A stretch of 62,506 bases of DNA, the filler included, from Klebsormidium nitens (Eukaryota > Plantae > Klebsormidiophyceae): assembly GCA_000708835.1 (NCBI GenBank). It is 4 parts of 4 records of this genome, joined end to end, with 100 filler letters (N's around TTAATTAATTAA, not from the genome) between each part and the next. Parts side by side here need not be neighbours in the genome. Positions count along the whole stretch, not along the records: positions 30,972 to 41,917 come from DF238198.1; 3 more parts are not named here. The stretch is one strand, 5' to 3'. Shown here piece after piece: positions 1-62,506 of this stretch. The translations under genes and the position numbers were made by a program. Position 1 is the first letter of the stretch. Each line of letters begins with the position of its first letter. Below the pieces are notes generated by a model. That model searched no databases and was not told the DNA's origin. It saw nothing but the letters and a program-made list of their open reading frames with translations.

Positions 1-511
1 CACATTATTTACCTCTTATCCTACGGCGTCCGGAGCCAGATCTTCGCGCGCTGCTGGCCCGGATTGTCGCCACGTGTCTGGGCGGTCGGTTGGGGGACGT
101 TTCTCAAGTGCGTGGCTGACGTCGTACTCTGCACGTCCTCTTTTTCCTCTACACGTTTGGCGTTTGGGTGTTAGAATACTCTCGAAGGAGCCCCAATCAG
201 CTTTTGCGTTTTTTGCTCCAAGCTGCTTCTCCGGACTTTCCAAGTTCTACGTCGTACGGGCGTTATGTAAAGTTGAACGGGAAGAAAGAAGAGAGGAAAG
301 ACGGAAGCAACACGTGATCCCTCTTTGCGGATTGTTTGATTGCAGACATACCGCTTCACGAAATCCCTGAGCCTTCTTTATCCATACAGCTCCTGGATTT
401 TAACCGCAGTTTTGGGCACGCTTGTCCGTTCGTTCCGACTTCGTTTGTCAAGATCAACAGGTGTAGAGTTGACATTGGCAACTCAGACGGTTTCTGCTTT
501 TGTGCATTTAG

Positions 512-2302
512 ATTGGGCATCCCAAGCTGCGCGGCCCTCTGCTTGCAAATCTGTTCGTTTGAAACGCTGATAATCATGGCGGGCTGGCTCTCGGTGAGTT
601 TTGGGCTAATCTCCGCTTTGCATCTCCTGATTCTTAGGAAGGCTCGACTTGTGCACCTCCGGTGCAAGGGAAGCTGACATGGCCAGAGTTTTCAGGCAGG
701 AGTTGTGGCTCCCGGGTTCGTCTCTTCGAGATGCTAAACGATTCGAACGTCTTTGATATCTCGCGAGCTCAGTCTTGAAATAGTACGGAAAGAAACAGCA
801 TCATTAAAGAGTGGCTCAATATCGGCCTACTCAGTTTCTTGCGAACTCATCTCATAGCCGGTTATACAGAGGTCTGCTTGGGGGCGGGGCTGTCTTTAGG
901 CTGTCGCAACAACTCGAAGATTGCCCTCCTTTCTCGGCACACTGGCTGCGTCAGATATTTACAACTGATCTCTAATCTAAAAGCTATTGCGTGTCGATGC
1001 AGAATCCGGCGTACAGCATCGGTGCCCTTTCCATCTGCTTCAACCTGAACGCTTCACTGTCCGGTGTCACATTTGGCGTTGCAACCGCATCCAGGTATGA
1101 AGACGCACTCACACTGCCTATCCGTCGAGCCTGCTGTGGCAGTTCCGTTATATTACCGGACCAGGTTTTGGCATACGAGGTCATTCGTTTGTATAGTTGC
1201 ATGATCGGGCCGTCTTTCGGTGATGACAGGAAGATTCCGCTTCCAGATCCACCTGGTTAACGGACGTTGACCAACTTTTAAGAAGACGGTCTTGCTGAAG
1301 GTGCATCTAACCAGTGGCTAACGAGGCTTGCATGATTAAGACTACAGTCTCGGAATCAAATCGGCATCACTTGCTCCAACACCAGATTCCTCTTTTCTAT
1401 TCCGAACCCAGCACCGGAGACAGTTCTTCAAGCTCAGCCCCGCTTGTAGAGATATTTTATTGCTTCGACCGCTTGAGGGAGGCCCACATTCGTGGATCAG
1501 AAGCGGAGGAGTTACGGTCTAACCCACCCGCTTCGTCTCTTGCCTTTTGCAGTACGCGGATCGCGGTAGCCCTGGGTGCAAACAAGCCCCACGTTGCACG
1601 AGCCGCTTCCAAGGCCTTCATCGCGGTCGGCGTCGCTTTAGGCGCCGCCATCGCGGCCGCGCTCGCGGCCTTCCGGCGCCACTTCATTGCGGCGCTCACC
1701 TCCGAGCCCGAGACCGCCTGCCTCGCGGCGCAGGTGATTTCTCTTCAATCTTATGATAGTAAGCTCTACGTATAGTAATCTCTAGGTATAGTAAGCTCCT
1801 AGCCTAAGAGTAAAAGCATCACCTGCTCCGCACCCGTACCCACCCTAAACCCACAAACGTTAACCAACCCCACCCGTCCCAGGCTGCTTGGCTTACTTTA
1901 ACTAAAGCTTACTTCACCTAACTCGAAGTCTTTATACGCAGGTCCTGCTCGTCCTGGCCGGGTAATCGCTCCTGGACAGCCCGCAGGAAATCGCGCAGGG
2001 GATTCTGCGCGGGAGCGCGCGGCCGCACTTCGTGTTCCTCATCGTTGATCACGCAATACCCGCTGGGGATCGCGGCGTCGGGCGCGCTGGGGGGCCTGGG
2101 TGTCTGCGGGCTGTGGCTGGGGATGGTCATCGCTGACGTGGCGGCGCAGCTGACGTCCGAGGTGACCCTGGTGTGGAAGACGGACTGGGAGGACCTGGCC
2201 GCGAAAGTGCGCGCCCGTACAGCCGCTTCGAAGGGAGCGCCGCCAAGATTAGAAGGGGTTGAGGACTCTGAAAAGGGACTCGGACGCCCCCTGCTGAGCT
2301 AG
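512..2302 (+). pseudogene. MATE/DTX-family efflux transporter, 3' half, disabled (exons 512-593, 1003-1094, 1553-1733, 1942-2302)
   Basis: GT-AG exons join in phase to LGIPSCAALCLQICSFETLIIMAGWLS|NPAYSIGALSICFNLN...GVATAS|STRIAVALGANKPHVAR...LAAQ|VLLVLAG*SLLDSPQEIAQGILRG...GLWLGM...WKTDWEDLAAKVR. This follows the plant MATE C-terminal half (AIPS..CLEWW.FE, LSICLN, STRVSNELGAG, GLW.G, T.W...A.K). There is an in-frame TAA at 1963-1965 and a frameshift near 2041-2045. 5' exons were not resolved. Confidence 0.8.
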
Positions 2303-3437
2303 TCAGTCGAAAGCGACGAAGGGAACCAAAAGGTTGTGTAAATTACAAGCACTTTGTCCACCCACACCGGAATAAGACCTTCATCCTCATCCGCACTGGA
2401 CACGCACTGGAATGGGACCTTCATCCGGCAAGTCCGAGCTCAGTGGTATTTGAATTATTCTAAGGCCCGGGAGTTGTCAGGCGCTGTTTGAAGCACTTGT
2501 GTAGCGGATCTCAGAGTACGTGCAGTCGGAAGTCTCGCAAAATAGTTATGGCTCGACTTTCATAAAAAGAAAGTGTCGGAGGTTCGTCCAAGAAAAATGT
2601 CCATTGGAGCTAGGCCGCATCAGACAGCGTTTCAGTCGCTCAGATCTAACCGGCAACAGTTGGAGCCCAAGAAAGTACCCGTAGTAAGGCTCTCGAGTCG
2701 TCAAAACTGCCAATACCGGAACACAGTAACGGGGTCGTGACTGCGACAGAAATCTGCTAAAACAACGCTGATGCTTGGATATAGAAGCCCCTGCCGGCCG
2801 CGGGCTGCCTAATTAGAGTCCGCATCCCACAGGCGATCTGTGTGTACAAAGCTTTTGAAGCCATTTTGTTAGGTCGCGGACGCGCAGTCTTGATACAGAA
2901 TTGAGCTCAGCATGCAGACTGTATAGGAGGTGCGGCATGCCAGCATACGAAGCTGGTTACCGACGCCAGTAAGATGATACACTGATCATTCGAAAGGTCA
3001 TGCATGATATATGCAAATCTTTGAATCTGGATTCGAACCGCTACTCATGGAACGCCAAGCTGTATCTGCCCGCATGCAAAATAAAGGTCTTCCAGGAATG
3101 CTTTTATTGAACCGTTCCTCCTTTACATCGTGATATCCGCGTAACAGCACTCCGCTGACATTCCACACCTACTGTCATGCGGTTTCCTTTCAGCAAGCCT
3201 TGCGCTCACCTTCCGGACGGCCGCAGGACGACGGCTCTTCAAGCCGGGCTTCGACGTCCTGCTTAAGGACTTTCCAACCCGGCCTACTAAAACCTGCGAA
3301 TACCAAAACAAATTTACCACGAGAATGTCGCCTAGAATGTTTGGACAGCTGATACGTACTCTGACTCACGCCACAAAGAAGCCCTGAATCATGGGCAGCA
3401 GACCTCCTGACTGTCATTTGACAATCTCGCTGCGCAG

Positions 3438-3716
3438 GTCCCGTTCGCGCTGTATCACCTGATCGCGATCCTCACAACGTCCTTCCTCTTCGTGATGGCG
3501 TACCAGTTCGTCTTCGTTGCCGGCTACCTAGGATGCGTGCCGGTTTTGCTACCGACGCTGGGATTCCAAAGCCTGCGCGAGCTCGCCAACGTGCTCGCGG
3601 ATCCGCTGGGCAATGACGACACCGACATCCCTGTGTTTGACTATGTCCTGGAGTGGCACACCACCATGGAAAGCATGATCAACCTGCCCAGGGAGAAGGA
3701 GTCAGTCAGCCCGTAA
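3438..3716 (+). CDS. Bestrophin/UPF0187-family anion channel, C-terminal exon only (fragment)
   Basis: After the acceptor ctgcgcag (AG 3436-3437) the frame reads VPFALYHLIAIL...SLRELANVLADPLGNDDTDIP. This matches the P-F-x-Y and (E/D)-P-F-G-x-D-x-x-D-L-P motifs of bestrophins. A possible upstream remnant SLALTFRT lies near 3194. Confidence 0.65.
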   Translation, partial: VPFALYHLIAILTTSFLFVMAYQFVFVAGYLGCVPVLLPTLGFQSLRELANVLADPLGNDDTDIPVFDYVLEWHTTMESMINLPREKESVSP

Positions 3717-6700
3717 GCCTCGGTTCGAGGAAAGTCAGAAAGAGAAGAACAAGTTTGCTAGAAATGTCGGCAAACGAAGTGACGAATTCAGACACGCAAG
3801 TACAGCTATGACGCTGATTCTCTTTACAGTGATTATATCAGATTCTCAGATATTGAACGCAACTTGTTGATCGGGTCCGGGAAAAACTTGGAGTGATCCA
3901 TGCCCTGCACGCTTCTTTTATTTCTCGGCTGACCAGGATCACTCAGCGATAGCCGAAGCACCTTCAGTCCCGCTTTGCACTAACCGGCCGTGAAACCGTG
4001 CCTTTGAGTCCCGTGACTGGTCCGTCTGCGGAGCTCTGGCTTTCTCTGCAGTATCCGATGCACCGTTCGAAGCGTGACTGGAGGGCTCCGGGCAATTGCG
4101 CGCGCGTTCTTGATATGCATTGTGTACAGAGGGCACGTCTCAGGGGCGTCTCAATTTCAAGGTCTCAGGTTTGTTTTGAGAGAGCTGCCTCTGTAAGGCG
4201 GCTCTGTCCTGTCAAAGGGTATTCGCAAGGATCAAAACTTAGTAGTTACGCCAAGAACGTCAAATCGTTGAGTGAAACATTCAAAGCTAGTCCCCATGAG
4301 ACTTCCGTGTGAGTCCAAGCCCAAGTCCGTTTGTCTTACTTCCGTTTGCCGTGCACAAACTCGGCTGTCCAATCTTGCCGGCCCGTCTTAGAGACCGACC
4401 GTTGGCCTTCAATAAGCTCCAAAATCAGCTTCACTTACTTGGGCCGTCCGATGTTGTCCCCCAAGATTCTGCTAAGCGAGCTGGACGGCCGATTTTAAGG
4501 CGCATAAATTGACCTGTTCCGCCTGGTATGTCCTTCGTGTCCGTGATTAGCATGTTAGCCTGTTCGGGCTTTAAAAGCCTCTTCGGGCTGTCTGTGGCCA
4601 GTTTTTGTCGAGCGAATATTCAAGTCTCGGCATTTTGGGTTGGGATCCACTTAACCGAGGGGGCCACGCCTTTGCTCAAGGCTCCCGCTTATCGGCAGTC
4701 CGGGTTGATCCAGGGCTCGCGTTTTGGCCGGTGATCCTGCTTCCGAGCTGCTGGTCATCTCTGATGCGTTTCAATTCTGCGTGCAGCCAGTCAGGTAGTC
4801 AGAAACGGGAGCTACTGGAAGCCGCTCGTGATTGTAAGACAGTGAAGATTCTCTAGTGCTTCGGATTTGAGTGCTCGCTTCAATGCATTTTTTCTCGGGC
4901 CGAACTGTCGGACTGTTTTTGCTGGAAGCATTCCAGCAAGGCCTTTCTTCGCGTTGGCATCTCACTTTCCAGATTCAAAGAATCCCAGAGAATCCTGGCG
5001 CCTCGACCTTTAATTCGCTCTCTGGTATATCGGTTGGATAGGGCTTCGGCTTCCTCAACAAGTATCGTACAAGTCCCGGCTTTCTCCCGTTGCTCCTTTC
5101 GTTCCGATGGCTCTGAACCGCTGGCGAAACAAGTGACATCTTGGCAAGAATTATTATCGTTCCATTTCCTAGTATCAGAGTGACTCCTGTCCACATTGAT
5201 CGAATCGAATGGCTTGAAAACTTTGCTATCTGCTCCTCCGACCAGGGGTCTTCCGTCTTTCCTGTCGGCTGCCCTTACGGTTTGTTCCGCTTCTCAGTTT
5301 CAAACAGCATTGCGACCGGCTTGGCACTATGAAACATGAGCGACTAATTCGTCCTGCTCATCTTTTCCCCTCATCTAGTGGTCTCGGGATGCCTGGTTGG
5401 GAATCAACGGCTGAAAGCCTTGTACTCGAATCCTTTATGGGCATGCGACTGAAATCATGGGAAGCGCTGCTTTGCTTGCTCGTTTACAACATTCGTGCTG
5501 CAAGTTTCAGAAGACCTGTTGGCAGTTTATGGGCGAACGTGGTCACTTTGGCAGCTTCCAAGAGTCTTTCGGTTTGAGCCGTCATCGAGGCTGTATTCAT
5601 TTGGATGCTGTGGCCAAAGCACTAGTACGCAGGATCTTAAAACAAGGTGAAGAAAGGCTGGCCCCCGTTACTTCAGCTCAGCTTTTTTTCCGTTACCTTT
5701 CAAGGTTTAAGTACCATTCCAGGGCGGTTTCGAGACCGCAAGCAATGTCGTCCGTCTATACTGGTGATCACTGGAGTCACCACCGTGCGTGCATCTTGAC
5801 GAGGCGTGAAAGCTGCCCCGCCACGCTCAGTTGCCCCTTCTCTTCAGGCGTGCCACCGAGAAAGGCACTAGAACTCAATGGTGTTGTAAAAACCTTCTCG
5901 GCTCATGTGTTGTCTCAGCTAGATTAGAGATTATGTATCGGTGAGCAGGAACCTTATAGCACACTGTTATGTCCGGCGCCTCGAATGCCCGCTGCTGATC
6001 AAGTCCATCATGTAGGGTCCATCCGCTCTGAGGGCCCTGTATACACATATTACCAATTAGACAGCTCGTGAGGGCTCGAACAGTGATTCAGGCAGTAGGA
6101 TTCTGGCCGACGGCTGGCCAGCGCCGCCGCGAAACCGTCGCTGCGATGACACCGGCGAATGCGGACAGCTCAATGTGAAAAAGATGAGGATAAAGGTGTA
6201 ACATTCACATGCCCTGTGCAACGCTATCTCGATAATTCGAAGGCAAATAGTGAACCCATAGTGACGTTGACTTCGCTCAGTAGAGTTGCGCTCTTCCATG
6301 ACGTGGGCCACACGCGACTAGCATACTACCTGGTTCCCGCCAGCCATGGTCACTTTGCAACCGGCTTTGCAAACCGTCCCGTAAACGACACAATCGTTGA
6401 TACGCGGGGCCCGGCAGCCCAGCCTCCTCCAAAGGCTGAGCAAAGGCTGATTCCGAGTCGCACCGTGATCGGACGATGAGATTGCCCTGAGATCGGCGGC
6501 CTGACTGCCAGACACAAGCCGCCGCAAGGTCGACCGCGGCCGCCGACCGCGCTTGGGTGCGGCCGCGCGAGCGGCGCGAAACGATCAGTGCCATGGACTC
6601 GATACCTACCTAGTTGCATGAGGCAAGTGGTTAGCCTAACCATTGAACTTTTTGCAGTGAAACCGGGCTCTCTCGCAGTGGTTCGAAGGACGGTTATCGG

Positions 6701-6860
6701 TTCAGGCTTTGACGGCACCAATCCAGATTCTGAACAGGGGAGAGAGAGCAGAAGCGCTGGTGGTGGCTGGGTAGTGGTGCTGCCTTTTTGCCATCTCATC
6801 TTCACAGCTTCAGTGGCGTGCTAAGATTCCACGGAGTAAAGTCACAGACCGGCGGCTGAG

Positions 6861-9800
6861 ATGGCGCCTCTCAAGTTCCTCGAAGATCAGCAGGTCGCTC
6901 ATCCAGAGCTCGCAGAATGGTATCAGCAGTTTGGGGACCTCTATCAGAGGAAGCTATGGCATCAACTGACCGTGAAATTGGAGCAATTTGTGTCTTTAGC
7001 AGCCCTGCAGGTGGGTATTGGTGTGCGAATATCCAGTATCGATACATCCCTTCTTCTGCTGCATCCGTTGCATGCCAGTGGCCATCTTTGGATGTCCATG
7101 TTTCATGTAGCAGTTGTGTTTTTGTGATTGTAACAAATCAATCTGGGATCCTCTCAAGCCGAAGGATCATATTTTCCATGTGCCGCTAGTGATTGAGGAG
7201 CATGATCATGATCGTCTGCACGCTGTCCTAGTCTCTTTGGTTGGTTCTTGTGTGAGATTTTTGTGTGAGCTGGGACACAAAATAGTGGTCTTCTAGTCTC
7301 CTGGTCTTTGCATCTCCACCATCGAGCGCAATCCTTGTGATCAACTGCAAGCTGAAGGCATATACGAGCTTGCTACAGTTTGCAACTCTCATCTTGGGTT
7401 TGAAGCTTATTGACCTGGTCCTCTCAGGACTGCCTTGCCTTGATCATTTGTCTATCTATTTTTAAAACCTCTCTGCCTATGCTTTGCATGTCTCGGTGGT
7501 GAGCAGCCAACACACGAAGGTGTTGTTTGGGGTCAGACTTGCTCAGTCTCCCTGTGCTTATTGGTGACGCAGCTTTGTGGCCTCACCAAAATGTTCTCTT
7601 TCTGCAGTCTGGCGATGGCCTGATCCAGCTATATCATAACTTCATTGCCGACTTTGAGACCAAGATCAACCTGCTCAAGCTGGCGCAATTTGCGGTCGTC
7701 GTATCGAGGCAGTACAGAGAAAAGGACGCTGCCATTGCCTACCTGGAGCAGATTGTGGAGAAGCTGAGGCAAACAAAGCAGGCGCGGGTGGAGGAGCCTG
7801 TCCTGTATGTCAAAATGCAGGTCAGCGTTCTGCTGTGAAACTTGCCCGTGTCCAACCGTCAGTGCCACCTTGTAAATCAGTTTGAGATCACGAAGGATCG
7901 CGGAGAGCAGGACATTTGGGCATTCAACATAGCCTCTGATGAAGATATAGAAGCTTTTTCGTGCTGAAGACTGAAAAAGGAAGGCAGCCTCAAGGGTTTC
8001 GTCATCCTCCCCACTTACCAAGATTTGGTGTTTTTAATGAGCATGGAGCAGTTGTGCTGATTAGATGTCAGCACCCCGGAAACTTCGCTTCTACTTCCTG
8101 TCGTGGCGGTCGTTTCCTTTTCTGATTCTTCTGCTGCACAGCTTGACTCCAGCCAGAGAACTTGACATTCGATCAATGATGAAAAGCGCTTGCTCTGTTC
8201 CAGATTGCGAAACTGAAGCTGCAAGGCGGGGAGGATAAGGCCACCAAGGACTTGCTGGAGGAGGGGAAGGGCACGCTGGAGAGCATGGCAGACGTGGACC
8301 CCAGTGTGCACGCTAGCGTGTACTGGGTCAGCTCGCAGTACCACAAGTCGCGGCAGGACTTTGCCGAGTTCTACCGGAGTGCGCTGCAGTACCTCTCGTA
8401 CACCTCGGTCGATACTCTCTCAGAGGACTTCAAGCTGGTGAGCCATTGCTGCCTGGAGATGGCCTTTTCCTGAGCAAGCTGTCTTTAGAGGACGAGTCTA
8501 CTGCCAATTTTCTCATGCCAACTTTTAGAGGAGTTTTGCTCACTCGGTCCTAGCTCGACAAAAGAAATTTTCTCACCTTCTATTGCACCACCTTCTATGG
8601 AACTCTCTTGAAAGTGAGCAACAGCTGAGCATCGCAAGCTTGTCTATCTTTGAAAGTCTGTGCACCCTTGCTTGCAGAACTTTTCTGTCGACCTTTCTCT
8701 CGCTGCTCTCCTGGGAGAGAACATCTACAACTTCGGAGAGCTGCTTGCGCACCCAATCGTGAGTACCTGCAAGTCTTCCAAACTTTCCAGTCATAAAGAA
8801 AAAGCATCATGGTTGGTTCTCAGCAATCGAATTGGGTCTACCGCGTGCCACTGAGCATTGTCGGATATATAACGGGAGAGCAAACCAGTTTCCTCTTCTG
8901 AATCTCTTGTCACGAAATCGCTGATCCGCCAAGACTGATAGAGCACATCATTGGTAGATTGGCTGCTTCAGGATCTTGGAGGAAAGAAGATAGACCAGGA
9001 ATCGCCAGAGCTCCTCCTCGACTCAAAGATAGTTTTCAATCGTTGTTGACCTTGGAGGCTGAGCTTTAGGCACGTGCCTTGTGTACAAGACTCTCTAGAG
9101 GAAGTAGCCAAAACGCGCTACTGTAGACGGGTTCTCTCCTTGTGGAACAGGCATCAACACTTTCGAGAACACCCCTGCACCTACAACCTCTGTTCTTACG
9201 TCTCAGACTTCAATTCTGCCAAAAACAAATTCTGGCAAACAATCGTCCAGCGGTCTTGTCGGACGCTAGTGACTGCGAGGGTACCATCACTTGTCGAATG
9301 ACACGTCCTAGAATTTTCGTGCCTCCAGCTGACTCGATGGAAGCCGTTCTGGCAGAGGCAGACTTAAGCAGACGAATGTCAAGACCTAGAGGTCTTGCAC
9401 TCAAGCACATCTGAGCCCTCACTTCCTGAACGACCTCTCCCCTTTGCGCAGATGAAGGTCTTGGAGAGCAACAAGGGCGCCGAGTGGCTGTTCCAGATCG
9501 TGCACGCGTTCAACGCAGGCGACCTCAGCAAGTACGACGCACTGTGCAACCAGTATGCAAAGCAGCTCAACGCGCAGCCTGCGCTGGTGGCCAACGAGCG
9601 CCGGCTTCGGGAGAAGATTACCATCCTCAGCTTGCTGGAGCTCGTCTTCAGGTGCGCTGAGCTTTCGGTCCGCTTTTGCTTTCCAGTTGCCTGCTGGCGC
9701 CTTTTTTCTTTGTAATCCTCGGGCTTCTTTTTCTGAGTTGTTGCTTCACGAGACTTGTTTTTCGAGCTCGTGTTTGAGGGCGCCGACGACTAGCTCTTCT

Positions 9801-10546
9801 CTCTCTTCTGACCCTTAAAGTTCTGTCTATCTTTGTCCGGTTTTTACTGTTTTGTCCCTTGTTGCAGTCATCTGCTGACTTGGCCTGTGTACTTTCTTTG
9901 AGGGGTACTGCAGGAAGACACTTGGGTGTAGCAGGGCCTGTGCACAAGTGAGAAGCTCCGAGTGGTGTCAAGTAAATCTTCCTGCCCGCATGAAGAAGGG
10001 TCTGAAAGTCACACAAGAAATCAGGCGCTAGTAGAACCTATCTCTCGCCTGTTGGGCATCTTACAAGTTGTTCTTTCTTTGCAGCCGGCCCTCAGAGGAC
10101 AGGACGATCTCGCTCGCTGAGATCGCGGAGAGGACGAAGCTTCCCATCGACGGGGTCGAATTTCTGCTAATGAAAACGCTTTCGGTGAGCGCTCCTCCCA
10201 TCGACCGCTCCCGCCATCTTTGTAAATTTCTCTGCATCCGGATCTGTTTGGTCAAGCTGCAACGAAATCATTCTAAGAAGTGTTACCTACATCGGCTTGG
10301 CTTGTCTGAAGTTGTCGTATGTTGTCAGTCGACGAATACATGAATATTTGTTTGCAGGTTCATTTGATAGAGGGCGTCATCGACCAGGTCGACGGCACCG
10401 TGCGTGTTTCCTGGGTCCAACCGCGGGTCCTAGCCGTCACACAAATCTCGGGCTTGCGCGATAGGCTCGACTCCTGGCTAACAAAGGTGCACTCGACGCT
10501 CCTTTCTATCGAGACGGAAGCACCTGATCTGATAGCTGTTAGCTGA
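6861..10546 (+). CDS. RPN9: 26S proteasome lid subunit RPN9/PSMD13 (PCI domain), 7 exons, 388 aa
   Basis: Exons 6861-7010, 7608-7820, 8204-8437, 8678-8758, 9452-9651, 10085-10184 and 10358-10546 are all GT-AG and phase-consistent. Motifs: LYQRKLWHQLT, FETKINLLKL, ALLGENIYNFGELLAHPI, LREKITILSLLELVF, EFLLMKTLS, IDQVDGTVRVSWVQPRVL. Confidence 0.97.
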
Positions 10547-11874
10547 AATCCAAGGCTCGCTCACTCTCTGGAGATACGCGTGGGCTGACAAGGATTGCCT
10601 AACGGTGTTACTTTACAAGCTAAGCGAGGCCTTCTGTGCAGTAGTCTCAATTGTCGCTTCAATTCTTTGCGAGAGCGCAATGGCATGCCGGGCTGCATGG
10701 TTGCAGTACAGTCCTTACGACGAGTTGACTCGATGGTCGAAACAGGAATCTCATCGGCATGTTCTGGGGCGGGTTCCAACGTTGAAATGAACGTGAAAGC
10801 GGTGCTTTGCATCTGATATGGCGTCGTGTCAAACACTGTACGACTGTAATGCAGAAATTGTGAATTGCAACGTACATGCTCCCACTGACACATACTTGTA
10901 TACTGGCAGAAATAACCAACATGCTGTCGATCGAATGTGCTTACTGCGTGCTGCATTCAAAGCCAGACGTACTCCGTCTATATCTGATTCTGTGATGCAC
11001 TGCTTAAAATTGTCGATCTTAATAATGCCAGGCCTGACATACATTCTTGCTGGCATGCATGCATTGGACTTTAGCGCGCGCACGGCATGCATGCGAGAAT
11101 CTGATATTTTGATCTGTGAGGAATTAATCCGTCGACATGCATGCGTGATGGCATGTGCCGCGCATGAATAGATATCCATATGGCGGCCGTAATCCATGCA
11201 TTACTACGCGGTCTACACCGTCCGGGAGAGCACGTTCTTAGCTCTAATTATAAAGGGTACTAACGAAACTCATGATACCGTTCCGGTTCAACCGACTACG
11301 TACCTCTGCATATGCTGCTGTTACCTCGTTGATTCACGGAATGTAATTATGCCAACTTATGAGAAAGATGGTGAAATTCAATACATCAACATTTTGAAAT
11401 TATCCTCTGGAATCAGTGGATCCTAGCTTTAAAGTCCGGTATATCCAAGGATAGATGGCGTAAATGAAGTAGCAAGTTAGCTATAGGCTTCCATGATGGC
11501 ATCAAAACCGGCAATGATTTTGGGAGACTCAACTTATCTGACTTTTAGTCGCACTGCGAACCATCAGGCTCTGCTTCGTTCGAGTGCCTGCATCTGTCCA
11601 TCTGACCGCGCCCTACTAAAGCTATTTTGCTATCTTTGCCTTTCATCTTCTGCATCTCTGCGTATATTGTCGAGTCAATCGACTTGCATGGCGGTATGAA
11701 CTCTCACAGGTGCCTTCGACTTCGTCTACAAAGCGCGCTCAAATGGTTATGTTTCTATGATACAGACGTCCTTCAATCACACCTCTAACACCAGTTTCAC
11801 ATGCTTTGAACCTACTTCCTGTTCTCTACTGTTTCGGTTTCGACTGGCTCGGTCTGAAAACACTCTTGGAACCT

Positions 11875-13775
11875 CTAAATGCTTGCGAGCTGGCTCGCTT
11901 TGCCTCGTAGACCTTTGCTCAGCAGCTTCAGGTTCCGAGGCACCTTGATGAGATGCGTCCTGTTACGTGCGCCAGCTAGCCAGTTGTCAACCTAACGAGT
12001 AACAAGAAAGTGTCAGAAACTCCGAGATAACGGCCGACGCTGATGATACAGCTGTCTACTCAAAGGAGATGGATGAAGAAGATCAGGATTAAAGTTGCTC
12101 TCTTTCAGAAGCCGACCGGTCTTTCTAGCTTAGAAAGACAGAGAAGCAATCATATCGGAGCTCTGGTTGTGCTGAAGAAGAACGAGAGGCAAACGAATCG
12201 TTTTAAGGCATAATACTGAGCTGAGGTCCTTTGCGTTTGTATTACTAGTAACAGCAAGTGCTGGGGGGCGTGGAAAAACAGTCACAGGGCTGTCTTAAGT
12301 TGGGGACGGTCAGGAAGTCTACCTGGTAGAAAGTGAGATTAGCCGCTTCTGCCAATTCCTGCTTTGTTTCCTTGTTCGGATATGGGGTCATTGCGGAACT
12401 CTGAGCCCATTCCTTGAGAACTTGTAAGCTCTCCTTTGGAAGCTGCAAGCACAGGAGATCGAATTATCAGCATCTGCAAAAGTTTTTGTACAGACTCTTC
12501 CGCACCACGTCGCGAAGTAGATCTTCAAAGCTAACAGACAGAATCGTGCTAAATTAGGGAATCTGTAGAGATTGCGCTCTCAAATTGAGTCTGCTAAGAG
12601 ATATGTCAACTAAAGGCCTCCGAAAGAACCGAATCAACCACAGAAGCACTCTCATAATCACACATGCAACATTTTGAAAGCTTGCCACATTTCCCAGATG
12701 CTTTTTGAATGTCAGAACAAGGACTTACTGTACGTTTCTGCACCTTTCCAGGACGTTGCTCCTTCTGAGGCTTCATGGTTGAAGTTTGACCTTCCTGCTT
12801 GATGTTGCTACGCCCTTTCTTCTCCGATTTGATGCTTCCTTTCTCGACGTCAATCTCGTCAGCGAAGCTTTTCTTCGTTCTTTTTCTAGAAGGCTTGTCC
12901 AGCTCTTCATTCTGCACAGGGCCGTCAGCCCTGTTCCTTGGAAGATTCGGCGAGCTTTGCGTAAGCACCGTCTCCTGCAACGGTACCTTCTTTTTTCTGG
13001 TGGCGTCTCCGGTTGAGGCATCTTTCCTTCGCGAGGAAGTAGGATTTGTTGAGACACTGGAACTTGGTGTCTCCGGAACTGGCTCGAGACACTCTCCCCT
13101 TTGACTGGCGTCTGAGACGGCTGAGTAATCCGCTCCCTTCCGTCGAGACGAGCTTCCTGTAGTCATTGACCCTTGCTCTTTTTCCAGCTTATTCGTACTC
13201 GATCTAACCTTGAGCTTTTTCAATCTTGGTGGAGATAAATTCCCCGATTCAAGCTGACGCTTTCGTTTGAATACTTTGACAGGCTTCTCAGCGTCTCCTC
13301 TAAGATTCTGACTACCGTCTGCAGCGCTGACTGTTGAAGGTACGAACACCATGGAATCCCCTTGCTGAGTCATGCTAGAGAAGAGCTCTGGTTCTGATTC
13401 GACATATCCTGACTTAAAAGGCACATGTCTGCTGTCAATCGACGTCTGCAAAGACTCCACACTCAAGCGTTTGGTCAAAGAAGAAAGGAAAGTCTGTTCT
13501 GAGGAGGCTGCTGGCAAGAATATTCCGGCACCAGTCTTCCAAATTTCAGCTGCTCCCTTCGTTTCAACTTGCGCAGAGTCGCTCGACCAGAACGTGAAGC
13601 CAGAGTAGTCTGGCTGCAGAAGGCTGTCCACATCAACGTTTCCTTCAGTCTCTCTGCTTAGGCGATCGAGACTCTCGGACGTCATCTCCAAACAGTCTGG
13701 TATGTCCACAAAGCACTCATCGAGTGCCGGTTTCCCATCTACGGATAGTGGCTCAAGGTCCTGGAAGGCGTCCAT
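11875..13775 (-). CDS. Divergent TALE-class homeodomain transcription factor (exons 13775-12729, 12442-12323, 11991-11875; ~427 aa; C-terminus may be spliced further)
   Basis: A long acidic then basic low-complexity exon ends KVQKRT|gtaagt. It joins in phase 0 to LPKESLQVLKEWAQSSAMTPYPNKETKQELAEAANLTFYQ and then to VDNWLAGARNR. This aligns without gaps to the KNOX/BEL-type homeodomain, including the TALE PYP turn. Confidence 0.8.
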
Positions 13776-15683
13776 CCTGCTCTCACGCAGACTGCAGGAA
13801 ACTTGCAGAAGCTTAGCGCACACAGCTGAGCTAAATCATGGGAAGGAGAGACTTCGAGGAAAAATGCACAGAAAAGGCTAGCGCTGCACCCCACACAAGC
13901 TGATCTTCAGCACCAGCTTTCTGCTCGAACGCTTGGTTGGAGGTCGCCCCTTCTTCCTTCTTCAGCAAAGAGCGCCCCCCTTTCCTATTATACGAGCTTC
14001 TCTCCCTTCTCAAGAGAAGCGCTTGCTGTGGTCGAGCTGTCAGGCCGCTTTCGACAATTCTATCCTGATCAATCCTACAGTAGTGTATTCGTAGGAACTT
14101 TCAGGTGCGCAGGTATCTTGGTAGTTGGACGTTGATGCAGACCGGAATTTTCCCGCTCAAGGTGCGACGATTTCCAGACTGGATTGACAGCTTCTTGAGC
14201 GTCAGCTGATTTGCGCATCGTTTGCGCGCGCTTGGCTTCGCCTCGAAGCGATCAGAAGAAGACTGACTGGTTGCTGCATGGCCACCGACTGACCGACAAC
14301 AAGACTTGATTCACCAATTCAGAAGTCCTAGAAGGACGTAGAGACTCTTCTGCCTAGAAGATTCGAATGCTCGAAAATTCGAATTGGAGCGCCGGAAGTT
14401 GACTCTCAGCAGGCTCTTTCGTCACGCCGGTTCACTCGTCCTTTCCACGCGAGGTCCCGCACCTTTAGATCAGTCAGGATGATAATGCCAAACAGTATTT
14501 GTGATGACGCTCGTCGCACGCTCGTATCGTCGACTTGAGAGCGACTTCGTGAACACACAGCCAATGCGCAGCCAACACGATATCATGATTAATTCTCAGC
14601 GAGGCGGGGCGCGCGCGCCCAGGTTCGCGGCCCACTACCGCCATCGCCGGCCGCCGGGACTCGGACTCCGCCGAGTCCGCCGTCGTCGGACGTTTCGAAC
14701 GTCGCGCGGAGAACTCGCGGACGTCAACACTTCGCCGTCGAAGTTCGAACTGATCGAGAAGGTACGGTTCGATTCGATGCTTTAAGTACTAATCGACGGC
14801 TATTGTTCGCTGATGGCCTCCCATTGCGATAGCCACGTGTCGTGCGGCTCTGTTTAGGGATATGACAAGGCTAACGGTACTCCAGAATGAGCTTTCGACG
14901 GCGTACGTACGAAAACCTTCTGTCGATAGTATTACACCGGTGAAGATCGAGACCCGCAGCCCGAAAACCTCTTGTGTTCCTTTCCTGTCGGTCCGAGTTT
15001 GCCGACCGTCCCCCCAAATCCGCGGGAGTTGGAACGCCGGAGTGCCGCATGGGATGATGTTGTCATCAAGATGCAATTTGGATTCTGGCTGCAACTTGCA
15101 TGTCCACAGTCCAGACTCCAGACTCATCCGGATTCCGTACATGTCCGGGCTCGACTGTACGGGTAAACGTAGCCGCAGCGACCCACTATGTTAAACCGGG
15201 TTCAGCAAGGGGCCCACCGCGCCATATACCCGCGGTATTTGGTGTCGATCATGGTGGTCGGGGATTCGAGTTTGCTTGGCCGGGCACCCTAGTCCTACAT
15301 GAGGAATGCCGAATGCGGCCCTCGGCCCTCAGACTTGACTCAATTGAATTCAGGCTGGCGTGATCCCGGGAACTGCGGAGGGAATTTCAAGGGAGTTCCC
15401 TACATTCCCAGCATTCCTACCTATGTCCTGGCTTCCCTTCAGTGGTGACAAGCCCAGAAAACCTAGCCGGAGGTGAGCCTCATGAACCGCTAAATATCAT
15501 GAAGTCATTTTCCAGTGACAGTCCCGCAAACAAAAAGCGGGGAGTGCTGATTTAAGAAAGCTTGCAGGAGATCAGCAGCAAAAGCCTCTGAGTCTCACTG
15601 CGGTATATAGAAACACATGATTTAGACATTGATCTAGCTGACCCACTTCTTTCGTCTTTCTTCCGGCGCCGGCAAAGTCCAAG

Positions 15684-15872
15684 ATGGGAGTTTTCAGGAC
15701 ACGGATGCTCCACAAGAAAGCAATGTTCTCTCTGCGCCTAGCTTTTGCAGTGCTGACGCTAAGCTGTGGGGTGGCTCAGGTTCAAGGGTACAGCTCTGCA
15801 GAAGAATGCCGACAGGCCATTGCCACGGCTACATCAGCGGTTCGGTACTTGATTGAAATGTTGTTGAATTGA
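15684..15872 (+). CDS. Possible first exon of a secreted protein (signal peptide-like); remainder not found
   Basis: MFSLRLAFAVLTLSCGVAQVQG has a basic-hydrophobic-small-residue signal peptide pattern. No downstream exon was identified. Confidence 0.25.
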   Translation: MGVFRTRMLHKKAMFSLRLAFAVLTLSCGVAQVQGYSSAEECRQAIATATSAVRYLIEMLLN

Positions 15873-16408
15873 CAGCAGATCAACGACAAATAATTTCAAC
15901 AACAAATCCATTGTTGATTCGACATTTGATCAGCATTCATTAGTTCGCAGCCGTCGATGTTTGACTCGGCTGGTTATCAACGTCGATTTCGACCGTCGAT
16001 TCCTTGTTGACAATCAAAGATCAATGTTGCATCAACAAGATCCCGGTTGTCTCCTCCAAAGTGCCGCCGGCATCCTTTTACCCGCAAGAAAGCGGCACAA
16101 ACAACGTTTCTGAAAGTCATCATCATATGACGGTCTCCAAGGAACATGCATGCGGGCACTGGACGCATCCTTAGTAAGAGGCTCATGCAAGGAGTTGGCA
16201 GGCGCTTCTCGTGGTTGCGCAGATGCACACTGATGTTCACCAAGGAAGCACTTCATACTTAAGTCTTTCTGCAATGGGAAACTTTGGGACGTTCGAATGG
16301 GACAGGCTCACTGTTTCCATCGCATGTTCTGCTAAGTGCTCACATCGGGAGGTATTTAAGATTGCTTCTCTGTCATTATTATCTTTTCAGCATGTATAGC
16401 TCCTGAGC

Positions 16409-19400
16409 ATGCCTAACCACTTTCTCAATGTGCTAGCTCCACAGCTTACAATCTCTCCCACAAGAGCGCGCTCCTCTTGGGCTGGATCAGATAGCCGGAC
16501 TGCAGCAGTTGGAGCTGGCGGCAGCCCGCGGGCTCGTGGCAGGGTTACTTGTCCCAGATGCCAAAAGCATTTTGATACGTTTCAGCAGTTGACTAACCAC
16601 AGGCGTGGTCAGGATGGCTGCAACCCCCAGCTGATCCCCACAGGGACACGTTCCCCGCAGCGCCAGTTCAACGCTTTCTCAAGCGCAGCAAGGCGAGAAG
16701 CTGGGGGGAGTCCCCTGCAAGATCTGCCATCCCCTCCCCCAGATCAGCCATCCCCTCAGCCTGATCCACCACTCTCTCAGCCAGATCTAGCTTCCGGTGG
16801 GGCTTCCCCAGCAGCATATGAACATGCTCTCTCGCCAGAGCCTCGAACATCAGCTGTAGGACAGCAAGAGGGTCCCCGTTTTCAAGAGGTTCGAGGCACT
16901 GAACAGGAAGGACTGCAAGCGGCTGCCTCTCAAAGTGCAGACGACGTCAAAAGGCACGCCTATGTCAGCTTTATTAAGCAATGCTGCGGTGGCAAGGGTC
17001 TTTCCCGCAATGACCAGAACTGGTTGCTCAGTTTTGCTGACGTCCCAGGGCTGAAAGGTGCAGCGGATGTTCAATCATACATTGATACTTTACCGCAGCC
17101 GGTGAGTTCTGACTTATCCCCAAGCTATCTGCACTCCCCTACCGGGTGATTGGATGATTCTGGTTCTTGTGTAACCGAAGCTGTTTGGAACGGACATGGC
17201 TCGCCAGCTGTACATGGATCTATGTAGTTCAGGATCTCTTACCCTAACCTCTTGATTTCTGCTTCCAAGGCCTTTTCCAATGAACCAGGTTTTCAGTCTC
17301 CTCGATTCGTTTGCAGTCATCTTTATTGTCCTGCTTATGGAGCATTTCTTGTTGTGCAAGGCGGGTTGGAAGCGAGTGAACTTGGCAAGAGCCAACGGGA
17401 AAGATGGCCAAGATCTCTTCCTGGATTACTGCGACGCTTACGAAGCTGTCTTGGGCCTTTGGCGGGACCCTGCCCACTCGGGAAAGCTGATTCTGAAACC
17501 CGTGCTGTTGAGAAACAAGAAAGGGGAAAGAGTATATAAAGGCGCCCACAGTGGTGTGTGGTGGCATGAAATGCAGGTAAGCCGTGCTGACAGACATGAT
17601 TAGGTCCCTGATTCCTCCTCTTCCGCTTGTGTGCAACCAGCAAGGGGACAGTGCCGAGCTGCAAAGTGGGGACAGCCTTTGAAGCAACACGTAAACCTGG
17701 ATCTCTGATAAAGGTTTTGTTTCTGTGCAGAAGGTGATACCGCTGTCAGACTCCGTGCTTGCGCTTATTCTCTACAGCGATGGCACGCCCCTGAGTCTGA
17801 GTGGGAGACAGAAAGTGCGGCCAGTTGTGCTCAGTCTGGCTAATATTCCTAAAGAGCTAAGGGGAAGGTTTACAGGTTGGGTGTTGGTTGGGTACATTCC
17901 TTATGTCGAACCTCGGCCGGAGCTTGGCCTGTCTGAGAACTCGGACGCTTTACGGACTCGCCAACTACAGATCTGGCATGAGTCGTACGAGACGATCTTA
18001 CGCCGCTTGAAGCTGCATACCACCACGTAAGTAGAGCACGTGTGTCAATGAAGCTTCCATTCTTGGCGCTGCTCCAAGGCTGTTGGTGCTTCCGGGTTTC
18101 AATACGCTGTTGTTACTTTTCGTTGTTTCGAGGGAAAGGCGACCTGTTCCTAGCTTGTATATGCCTCAACCCGTCAGCTCTTTGAGAGTACGAGCAAAGT
18201 CGAAGGGGCCTTTCATCCTTCGCATCAAGAATGACTAATCCTCTCTCCCTGGGTATATGCAGGGGGTTAGACGTGACGGATGCCAGTGGGTCGGTTACAA
18301 AAGTGTGGCCTATGCTTTATGCTGTGGTCACTGACTGGCAGGAGGGTTGCGTTGCCGCTGCTACCAAGAGTGGCAACAAAACCAAGTGCCCATGTCATTC
18401 CTGCCTTGTTCTGTCCACCGAGCTCAACGACTTTGCAGCAGGCAGTCAAGCTGATCCCCGCACTGAAGAAAAGATGCGCCAGATCTACGAACAAGTGGTT
18501 AGGCTTCACAAGAAGGGAGGCTGCCAGGAGGTCATCTCCCAACTCCTGAAGGCCTGGTCTGTGAATCCGGTTCAGGTAGGGCTCCAGTCACAGGAAACTT
18601 TCTCAGGTGGAACATATGGATCACAGTTTTGAAAGCTTGACAGAGGTCTGTCAACTCGGTACTTCAGCTACACTCTGAAAGTTGTCAAAGAAACATGTGC
18701 ATGCTCCATACCAATCTGCCGCGGGTGCATGGATACAGGCTTGGTTTTCTTGAACCCACACTTTAAAGCATTCTTATTGAGCTAGGTTTCGTCCTCGTAA
18801 TTATGTTGTAGGTGGAAAAGCTCGCTGTAATATTTTGATAGTTCTCTCTTTTGCTTAGGCGTACTTGTTGACTCCCTTGCAGAATGCGTTTTGGAACTGG
18901 CCTGGAGGCAACACGGAGGCCGGGAATCCGTATCTTTCCATCCTTCCCGAGATCATGCACCAGGTATGTTGAGCACCGTAGAACGGGCCTGCGGGCTTTC
19001 ACTGTTGCTTATTGTCGTGCGGACAGTTCTCTTACCGCTCTTCGTTCCTGGTCACCCCGTCAGTGACAACTGTTCAGGCTCGTAAAATGCGCTCAAGTGG
19101 CCCATGACAATATTCACCTCTAAGACGGACCGCTCACTTTTTCGGAATGTCTTCAATCTCAAGATCGAAGCTCTCCGACGTGCAGCTAATAACGAGTCCC
19201 CAGCGGCTATACCAAGCCAGTTACTATCCGAAATTTTTCTAGGCTTCTGATCTCGGTTTCTTCTCTCCCATCGCAGCTCGACCATGGTATTCTCCCCCAG
19301 ATCTTCGAAGCCATCGGGACCTATGCTCGGGACAAGTTTGGTCCGAGGGAGGGGAACCGGCTCTTGGCCAAAGCAAACCTGCGCTACCGGAGTTTCCGGA

Positions 19401-21561
19401 ACAGCCATCCGGGTCTCCGTCTCCCCAACATCGACTTCCTGGGGGGTTCATCATTCGTCACGGCCTTTGAACACCGGCACTGCCTCTCGGTGAGAACGAG
19501 CTGACAACCTTCTGAGCTTTTGAACAAACTTTCGTGAGCTAAAGGCGAGCGTGCACCATGAAGCTCACGATTGCAAGGGGAAATCGAAGATCAGCACAAT
19601 CTGCCTCTTAGAACTACTGTACAGTGTATTGATGCCTTGGAGAGGGAAATATTGTGATTGTCAGCCGCGCCGCTTGACTGGGGTGGATGTCTAGAAACCA
19701 TTGGGGGTCCTGAAAGTTACTAGTCCGGGATGACCTTCCTGTTGCCAATCATGTGTTAGTGATCCTCCCGCTCACCGTGGATCCAGATCGATCTATCTCT
19801 TCTTTCCTGCAGGTTGCGGTTTTTGCGGTCGTGGGCGTTTTCACTCTCCCAAACGGGCGAGATGAAATTACCACTTTGCTCCGTGAAGTTGCAAACGCCT
19901 ATCTGGATTTTGGTGTCAGACATAGGGGTTCGGGGCATACGGACTCTTCTCTCGAAAAAGTCGACGAGAGTTGGGCCAGGGTTCTGAAGATGTTGAGGAA
20001 AGTTCTGCCCTATCAAGCATCAGACTGGGGGACTTCCAAGGTGCACACGACTGTGCATCTCAGTCCTTCTGTCCGCCTAAAAGGAGGCAGTGACGAGTAC
20101 CACGCTGACATCTTCGAGTCAAGCCACAAGTCCACGGCCAAAACGCCCTACCGCGCCTCTAACCGTTTTGACATGCAGCTGCAAATGGTCAAGCACGTGA
20201 AAGACCGGCTGGCCCTTAGGGCAGCTGGCGCTGACCGTTTTGCGGCGAACGTGAACGAGAGGGCTCTTCGAGTAAGGGTAAGGATATTCGCTTGAGTCCG
20301 TGGGATCTCGTGTTTTGAATCCTTGTTAGGTCCTGACACGTGTCTTGCGGGGAGGCAATGGGCATTTGTAGCCGTCAGTCGAGAGCAGGTTCTAGCATTG
20401 TGTAGCTTGTGACGGCTTGCACCTTATTTGAGTGTGGTCACGTATCAATCGCTCTCTATACTTGTTAGTCAATCAGACTTTTGACTGGCTTGTACATTGC
20501 AAACGCCTCATACCCTGTACTGCAGGCTGTGAAGCAGAAGTCGAATCTGCTGAGCATCAAGGGCAGAGGCATCCGCCTCGCTCGGCTCTCCTCGCATGCG
20601 CGGGCCGCCGGAAACTGGGACTCGGCGCTTCGAGACCAGCCTGAGCTGGTCCTTCTCGAACGGGCGCTCCGCGCTCATCTCGGGGGCAATCGCCGCGGAA
20701 CGCAGGCGCTCCTCGAGAACCTTCCGAACGTCAAGGACGCCAAGGTAAGACAGGTCTTCGTCACGAAGCTTCCTCCGTAGATGCAAAAAGGGCGCGTGCT
20801 TAGAGTACGGTGTTGTGTCCGCCTCAAGAATTGTGAAAGCCGCCTTCCTTGCACTCCTAAACGTCTGCAGGGGTTTTCCTTCGCATTGCGTCCCTGGTCC
20901 CGCCTCGAAATCTCTTCCTCTGAACCTTTTCTACCATTGGAGTGTACGAAGTCCTGAGCCTCTGATCAGGATGATGTATGGGTAGTTCGATCTCAGCGTC
21001 TCGTTTCAGAGAACGGAGCGATGGGGCAAGCGCACGAGAAGAAGGTGTAAACGAAGTCAGCACTTTCGAGACTCCTGGCATCTGCGGTTGCTGAAGGTTT
21101 TATGTGTTTCTTGGCAGATTACCCGCCACCTGACGCTTGCAATCGCCAGAGCCCGCCAGCCAGACGGGAGGTTGAAGACGGAGCTTGCTCGAGCAAACCC
21201 CAGCTTTGGCAAAAAACGCCGACCGCTGTTCAACGACGTCGTCGTCCAAGGGGAGGAGTTAGGAAGGAACGGCGGTCGGGTGAAGGTCCTTTGGTTTGCG
21301 CAGCTCCGATTGTTGTTTTCGTGCACTGATCATAAGGGCAAGAAGCGAGCGTATGCTTTCGTAAGGTGGTACCAGAAGACGGGTCCTCTAGACGTGACGA
21401 ATTGCATCCGGTTGAAGTGGGAGAAGGTCAAGGGGTCAGATGGGCGCGAAGTAGATCGATATGGAGTTGTCGGGATTCAGTCCATCAAGAGGCTCGAGCA
21501 CATTATTCCCGATCCGAATCACGAAAACATGTATTATGTGAACGCGTTTCGAGTAGTGTAA
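16409..21561 (+). CDS. Plavaka-type (CMC-related) DDE transposase with N-terminal C2H2 zinc finger, 9 exons, ~977 aa, reading frame intact
   Basis: Exons 16409-17101, 17361-17576, 17731-18026, 18263-18575, 18883-18963, 19277-19489, 19813-20271, 20526-20744 and 21118-21561 are phase-consistent GT-AG. Motifs: CPRCQKHF...TNH, GERVY...SGVWWHEMQ, LILYSDGT, LSLANIP, VVTDWQEG, CPCHSC, AFW...PEIMHQLDHG, KVHTTVH, IFESSHK...PYRASN, AFVRWY. The start codon is tentative. Confidence 0.88.
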
Positions 21562-22749
21562 GTACACCGTGTATCGATATACAGGCTGCTTTTGTGTACG
21601 TAGCAATCTGATAGGGAGCCAGCTAGATTCAGGACATGTAAATATTTATCTAGAACAACCAAGGTACATTGAGTCTGAACAATCAATGGACAAGAGCTAC
21701 TGTTAACTTCTAAAAACGACTTTGCTCTGAACCGTCGGGCGCCCTACAATATGACTTGTGCAGCGGTCACACCAGGTCGGACCACTGCGGCGCAACGATC
21801 AGGCAGTGTGTCATGGTGGATGTACAGGCTTGCGACATAGAAATACACCGACAATGCACTACATACCCACTTAGTAGATTGCGGTCGGATCTCAGCAGCG
21901 ATTAGTGACTGCGCATATGTATGATGTCAGTGTACTGTATGACTGGCAGTTTACGAAGAATGAAATTGACTCGCGGTTGATCTGACAAGTTGCATGACAT
22001 ACATATATATGTCAACGAGTGATGCAAGTTCACCGAATCATATGATGGTGTTGAAGGGCTATTTACGCAAGCTCTCAAAAGTCTGCTACATAGTATGCCT
22101 GGTCGAGCGCATGTACGAGATCACGGAACTGCCCCATCAATCGGTATACACGTCGGAAGTTGGGACTCCCGGCCGCGCGATGAAATCGAGGTACGTACAA
22201 GCGTACAACGGTAGCGCCTATATATCGAAGCGTCTAGCGAAAGCTGTCCGGGCTTCTCGGGTCAAAAGTTGGCCGCGCAAACGCACATGCATATGAAGTC
22301 CGGCCCGGGGCCTAGCACCACGACGACGCGCCATATGCAATCATCTGATGTCCGATGGATGCCAACAGAGATAGACGAAAATATGTAAACAGTGTTAATT
22401 TGACCTATACCGTGCATTTGTGTAAATCACGAATCTGCATTTAAGATCGGAATCATCTGGTTGCATACATCCGTACGTCCGTCCAACCGTGGGGTCGTGC
22501 AAAAATTTGCCAATTGATTTGCTTAAGTCGATATCAGGTTCGCTTGTACGGCCAAGTGGCTGGTGCGCGGTGGAAATGAGCATGCGCCACCGCGCAGCGG
22601 CCGCCGCTCCTCAAGCCTAGGGGTCACACTGTTTTAAATCCGGAAAACGCTTTAATTACAGCGTCAGTATCGTTTGCATTAAAGCGTCCAAATTGAACTC
22701 AAGCTCTATCGTTTATAGATAAGTGGAGGCAGCTCCGGCATGCGTCCTA

Positions 22750-24174
22750 CTATTGTAAATCTTTCCGGAAAGTGTCTAGAAATTCGTGAATCGACGGCCT
22801 GTTTCTGCTCGGGACTGACGAGCAAGCTCTGAGAACTCGAGAACTGCTAGCGCTCAACCGCACTTTGCACACCCCGCTGAGCGGCTTACCAGTCCACCTT
22901 TCTATACCAAGAACTTTCTCTGCTAAGAAGCCGACAGCCCACATGTCGGAAGCTGGTGAGTAATCACCACCTACTAGGAGCTCCGGAGCAATGGATGGAT
23001 GCCGTCTCCTATAATCTTCTCTTTCTTGCACTCTAATCATCTTATGTGAGCGACGATCACTCGTTCGACTACAGAGTCCAAAATCTGCAACCCGTAGCTG
23101 TAACCTGTCGTCACAATGGTGAAGAAGGACGTTCTTCTCGTGAAGATCGCAGTGAATGAGTCCGAGATTGTGGAGATGAGCAATCCCTTCTCCTAGTTGG
23201 ACGACGAGATAAATACCTTTGCTTCTGATCGCCTCGAGATGGCGGACTTTGTCCTCCAACCTTTTGCTGCCTTGCAAAACTTCCCACAGTGAGCCCCGAT
23301 TACACCGCTCAAACAGGGCGCACACCGGAAGCGACTGCGTGAACCCAAGGCAGCCGACCAGAGAAGGGTGGCGAACCGAACCGAGGATGAACTCGTCATA
23401 ACTACGTCGATCGATTCTGCCCCCAGTAGCACTGCTGTGGAGTACTTTAACCACGACGCTCTTCTCAAGAAGCCAATTCGGCCAATGGTTCCCCTCCAGG
23501 GACGCCTCGTAAACAGCCCCAAAGCTTCCACTTCCCAACATCTCACCGAACCTGATGCCGGTCCGGTCGGGGAGAAGGAGAATCTGCGGCACTTCGTGTT
23601 GCTCAGGTGGATCTTCAACGGGTGGCCGCAGGGGTGCGGGAGCGCAGCTTGCTCCCGACTCAGGTCCCGAGTCCTTGTCGACAGGCTTCTCCGCATCAAT
23701 CTGCTTGATCTGCAGCAGATAGACGAGCAACTAAGAGAACGTCAAGTTCGAGAGTATCTACAGTCTACTTCCACCTTAAAGAACAGGAACCTCTCATTGG
23801 ACTTGAGGGTTGCCTAGATGGTTTACGCTGGGGAGTGAGACCAAGTTGCCCTCAACGTTCTCATCATGCAATTTGGTGGGGCAATTCAGATCGAAACACA
23901 AACGTATTACAAAGTAGAAGAAGTGCGCGATCCTCACCGGCTGCTCCTCTAACCCCAGCTTTCCAGACGTGCTCCATACACGATCGCGAGTTGTGTTGCC
24001 CCGCGCCGCTGGGTCCCCGGTGAGTGCCAAGAGGGCCCGCGCTGCAGCGTTTGAGGGGCCTGGAGAAGACGGCTCTTCGGATTGCGAAGCAGCCCCGGTG
24101 AGCTTTGGGCCATGTACGGGGGCGCCCGACCTCGATGGTGAGGGGTCTTCCTGCCTGGTGCGCGCCTCCTGCAT
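22750..24174 (-). CDS. Protein kinase (TKL-like), 2 exons (24174-23938, 23709-22750), 398 aa
   Basis: Motifs: LGSGSFGAVY, VVVK, HCDLHEKNVLL, ADFG, IAPEL, SDMWAVG. A phase-0 intron (EEQP|gtgagg...ctgctgcag|IKQID) joins a Ser/Pro-rich N-terminal exon. Confidence 0.88.
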
Positions 24175-26607
24175 TATAAGTAAAGCAAATCAACCTTTAA
24201 GCAACGAGAAGGTGGCAACTTGTCGCATCCTGACGCTGGAACCTTAGCAATTGCCCGGATCTGACCAAGTGTCTCGCTTGAATTCTCGTGAGTATTTCCT
24301 CTTTTCATCTTGACAGTTGATGGCAGCGAATGCTTGAAAGTCAAGACGAAGTCGAAGATTCTTTGCACCTGCTTTCGAATCCTCCCCACTTACCTAAGAG
24401 CATGCGTAATATAATGAACTGCTACTAAATTTGCAATGCTGCTCAGCTGACTATGTATTTAGGCTGGCTAGGTTGAGATGGTTGTCAAGCAAACACCAGC
24501 GCCTCGATCGACATGATACCACCTTCTTGAACTTGGCAGCCTTTCCATATGGAAGACAGGTTAAGCCCCAAGGCGAACGCGGGATGAAAACATACCTTCT
24601 GTGCGACATCAGCCGCACATGTCAGCACATGCCTCCGTTTGCCCAGACTGCCGCTCACGTCGCGCAAGTGCACCGCAGCCTGGTCCACAACCGGCACGTC
24701 TGCTGGTGGCGGTTGGATAACTGGGCCCTGGCTGTAAGGGGGAACTTATAAAGATGACTGAAGACCTCAAAGCACATGACCAGAATGTTTGATTGCAAAT
24801 AATCAACAGGTCAATATGCATAAATGGAATGAAAGTCAGGCTCCGAGCAATAGATGCACTGCACCCTGACTCAGATGCACCTCTAAACAAATGATCTGCG
24901 TACCACTGCCATCATCAGTTTGCATTTGTCAAGGCTTGTTGTTATGTTTCTCTAGAGCAAGTTCTTCATTCCTATCCAAACAGGTTCTTTTGAACTTATT
25001 GATAACTGCCTCACAAAATGCTGTGCTACTTAAGATGGCAAGAGGCAACGCATGCTACGAGAATCAAAAGACTTACGTCTGCTGCATTCCGTATTGATTT
25101 GGGACATCTGATCAGAATATGGCAGATGCGGTGACCCAGCAAGACGTAAGTTTGTTGATGAAGCACAGAAGAACTTACCAAGAAAGCACTGCGGCTGCTG
25201 CTTCCATTACGTCTCCTTGCATTGCACCTCCTTCAGAGCCATGCAAAGGCTCAACTCGCAGTACCTTCACTGACATCGCTCCCTTCTGTTTCTGCTTGCG
25301 CTTTTCTTTTGTGGATGCAAACCAAGCTTTCAAAACACCAAATGAGTGGCTGGTACCAAATCTCTGATTAACGCTGTGCAGAAACTTGCTCTCATTGCCA
25401 TAATGCTTCTGATATTGTGCCTGTTTAGAGCCTGTTGTGTCCCTGATGCACGCAAAGTGCATGTAAGCATCCACCGGACGCATCTCGACAGGGGCAGTTA
25501 GATAAATACAATAGCTTGTGGCCGCTGGAAGGGGAGATGTGCTGGCTCCTGCTTCTCCAGCACAGGATCCCAAAGGCTCTAGAAACTTCCAAGCATTGGC
25601 TGATCTATTGGAGCTTAGCAACTGAAAGAAAGCACTGCTGCTGCCCACATCTCCGCCACCGGCGGCCATTAGTTGCTGGAACGTGGGTTCAGCCAATAAG
25701 CAGTAGCTAGATCTACTTGAATAGCATCCTCCACACACCAACGATCTGATCAGCAGTTTGCTGGGGTTGTATCAGACTCAGAGCACAAAAGGAGGTGGGC
25801 ATATGGGTTCAACTTTGCCTCAGTCACTAAGCTGGTAAGCTGGTAAGCGCTGAGGCACCCCCTGGATGAGGGTATCCAAGGCTTCACCGCTGTTCCGGAA
25901 TGTAAACAAGAGCACTTCAGCTCGCAGAGTACCCTTCAGAGCGGTGCTCCACCTCCCTTCCCTAAGAAAAGACGCAGCAGAAATGGTGGCCATTAATGGA
26001 TTAAGAACTACCAAGGCAAGAAGGCTGAGTGGGAATGTTCAAGGCGGCCGCGCGCAGACTCCAGAGTGGTTTCCATTACCGCCTGCATTTGGCTTGGGCC
26101 AAATTCCAATGACTGGGCCTTATCTAGTTTGATGCTTTGTGCTGGGGTAGATCAGCAGCAAATCGTCATCATTGATTGCATCGGGCTGCTTGAATCCAAA
26201 GGCTGCAATTACTCGAGTACAAGGGGATCGGCCACCGTCGTTGAACTTGCACACGGTTCCGATTCAAGGAAAATCGACGGGCCATTTGTCTATGAACTCA
26301 TTCCCGCCAAGATTGATGCGTTGAAGGCCCTCGATCATTTTGATCGATGGTTTCGATCGCTTTTATGGTGGTCCGCTAGCTTTAAATTTGAATGGACGAC
26401 GAGGTCAGACTGCATGCAGCATTGGGTAAGCACTGCTACCTACCTATATTAGATGCCTAGCATGAAGATGACTTGGATTCAAGTTGCCACTTCTTGAAGA
26501 GCTTTGAAAACTTCTGAACACAAGTCAGAACGCCAGAGGCTCGCTAAGGATTTCTTGTGCTCCGAGTCGCTGTTCCTCTGTTCCTCTCAAAAAGCTCAAG
26601 CTCCACC

Positions 26608-29600
26608 ATGGGCAGAAAGCGAAATAGAGAGCAGCAGGTTATAGAGGAGGATGGACAAGGGTCTCTCCCTGACCCGGAAGTCCCAGTTGAAGGCTCAGCA
26701 GAGATGCAGATAAACTCTCGTCCAAAAAGGGCTGCAGCAACCGGCGAAGCCCGTATCGCTCATATGCAGGGTTCTGATGGGGCAATCGAGTGGCTGAAGA
26801 AGAACAATCCAAGTGCCTTTGCACAAGCAGTAGCTGCGACGAATGCACCTCAATCAAAGCAGAAGGAACCCCGCAGACAGATGAAACCTCTCTACTCTCC
26901 AGCAAAGAAGACCGATGAAGAGTCTGGTTCTGGCTCTGACTCTGACGGATCAGGAAGCGATGGGTCAGAAACAGACTTTGACCCGGCTAAGGAGGATGAT
27001 GCTGCGGATTCCGATGACGAAGGAGATGAAGTTGAGGAATTGGAAAAAGGTACATGAGTTCCTGATTTTGGCTACTCTTTTACTGCCTGTGACATGGTGT
27101 GATCAGACTTACTGCTCAAGGTCTCGACGCCTCCGTGCTTTCAGTTGCCTTGAATGCACAATGTTAGATTGGTCGCTCTGGAGACTCAATCTGGAAGTGA
27201 GATTTGAAATCAGGGTGGACCCTTCAGACCGTCTTCAAGCAATGCTGTACTCAGTCTTCACATTGGACGGGGAAGGAAGGTTCTGGAACACTTGCTAAAT
27301 GCGAGCAACATCACGATCAAATTATTTAAGCCATTATAAGGATGCCAATGCATCTACTCTGTTGGTTGACTTCTTGCAAGCTCAATGCAGCCCTGTCTCA
27401 CAAATTTAAGCTTTCATTCTGCTGTAATGCCAGGCGGAAGCAGCACTGAGGTTGATGCTGAAACGGAACTGGCTGAGCTGCTAAGTGTAGCTCCAGGAAA
27501 AGCTGCGGAGAAGAACAAAAAGAAGGGCACAGGGAAGGAGAAGGCGGACAAAGCGGAGAAGGAGAAGAAAAAAACCAAGAAGAAGGCTGGTGCAATTGTT
27601 CCTTATGGCAAAGGTGAGTGACCCTTTGCAGCTTTAGAGGGCTTGATTGTAGGGCTTGAAGGCCATTGCAAGATTGCATGACCTTACGATCTAGCCAGCA
27701 TTTCAGGAGAGAGGTTGATGCTTTTGCCTTAAGACCATTTCACAGAATCGTGAAGCGTTTTCAGAGCACTCATAAGTACTGATTGTTTACCCCCAAGCTG
27801 CTTCTTGATGATCAGCTCTTCTTCAATGATCCAGACCCGTTGACCACAACAGTTATGTTGCTCTTTTACAGTGCAGTCTTGTTGCTTTACAAGGACCTGT
27901 TATTCCCTGACATTCATGTGTCCTCCTGTAGGTGCGAAGACGGTGACCAAGCCCCCCAAGAACACCACCCTTTCGGAAATAGTGGTCAGCGGAGCAACCA
28001 CGAGCAACGCCCTCGCAGGCATTGACGCCAACCTCCTTCTTGCGTCCTTCGTGAGAGTGCAGCAGGACCAGGCAGCGCAAGGGGCCAAGCAGGACAAACT
28101 CATGAGCATGTTCACGCAGGTTTTGGCTCAAGTGAAGCGTGCGAACTCAAAGCAGGGCAGCCAGTCAAGTCTGCAGGCAGAGAGTGCCCGTACAACGGTA
28201 AGCACCTTTTTGCAGTCAGCAAAATGTACAAGAGCTTTGTCAGGCATTCGCCACAGTCAAGCTGACCATGTATCAGGGCACGTCACAGTGTCTGCCCTGT
28301 GGTTCTCCTTACATTCTTGCAAAGCACCTCTTCAACTTGAGTGAACCCTGCCAGAATGCAACACAGTTAGCCCAACCCCGTCCTCCCAACCGCCCACTTG
28401 CGCTCAAGAAAGACTTGTTCTGCAGGAACAAGGGAGTGCTGGCAGCACTCTCCAGGTAGTTGCCAACAGCACGCTGTCGGAGGAGCAAAGCCTGCTCCAC
28501 AAGCTTCAAGCGGATCCCAAATTGCTCTCAGCGAACAAATCCATGATAAAGGTAAGCTGTCTTGACACTTTTCTTACGGACCACTTTGTGGAGTGTCAAG
28601 CGATCCAAGAACTGCTTTGTAGGCAGTCTCTTGGGAGTGCTCATCGATCTTCTGTCAGAAGCATGTATGAGTGAGATTGTTACGCGGAATATTTCATCGA
28701 AGCTGGCGCTCACTTGTGACATCAGACCAATCTGAAGGAAAGGCTTTCTATTTTCAGGTCCTTGCCATTAAGACTGTTAAAACGACCTTCTTTTGATACG
28801 TGGAACAACTCCGCTGGTCTTTGATTGCACACCTGCTTGATGTAAAAGCTCCCTTCCTGCCAAATGGTTCCTTGACAATAGACTACCTATAACCTGGAAA
28901 ACTGCCTATTAAACATCAACTTTTGTCCAAAGAACCCACACACTTTGATGCACGTTTCAGGGTCTGATGGAACATTGGAAATGCTTGCAGCTGCTGGCAT
29001 CTGACGCCGTCAACCTGAGCTTGTTAGCCTCAGGCGTTCAAGACTCAGACATCATGAAGAGCAACACCCGTTTGGCCTTTCGGGTGACCGCCAACGACCC
29101 CGAGAAGATGGACCTGTTTGAGGACGTGTATCACGACATCATTGAGGCGCACCAGATGAAGGGGTTCCGCCAGAAGAGAGGCCAGACGATCTCGGAGCTG
29201 CGCAACAACACATACGCCAACTACAAGCTGCCTGCTCTCCACTCCGAGGGATGGGCTCAAAGTGCCACCCCGCTTCTCAAAGGTGAACGACAGCCTCAAT
29301 CAGATTCACTCTCAGCAAGATTTCTTGGAATCTACTTGATGTTCACATCTGGCGAGTGGCCGCAAATCTCTCTTCGACATCAATATCAGTTGCTTGTTCC
29401 TTCAATATCTTCAGAGTAGCCTTGAAAAGTTGCGCTCTGACTTGTCGAAGGATCCTTTTAGGTTGGGCTTATCTGCCGGTAACAGGATTGCTTTGCTTGT
29501 TTGTTGACCTTGCGGCTGTTCCTTCAGTTCGAGCCTTGCGAGAACCGAATCCATTCTATCGAGATCCTTTCGAAACGTAGCCATTTGAAATACTTGATTT

Positions 29601-30533
29601 GAGCTCGGTGTGGTCCGCGCATGACCGTCACCAAGTTGTATAAGGACCAGCGGATTTGTCGAAATCGATCTGAACTTTTTCGCTCTCTAACAGACAACGC
29701 CTATCGGAAGGCGGGCAGCGACGATTATGGACACGAACAATTCCGGAAGCTGCTGGCTCAAATGAGCAACATCGATGTCAGCGACGGCGTTCCTGACTCC
29801 CTGCCCACGACGTTTGCTAGGGCAGCACTGGCTGAAGTCACGGTAAGGAACGAAGGCCTACCTGTTCAAATCGCGACTGATCTGGTTGAGCTAGCTTGTA
29901 ATGAAAAGGCAAGTCAATGACCAGTGCACTGTATGATTCAAGCAAGAATCCTCAAACTGATTCTGCGAATGACTCGCGGCACGTACTAGAGCTGCTTGCT
30001 ATTGAATCGCAGTCGGGTTTGCTCGTATCAAAGTCGAGATCCAATCGTTCCTCTTTCGCTCAGGTTTGATCCTGATATATGCTCAATTTTCGAGACCAAA
30101 ACCTGAAGAACGTTGTTCGACACTTGACTTCAGCCTATTCGCAAAAGCGAGGCAACAATTCACTGCTCCGCACACATTCGAGCCGGTTTGCTTCCCACGT
30201 TCTTCAAGATTCAAAGTGCTAATACTGGTTCTTGTGCATGATCTACAGGTGGAGTTGCTCCTGCAAGGCATCAAGCGTTTCGAGAAGGCCGAGCTCAGGC
30301 TTTTGGCTCGCCGTGAGGAGGAGCTCCGGAAGGATTCGGCACGAACCAGCTCCTTCCTCAACTTCGTCGAGCCGGAAGATCCCCTTGTGTGCCCACACCG
30401 TCTCAAGGTCCGCGCAGCAGCTAGATTGCAAGACGAGCAGCGGGCCGCTCAAGAGACCTTAGACCAGCGTTCTGAGGTTAACACGTCTGGCAGTCCGGCC
30501 GTGCCCTCGTCGACTCCAGAGTTGAGCGCATGA
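26608..30533 (+). CDS. Uncharacterised protein, 7 exons, 589 aa; acidic/Lys-rich disordered N-terminus and predicted helical C-terminal domain
   Basis: The ATG is in a CCACCATGG context. Exons 26608-27049, 27434-27613, 27932-28197, 28426-28551, 28961-29282, 29694-29842 and 30249-30533 have GT-AG junctions with matching phases (1,1,0,0,1,0) and no internal stop. Confidence 0.7.
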
Positions 30534-30871
30534 TAGGCGTGAGGTCCACCTCAGACAATCTCAAGTCATAGTCGCTCTTTAGTTAATCATGCTAAGGGAC
30601 ACTGCGAGTTAGAGCATTCATGAACTTGCCGTTCTTTTTGATCCGCTCTTCCTGCTCTCCATCCACTGTCGACACTGAGACTGCTTGAGGTGCCAAGGTA
30701 CAAGATGGCATGCAATTTAAGACATGGTGACTGGAGAATCTTTGCACTTCGCGTCACGGCAACGGCCGGCATGAGCGAAGCAGTCGCAAATGAACATCAT
30801 GTTGTGAGCAAGGCAACGTGGCCAACGTACGTACCGTAACTGCAAGCTTCACTGGCAAGCCCCAAACGACG

Positions 30872-30971
30872 NNNNNNNNNNNNNNNNNNNNNNNNNNNNN
30901 NNNNNNNNNNNNNNNTTAATTAATTAANNNNNNNNNNNNNNNNNNNNNNNNNNNNNNNNNNNNNNNNNNNN
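30872..30971. other. Scaffold join: 100-nt N gap with TTAATTAATTAA linker (30916-30927)
   Basis: An identical 100-nt gap and linker construct occurs three times. The linker has stops in all six frames. Confidence 0.95.
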
Positions 30972-31390
30972 TCATATTTCAAAACAGTGTGGCAGAATGG
31001 CACAGGTATTCAAAAGCATGTATCCATCATGGAAACAGAAGTGATAAGATTTGAGGTGTGGCCAGTGCAATCAGCTAAAATGAGATGCCACCGATACATC
31101 AATTACAGCAGAATGTCAACTGCAGTTACCAATCTAACTGGGACACAATTCAAGGGTCTCAGGAGCTTGAATCCTACGCTGCCACATGGTATCTATGTCC
31201 TGGCAGGCTAAGTCTGCCCAATCCCCCCCAAACAGCTGACGAGGAGGATCACTCTGCAAGCAACATGCCATGATACTCAAGCAGTGTGCAAGCCTTAAAG
31301 TTGAGGTCTTATCGGCGCGGGTGCGAATGCTTTTACCGATTGCTTATCGATAATCGGTATTCATGTGCGAACGTCGCGCAGATTAGAAAT

Positions 31391-31572
31391 TTGCGAATTC
31401 TCGACGATCGCAGTTAGTCGAGAATTACGGTTCTCTGCTAACGAGAACCTTAACCCACTTCTGCGGCTATGATAGCCGCAGACTCGCGACAGCATCTTCA
31501 TTCTGTCGCTCTGCAAGATTCGATTTCTTCACAGCGCAAGGAGGACGGCGCCTCCTTGCTTCTGCTCAAGCT
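31391..31572 (+). repeat. Split direct repeat A1
   Basis: It matches 38304-38480 except for two substitutions and a 5-nt indel. Confidence 0.95.
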
Positions 31573-31784
31573 TCGTGTATCTCCTTACGCAAAGCTGCTT
31601 TCTTCTTGTTTTTTGCTTCATCTTCAGTCACCATTAATGGCTATCTGCTTTGCCAGATCCGATCCTATAAGCCTGAGAGCTTCTAGTCACTTCGCCTTTC
31701 AGGTTTCAGCAATCTAGTTTCGAGCTTCTTCAATTCTCCTACTTTGCTGCAGTTTCTAAGCTTGCGCAAGCCTCCTGCACCATC

Positions 31785-32803
31785 TTGTTCAGCCGATCTT
31801 CAACCCATGCACGATGGCTGGACCGAAACACAATGGTGGTGCTGAGATCCGAGTCTCAGGTGTCTCTGCAGAAGATCTTGCCAAGCAAACCAGGGAAGCA
31901 AATCTACGACATGAAGCGCTTCTTTCAAAGATCTCTCAACAACTGGATCAACAAGCAACTCAGCAAGCTGCGTGACCTGGCCAAGCAAGCCGAGAAGATT
32001 GATCAGCTGCAGTCTCAACTTCAAGCCCGAGTTCTTCCGAAGAGGTCTGACAAGATCACCAATCCTGAGGTGAAGGGTCACTTCAACCCCTGGAGAAGGC
32101 GCAGGAAGTCATAGCTCAGGCCAAGTCTGTTCTCGAGGATCATCTGGACGGTTCATCCCTACTCTCTCAGTTGACCGAGGATCAGGTGGCTTCGCTGAAA
32201 AACCACTGTGATGAAGGTGAGGGAGTTATCTCAGCTCGCATGCAGTTCCTCGAAGATTGGGATTCTGAAGGTTTGGAGGTCGCCTCTGAGATGTTGAGAC
32301 TGCGAGAGGAAGCTTCTAAGGATCCGGCAGAGATTTCTTTGGTTTCCCGCGTGAAGAAGGCCCTAATTGAGAAGAGAAAGGCAGCATAAGAGACATCCAA
32401 ACCTTCGAAGGAACACAAAACCCAGCCTTTCCAAAACCTTGGTCGTGGTGGCTATGCCGGTCGTGGTCGCTCTCCCTCCCCTTCTCCTCAGGCGTGGTTC
32501 CATCCCCCTCAGCCAGTTTTGATGCCTCCCCCCATGGCTTTAGCACCCCAGGCTAGTGTGGTCTCTCCAGCGGTTTACCAGTCACAGTACTTGCCCTAGT
32601 TGCGTCGCTCTCCCTCCCCTGGCCTTCCACCCCCGATTCCCCAGACCGTTGACCCTGCTCCCCGTGGTCCTTCCGTTCCTGGTGTCCGCGGTTCTGGCAG
32701 TGCAGGCTTACAGTGTTGGTCGTGTCAGCAGTGGGGACATGTAGCGGCAGCTTGCCCTAGCACAGCGAACATAGCAGCTAATGCAAGCCGTGGTTACTTT
32801 TAG
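31785..32803 (+). pseudogene. gag-like ORF of the YR retrotransposon (frameshifted)
   Basis: Coiled-coil segment, then EGEGVISARMQFLEDWDSEGLEV (DIRS-gag-like), an RGG/Pro-rich segment and the zinc knuckle CWSCQQWGHVAAAC (32714-32755). Frameshifts lie near 32090 and 32385, with a TAG at 32597-32599. Confidence 0.75.
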
Positions 32804-34084
32804 CTGCTGTAGCATTTGCTGGTCAGATAGCAAGCACNNNNNNNNNNNNNNNNNNNNNNNNNNNNNNNNNNNNNNNNNNNNNNNNNNNNNNNNNNNNNNN
32901 NNNNNNNNNNNNNNNNNNNNNNNNNNNNNNNNNNNNNNNNNNNNNNNNNNNNNNNNNNNNNNNNNNNNNNNNNNNNNNNNNNNNNNNNNNNNNNNNNNNN
33001 NNNNNNNNNNNNNNNNNNNNNNNNNNNNNNNNNNNNNNNNNNNNNNNNNNNNNNNNNNNNNNNNNNNNNNNNNNNNNNNNNNNNNNNNNNNNNNNNNNNN
33101 NNNNNNNNNNNNNNNNNNNNNNNNNNNNNNNNNNNNNNNNNNNNNNNNNNNNNNNNNNNNNNNNNNNNNNNNNNNNNNNNNNNNNNNNNNNNNNNNNNNN
33201 NNNNNNNNNNNNNNNNNNNNNNNNNNNNNNNNNNNNNNNNNNNNNNNNNNNNNNNNNNNNNNNNNNNNNNNNNNNNNNNNNNNNNNNNNNNNNNNNNNNN
33301 NNNNNNNNNNNNNNNNNNNNNNNNNNNNNNNNNNNNNNNNNNNNNNNNNNNNNNNNNNNNNNNNNNNNNNNNNNNNNNNNNNNNNNNNNNNNNNNNNNNN
33401 NNNNNNNNNNNNNNNNNNNNNNNNNNNNNNNNNNNNNNNNNNNNNNNNNNNNNNNNNNNNNNNNNNNNNNNNNNNNNNNNNNNNNNNNNNNNNNNNNNNN
33501 NNNNNNNNNNNNNNNNNNNNNNNNNNNNNNNNNNNNNNNNNNNNNNNNNNNNNNNNNNNNNNNNNNNNNNNNNNNNNNNNNNNNNNNNNNNNNNNNNNNN
33601 NNNNNNNNTGCTGGTCAGATAGCAAGCACAGTTGGATAGCATTTTGCTAGGGTTTCCTTGCTAAGAGTCAGAGCTTCTCATATGGACCAGATGTTTGTAA
33701 CCTGCAGTGTTTACCAGACTTGATGATGAGAACTCTAATGTCCCAGTTATATATCAACACTCCTTGATGCTCTTCATTACACAACCGATCCCATTCCTGA
33801 TCCCACCGCCTTTTAATTGCATACATTCCTTCGTTTTCTTCCTATCGAGTCCTTTTCAAACTTCAATATGACCTTTCCATCATCTCTTGCTTTTGATTTC
33901 TTCATTTTGACATTCCTCTCTTCTCCCAATTGCCAGCGTCCTCTTTGATACAATTGCTTTGCCATTGTCATCTAACGTACCCTAATTCGTTGTCTCTTCT
34001 TCTGTGTTCTCTCTGCTGTACTCTTATATTGTTTCTGGTAGAGTTTTTCTAGTAGATTTTCCGATTCTTATTCCTTCTGCCAAT

Positions 34085-34640
34085 CACTGTTGGGAACGGC
34101 TGTGATTAGAATACTTGGGAGGAGGCTCTTTGTCTCCATCCCCAATGCCCATTGCTGTATGAGAATCCATGAGTCACGTTCCTTTCCATTCCGTTCCGTT
34201 CCTTTTTTCCGTTCGTTCCGTTATTTTCCTTTCCGTTCCGTTCCGTTCCGTTCAGTTCTCCCTTCATTCTCTTCCAATGTTTCAAATTTAATTCAATCTT
34301 CCACGTTGCGAACCGGCTGTGATTAACAATCCTTGGGAGCCACTTGTGTGGCTTTACATCCCAATTGCCATTGCTGTAAGAAAGCGCATGAGTCGCGTCC
34401 CTATTTAGTTCCTTTCTGTTCCCATTTCGTTCCGTTTTTCTCTTTCGTTCCGTTCAGTCCTTGTTATTACGTTCTAAGTTCTCCTTGCCACGTTGAGCAC
34501 TTCTTGTTCAGTCCGCAGTAGCTGTTCTATTCTAAGTTCTTTCATTCCTTTTTCGTTCCCTGTTCTTCCGTTCCGTTAGACTCGTCGGGTTCCGTTCCGT
34601 TTCATTCCGTTCGTTTTTGGAATTTTTCCGTTCATGTTCG
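34085..34640 (+). repeat. Diverged ~215-bp tandem duplication with (TTCCG)n-rich tracts in the gag-pol spacer
   Basis: Units start near 34085 and 34302 and share GGCTGTGATTA..TTGGGAG..CCATTGCTGTA.GA..CATGAGTC.CGT. Each is followed by TTCCGTTCCG runs. Confidence 0.75.
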
Positions 34641-34889
34641 ACGGTTTCCGTTCATTTTCATCACTATTCTTCTTGTTTATCACGTTCTTTCGAAATCTCG
34701 CGTTTTCCTTCCTTCTAACAGTTGGCTATGAGCACAGGGCCTAGCATCCCTGTCCGTTCCACGAGAGAATGCAATCTGCCAGGCGCTTCGGCGCACCTGT
34801 GAGCCCCTTTTTGCACAAAGTTGTTGTTGCATTTAACCGTTCATTGAGTTTTTAATTTTTCTGTGACGATTAGTCTTATGATTCTGCAG

Positions 34890-36919
34890 CAACCGAAGAG
34901 TCTCTTCACAAGCTGGCTGATTTAACGGAGGCGACTGAGTTTGAGGGCTTCCGCAACCCTACGACGGCAGCCTCGGACAAGTCTGCCAGTCCTCCTGCAC
35001 GAGAGCCCTACCTCCGCCATCGACTTCGTCGCCACGCCGATTTCTGGCGTTCCTTCGTTACTTCGAGCTTCGTCCTTGGCATCCTGACTGTTGGCTACAT
35101 GCTTCCTTGGATCACCAGTCCCCCTTCTGAGCCCGCTCGGTTTCCCAACCACCCTTCGGCTTTTGAGCACGCCCGCTTCGTGACCAGCCTCGCAGCTACG
35201 GGGTCTATTCAGCCAGTTTCACAGGCTCCTTTCCTCGTCAGTCCGTTGGGTGTTGTTCCAAAAGCTGAGGACAAGCTTCGCTTGATACTAGACTTGCGCT
35301 TCTTGAATTAGTTCCTCCAGGTGCCAAAGTTCAAGTACGAGTCCCTTCGCATGGTTTCGGAGCTTTGTTCCCCTAATGATTTTCTGTTCACAGTAGATCT
35401 CAAGTCAAGCTACCACCACATCGATATCTACGAGCCGCACTGGAAGTACCTCGGCTTTCAGTGGCAGGGACAGTACTACGTTTTTACACAGCTTCCGTTC
35501 GGGCTCGCTCCGGCTTGTTACGTCTTTACGATGGTGATGCGGCAGCTGACGAAGTCCTGGCGCGCCCGCGGCTATCGCCTCGTCCACTACATTGACGAAT
35601 TTTTCTTCGCCTGTCGCGATAAGGCCGAGTTCGCCCGAGTCCAGGCTTGCGTCCTTGCCGACTTAGCTGCTGCGGGTTTGGTCGTCTCTCTTGACAAGTG
35701 CCAGCTTAGCTGCAGCCATGTAGTCAAGTTTCTAGGCTTCGTCGTTGACACTCTCTTTGGACAGTTTCGCCTTACCGCTCTCCGCAAAGCTAAGCTTGCT
35801 GCTGCAATCGATTTGAGTCTTCGCGCTCCTCTAGCGGTCAAGGCAAAAGCTCTCGCTCGCATCACTGGCTTGATTACATCGCTCTCTCTAGTTACAGGTC
35901 CAATCTCTGGCCTGTTTTCTCGCTATCTTCACCGCGCCCTCGCTTCGCGCTCCTTCTGGTACAGTAAAGTAGCGCTCGATTCTGCAGCCGTCTCTGAGCT
36001 CCACTTTTGGAAGGAACATCTCCCTCGTTTCGAGAGCCGGGTTATCTGGCGAAAGCATTCTTTGCTTCGGGTCCTGTACCACGATGCTGATGGCCAGGGT
36101 TGGGGCGGCCACTTAGAAATAGGTTCTGTCCGCCACGAGGCCCACGGAGCTTGGGAAGCGCACGAGGTGCATGGCGTTGCGTCTTCCACGTGGCGCGAGC
36201 TGACTGGCCTTCTGCGTCTCTTGCGTGCCTTCCGCCCTCTTCTCAGTGACTGCTCTGTGATTGCCCGGGGAGACGCGCTCAACGTTTTCTCGATTCTTTC
36301 AAAAGGAGGTTCAGCGAAGGAGCATCTACAGACGATTTGCCTTGAGCTCTTCTCACTGTGTTCTGAACTCCGGATCGAACTTCGACCGGAGTGGCTCCCT
36401 CGCGAGGAGAACACGCGCGCGGACTACCTCAGCAAGATTCGCGATGTCGACGACTTCGGGCTTTTAGCCGAAACCTTCGCGCTTGTCTCTCGGTGCTTTG
36501 GTCCTTTTTCGGTTGACCGCTTCGCCAGCGAGCACAACGCCAAGCTACCTCGGTTCAATTCGTTCTACTGGTGTCAGGGAGCGGAAGCTGCTAATTCCTT
36601 CACCCAAGACTGGGGCAGCGATCAGATTAACTACTGCTTTCCACCTCCTGCTTTGGTCGCTCCGACCCTTCGGCATGCGCGCGCGTGCCGCGCGCGCATG
36701 ACACTCGTTGTTTTCGGCTGGCGTTCTGCTCCGTGGTGGCCGCTGTTGCAGTGCGGCAGCGTCGCTTCCGGTCGCGGTTTTGCTCCGTTCGTCTGCGGCC
36801 AGCTTCATTTTCCGGCGGGGCGTGAGGTGTTAGTTCCGGGGCGTGCTTCTCGCGACCGTTTCTTCGGCAAGGGGGTCCCAATCTCTGACGTCTTTGCCCT
36901 CAACGTCGACTTCCGCTGA
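34890..36919 (+). pseudogene. pol: reverse transcriptase, RNase H and methyltransferase-like (MT) domain
   Basis: One frame reads LRRHADFW...GYMLPW...SPLGVVPK..KLRLILDLRFLN*FLQVPKFKYE, DLKSSYHHI, LPFGL, YIDE (35588-35599; consensus YxDD), RNase H YHDADGQGWGG...WRELTG and MT-like DRFASEHNAKLPRF...QDW...YCFPP. There is a premature TAG at 35309-35311. Confidence 0.92.
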
Positions 36920-36989
36920 CAGGTAATTCGATCTTTCTTCTTTCTTGCGAACTTCTCCCCTTTCCTTAGACTTTTACTCTATCTCGCAG

Positions 36990-38061
36990 ATTGGTTCAAT
37001 TTCGACAGCTGGAAGCTGGATGCCGCGGGTCTCCCTGCAGTCGACTCCAAGATCCGCGACCTGTCATCTGATCTTCACGACGCCGCTCTGCTCTGTCGCG
37101 CTGCGTCAACTTTGAACGGACTTACGCTGGCCCTTGGAAGAAGTTCAAGGAGTGGTGCTCTGAAAAAGGCGTCTCGGTCCTGCCGGCGCAGCCACTCACC
37201 GTAGCTCTGTACATGATGCGTCTCCTTCGGACTGCCAAAACTCCCTCCCCGTTGCTGACGTTTTTCGGCGCCGTTTACTTGAACCACTCCATGGCCGGCC
37301 TCTCCTCCCCCACAAATCATCCAGTCGTCCAGATGGCGCGCGAGGTCGCCCGCCGTCTCAAGCTTGCTGGCCTGAACCAGAAACGACCTTTTCTTGCATC
37401 GCAAATCCGTCGCCTTTTTGAGCTTTGGGGCGGTCCGTCTGCGAATCTCCATCAACTCATGAAGCTTACTAGCATTACCCTTTGCTTCACGTCCTTTCTC
37501 CGCTATGACGACCTCGCAGCAATCCAGTGGCAGCATATCAAGTTCTTCCCCAAGTCTCACATGGAGCTGTTCATCCCCGATAGCAAGACTGACCAGTACC
37601 GCCACGGGGACTCTGTTTTTGTGGCGTGCTTGGGCGGACCTTACTGCCCGGTAGCTCTCGTCCAGCGTCTTCTTCAGACCGGCCGCTACAGCGTCTTCGG
37701 TCCTGGCCCGCTCATCCGTTCGACGCTCATCTGCCCCCCCGAGCAGCGCCTCAAGTCTTCTGCCCCTTGCTACTCTACCGTCAATGCTTGGTTTAAGGAG
37801 AACGCGTCACTGCTTGGACTCGAGCCAAAATTTTACGGCACTCACTCTGGCCGACGCGGCGGCGCAACCGGCGCGGCCGCGAACGATGTTCCTGACCGCC
37901 TGTTCAAGGGGCACGGCCGCTGGCGCTCTGAGCGCGCGAAAGACGGTTACGTAAAAGAGAAGCTTCAGGCTAAGCTTGCTGTAACCCGCAACCTCGGCCT
38001 GCAAGAAGACATTCCCATTGCACAATTGCGCGCATTCGAACGCGAGGCGCGGCTGATTTAG
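36990..38061 (+). pseudogene. Tyrosine recombinase (YR) of the retrotransposon; one frameshift near 37121
   Basis: The N-terminus RAASTLNG/YAGPWKKFKEWC is split over two frames. The catalytic set is FLRYDDL (R), SKTDQ (K), HSGRRGGAT (HxxR), HGRW and DGYV (Y). Confidence 0.92.
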
Positions 38062-38180
38062 CAACGGTACGTGTTTCGTTCGACTTGTTCTGTTCTTCAC
38101 TTTCTTTTCGTTTCTTTTCCCTTATCATCTTTCTTTACGCTCGCAGTAATCTTCTCTTCCCCTCTCTTTCCTGCTTCTGT

Positions 38181-38281
38181 GTTCTGTGAAGCCCTTGCAC
38201 GAGCCCACTTGCCAACTCTCGTGCCACTTCACTTGCTCATTTCATACAGCAGTGCACTTCGTGCACTGCCATTACATTCGC
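38181..38281 (+). repeat. Split direct repeat B1
   Basis: It is identical to 39017-39117 except at one base. Confidence 0.95.
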
Positions 38282-38303
38282 GAGTTCTCGCAATAGCAGA
38301 GAA

Positions 38304-38480
38304 TTGCGAATTCTCGACGATCGCAGTTAGTCGAGAATTACGGTTCTCTGCTAACGAGAACCTTAACCCACTTCTGCGGCTATGATAGCCGCAGACTAGC
38401 GACAGCATCTTCATTCTGTCGCTCTGCAAGATTTCTTCACAGCGCAAGGAGGACGGCGCCTTCTTGCTTCTGCTCAAGCT
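38304..38480 (+). repeat. Split direct repeat A2
   Basis: Copy of 31391-31572. Confidence 0.95.
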
Positions 38481-39016
38481 CCCACCCCGCGGCCGTCGGC
38501 CGCTCCCACCCTTTTCCTTTCTTTCCGCTTCCGCTTGTTTCTCCCTGCTCTCTTGATCTCTTTCCGGCCCTGCGATTCCGCTGTTCCGTTCCGTTCCGTT
38601 CTCGCGCGGGCGACCTCGTTGGCCGTCTCTGTATTTTTTCCTTTTTCATGCTGCACGGACTTCGATCGAGCACCCTCTGGCGGCGGCCCTTCTGCTCATC
38701 TATGGAACCACCGGCGCATCTTCTTCGACACGTCCCGGGGGGCTCCCTCTACCTCCGCCGCTGGGATCGCTGGCGGGCGGGCGCGCGCTGTTTACGGTTT
38801 AGCCATAGCTGTTCGTTTGCGGGTTAGCTTCGCCGCATCGTTGCGTTTCAGGCTAGTTGGCAGTTGATAGTTGTCCTTGTTGGGTAGCGCAATGTGCATA
38901 CAATCTAGGATTTGATCAGCAATCTAGATACAGTTCTTGCACATACAACTTGGTCCGCGTCGGCATTAATATCCATTGCCGGCTCAGGCCTAACAGGCGC
39001 TACCTCCGACGGGGAC

Positions 39017-39117
39017 GTTCTGTGAAGCCCTTGCACGAGCCCACTTGCCAACTCTCGTGCCACTTCATTTGCTCATTTCATACAGCAGTGCACTTCGTGC
39101 ACTGCCATTACATTCGC
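39017..39117 (+). repeat. Split direct repeat B2 (truncated by N gap)
   Basis: Copy of 38181-38281. Confidence 0.93.
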
Positions 39118-40255
39118 AANNNNNNNNNNNNNNNNNNNNNNNNNNNNNNNNNNNNNNNNNNNNNNNNNNNNNNNNNNNNNNNNNNNNNNNNNNNNNNNNN
39201 NNNNNNNNNNNNNNNNNNNNNNNNNNNNNNNNNNNNNNNNNNNNNNNNNNNNNNNNNNNNNNNNNNNNNNNNNNNNNNNNNNNNNNNNNNNNNNNNNNNN
39301 NNNNNNNNNNNNNNNNNNNNNNNNNNNNNNNNNNNNNNNNNNNNNNNNNNNNNNNNNNNNNNNNNNNNNNNNNNNNNNNNNNNNNNNNNNNNNNNNNNNN
39401 NNNNNNNNNNNNNNNNNNNNNNNNNNNNNNNNNNNNNNNNNNNNNNNNNNNNNNNNNNNNNNNNNNNNNNNNNNNNNNNNNNNNNNNNNNNNNNNNNNNN
39501 NNNNNNNNNNNNNNNNNNNNNNNNNNNNNNNNNNNNNNNNNNNNNNNNNNNNNNNNNNNNNNNNNNNNNNNNNNNNNNNNNNNNNNNNNNNNNNNNNNNN
39601 NNNNNNNNNNNNNNNNNNNNNNNNNNNNNNNNNNNNNNNNNNNNNNNNNNNNNNNNNNNNNNNNNNNNNNNNNNNNNNNNNNNNNNNNNNNNNNNNNNNN
39701 NNNNNNNNNNNNNNNNNNNNNNNNNNNNNNNNNNNNNNNNNNNNNNNNNNNNNNNNNNNNNNNNNNNNNNNNNNNNNNNNNNNNNNNNNNNNNNNNNNNN
39801 NNNNNNNNNNNNNNNNNNNNNNNNNNNNNNNNNNNNNNNNNNNNNNNNNNNNNNNNNNNNNNNNNNNNNNNNNNNNNNNNNNNNNNNNNNNNNNNNNNNN
39901 NNNNNNACCCGNGGGTCCCAATTTGATCGGACGCTGTGGATTCCTTCGGCTCGATCGGATCGAACGGTTGCGATTGCTAGTGACATCAGAAATCGTCACC
40001 GTACCGCGGTACGTTGGTACGGTACTTTGAGACTTAGAAGGTACCGCCGAAGTTTAATGACGTCACAGAAACTTTGCGCGGTAGAGTCGCATTAGATGCA
40101 AACTGAGCCCTTCGATTGATCAGCCCCATATATCCTTGAACAAGCTTCAATCGTCGGATGGCCTGTCTCGGGTAAGATCAGGTACCCGGTGTGGCTCCAA
40201 AAGCTTGCTCTAATATCTGGAAAGGGCCAAAAAGAAACAACGAAGTAGAAATTCT

Positions 40256-40328
40256 GTGATTCGAACCCGTGACCTCGGTCCATTTGGCCAGGTCTAGGCC
40301 AGCGCGCTAGCCACCTGAGCTACGGCAA
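40256..40328 (-). mobile_element. tRNA-derived head with Pol III A and B boxes (SINE-like or tRNA pseudogene)
   Basis: The minus strand reads GCCG-TAGCTCAGGTGG (A box)...TGGCC-TAGACCT-GGCCA (anticodon-like arm)...GGTTCGAATC (B box). The acceptor and T stems do not pair. Confidence 0.6.
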
Positions 40329-41917
40329 CTCGGCCGACTCCCGATTTGGTCTAGGAAATACCGGTTTTATTAGGGATGACGGTGGAATTCCAGGGGGGTG
40401 ACCGAGTCTACGGGTGCATAGATTTTCACTCTAGCGCAACATTCCGGCAACAATTGCGCCCCAGGCAAATATTTCTTGCGATTCTGCCAACACATTTCGA
40501 TATTCAGGGGCAAAGCTTGAATTAAGACTGTGATGTGAGTGCCCGGGGCGTTACAGTCGTAACGCTTACGTGGCTGAAAAAGGAAGAAGGTCAAGTTGCT
40601 GGTTGAGGCTAGGTTGAGGAAGGCAGTCGTGCTTCCTTATCTAGCAATGGCTTCCTAACCAGGCATACTTGCTTAGAGCATCATCTTCTATGTTTGACAT
40701 CCATGGATGTAACTCCTTAGAGACATTGTCTTTAATTGCCATTATCTACATTCCTCAGCATGGAGAAGCGTCGAAAGGTCCTCTGTGCTGAGATTGCAAC
40801 AAGCACCAGACTGTGCAGGTGCTGGCGATGGTGTCCCCCATTGAGTTTACCCGTGCACCTGGTCGCCCAAGACAAACTGACACTTGCGAATGCCAGCAAA
40901 CCTTGCAAATACCATGTCCAGCACTTAGGAGTTTTCAGAGTGTCAAAAAAGTCTATGGAAGGGAAGGGGAAGCTCGGAGACCGCCGCCATGGCTGCCAGC
41001 CAGAGGCGCTCTCCCTTCTTTCCAGAACATCTCTCAGCAAGATGCTCTGAATGGACTTTTACAAGGTATGAGGGCATCCTGTTAGACCTGTTTGAGCTTG
41101 GTGAAGCTTTCTGGGATGCTGGGAGGGCAGCCATTGGGAGCATGAGCTTGCGGAAGAGCTCAAAAAGCTCCTCTGCTGAGCTTTCCCGTGCTCCCTTCCT
41201 CCTCCCTGCGGACGTCTTCCTTCTGCGGACTGGGTGTCTGATCGGCTCTTCACAGGCTTCAGTGATTTGGACGGTCCGGATTGACTTCGGAGGATCACAC
41301 CCCGAGCACTTTCATTTGCCTGAGGATCGCGGCGACCACGGCAGGTTTTGATTTATCTTATGACCGATTCTGAGGTTGCCGGGGGTCCGATTCAGCAGGC
41401 AACCCCAAAACTTGCCTACCGGATCCGGCCCTCCGCGGAATTAAAATTCGTCATCGTCATCCCTAGTTTTATACCCCGACGCCCACTTTAAAGTTGGTGG
41501 GTGCGAATCGCCCCTTAGCGCGCACGGCTCAGTGCGCGCCGGCCGGCCGCGCGGCAGGCATTCGCGGCCTAGGCGGCCGCGCAGCTGACCAAAAATGGCG
41601 GCAAGCTACCTAGTACCTTCGCTAGCTGAGGAACTTGAAGCTGGACAAGCAACGGCATTAACCCTTTGTCGGCGGGGAACTTTCGGTCAATTCTACCGTA
41701 CGTGAATTTTCGCGATAATCGCAAAAATCAAACTGACCGTCCGATCGATCGAGCGGACGGCGCCGATGAAAAATACTGACGGTCCGGCACGCCGGTCCGC
41801 GACGGTAGCAGTCAAACACTTCCGCGCAGCAAGTCCGCCTGAGGGCAATCCAGAGCCACCGGCCGCCCATATCTCGGGTTTCTATGACACGCCCGCGGGT
41901 TTCTAGCCTTACACACG

Positions 41918-42017
41918 NNNNNNNNNNNNNNNNNNNNNNNNNNNNNNNNNNNNNNNNNNNNTTAATTAATTAANNNNNNNNNNNNNNNNNNNNNNNNNNN
42001 NNNNNNNNNNNNNNNNN
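41918..42017. other. Scaffold join: 100-nt N gap with TTAATTAATTAA linker
   Basis: Same construct as 30872-30971. Confidence 0.95.
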
Positions 42018-42359
42018 AATACGATGTTTAATACGGCGCCTTTATAGCTTCTTTTCACAGGGGGTGTCGTGGGTTCGGAGGGGGAAGAGGGGAAGACGGC
42101 TGTAGAAAAGTTGCTGACGGCTGTGGATCTTGTCATCGGGTGCGTCTCTGCTTTGGAGAGATCTGGCCAGGATTTGCATTCGCAGAAGAATGGGGAGGGG
42201 CGTCAGATACTTGTTTGAAAGTGGTTCGGAATCTGGGAGGGGAATCTAGGAAGCCTGGCTCAAAGGCAAGTAAAGATGGCGACGGACTGGGCAGTGTGGA
42301 CGGAACTGGACGAGCTGCGGGAGTTGCTGGCTATGCTATGGCAGGAAGGGGATAGCGTA

Positions 42360-43069
42360 CGACGGGATTTTTCAAGCGAGGAGATATGTGCCAAGGCGAA
42401 AGAGTAGGCGGAGCGGGAAGCTTTAGAAGTGCAACAGCAGGCGGGGAAGGCTAGAGAATTGTGGGAGCGGGAGGCTTTGAAGCGGTGGTTGAGAAAGAGC
42501 GCGTAGAGAAAGAGTCCAGGGTTGGAAGGGAAAGTGCTGGAAACTGGAGGCCGAGCTGTGGGACTCATTTAGGGGGAGGAAGTTGACATAGGGCGGAGTT
42601 AGGTTCCGTTGTAGAAGAGTGCCGGCGAGTGGTCGAGGAGCGGAACGTGACGGCGGAAGAAACGGAACGTTTCAGCAAGCGACTTCTGATGCTGAAGGAG
42701 AAGGTAATGAGCGCGCAAAATAGAGGTTGAGAACGAGCGGAGAGGGCCCGTTAATCCCGGAGGGCCCTGGTAGCCGCGGAAGAGGCAAGGAAGTCTAAAG
42801 GGAAACTGCAGACGCTGGATGGAATGGTCCAAGAGGCGATCCAAGCGGTTGATTGTCTAGAAACTGATCGGAAGGTCATGTTGGAGCGGTTACGAGGAGC
42901 GGACAGCGCGCTGCGACGGGGCGGGGAGGAAGTTCTAAGGGTGCGGCAGAGCGTGGAGGAGGCGGAAGAGAAGCTTAGAGGGTTGGAAGACGAGGGGCGA
43001 GAGTTTCGGGGCCGCGTGGAGGAGAAAAGAGGCCCGGGAAGTGGAGCAACTAGAGCGGTGAGTTGCTGA
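42360..43069 (+). pseudogene. Degenerate Glu/Arg-rich coiled-coil coding remnant
   Basis: A purine-rich strand encodes E/K/R/A-rich heptad-like text (for example VRQSVEEAEEKLRGLEDEGRE) interrupted by stops. The family was not recognised. Confidence 0.3.
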
Positions 43070-43182
43070 GGTAAGCGCCCTTGTTAGCAGAACAATGTCG
43101 GATTCAACCCACAAGGGGGCCGGATATTTACTCGTTCAATCATCCTTCAAATCTTCTTGTGGCCTCGTAACCCATAGACAAT

Positions 43183-46100
43183 CTATATTTTGTCCACTTC
43201 AAGCTCATGGATCTGGATCTGCCTACCCTGTATCAGTACTTGAGAAAACGGCGCAAACCTACCCAAGTTAATCGAATGCGCGATTCGCTGGGCAACAGTG
43301 ACAGCCCCTAAGACCGCGCTTGAGAGGCAAAAGCATGGAAAGTTCCCCCACCATTGATAGAGCTGAGCGTCCTGACGCCGACTTCCCTCCAAAAGCTGAT
43401 CAAGCAAGGATACCTTTCGACTGCAACTCGCTTCCAAATCTTAGGTACGTTTTCCGGAAGAGAGGAACTCACAGCACCTTCGAAAACTCACTCTTTCGCC
43501 AGCAGAGACAAGAAGTACCCCCGCAGGTAGCCCAGTGTAGCAATCTCCTCGGGGCTCGCTTTAATATCCACCTCGGCTCGAAGATACTTCTTGGACGCCA
43601 CCTGCATGTCCGACTTCGTCAGTTTGGCACAGGGGAGCGTTACTTATACGAGGTCCTTAAAGAATCCGTAGACGCAAAGGCTTTTGTGGTTCCGCGCAAG
43701 TCAGTTTTCAAGCCTGGAAGGGAATCCACCTTGTTCCAGCTTCTTCAGCTCCACCCAACCCTATACGTGGCAGAACAAAGTAAGTATTTCCGCAACTCTG
43801 GGAACCGACAGTTAATGGCGTCGCGGAGCAATGAGTATGCCGACCGAAAAGTAACGAATGAAAATGAAAGAAGTAGACTGAAAAGCTGTTCGCAAGCTCT
43901 TGAGGGCGACTTGTGCCTTTCAGAGACGACACGGTGGAACGTGGTAGACACATAAGTGGTCGGTTCTGTATTCAAGCTGCCGACCCTTCATAGGAAACAA
44001 AGTGAGTAGACGGGCTTCATGTTGGCCGTAATCGTTCCGCTGGTTCAGTGGTTCCATTGAGCGGAACGGCCTGAAGCAGCACCCGTCGCTGACGCGCACT
44101 TTCGGCAATGCGAGTTCCGTTCCATGGTTCCGTTCCATTGAGAACGGAACGGAAGGACCTCGTCGGTTTCAAAAAATGGGAATCAGTCGCCCCGAGCAGG
44201 TTGCTTTTGGATCATCCTATGTCGCCGAACCCCTATCAAAACAGATGAAATGGAGGCTTCACTCACCCAACAACCTTGAACCAGAACGTAGTCCCCACTG
44301 TCACTAAGCGCAGTCGCGACGTCCTTGGCTGAAAAGCGGCGTGGCGCTTTCTCCAATATTTGGTCGAAGGTGAAGACTTCAGGAAGCTGCAGAGCAGGAA
44401 GCTTTCTTGCATTTGGGACATGCATATGCATGTTGGCAAGCGCGACAAGAGCTCCGCATGTTGATGCAGTAGTGAAAGACATACGCGCTCAGATTTTGAG
44501 AAGCTCTGATACAACATTCTGCCTGGAATCCTGAAATTGAGACCTTGCTTAGGGTCGACTAGGCGGCCACAATGGGCACGAGCAGCCGCTGAGCGCTGCG
44601 ATGCTTGAATACTTGAGTGCTTCTGCATTTTCTTTCCTCATCCGGACTTACCCGACCGGCAATTGTCTCGAGCCAAGCGTCCGCAGAATCTTCCTCCACT
44701 GGTGCTGTCCTGTAGGATGAGAATTGAAGAACGAACGTTCTGGAACAGTCAGGAACTTCTAAAGGAGTGTTGAACGTCCTTGGCAACTTACGCTGTCGTG
44801 TGAACGCTGCAGCGCAGTTCGGGGCGAAACCACTAATATCAGCACTTCCAATCTGATGCAACGAAGCGAAGAAGCAGGCCCCCATCCAAACAATGATCAG
44901 ATTTGCTCTCACTTGGATGGCACAAAAGCATAGGGTCACCGATGCACATCATAGAATAATCCGAACGTTTGAAGAAGATGTGAGGCTAGCATAGAATGTC
45001 TCCTACTGCATCAACAATCAACCGGTTGCTATCCAGCTCCCCAAACTTGACGCCATTCTTACCCTTTCATGTCAGCAAGAGTCTCGAAAACTCGTGCCTC
45101 TTGAAGTTGTCGCGCAATCCTCTTCCTATTGGCCTCTGCCGCCTTCTTGGTCACCTTCGCCGGCTTCTCCGCCTCCTCTTTCTTCTCCGCCTGCCGCGCC
45201 TCGTTTTCGGCGACCTTTGCACTCTTCTTCCGCTTTCTTGCCGGCGGGGAGTCCACGTCTTGCTCTTCATCCTTGGCTGCTCCCGGGGAGGTCCCGCTGT
45301 CTTTTTCCTTCAGAGACTCCGCCTTTCGCTTTCCTTTGGACTTTTTCGTGTCTATCTCGTTTGCATCCTTGGCAGCGCCAACTTTCTGCTTGCCGCCGCT
45401 CTCTTGCGTTTTCGTACTTTCTTTCCTTGGTTTGAGAGGGGCCCCGTCCTTGTCACCCTGCGCTGACCCCTTTGCAATCGAACGGGGTTTGCTAGACTTG
45501 TCATTTGACTTTCTGCTGAAAGAACGCTTTGGTGCAACGTCTACTTCAGGCACTGCCCTGGACCGGGGCTCACGGGTGACACCGGTTGCCTTTCCATTGC
45601 CACCGCTTTCATAGCCCTTCTTTCGGAGCTTCAGGATGTCCAGGCCCCGCTTCAGAGGCTTGGTGCGGTGTCTGTTCATATCCCACACCCACCTGTAGAA
45701 TGGATGAATGGTTGAGAATGTCAGGCAGGCGTTGGCTATCATCACTTTCGTGTTGAGCAGCGTATGCGGATGTTCAGAATGAACGGTGGCATGGCAGTTG
45801 TCCGAAAGCCCTGCAAAGCAAACGACGTCTGAAGCACCTCAATCAGCCTCCAAATTGGCCCTAAGTACATGGTTCATCTCCGATTAGTGTTCTGGCTGAT
45901 TCGAGTCTATTCTGACTTCAACTTGCAACTGATGAGAGATTCAGAAGCATTGTCGACTCATCTGCACATACTAGTGGTGAAGGCTCGACCTGAACTTTGC
46001 ATATTGTTTTTTTGTACGTAACGAATGATCAACTTCAAAATTTCTTTTCTACTGCAAAAGTGAACCGCATTTGAAGTTGCTTTGAGTGGTGATGAGACTT

Positions 46101-47028
46101 GTCAGCATGGGAGCAGAATCTGATTGCTAGAAATCTCCTCAAATGAAGTGATTTCATTCGAATGCGTGTCAGACAAGAAGCTTCCAAGCTGGAGCTAGTT
46201 CCTGCATGTTTCCACACCAATCACTTGCAGTCTGCTCGTAAAAGGACGGTCAACCTGCACAGGTCAATGGTCCTGTATTGAATCAGGCTCAATGCAGGGA
46301 AGTGGAATTGTAACTCACCGGCGTGCGTAGTGCCTAAGAGCACCATAGGGCCTGCCCCTCAAGATCGGACTCTTTTGCATCTCCAGGAAACTCAACTCAA
46401 CACATTCGGATTCCTCTTGCTCTGTCAGATCATATGGGATCCCTGAGATCTCGTCCAACTCCCAATGCTGGAGCACAAATTTCCGCACCTCCGCGCGCTC
46501 CAAGCTTGTGAGCAATATCTCTGAATTCTGGCCTGCCGTCGTTAGAGGCACCCCATCTTCGTCGCACTCTTTGTTAATGATGCGGCCTTTCCGGAGCTTG
46601 GCAGCCCTCTTGTCTTGCGCTGAAGGAAGACTTGACTGGCCACCACGCGCATCGTCCACATAGGGACCTGCCAACCTTCTTGCTGCAGTGCTTGTGGCAC
46701 CTGTGGCACCTGCGCTTTGACCAGCCTGCATGAATGCTTGTGCCTCCGCTGCTGGGGGTTGCGGATCGTCTACGAACTCCAACTTGAGAGGCTCTGTATG
46801 TGAGATCTTGTTCTCCAGGTACATGCTAAGAGGAGCCTTCAGCAGCTCCTTTCCCCTTGGACCATCACGTTCGCCAATCAGAAACACTGTCTTGCTGGTG
46901 GGGGGACACTCTGCACCAAAGTGAACTCTCAAAGAGAAGATGAACTTTTCCTCACTCTGACAGGTGAAAAAAGGAAAAGTGTGACCATCGTGCTCAATAT
47001 AGATTGTAGGTGCTGATGAGAAATCCAT
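43183..47028 (-). CDS. Uncharacterised multi-exon protein, divergent from the CACTA transposase (candidate TnpA-like partner)
   Basis: Exon 47028-46319 (|gtgagt) joins in phase 2 to the Lys-rich exon 45692-45063 (|gtaaga). Further GT-AG exon-like segments lie at ~44852-44792, 44709-44652, ~44385-44267, ~43600-43490 and ~43420-43183. The 3' exon path is ambiguous. Confidence 0.55.
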
Positions 47029-48118
47029 TCTGACCTAGTGCCAGGAGATGCGGAGAGGTGACCCCTTTCTGATCCTACAGCATTGCTTTATCCAAGAGAA
47101 GCTCTTGATCAGCCTGGACACCTGATCGCTTAGTATACAAGCTGAAAGATTAAGTGAGCATCTTCACAGCTCAAGCAGGAGCTGCACGTTCCACCCTAGG
47201 GGATGTCAACAGCGGCATTAAGCATGCAAAAAGCATCCCAAGCTGCTATTCAGGACCATTCATGTTGGGATGAATTTCTCCAACGCAATCGCGCCAGTTA
47301 TATTAACCTCCCCTGAGCTTCTGATGAGCTCAACAACCCGAAAAGCGCCACTTCAACTATGCCAAGACCCAATCAGCCTTCCACTTTGGCTCTATTGCTC
47401 CTCAGCGTGCAGCTCTAGGTGGAGGCCACAATGTGAAAGCTGCCTTTTGTAAGCTTTCAGTTTCAGTGGAGTTTCTCTGTCTGCTGTTGATCACTCTCAA
47501 CTACGACTCACAGCCGTGAGACTTTCCAGCGGGCTTTCCAGGTGAAACTCTAAAGTATATCCTGGCCGCTCGATCGTTCATATGTTTTTGGTCTCTCAAG
47601 CGGCAGTTGATGTACCGTAGTTCAAAGTGTCGTTGCATGGGGAAGATAAAGCTTGAAATGGATATATTACAAGATTCTTTTAGATAAGTCCTTCAAAAAT
47701 CCTCCGATACGTGATGCATCGCTTGCGTAACTTCGTCTGAGGAGATACTTCCGACCACAGACATAGCCTCTTGGACCTTGAAAGACATAACCAGGCGTAC
47801 AAACACATAAGGGCTAAGCTAGTTTGATACACGGAGACTGCATGCAGGGCCAGAGGCAGCCAGGACCCAGGCCCCAGAGGCCCTTTCGTCCCTGGGGTTG
47901 GATTGGGAATTTCTGTTTCTCATCATGGCCCTTTAGCACGATTGCATGCATTACGAATGTCAACGATGGTGGTTGGGTGGTCAAGAGCTTTCAAGTTTTT
48001 GGCAAGGGTGCTTTCCAAGCTAATCTGGACATGGGGAGCTCGAGAAGTCAAGAGCTAGATATTCAATTCTCACTGCTAATGTGGGAGCAACGTTGAGCAT
48101 GTAGGACTCAGCTTCTCC

Positions 48119-51100
48119 ATGATGGATGCCAACGATCTTAGCACTAAGCTTGGCATTCAATGGACACCTGCTGGAGCAGCAGCAGCAGCATGTGAGTCTT
48201 CTGAGAAGGACCAGCTCGCAGCAGCAAGAGCTGCAATCCTAACGGTCTCTAGTGGGACTCTGGAGGGAAGCGAGTACAAACAGTGTGGCAACTGTCATGA
48301 GTGGAAGAAAAGGTCAACATGGTACGCTACTTGCTTCAAAGGGATTGACTGTGCAGCAGCTTCAATCAAGCCTGTACTAGAACAGGAAGGAAATGATGGC
48401 TCTGTGTTCAAGCGCCCGCGTCTGCATCACAATCAGGATCAACAGTCTTTCACAGAGGATGTTCAGGCTGTGGCAACACCAGCTGCTGAAGTGTCACCTG
48501 CTGAGTTTATTGCAAGACTGACCAGTCAAGAGGAGCATCAGCAGCAGATAAGTGGCTTAAGGGAGCACAATCTGAATGGCGGAAAGCGGGCCGATGGGAG
48601 TGCACAGTCCGAAGCAGGGACTGTGCATGAAGGAGTGCAGGAAGAGAAGGCCTGTGACAGTGGCTCTCGAGACCCCCAGGATGATCCGCAGAATGAATGG
48701 AGGGACTGGGATGGGGATGACGAGAACGAGAGTGAGGAGCTTAGTGATCAGCAGGGGCCTCAAAGAGACGCAGTAGAAGAAGAGGATTTTCAAGATCTAA
48801 GTTCGGATGATGAGCTCTCCGAGACTCAATCAGCAGATGAAGAAAATGAAATCAGTAGAGAGAGTCTGGAAGTCAAAATGGAAGAGTTGCTGCGATTGAT
48901 GAACGTTAGCGATCAAGAATGTGAGGAAGAAGACATGGATCATGATGCTGAGGGTGTGAGTGCATCTCTGGGAAACGTGAGTTGTGTGCCTTCCATCTTC
49001 TCATTCCTCTAGCATTGGCTGACCCATTTTGCGAGAGCAAGATTGTTTCTTCTGCGTTTGTTGTTGTTTGAGCTGAGATGTGCTTTTACGTTGGACTCCG
49101 CCAAATGATATTGCATCTGTGAAACCCTATGCCGATCAGGCAACTGTCGTGCGTCTGAAGCACTAGGCGAAGTCATTGTCCCATCCGCATGCTATTTGAT
49201 CAGGTAAAGGAACGTTCCCAAGATTTGATATGATTGTTCATTCAGTTTAGGCTAGCTCCATTTACACACTGAGACTTTTATCTTGTCCCAATCGCGTCTC
49301 AATTTGTCGGCCGCGGCGCAACTTGGAATTGAAAGGTTTACTGAAACACGCGTCCGCGGCTGCAGGATGCAAGCTCAGCGCAGCATCTGTGGCGCAACCG
49401 GCGCTTTCAACCGCTCTTTTCCGGCTCTTCCAGCACTGTCCTGGCAGCTGCCATGGAAGCGCTACAGGAAAAGAGAAGTGGGGGAATCGGCAACAACACT
49501 TTCGACCGCCAGTGCAAGCGCATTGCCAGACTTCTGCCACAACCGAACTTGTACCCGCCGTCGTTGTATGCCATGAAGCAGGTGGTGGGGGCTGAGGACC
49601 TGAGCCCCTATGTCGTACACTGTTGCGTCAACGACTGCGTTCGATTTGAACGCTTCCCGGAGAAAGAATGGCGCTTACACAAGGACGAATTGTGAGAGAA
49701 AGCTAGCTCTATTTCCTCAGCTGCCATGTTTTAGCGGTTGTTGTCACTTGAGAATACTTGCCGTCAAAAGAGTTGAAGAGTGCAGCATAGGTGACTTTCA
49801 CACATCCGCTTGAGCTCCAGGTATCCAGAAGAGCTTTTGCTTGCACTGCTAGCATTTTCCGCATTCAATCTGTTGTGTTGTTGCTGCTCATCAGCAGCAG
49901 GTTGAAGCATCTACGAGCAACCTTTGCCTGCCTCTTCATTGGGTTGGAAACACCTGCTTGTTGACAATCTTGGGTACAATTGATGATTGTGACCATTTTG
50001 GGGCCAAAGCTTGTATCTTCAGATGAGCCACAAGTATCGCCTCTTCATTGTCCTCCTCATCTTTGGCTGTAAGCATTCATGACATGTATGTCAAGCATAA
50101 TTCTCATAAGCAGAATTCTCCCTTCTGCCCTCAGGTGTCCAGCTTGCGACGAGAGGCGCTTTGAAGAGTACCGCACGCAAAAGGGGCCGCGCCTCCGGCC
50201 GCGCAACTATTGCATCGACTTCGGCTTCGAGAAGTCAATAAAGGAGCTCTGGGCTGACCCGGAATTCTGCAAAGCCAGAAATGAAGACGGGACGAGAGAT
50301 CCGTTCGGCGACGACTTTTGGGGGGGACGGTACGCTGCGGAAATAGACGCGAAAGTGGGGGGGGGGCTGTTTCGTAGGGAGAACGGAGGTTATGAAATAG
50401 GTTTTGATTTTGCAAAGCCCTACAAGGGTCTGCAATTTAGCATGGGCTTCGTGTTCCTCAGGTCTCTCGACCTCTCTAGTACGCGGCGCAGCGAGAAGCG
50501 CTTCCGACAAGTGCTGATCATTATCCGAGGGCCCAAGGAGCCGACGTGGATAGCGCCCTACTTTGAGGGGGTGCTGGGAGAGGCGGCCAAAGGAGGGACG
50601 CAAGGTGAGAAGCGAGAATTGAACCGCGCTGCTCTACTTACATGAAGCTGGTCTGTCTTACAAAATTCGGTGTCCTTGCCTCGCTTTCGTGGGCCCTTTT
50701 TGCCGACACCCTCGCTCCACCTGCTTTTTGCGAGCCCTGTTTGCCGCTCCCCGGGCCCTTTTTTCCGTTTTCCGGTCAATGCTTCTGCTCCTTGGAGTCT
50801 TCCGTCCGTTCTCTGAGCCGACTCTTCTGTCTCCCGGTCCCTTTCATCTGGTCCCCGGGCCCTCGATTCCACTTCCCGGGCCCTCACCTTGTTGGCCCCG
50901 GGCCTGCTTTTTTGCGCTCCCAAATTCTTTTCCGATCCGTTTCTTCCAGGTTCCTAGCCTCTTTCTGTGCTGGTTCGTGCCCTCTCTTTGGCCGCCTAAG
51001 CCGTTCCGTGCTAGCTGTTTATCTCCATCATCCGGCACCGCACCTCGTTGTCTCCTGCCGTGCGCATGAGCGCGCGCACACTTTTACCCGGCCTCATCTG

Positions 51101-54100
51101 CTCTTTTCTTTCGCTCTAGTTCTACCAAATGTTTTGACAGAAAGCCATCTGGGCTGCTGTGGAAAGACCGGTCAGGTCCAAATCCATCCACTCCCTTGCT
51201 TAAATAAGGGCCTGCAAACACTTCCACCTCATAAGCAAAAATGCCCGGTACAGTCACCCGGGTCATTCTTAGACCCCACCCTAGTACCCGGTGGGCCCGC
51301 TAGAGCGCCGGGTTGGAATTCCGGGCGGTTGGCCACACTCGTCTAAGTGCCTGGTGCTCCTTGAAGGCTTGCCCCGGTTTTCAAGGAGTGCCGAGGTTCT
51401 CTCCGTTCATGACCTTATAACAACCTCATGCGATGCGCTCTAGTTGCGTCCGCGCCGAATCTCTATCTGCAATTAAGTTTCTTTGACTCCGGCTGCTCAG
51501 TTTGAGAGCCTGAGCTGTGGCACAGGACACAAATCTTTGAAACTTTCGTATCCTAAGTTTGTTTTCAACCTAGCACCTTCCCGCCTGAAAGGGTCCGTAT
51601 CATGGCGCACCCACGGAGAAAAGGGAACGGAGTGAGAGCGAATCCTGTTTGTTTGGAACGAATGCTCCGCACTGAGAGTGAGTGATCCCCTTTGGTGCAG
51701 GTTTCGAGATCACTGTCGACAGCTCCACCAAGCAAACGACCCGCCACCGGACATACGTCTGCCTCATCAGCACGGACACGCTCGCGCGGAACGCTCTCCA
51801 GGAGTTCGTCGCGGCGACCGCATACCTGGGGTGCGGTTACTGCTGGTTCGAGGGGAGCAAGTACGAGGGACCCAAGCAGGGGGTATACTTCGCCGGTTAT
51901 GCCAAACCAGCTCCGCAACACATCCGGGGGGGGGGTAAAGGGCTACTCGCGGGGCAGGCGCCGCGGAGGACGCACGAGCAGCACTTAAGGCACGGGGAGG
52001 CGGTAGAAAATGAGGAGGAAAGTGAAGAGGAGACGGGGTATAAAGGGGTTTGTTGCGTGGCAAAATTCCTCCCGTACTTCGACGTCACGAAGGGCTTCCT
52101 GCTGCCTATCGCCCACGGATGCCTACTCGGAAACGTGAAAGACTTTCTGAACGTGGTCATGGCGGACTACAAATTGGAGGCGGACCGGCCGGAGCACGTG
52201 ATGACGAAAGCAAACCGGCGGAAGGTCGTGGAACGGCAGGGGGAAATCCGGTGGACGCATGAGCACGGGAGCCCTGGCAAGTGCGTCGTGAAGCACAGGG
52301 GCTCAATGACGATGTCGGAGCTGCTCCAGTTTGTCGAAACCAGCTCGGTGTACGTCATGCGGGGCTGCCTCACCCCGGAGCTCGACAAGGCCTGGCGTCA
52401 TCTGCGAGCGGTGGTGCTGCACTACTGCAGGATCACGGACGACGGGATGGACATGGAGCAGAGGGTGAAAGCGAAGCAAAACGCGCTCGCGTACGCCAAA
52501 ATTGTCGAGCAGGTGAAGAGCACGAGCGCATTCAAACTTTAAAGATTGGTCTTGTGATTTCCTCGTTTCACAACTTGGACCTCAGTGCTACAAACTACCT
52601 TCAGCCCTCCAGGGCGCCTTGCGGACCCTTTCTGGACAGTTTTCGACGCTTGCCTTGAGCTTCTCGGACGCTTCTGGGTTTGTCCTGCCGCTTTTTGGAA
52701 AATTGGACCCTTCCCGGCCGACCTTAATTAGACGCTTTTCCGGCCGCTTCCCGGCTGCCCATTCCGGACGCTTTTAACAGCTCTCTCGACGCTTTTTGCA
52801 CGCTTTCCTGTCCCTTTCGGCTGCTTATTCGGACGCTTCCCCGCCGCTATCCGGCCAATTATTCGGACGCTTTCCGCCAGCTTTCCGCCAGCTTTCCAAA
52901 GGCATTCCGGACGCTTCTGATTGCTTTCCTGACGTTTTCTGGACGCTCCTGCCGCTTTCCGGCTTCTTTTTCGGCTTTCCGGGCGCTGTCAGGCCGCTTT
53001 CCGGCTGCCCTTTCCGGACGCTTTTAACCGTTTTCTGTACGCTTTTTGGACGCTTTCGAGCCGCTATCAACAGTGTTCCTTCGGACGCTGTCCTACCACT
53101 TTCATGCTGCTATTTCGGAACGCTTTCGGGCCGCTTTCAAGCTGCTTTTCCGGACGCTTTCGGGCCGCTTTCATGCTGCTTTGTCGGACGCTTTCGGGCC
53201 GCTTTCGTGCTGCTTTTCGGACGCTCAAAATCAGTTCGCCCGTGCACGGCGCCTCCCCGATCTCAACGACCGATGTTTAGAGCTAACTTTCCTAGTTTAG
53301 GAAGATAACGATCGACGTGCTGCGCCCAATGCCCGCCCAAGCAGCTGCACACAGCCTCTCGCGTCCACTGGTCACACCGGCTCCGTTTCTGACACTTTTC
53401 AGTGATGCTCTCGAAACAAGCTGCCATTACAAAACACTGAACATCAAGAGGATTATTCTGAGCCGGAACTCTGATTCTTGATTGAAAAGCTGGTCCTCTG
53501 ATGAGGTCGGCAACCAGACGGATGAGGTCGGCAACCGCCCGTACGCCCCACTGATATATATCCTTACCAAGATGTATCATGTGGTCAATGAGCCTTCCGT
53601 TCTTCTAGTCGTTTTCTTACACCCGGCTGGGATTATGTGTTCGCTCTACTGATGCCCATTGAAATTCTCACCTCGTGCAGGAGATCGGACCGCACATGTG
53701 CAAGCTCAACTTGCACATGATCGTGAACCACGCTTTTGATCAAGAAACAGCAACCGGGGCCACCGCCAAGAGCCTGGAGTGGTGGGTGGAGCAGGGCGTG
53801 CAAGAAATGAAGCAGACGGTCGCCAACATGGGGCTGACGTGGCAGCCCGCCAAGGTCATCGGGAACGACGTACTGCTGAAGAAGGCGCTGATCAACTGCG
53901 CCATCGAAGTCCCCGAGTACGCCCCTCTCGTCGGGCTGTCCGAAGTTCCGGAGCCGGAGCAATTCAAGGGGCCGACAGACGAGCTTCAAGATGGGGTGCA
54001 GTTCCTGCACGTGGGCCGGAAAGTGCGGCTGGGGCAGCTCGGGGACGACGCTCTGGCGGACCTCGGCAGTTTTGCGGAGAGTGCGGAGTTCACCACCGAC

Positions 54101-54499
54101 CAGACGCGTTGGTCGGTGCACGAGTTCCGGGCCGCTCAGGTGCGGGGGGAGGGGTTCCAGGCGCGCGAGCACTACGCGACCAAGGTGCGGCACTCCTTCA
54201 ACGTCCAAGTCCGCGTCGCGTTGAAGCAAGGCAGGCAAGCGAAGCTTGCGTACGCGACTGTCCTCCGATTTTTTCGGGTGTTAGACGGAGTGACCGGGGA
54301 CCAGCTGCGGGTAGTGCAACTAGACGTTTTCGGACAGGCGAAGACGGAGAAGGGGCTAGATGTGATCGACGCCAGCCAGCCCATCATGTCCGGAAAGTTC
54401 TTTGACGTCAGCTGCCTGATCACGAAGTTCGTGTTCGTGAAGGAGAAGGGCAACGAGAAACGGACGTTTGTGCTTCCCTGTCGTTCGCGGGGACTCTGA
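48119..54499 (+). CDS. CACTA/EnSpm-type (CMC) DDE transposase, 5 exons, ~1094 aa, reading frame intact
   Basis: Exons 48119-48976, 49366-49691, 50135-50604, 51701-52512 and 53681-54499 are phase-consistent. Motifs: PLFSGS, LLPQPNLYPPSLY, HCCVNDC, CPAC..RF, GFDFAKPY, IIRGPKEP, STDTLAR, CGYC, IAHGCLLG, LHMIVNH, WWVEQ. Confidence 0.88.
52620..53230 (+). repeat. Degenerate ~35-bp minisatellite (core CGGACGCTTTCGGGCCGCTTTC) inside transposase intron 4
   Basis: There are about a dozen GGACGCT cores. The period is clearest at 53115-53225. Confidence 0.85.
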
Positions 54500-55149
54500 C
54501 CGGCGCGGCCGCCGTGGTTGAGACAAGTTGGATTGAGCTTAGACGAAAGAGCGAGCGTAAGATTCAAGAATGTATCTGGCGTGGTGCTTTGGTTGGACTG
54601 TTCCCTCCGGTCGAATGCGATTGAGGAACGCGAGTTGCATAAACAAAGATTGATAAAACCCTGCTGATCCCGAGTTAATCAAAGTTGAACCCTTGCGGAA
54701 GCAGATTAGCATTAAGTGGGTTGACCAGGACTTAGTCGATAAATCACATTGACTTCCGAGAGTCATTACTTTGCACGTGATGCCATTTGGTATTTGAAAG
54801 TGTTGGCGATCCTCTGAAGGTCATGAACACATGCATTGCATTTGCAGCCAGCAGGGATGCATGTGCAGCCACATGCATGCGGATGCAAGCCAGAACAGCC
54901 GGCTGGCTCATATGCATCATGTGTGATCATATGGTGGAATCATAGATCCGCCATTTTGCCTACAAAGTCTTTTGAACAGCAGCTTCAACTACGTATACTG
55001 TAGCGATTCGAGTCCACTTTCATGATGGATGAGCTACCGTCTCAAGCCCGGGTGTTGCATCTTGAGCGAAGACTTGGGGCAGCTGTGAACTAGAGCTTCA
55101 CATGCACGCGTGTCTCTAAGCTTTGAGGCTGTCAAAGGTCCTACTTTGA

Positions 55150-55321
55150 ATCCGCAGGCGATTCAGATGGGTTTCAGATGTCGTTCGGACCGTTCCCAGA
55201 TGTTTTCCAGACTTTCTGGACAGTCTGAACGGCGTCCGACGCATTCAGACTCGTTCCGGACGGGAGAAACTCGTTCAGACCGGATTCAGCTTTTGTCCAG
55301 ACAAAAGGCTTTCTCACAGTG
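55150..55321. repeat. Candidate right terminus of the CACTA-type element: TCAGA/TCAGAC-rich subterminal tract ending in CACAGTG
   Basis: The segment ends ...GGCTTTCTCACAGTG, whose reverse complement begins CACTG. It is preceded by short repeated motifs. No matching left TIR was found. Confidence 0.35.
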
Positions 55322-55421
55322 NNNNNNNNNNNNNNNNNNNNNNNNNNNNNNNNNNNNNNNNNNNNTTAATTAATTAANNNNNNNNNNNNNNNNNNNNNNN
55401 NNNNNNNNNNNNNNNNNNNNN
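55322..55421. other. Scaffold join: 100-nt N gap with TTAATTAATTAA linker
   Basis: Same construct as the other two joins. Confidence 0.95.
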
Positions 55422-55918
55422 GTAATAAACACAAGGGGAACACCCAGATTCTTAGTAGACATGTGCTGTACACAAGGGATTGTCATGAAGTTCGATTTGA
55501 GCCACTGCAATCATAAGCAACACCATGCTATTTATGCAAACGATTCAAACCACCATGCATGCTGTTGTGTCGAATGCTATATGTGGGTTCGGAGATTTGT
55601 GCCAGACTCGGGAGCTCAAGTGTGCAGAAACCATGCAAGACCCAAACGTATCATTGATTGAGGTACAGATACAATGTACATCTCTCTTCCCAGAAGCGAG
55701 AATGAGTTCTCGCTTCTAGAACTCCAGAAGCGTGCACTCATCTGCGTGCAGAGTGCATGAAAGCATGTCTTTGTGTCCTGTAATGGAGCAGCTATGAACG
55801 TGCCCATGCTTTGCTGCATAAGCTAAGTAACACTGTTTTAGTCCACTTTTTGCATGTGACGACGACAACATATGATGCCTTCAGATCCAACAACGCTTCT
55901 GTTCTGTTTTGCCCTTGC

Positions 55919-57677
55919 TCAAACTCTATCCTCCAACCACACAAAATTTGCCAACTCAAAGATCTTCAACATGACCTCTCTGGGAAGTCCTACACGGTGC
56001 TTGAGAACCACTCCCGCAATTGTCTGACAGTACAGAGCCTGCTCCAAGTGAAGGACTGTAGCAGGGTCTAGGTCAGCACTCGTATAACCCTCCTGAAGTA
56101 GCACCTGAGCACACTTGGGCCCTGTCTTGAGCATGTGTGGTGTGATCTCTTCACTGCTTTCGTCTTCACTTCTCCTTTCATACCCTTCGCGCAACTGGCG
56201 GAAAGTGTCCACGTCGTCATCTTCAGCTGCCATAGCAACAAAGTCAGACAACCTTTTCTGATCGTCCAAGAAAAGGTTCCAGAAGGCGTCTTTTGCATAC
56301 TCCAAGATCCACGGGAGGTTGTCCATGTCCAGGGTGCTTCCACTCCAAGGACACCCTTGCTCGAGCGCCCACAGGAATACAACCTTGCGCCCTTCCTCGA
56401 GTGCCCTGTCACATGTTGCTTCGTCCCAGACGTCCACCCACCAATTGATCTCCTTACAGGCCCACTCAAGCACATTCAAATGCCCTCCAGCTGCAGCAGC
56501 CGCACAGATGTCGGTGCTCCACTGCAACCCATTTGCAGCCAGCCACTGAAGGATGTCCACACGCCCACACTCCGCAGCGACCTCACCGATGTCCTCGCCC
56601 CAAGGGCAACCGTTCTCTGTGGCCCACTGTAACACATGGAGGTGCCCAGACTCTACAGCGACTTTGCAGGTCTTTTTGTCCCAAGGGCACCCGGCTGCTC
56701 TGGCCCACTGTATCACTTGAAGGTTCCCCTGCCTTGCCGCAGCTACGCAAGTGCCACCCCAAGGATACCCTTCTGCGCGAGCCCATTGCAGCACATTCAC
56801 GTGCCCTCCAGATGCCGCAAAACGGCAGATGCTGTCGTCCTTGGGGGTAGGTGCCCCATGCGAAATAGCCCATTGAAGCAGTTCTAGGTTCCCGCTATAT
56901 GCAGCATAGCTGGCTGTCTCATCTCCCCAAGGGCGGCCATTTGCTCTAGCCCACTTCAAAACATGGAGGTGACCATTCAAGGCTGCTAGATGACATGCAT
57001 GCTCGTCCCACGGACACCCATTCGCACGGGCCCACTGAAGGGTCTCCAGGTGCCCCCCCTCTGCTGCAGCGTGGCAGGTCCATTCATCCCATGGGCACCC
57101 GTTGGCACGGGCCCACTGAAGAATCTCCAGTGGCCCCCCTTCTTGCGGCCCTGTGGCAGGTCGAATCATCCCATGGACACCCTTGCGCCCTGGCCCACAT
57201 CAGCACCTCCATATGCCCTCCTGCCGCCGCGCTCGCACAGGTTTGCTTATCCCATCCAACACCATTGGCGCGGGCCCACTGCAGAACAGCCAGGTGGCCA
57301 TCGTATGCTGCAGCAGAGCATGTGTTTTTGTTGTAACGGCCCCCCAAACACCCCTTCTTCTTAAGCCACTGCAGGATGTGGAGGTGTGCTCTGCTTGCAG
57401 CAGCGGGGGAGATAAACTGGTCGCAGTGGTAATAGCGCAGTAACCCTTTTGCTTCTGTCCATTCTATGACCGGTAGTTGTCCACCTTTTGCTGCAGCAGT
57501 GCACAGCTTGTCGAGGAGATCGTGGTCACCTCGGACTGTAAACTCCGTGCTTCTAAAGACCGTACCCTGCTCTGCTCTCAAGCGCCAAACACGTTTCTCG
57601 TCTGCCTGACACCATGACTCCAAGGTTTCCAAGTTCCCGGCCTCTGCTGCAGCAACCACTTCTTCAGGAGTAGGCAT
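55919..57677 (-). CDS. Ankyrin-like repeat protein (GHL.VLQWARANGCPWD type), intronless, ~585 aa if one frameshift near 57140 is corrected
   Basis: More than 10 tandem ~25-aa repeats of the form C..AA.GGHL..LQWA...GCPW are spread over ORFs 57084-57677 and 55919-57169. The two ORFs overlap in different frames next to a C6 run (57134-57139). Confidence 0.85.
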
Positions 57678-58210
57678 CCTTGCTGAAGCCGCTGGTACGG
57701 TAGCCCCGCTTTCCTGGCCGCGGCTCTTATGGAGCAGGCCTCTTATTCCAATTCTTCGACAAATGAACGAACCAGAGTATCACTGGCAGAATTTAGAGGC
57801 AAGCCGCACGCATGGTTTCCCGGATCGGGGTCGATATGGCTTTCCGTCGAACCCGGGCACGAGTCTATGTATGCGGAAACGTGCGGATGATGTACGGTTC
57901 AGAAAGTGGATGTCAGAAGTTTTCGCGCCGTTTTTGGAAACGTGAGCACCGTGACGTACCTCCCGAGGCACAAACCAAACGTCCGGACTTGAAGTAAGTA
58001 CCCCGAATAACCCCGGTCCGGCCTGAAGAATATATATCCCGGTTGGGAATTACCTTTTCCGGCATAGTCGGGCACGCACGGGTGTCGATACTAAGATTTA
58101 GGAATCGTGGGGCACTGGCTCAGCTTCAAGTCCACTAAGCTTCGACGCAGAGCACGTATAAAGGGACAGGAGCCCACCTTTCAATCTCAAAACTTTGCCC
58201 CCAAGGGAGG

Positions 58211-58828
58211 ATGACGGACCACAAAAATTTCCTCCCCCCAGCCCGGGACAACCCCGTTGACTTGAGGGTACTAGGTAGCGTTGACCAAGCGACCCTGATC
58301 AGGACATGCCACTGCTGCAACAATGCTGCTTTCGTAGTGGTCAACGGCCAGATCAGAGTCTCTCCACAGGCAGTGTCCTCAACTCTCAGAGCCGGGTTCT
58401 TCATCTGTACTGGCTGTCCTCCCCCAGAAATTGCTAAGATGACAGGCAAACCAAAGCAGGCACGTGGTAGTAAGAAGGCCCGCCCCCATGTTCGAACCTG
58501 GTGCATTAGGTGCTTGACAATGCGAATTCCTGGTGGCTTCGAGAGTGCATTCAGGCAACGGGAGGATGGATCCTGGGAGCAAATGCGCTCTAACTGCTGG
58601 CATTGTGTTTCTTCGTCTACCACAACATGCAACTCAAGTTGCCCGCGTAAGGTAGTTGCGGAAGAACGTTCCAGAAAAAGAAAGCGGGCAGCAGAGGAAA
58701 TTGCAAGTACTTTGGTGAGCGAAGAGGAGGAAGAACAGCCTACACTGGTTGCCCCTGGGATCCTTTTACGGTACAGTGCGGAGGAGGGTTGGTACTCAAT
58801 AGCTGCCCCATTTGTTAATCATTGTTGA
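58211..58828 (+). CDS. Uncharacterised Cys-rich protein, 205 aa, intronless
   Basis: The ATG-initiated ORF has CHCC, CTGC, CIRC and CWHC pairs, a basic RSRKRKR stretch and an acidic EEEEE stretch. Confidence 0.5.
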   Translation: MTDHKNFLPPARDNPVDLRVLGSVDQATLIRTCHCCNNAAFVVVNGQIRVSPQAVSSTLRAGFFICTGCPPPEIAKMTGKPKQARGSKKARPHVRTWCIRCLTMRIPGGFESAFRQREDGSWEQMRSNCWHCVSSSTTTCNSSCPRKVVAEERSRKRKRAAEEIASTLVSEEEEEQPTLVAPGILLRYSAEEGWYSIAAPFVNHC

Positions 58829-58935
58829 GAGTGACACTTATGCTGCGAGATTGTAGGTGGTAAGCGAGGTGAATATGGACCAATCGGTAAGTTATGCCAC
58901 AAAATTGACAATTTACAATGTCACTTGCAATATGG

Positions 58936-59011
58936 TGTGTGGATATTATCTTAAGCATTGCATTCATGAAATATGTTGTGTGGATATCATCTTAAGCATT
59001 GCATTCATGAA
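58936..59011 (+). repeat. 35-bp direct repeat, period 41
   Basis: TGTGTGGATATYATCTTAAGCATTGCATTCATGAA occurs at 58936-58970 and 58977-59011. Confidence 0.9.
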
Positions 59012-59079
59012 GTGTCATGGCAATGTGGTACGACGTTAGACAGAAACACATATGAAGCAGATTGTTTTCACGTTTTGGT

Positions 59080-60078
59080 TCAAAGAGATAATTTCCGTTG
59101 CACAGTGGCTTTATATCCAGCTTCACAATAGCCACATTTCTGCAAGTTCACCAGAAACCTACCATGCCGTTCTAATGCTTGCTCAAGCCACAATGTGCCA
59201 ATGGTCTTGAAACGTAACCTGTTCATTGGTAATGCAAACAGACTATCGAGGTCCGAAAATCCCACGTCGATCTCATCTCTTGATGGAGTCCCCAGGGTGT
59301 CGAGACTGGTCATCTGCAGCAGAGCGCTGTAGACATGCTTGCTGGTAATTCTATTGTCAAAGAGGCAGTCGCATTGCCCGTCCCCTATCACAAGAACCGA
59401 AAGCTGGCGCAATGATGGCAGATGACTGGCTAGCACCTTCCCAGCTTCACCCCGCAGATTGTTCTTGCTGAGGTTCAGCATTCGCAATGAGCCAACTTTC
59501 GCAAGTGCCACCAGCAGAATCTTCCATGTTTTTGGGTCTGCCTTGGGCTCATCCTTCGCTCTACACAGGAACTCGTGGTATGCGACCCAACCTATGCTGC
59601 ATGCTGAGAGGTCCAGCGTCTCCAATGCTGAAAGACTCGGCAGTGCTGCTGCGAGCATTTCTGCCTCTCTTCGCAGGATGTTGTTATACCTCAGAGAGAG
59701 GAACTTGAGCTGGGAGAAGTTTCTGAGGCTCTCAGCAAGAGACTCAAAGTCTGCAGGGTTAACTCGGATGATTAGCTTGTTGAGCCGCACAAGCTGATCG
59801 AAGTTCCGGAGAGAGGCATGGTATCCTGAAGTTTGCTGATAGGAGGTCAGGCTACTGAGCTTTTCGAACCCAAAGTCAGCAAGTACCTGGGTCCACTGTT
59901 CTTCAACCAGGAGAGACGAGACGTTTGGCAGCACTTCTAAAAGCTCCTCAGGAACCTCCCCGCTCTCACAACAGTGACGAAGCAGGTTCCCGACCCGACG
60001 CTCTTCAGGCATGGGAAATGGTTCCTCATCAGGGCTATCGAGCCACCTTAAAAGGAGTGAAGAATCGGCTAAGGCCAT
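59080..60078 (-). CDS. Leucine-rich repeat protein (RNI-like LRR), apparently intronless
   Basis: LKFLSLRYNNI...LAAALPSLSALETLDLSACSIG and LRMLNLSKNNL...LASHLPSLRQLSVL fit ~28-aa RNI-type LRRs. The first ATG is at 60078 and the ORF is open to 60144. Confidence 0.75.
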   Translation of the reverse strand: MALADSSLLLRWLDSPDEEPFPMPEERRVGNLLRHCCESGEVPEELLEVLPNVSSLLVEEQWTQVLADFGFEKLSSLTSYQQTSGYHASLRNFDQLVRLNKLIIRVNPADFESLAESLRNFSQLKFLSLRYNNILRREAEMLAAALPSLSALETLDLSACSIGWVAYHEFLCRAKDEPKADPKTWKILLVALAKVGSLRMLNLSKNNLRGEAGKVLASHLPSLRQLSVLVIGDGQCDCLFDNRITSKHVYSALLQMTSLDTLGTPSRDEIDVGFSDLDSLFALPMNRLRFKTIGTLWLEQALERHGRFLVNLQKCGYCEAGYKATVQRKLSL

Positions 60079-60806
60079 AGGTGAGGCGAACGAGCTGTCC
60101 GAGATAGGGGACGTGATACCTGTGCTTGCACCTTCAGGGACCAACCTCGAGCAAGAATGACAAAGGAATGAACCAGAAACGAATTTCAGGTCAAAAGTAC
60201 ACCCTCACGCACTGTGAAAATGGCGATGGGCAACTTCATGCCAAAACAGGGCACGCGCCGAGCTCTGCGGACGCGTGCACGCAATCGTACAGTGAAGTAT
60301 GGAGCTACAACCCGGTTTATTTGGACACGTGGATGCCCAAGAAACCCGGGTGACCATCCTGTAAGACTGATTCAGACCAGACAGAAAGTGGCCGGTATTC
60401 TCCGGGATGCCCGGACACGAGGGGTGTCGATACTAGGGCCGCGCGGCCGCATTTCCAAGGGGTAGTGGTTTTGTGAACGCGTGCGCGCGCAGCAACTTAA
60501 AACCATAAAGGCGCGCAACGCGGCCTTTTCGCGGCCGCTGCCCGCCGGTTCTTTAGGAGGCAGTCGCGGGTGTGCGCTCTACACGTGCGGGCGGCGGTTG
60601 CGCGATTTGAGTGGTATTTGAGGCGTGCACTGGCTTGGATGGCCCAGAATCGATACTTGATGACGTGGCATTGTCCTGAAGCTGCCACGCAATGCCAAAA
60701 GAACGTGGCCCGATTAGCCGGAAGCCACGAGCTTTCAAGATCGGATATTGTGAGTAACCGGGGGAAGACGTTGGTAGATTGAGTAGATCTCTAAGACCCG
60801 GTCGGG

Positions 60807-61553
60807 CAAGGCAGTGCCCTTCCCGAACTGTTCGGTGTCGATACCCCTGAACCTCCAAGACTTAAGGACTTGGGGCAGTGCCTTCCAACCAGGGCCCTAA
60901 GTTTCGACGCCGAGCATATTGGCTCAGGGATTAGGCTCTGCCGTCGATCGTATGTCCCTAAGTAGTGACCGGTAGGGTGAGCATGAGGTTGAGGCGGAGG
61001 CTAGGGCCGAGGCCGGCTGTGGTTGCAGTGAAATGGTCGGTGTGTTTCACAGGGTGTCGCGACCTTGAGCGTTTCAACGGTACCGTACTTTACGGATATG
61101 TACCCGGAAGGTTCGCGGTATGAGTCATCATCGACGGTCAAAATGTTAGAGCGCGCCGACGGGCGTCGGAAAAGCAGAGCACGTGACACCGTGGCAGATT
61201 GTGACCGGTTCCGAAAACCGAGAGGTCCGGAAACGTTGAGTTAAACGGTTGGGGCAGTGCACTGAACTTAGGCGTTAGGCCCAGTAGGCGTTACTGTCTC
61301 CCTAAGTTTCGACAATAAACAGCTTTCCTTAGGTAAATAGGCCCATCGTCGGTCGGCATTTCCCTAAGTTTCGACAGCAAGCCCTTATACTTATGAAACA
61401 GAGCAATGTGTCGGTCGGAGTGCCCACTGAGAACCGGGTAGGGGTGGTTATACTTAGGGGTAAGCACACGCAGACTTGTTCATAGCCTTAAGCCAGCGGT
61501 TGTGTTCAGAGGGTTAGGGACAAGTACCGCCGGTTAGGTGCTTCTCCCTAAGT
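60807..61553. repeat. Array of short dispersed motifs: CCCTAAGT(TTCGAC) and TTGGGGCAGTGC
   Basis: CCCTAAGTTTCGAC occurs at 60895, 61300 and 61362. CCCTAAGT occurs at 60956 and 61546, and inverted at 61452. TTGGGGCAGTGC occurs at 60870 and 61249. Confidence 0.8.
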
Positions 61554-62506
61554 GGCTGTATTTTTGACGTGGCTCCCCGCTGTTGGCTACAACTCTCATC
61601 CAAGAGCTGAGGGTCCGCCCCCCCAGGTCACGCTTGATACCTCATCAGATGGTGCCACAGTTGCTGTACTCTCTGCAGCCAAAGCACTGCCGGAGTGCAC
61701 AGGAAGCGACCGGGCCGCTTCTTCAAGGGGGCAGGTTTTCGTCGGGAACCAACTTTAAGTGGCACTTCCGGCCAGAGCTTCGATGTGCGAGATCATAGAG
61801 GTGTTCGTAAAGTTGTCCGATTTGGTGACGTCTTATTATCCGTCGCTAGAAGAGCGCCATTGGTAGGACGCTGCAGCACTTTTGCCCGCCGTGAGCGGCA
61901 GCGCCGAAGAATTCACGGTCAGCTTTAGAATGAGTTACTTGGAGAGGGTATCTTTCGTCGATCGTTTCTTCCCATGCCTTGTGCAAGTTCTTCTCCAGGC
62001 TGTGGATTACGGCGGTGCCTAGTATCCCCGCAAGTTGCGGCGAGCTAGGGATCTTGGCCAAGTTCCAGAATGCGGCCTTTCCTTTCGTTAAAGTTGCGGT
62101 AAGTGAGCCGCTTAGGGCTAAAATATCGTGTAGAGGTTCATGAGCACCTGTTTATACAGCTTGATTCGTGTGGTCTTGGATTGTATACGGTTAAACTTTG
62201 ATCCATCCTACGGAAGCAGAACATGTTTTTGAGTGGAAGGTTTTCGCACCGCACCTTTGTTGGTGCGTGCGGCAGAGTGCTAGGCTCTAGAGGTTGGCAT
62301 TGAGTGGCCGTGGAACAGGCTCGTAGCTGGAAGGACCTTGCAAATGCGCCCTTTCTGGTTACTAGCGTATTTGAGAAAGCCTTATGCATCCGGTTGGAGG
62401 TCGGAAGGACCCCGCTGTGCGTCTTACGTGTCACTGGCTTTTCGCAAAATGCTCTTAGCCTGCGGCGACATTGAGCGGGCAAAGCACAAGCCCCCAAACA
62501 AAAACA

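Follow-up and report, generated by a model that had tools for sequence, protein, structure and literature searches.

PAT-like (Pat1-like) retrotransposons of the DIRS order, such as Pat1, SpPat1, Toc3 and kangaroo, encode Gag, a polymerase with reverse transcriptase (RT), RNase H (RH) and methyltransferase domains, and a tyrosine recombinase (YR), in that order, and they carry split direct repeats arranged as A1..B1A2..B2 in place of inverted terminal repeats with an internal complementary region. A Dam-like methyltransferase domain downstream of RNase H is typical of DIRS1 and PAT elements and is lacking in Ngaro and VIPER. Published annotations of DIRS-order elements depict ATG-initiated or overlapping ORFs, and, to our knowledge, hardly any work has addressed how these elements express the recombinase and the polymerase. 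The papers on PAT-like elements that we searched describe three ORFs, often overlapping, and leave introns and splice sites unmentioned. Likewise, no introns or splicing were found described in the literature on native DIRS, PAT and Ngaro elements, for which an earlier mention in older papers is possible. The gag of Pat1-like elements contains a CCHC knuckle (PMC4157794).

Splicing is part of the expression of several other retroelements. In avian leukosis/sarcoma viruses, the donor for env lies a few codons inside gag, and Env begins with the gag AUG. An intron also lies between ORFs of the Ogre LTR retrotransposon. In copia and BARE, a gag-only RNA made by splicing out pol leads to more Gag (PMC3735527). 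Penelope-like elements are reported to retain spliceosomal introns (PMC4209133).

The element described here lies in a window (that is, the whole stretch of DNA analyzed) of 62,506 nucleotides from the alga Klebsormidium nitens. Its 10,946-bp scaffold (DF238198.1, positions 30,972 to 41,917 of the window) is present in full and contains one decayed PAT-like element, to which the K. nitens gene model P0001 is 100% identical in a homology search. Judged from its gene order (gag, a pol with RT, RH and a probable methyltransferase, and YR) and its repeats, this is a PAT-like (DIRS-order) retrotransposon. It differs from PAT-like elements as described in that its pol and YR lack an ATG and have conserved GT and AG dinucleotides at their borders, and in that a spacer of about 1.3-2 kb, full of stops, separates gag from pol. 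All genes, repeats and splice sites given below are on the plus strand, and slashes within sequences mark predicted splice junctions.

The split direct repeats have the order expected for PAT-like elements. A1 (31385-31572) is 95% identical over 188 nt by blastn to A2 (38298-38480). B1 (38181-38297) adjoins A2, and its positions 38181-38281 are 99% identical to 39017-39117 in B2 (39017-39119), which is interrupted by a second N gap and is 536 nt from A2. A repeat search of the element found no inverted repeats, and neither ARAGORN nor Rfam revealed RNA genes. In a metagenome scan, the closest relatives had at most 37% identity, and the viral contigs that were scanned gave no match. The earlier note on this sequence had regarded the copy as decayed, and an in-frame TAG in pol (35309-35311), a 1-nt frameshift in a T run of YR (about 37111-37113) and a gag that two stops and two frame changes have split into four pieces bear this out.

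Each of the three genes can be recognized despite this damage. Three-frame translation and HMMER matches to the gag ORFs of relatives (P0286-P0298) place gag at 31814-32803, where it starts with an ATG (31814), forms a coiled coil in its N-terminal part, and has a stop TAG at 32801-32803 and, at the C-terminus, a CCHC zinc knuckle, CWSCQQWGHVAAAC, as in relatives P0291-P0298 and in the Pat1-like elements. It is the only gene of the element with a conserved ATG. The predicted pol exon (34890-36922), assigned from Pfam, 436 homologues and alignment, consists of an ATG-less conserved N-terminal region followed by RT and RNase H domains and a probable methyltransferase domain of the Dam type. Its RVT_1 match has an E-value of 1.5e-16. 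The Dam domain (PF05869) scores 25.2 bits (E = 1.5e-5), which is under the curated cut-off of 28.1, and relatives carry precomputed PF05869 assignments. The nearest homologues are K. nitens proteins named 'reverse transcriptase' and pol ORFs of DIRS type. The predicted YR exon (36990-38061, with a stop TAG at 38059-38061), also lacking an ATG before conserved residues, is defined by homologues, by selection and by a conserved acceptor. Pfam gave no match for the YR piece of this copy; many of its 177 homologues have precomputed PF00589 and are named 'integrase' or 'Tyr recombinase domain', and the motifs HSGRRGGAT and GRWRSERAKDGY are present. By these features, the element carries a tyrosine recombinase in place of a DDE integrase.

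The beginnings of pol and YR have a common form. A TAG at 34871-34873 closes the pol frame, which is open from 34874; no ATG occurs in this frame before 35099, by which point 70 codons of sequence shared with relatives have passed, and the ATG at 34878 is out of frame. At 34888-34889 is the AG of a candidate 3' splice site, tctgcAG/CAacc, which is in phase 1, the junction falling between the G and the CA of a GCA codon. The corresponding AG of YR, at 36988-36989 in tctcgcAG/ATtgg, is likewise in phase 1 (codon GAT). The earlier note had given exactly these coordinates, and had linked the missing ATGs to possible splicing. The pattern holds in relatives, in which conservation of both AGs was assessed at the protein level by using sequences 55-85% identical: the boundary of conservation coincides exactly with each AG, in the same phase. 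For pol, mean pairwise identity is 0.13 upstream and 0.66 downstream of the AG, and the fraction of F, L, S and P residues is 0.65 upstream versus 0.37 downstream. All seven relatives whose frame extends 12 or more residues upstream have at this point a stretch rich in F, L, S or P that ends in A, followed by A or V and then x-x-E-S-L-H-x-L. For YR, identity is 0.12 upstream and 0.49 downstream of the AG in 11 relatives, and the preceding residue is Ala or, once, Val. At each site, Ala (GCA/G) precedes the junction, after residues with pyrimidine-rich codons.

Methionines near the starts of pol and YR in relatives are at scattered positions or are absent. An ATG lies in frame ahead of an acceptor in P0002, P0012, P0131 and P0139,, and where the conserved region begins in P0011 and P0118. 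Relatives of several subfamilies retain intact ORFs, of 677-722 aa for pol and 355-396 aa for YR. Taken from these comparisons, the absence of an ATG in pol and YR is a family trait and not a consequence of decay. The polypyrimidine tracts of the two acceptors in this copy are mediocre; 12 of 216 AGs have at least 15 pyrimidines among the 20 upstream nucleotides, and neither acceptor is among them. That the two AGs are more than chance is therefore indicated by their conservation in relatives and not by local sequence.

Between gag and pol is a T-rich, apparently noncoding spacer (32804-34889), which we interpret as belonging to a first intron on the basis of its composition, repeats and lack of a long ORF. 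Its GC content is 0.40-0.47, compared with 0.52-0.63 in the exons, and it contains TTCCG-type repeats and an internal duplication. No long ORF was found within it, and the in-frame residues upstream of pol in relatives are not conserved. The 21 bases that precede the N gap in this spacer (32838-33608) are the same as the 21 bases that follow it (32817-32837 and 33609-33629), which suggests that the gap arose as an artifact of assembly.

A donor shared by pol and YR would have to be sought upstream. The earlier note had proposed a phase-1 donor at the end of gag, in a leader or in the N gap; a phase-1 donor was found, within gag and conserved, in place of a leader or gap location. The best candidate 5' splice site, gaaG/GTGAGG (32214-32222; exon end at 32216, phase 1), falls within DEG[KE], a conserved motif of gag. 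At 8 of 9 consensus positions, it is the top-scoring donor within gag in a scan with a cut-off of 6 of 9. The homologous Gly codon has gagG/GTAAGA in element L037 and gaaG/GTGAGA in L039, all in phase 1, and the motif is absent from the L038 DNA, so that G/GTGAG or G/GTAAG occurs at this Gly in three of the four elements for which DNA is available. The joint chance of the donor codons in this copy, L037 and L039 is about 0.008 by codon usage. The Gly is conserved from alga to animal-type elements, and a codon starting with a purine follows it in all proteins listed; protein constraint alone could account for the conservation of the Gly.

The second candidate, cgtG/GTTACT (32790-32803; exon end at 32792, phase 1), was read directly from the sequence and is three codons ahead of the gag stop. 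It is weak, at about 5 of 9 positions by hand count, which is below the cut-off of the scan and leaves it absent from the output. The Gag proteins of relatives end in NAGR-GYF, NAGR-FIS, NAGR-SIQ or NVGK-QIF before the stop, and the position 32792/32793 coincides with the gag-pol joint of relatives in which these genes are a single ORF. A donor just after the gag ATG (31859/31860, cag/GTGTCT, phase 1) was rejected, as its position is unconserved among the N-termini of related Gag proteins. The K. nitens gene models P0001, P0003 and P0005 were also rejected as splice evidence, being ab initio predictions that bridge stops and frameshifts; one of them, P0003, splices at 32216/32217 too.

Distant PAT-like elements provide evidence at the nucleotide level for the YR acceptor. 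In the three for which DNA is available, YR starts at a YAG in the same phase: ctttttgcAG/AT in L037, tttccccAG/GT in L038 and tactttcAG/AC in L039. Only amino acids with NYA codons (S, P, L, T, V or A) precede the first Asp in distant YR ORFs, in 16 of 16 cases. Codons ending in A at this point in all four DNAs (this copy and the three distant elements) have a joint chance of about 0.003 given the codon usage of each element. The restriction to such residues, together with the A-ending codon in 4/4 DNAs, argues for constraint on nucleotides and not on protein; the AG here, like the GT in gag, is conserved at synonymous sites. The AG proposed in the earlier note for the ATG-less YR is found well beyond K. 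nitens. Within the subfamily of the present element, copies of YR differ at 6-16% of columns that are invariant in outgroups versus 19-38% of variable columns, a pattern by which this YR is under purifying selection.

The pol stop TGA (36917-36919) is followed by CAG/GTAATT, with the GT at 36923 and a match to 8 of 9 consensus positions in the donor scan. Together with the YR acceptor, it delimits a second predicted intron of 67 nt (36923-36989, CAG/GTAATT...tctcgcAG/AT), as the earlier note had suggested, and every relative has a donor signature where its pol ends. For close relatives, these donors were back-inferred from proteins made by ORF callers: pol tails are G or S followed by K or E (G/GTAAG, G/GTGAG, A/GTAAG or A/GTGAG) or Q or K before V (Q/V or K/V), and others end in a GG-ending codon plus a stop (NG/GTGA or NG/GTAA). 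The inferred pol-YR introns are 33-78 nt long and differ by non-multiples of 3; in one subfamily they are 33-37 nt, which is very short for spliceosomal introns. On this evidence, the 67-nt intron looks real. A phase-1 donor within the 3' end of pol (36822, C/GTGAGG) was rejected, because it is inconsistent across relatives.

The phases of this second intron constrain what it could do. About 12 relatives have a pol-end donor in phase 1, about seven in phase 2 and about four in phase 0, so that an in-frame Pol-YR fusion is not universal. Many sister copies have a pol-YR intron that is phase 1 at both ends, and in these its removal would extend Pol into YR. The subfamily of the present copy (with P0002, P0031 and P0121) has a phase-0 donor before the phase-1 YR acceptor, and the intron therefore cannot fuse Pol to YR; no conserved phase-0 alternative acceptor was found in this subfamily. 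Because the YR is under purifying selection, it must be expressed despite this out-of-frame intron, and its message would have to come from the gag donor. A search for spliced ORFs spanning pol and YR, with P0031 as query, returned nothing but ORFs that read through and one ab initio model, P0005.

Taken together, canonical GT (32217 and 36923) and AG (34888-34889 and 36988-36989) dinucleotides lie at the gene borders, and the gag donor or donors and both acceptors are all in phase 1, so that any of the joins would be in frame. We infer that the three genes form one transcription unit in which a gag donor, most plausibly 32216/32217 and secondarily 32792/32793, is spliced alternatively to pol or to YR, and we consider this reading somewhat probable. 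The unspliced transcript would be both genomic RNA and Gag mRNA, since gag alone has a conserved ATG. The lack of a start codon in pol and YR would follow from their beginning at 3' splice sites (34889/34890 and 36989/36990), with both introns ending between the first and second bases of the first codon. Spliced messages would join the ATG and N-terminal part of gag in frame to Pol or the recombinase, and the choice and efficiency of splice sites would set the Gag:Pol:YR ratio.

Such messages would resemble the subgenomic env mRNA of retroviruses, in which a donor in the gag region is joined to a downstream acceptor, a gag-derived N-terminus can be fused in frame to the downstream protein, and unspliced RNA is both genome and gag(-pol) mRNA. 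In contrast to env, the product would be a tyrosine recombinase (and Pol), the donor is about 135 codons into gag, and the element is not an LTR/integrase retroelement. As proposed, the scheme also resembles copia, BARE and Ogre, in which transcript splicing controls how much structural protein is made relative to enzymes and the intron is kept in genomic copies because the unspliced RNA is the template. Unlike in copia and BARE, splicing in the K. nitens element would be a prerequisite for any Pol or YR. Penelope-like elements similarly keep functional introns in genomic copies; they belong to a different order, with a GIY-YIG endonuclease and a telomerase-like RT, and their introns are not known to link separate genes. 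A fusion of the gag N-terminus to YR has no documented precedent in the DIRS order.

An unlikely alternative is that pol and YR are made without splicing, by readthrough, frameshifting, reinitiation, non-AUG codons or non-conserved upstream ATGs, with the AG and GT motifs arising incidentally from coding sequence or from a hydrophobic peptide at the N-terminus. Overlapping ORFs are indeed described in DIRS-order elements (PMC3266345; PMC9210276), some pol ORFs have the upstream in-frame ATGs noted above, an ATG in the +1 frame is found at one shared position in P0131 and P0139, and P0031, P0241, P0246 and P0249 are uninterrupted from pol into YR. The earlier note had similarly allowed for readthrough or a Pol-YR fusion, as the 23 codons past the pol TGA are open in the pol frame. 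However, the pol-YR spacer is 62, 64, 65 or 67 nt in four copies of this subfamily, two of which alone have pol and YR in a common frame, and the explanation is thus not general. Translation alone would also have to overcome the stop-filled gag-pol spacer, the upstream ATGs are not conserved in position, and the codon pattern preceding YR reflects constraint on nucleotides, not on protein. Chance motifs in a dead copy that has lost its ATGs constitute a far less credible account, which is already largely refuted. The copy does contain stops and frameshifts, its acceptors are locally unremarkable, and the out-of-frame ATG at 34878 had been noted earlier as a start possibly displaced by an indel, but an ATG-less pol start is common to relatives, and the same architecture occurs in many of them, across several subfamilies and with intact pol and YR ORFs.

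A rival that retains splicing has both introns removed serially and almost constitutively, which would yield one Gag-Pol-YR polyprotein, and Gag only from unspliced RNA, in which a stop is reached within 0-4 codons of entering either intron. It would make use of the phase-1 G/GT three codons before the gag stop and of the dozen or so relatives whose phase-1 pol-end donors are in frame with YR. In relatives elsewhere, gag and pol form a single ORF, or pol and YR do (L001), so that the ancestral state is one of fusion proteins, which counts for the preferred reading as well as for this rival. Set against serial splicing are the weakness of the GTTACT donor and the pol-end donors in phase 0 (this subfamily) and phase 2 (about seven other relatives), given that YR is under selection; we regard serial splicing as quite improbable. 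Alternative splicing from the gag donor, which accommodates these phases, remains our preferred reading.

More tentatively, and with some doubt, we propose that the gag donor and the acceptor at the first codon of YR, both in phase 1, are ancient and common to PAT-like elements, from the charophyte alga to those of marine-animal type, and that the recombinase (and, in Klebsormidium, the polymerase) is translated from a spliced subgenomic mRNA like that of retroviruses, with the start codon supplied by gag. If so, splicing throughout the group would explain why PAT-like ORFs often have no ATG or seem to 'overlap'. Pipelines that assume intronless retrotransposon genes would miscall such elements; the K. 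nitens gene models at this element are chimeras. The host spliceosome would set the Gag:Pol:YR ratio, a control point like that of retroviruses in a different order of retroelements, and the donor-acceptor pair, if truly shared from alga to animal-type elements, would be among the oldest conserved introns known in mobile elements.

The stretch 30972-41917 is a complete 10,946-bp scaffold from Klebsormidium nitens, a charophyte alga. It carries one retrotransposon, and a database search recovered a protein, P0001 ("reverse transcriptase [Klebsormidium nitens]"), that is 100% identical to the protein it encodes. Repeat A1 (31385-31572) is followed by gag (31814-32803, with the zinc knuckle CWSCQQWGHVAAAC at its end), an N gap (32838-33608), a T-rich gag-pol spacer reaching 34889, pol (34890-36919; Pfam RVT_1, 1.5e-16, and a Dam-like methyltransferase, 1.5e-5), the tyrosine recombinase gene YR (36990-38061), and repeats B1 (38181-38297), A2 (38298-38480) and B2 (39017-39119). 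With its genes all on one strand and its repeats ordered A1..B1A2..B2, the element has the split-direct-repeat layout given for PAT-like members of the DIRS order (PMC4157794), and it is an ordinary new member of that group. The textbook version of this layout has B1, A2 and B2 side by side; here 536 nt (38481-39016) separate A2 from B2.

This copy is dead, with gag split into four pieces, a TAG interrupting the pol frame at 35309, and a 1-nt frameshift in YR near 37111-37113. The 21-mers flanking the 771 N's match exactly (32817-32837 and 33609-33629), so the gap is probably an artefact of scaffolding two contigs that overlap, with nothing missing. The gag-pol spacer holds a diverged tandem duplication of about 160 nt (34085-34243 and 34302-34455, 74% identical) and many TTCCG/TTCCGTT repeats (34166-34621), a motif seen again after A2 (38580-38600). 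A degenerate tRNA-like sequence on the minus strand (40247-40323, GCCGTAGCTCAGGTGG...GGTTCGAATC) is called tRNA-Val(GAC) by ARAGORN at a relaxed threshold only, with no call from default ARAGORN or Rfam, and may be a tRNA pseudogene or SINE head. The public K. nitens gene models that cover these elements were predicted ab initio and are chimeric. Invented introns carry the P0001 model across the in-frame TAG and the YR frameshift, P0003 links the N-terminus of gag to the middle of pol, and P0005, named "DNA adenine methyltransferase", joins pol to YR.

Neither pol nor YR begins with an ATG, and an earlier note proposed that both begin at splice acceptors; all of its coordinates proved correct on re-reading. 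The pol frame is open after TAG 34871-34873, with its first ATG only at 35099, and the AG at 34888-34889 (tctgcAG/CA, with the slash marking the exon boundary) cuts a GCA codon after base 1. The AG at 36988-36989 (tctcgcAG/AT) likewise cuts a GAT codon after base 1. After the pol TGA (36917) comes CAG/GTAATT, whose GT at 36923 is the start of a 67-nt interval ending at that second AG. In a crude scan of the window, 12 of 216 AGs had better polypyrimidine-YAG contexts; because the two acceptor AGs are thus unremarkable, the case for them rests on relatives.

Word searches returned 436 pol and 177 YR homologues. Most close relatives, at 55-85% identity, are unedited ORF-caller output (K. nitens, JGI, ENA and Logan contigs), which reveals in-frame sequence upstream of the conserved protein. 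In all seven pol relatives with at least 12 upstream residues, a stretch rich in F, L, S and P is followed by Ala and then by (A or V)-x-x-E-SLHxL. Mean pairwise identity is 0.13 over the 12 upstream residues versus 0.66 over the 13 downstream, and the F, L, S and P fraction is 0.65 versus 0.37. Among 11 YR relatives the corresponding values are 0.12 versus 0.49 and 0.61 versus 0.31, and Ala (once Val) directly precedes (D or E)-[IVW]-F..W.L. Ala before a G-initial codon gives GCA/G, that is, ..YYYGCAG/, as at both window sites. The earlier note had also allowed that decay of this copy might have put an original pol start codon out of frame. The Mets of pol relatives, however, are scattered (-16, -20, -22 and -29) and often missing, in which case the ORF caller took GTG, TTG or a downstream Met; two copies have an M within the conserved start, in a different column in each. 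Decay is therefore not the explanation, and the comparison indicates that missing ATGs are a family trait.

The pattern extends to YR ORFs only 35-38% identical, which we read as animal type. All 16 of those examined have S, P, L, T, V or A just before the first Asp, exactly the amino acids that have NYA codons, and the preceding residues are again pyrimidine-coded. When GTDB genomes were scanned with an alignment of the distant YRs, three contigs labelled as bacterial MAGs came up (L037, L038 and L039). They are evidently eukaryotic host DNA in which whole PAT-like elements, bounded by direct terminal repeats, are present. They were deposited as Sansalvadorimonas, Sedimenticola and Stappiaceae "chromosome 58", and so represent host contamination; the L037 contig is palindromic, with two inverted copies (235-3159 and 9187-6263). 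YR starts at cctttccccAG/GTgtc in L037, tatactttcAG/ACata in L038 and ctgctttttgcAG/ATgta in L039, and in each the G of the AG is base 1 of the first conserved codon, as in the window (tctcgcAG/ATtgg). The joint chance of an A-ending codon at this place in all four elements is about 0.003, given each element's own codon usage. No in-frame ATG lies between the preceding stop and the YR start in L037, L038 or the window. These comparisons suggest that the YR acceptor predates the alga. In L037, L038 and L039, the distance from the pol stop down to the start of YR is 340-1,340 nt, so the partner donor of YR cannot lie at the end of pol.

The upstream phase-1 donor that the earlier note called for has a candidate in gag, and the N gap, which the note suggested might conceal it, need hide none. 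A donor scan ranked gtgatgaaG/GTGAGG best (exon end 32216, 8/9 consensus positions, phase 1), and the ab initio P0003 model also sets a donor here. The site falls in ..CDE-G-E.., which aligns with ..E-G-[KERM]-x(5)-RQK.I.IADRS..GW of animal-type gags. The homologous Gly DNA is agagaG/GTAAGA in L037 and gaagaaG/GTGAGA in L039, both phase 1 and among the best-scoring phase-1 donors in their ORFs; the motif was not found in L038. The joint chance of GGT followed by a codon ending in G, computed from the codon usage of the elements themselves, is about 0.008. The residue after this Gly has a purine-start codon in all proteins listed from both groups, as GTR demands. The conserved Gly could itself be a protein constraint. 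A second candidate, cgtG/GTTACT (exon end 32792, phase 1), lies three codons before the gag stop; it is weak, matching about 5/9 positions by our own count and falling under the scan cut-off. Gag tails of relatives (NAGR-GYF, NAGR-FIS, NAGR-SIQ and NVGK-QIF, each then a stop) fit G/GT(A or C)(A or G)G when back-inferred from protein, and gag meets pol at this point in single-ORF gag-pol relatives, hence the homology argument for it. The mid-gag site is argued from signal strength and DNA-level conservation. At 1300-1600 in L038 the gag and pol frames are both open over a long shared stretch, pol lying +1 relative to gag, which points to frameshifting or an indel, not an intron, where the two genes join.

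A short intron is also predicted between pol and YR. The window's CAG/GTAATT matches 8/9 donor positions, and donor signatures inferred from protein occur on the pol tails of every subfamily. Tails ending in G or S followed by K or E correspond to G/GTAAG, G/GTGAG, A/GTAAG or A/GTGAG (P0010, P0012, P0025, P0037, P0249, P0241 and P0242, P0246, P0245, P0247 and P0004). Others have a last codon able to end in GG (R, W or G) and an immediate stop, giving NG/GTGA or NG/GTAA (P0011, P0013, P0243, P0244 and P0017); P0036 has a GTGG variant, and the window, P0002, P0031 and P0121 have Q or K, then the boundary, then V. For P0012 and P0131, overlapping frames of one contig, the DNA can be nearly fully reconstructed as TCTG/GTGAGTTTTTCTAAY..GCAG/AT, 37 nt. 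The predicted introns measure about 33, 36, 37, 57, 62, 64, 65, 67 and 78 nt, of which those of 33-37 nt, in one subfamily, look suspiciously short; the length differences between sister copies are not multiples of three, the pattern expected of a non-coding interval. In one animal-type subfamily (L039 5288-5350; P0048, P0057, P0059, P0063 and others), pol continues about 30 residues past its usual ..DF end in a Cys-rich tail (..GFC..x..C..C..W).

Relative to pol, about 12 of these donors are phase 1, 7 phase 2 and 4 phase 0. In many copies, though not in every one, excision of the intron would carry the Pol frame on into YR. In the window's subfamily, a phase 0 donor facing a phase-1 acceptor would give no in-frame join. 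Readthrough of the TGA into an in-frame YR, the alternative offered in the earlier note, suits the window and P0031 but fails for P0002 (65 nt) and P0121 (62 nt). YR in the window's subfamily has nevertheless evolved under purifying selection: copies differ at 6-16% of outgroup-invariant YR columns versus 19-38% of variable columns. It must therefore reach expression in some other way, which the gag donor would provide. The metagenomic element L001 is GC-rich and PAT/DIRS-like, and its pol and YR form one uninterrupted open frame (3302-3900), neither a stop nor a spacer separating them.

Splicing at the gag, pol and YR sites thus appears to be the most likely mechanism on sequence grounds. Unspliced RNA would serve as reverse-transcription template and Gag mRNA; the introns are kept in all genomic copies, and stops lie 0-4 codons into each predicted intron. 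A phase-1 gag donor joined to the phase-1 acceptor of pol or of YR would give in-frame products from the gag ATG, with junction codons G+CA (Ala) and G+AT (Asp), respectively, and splice choice would set the protein ratios. Such fusion proteins are the ancestral state, since single-ORF gag-pol relatives and a pol-YR relative (L001) exist.

Splicing is familiar in retroelements from retroviral env mRNAs and Ogre. Our search of the DIRS, PAT and Ngaro literature gave ATG-type or overlapping ORFs and no mention of native introns; the oldest key papers fell outside it, and an earlier remark is possible. Copia and BARE are also spliced (PMC3735527), and introns are known in Penelope-like elements (PMC4209133). 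The splicing hypothesis is specific and cheaply testable, and it would change both the annotation and the understanding of the DIRS order.
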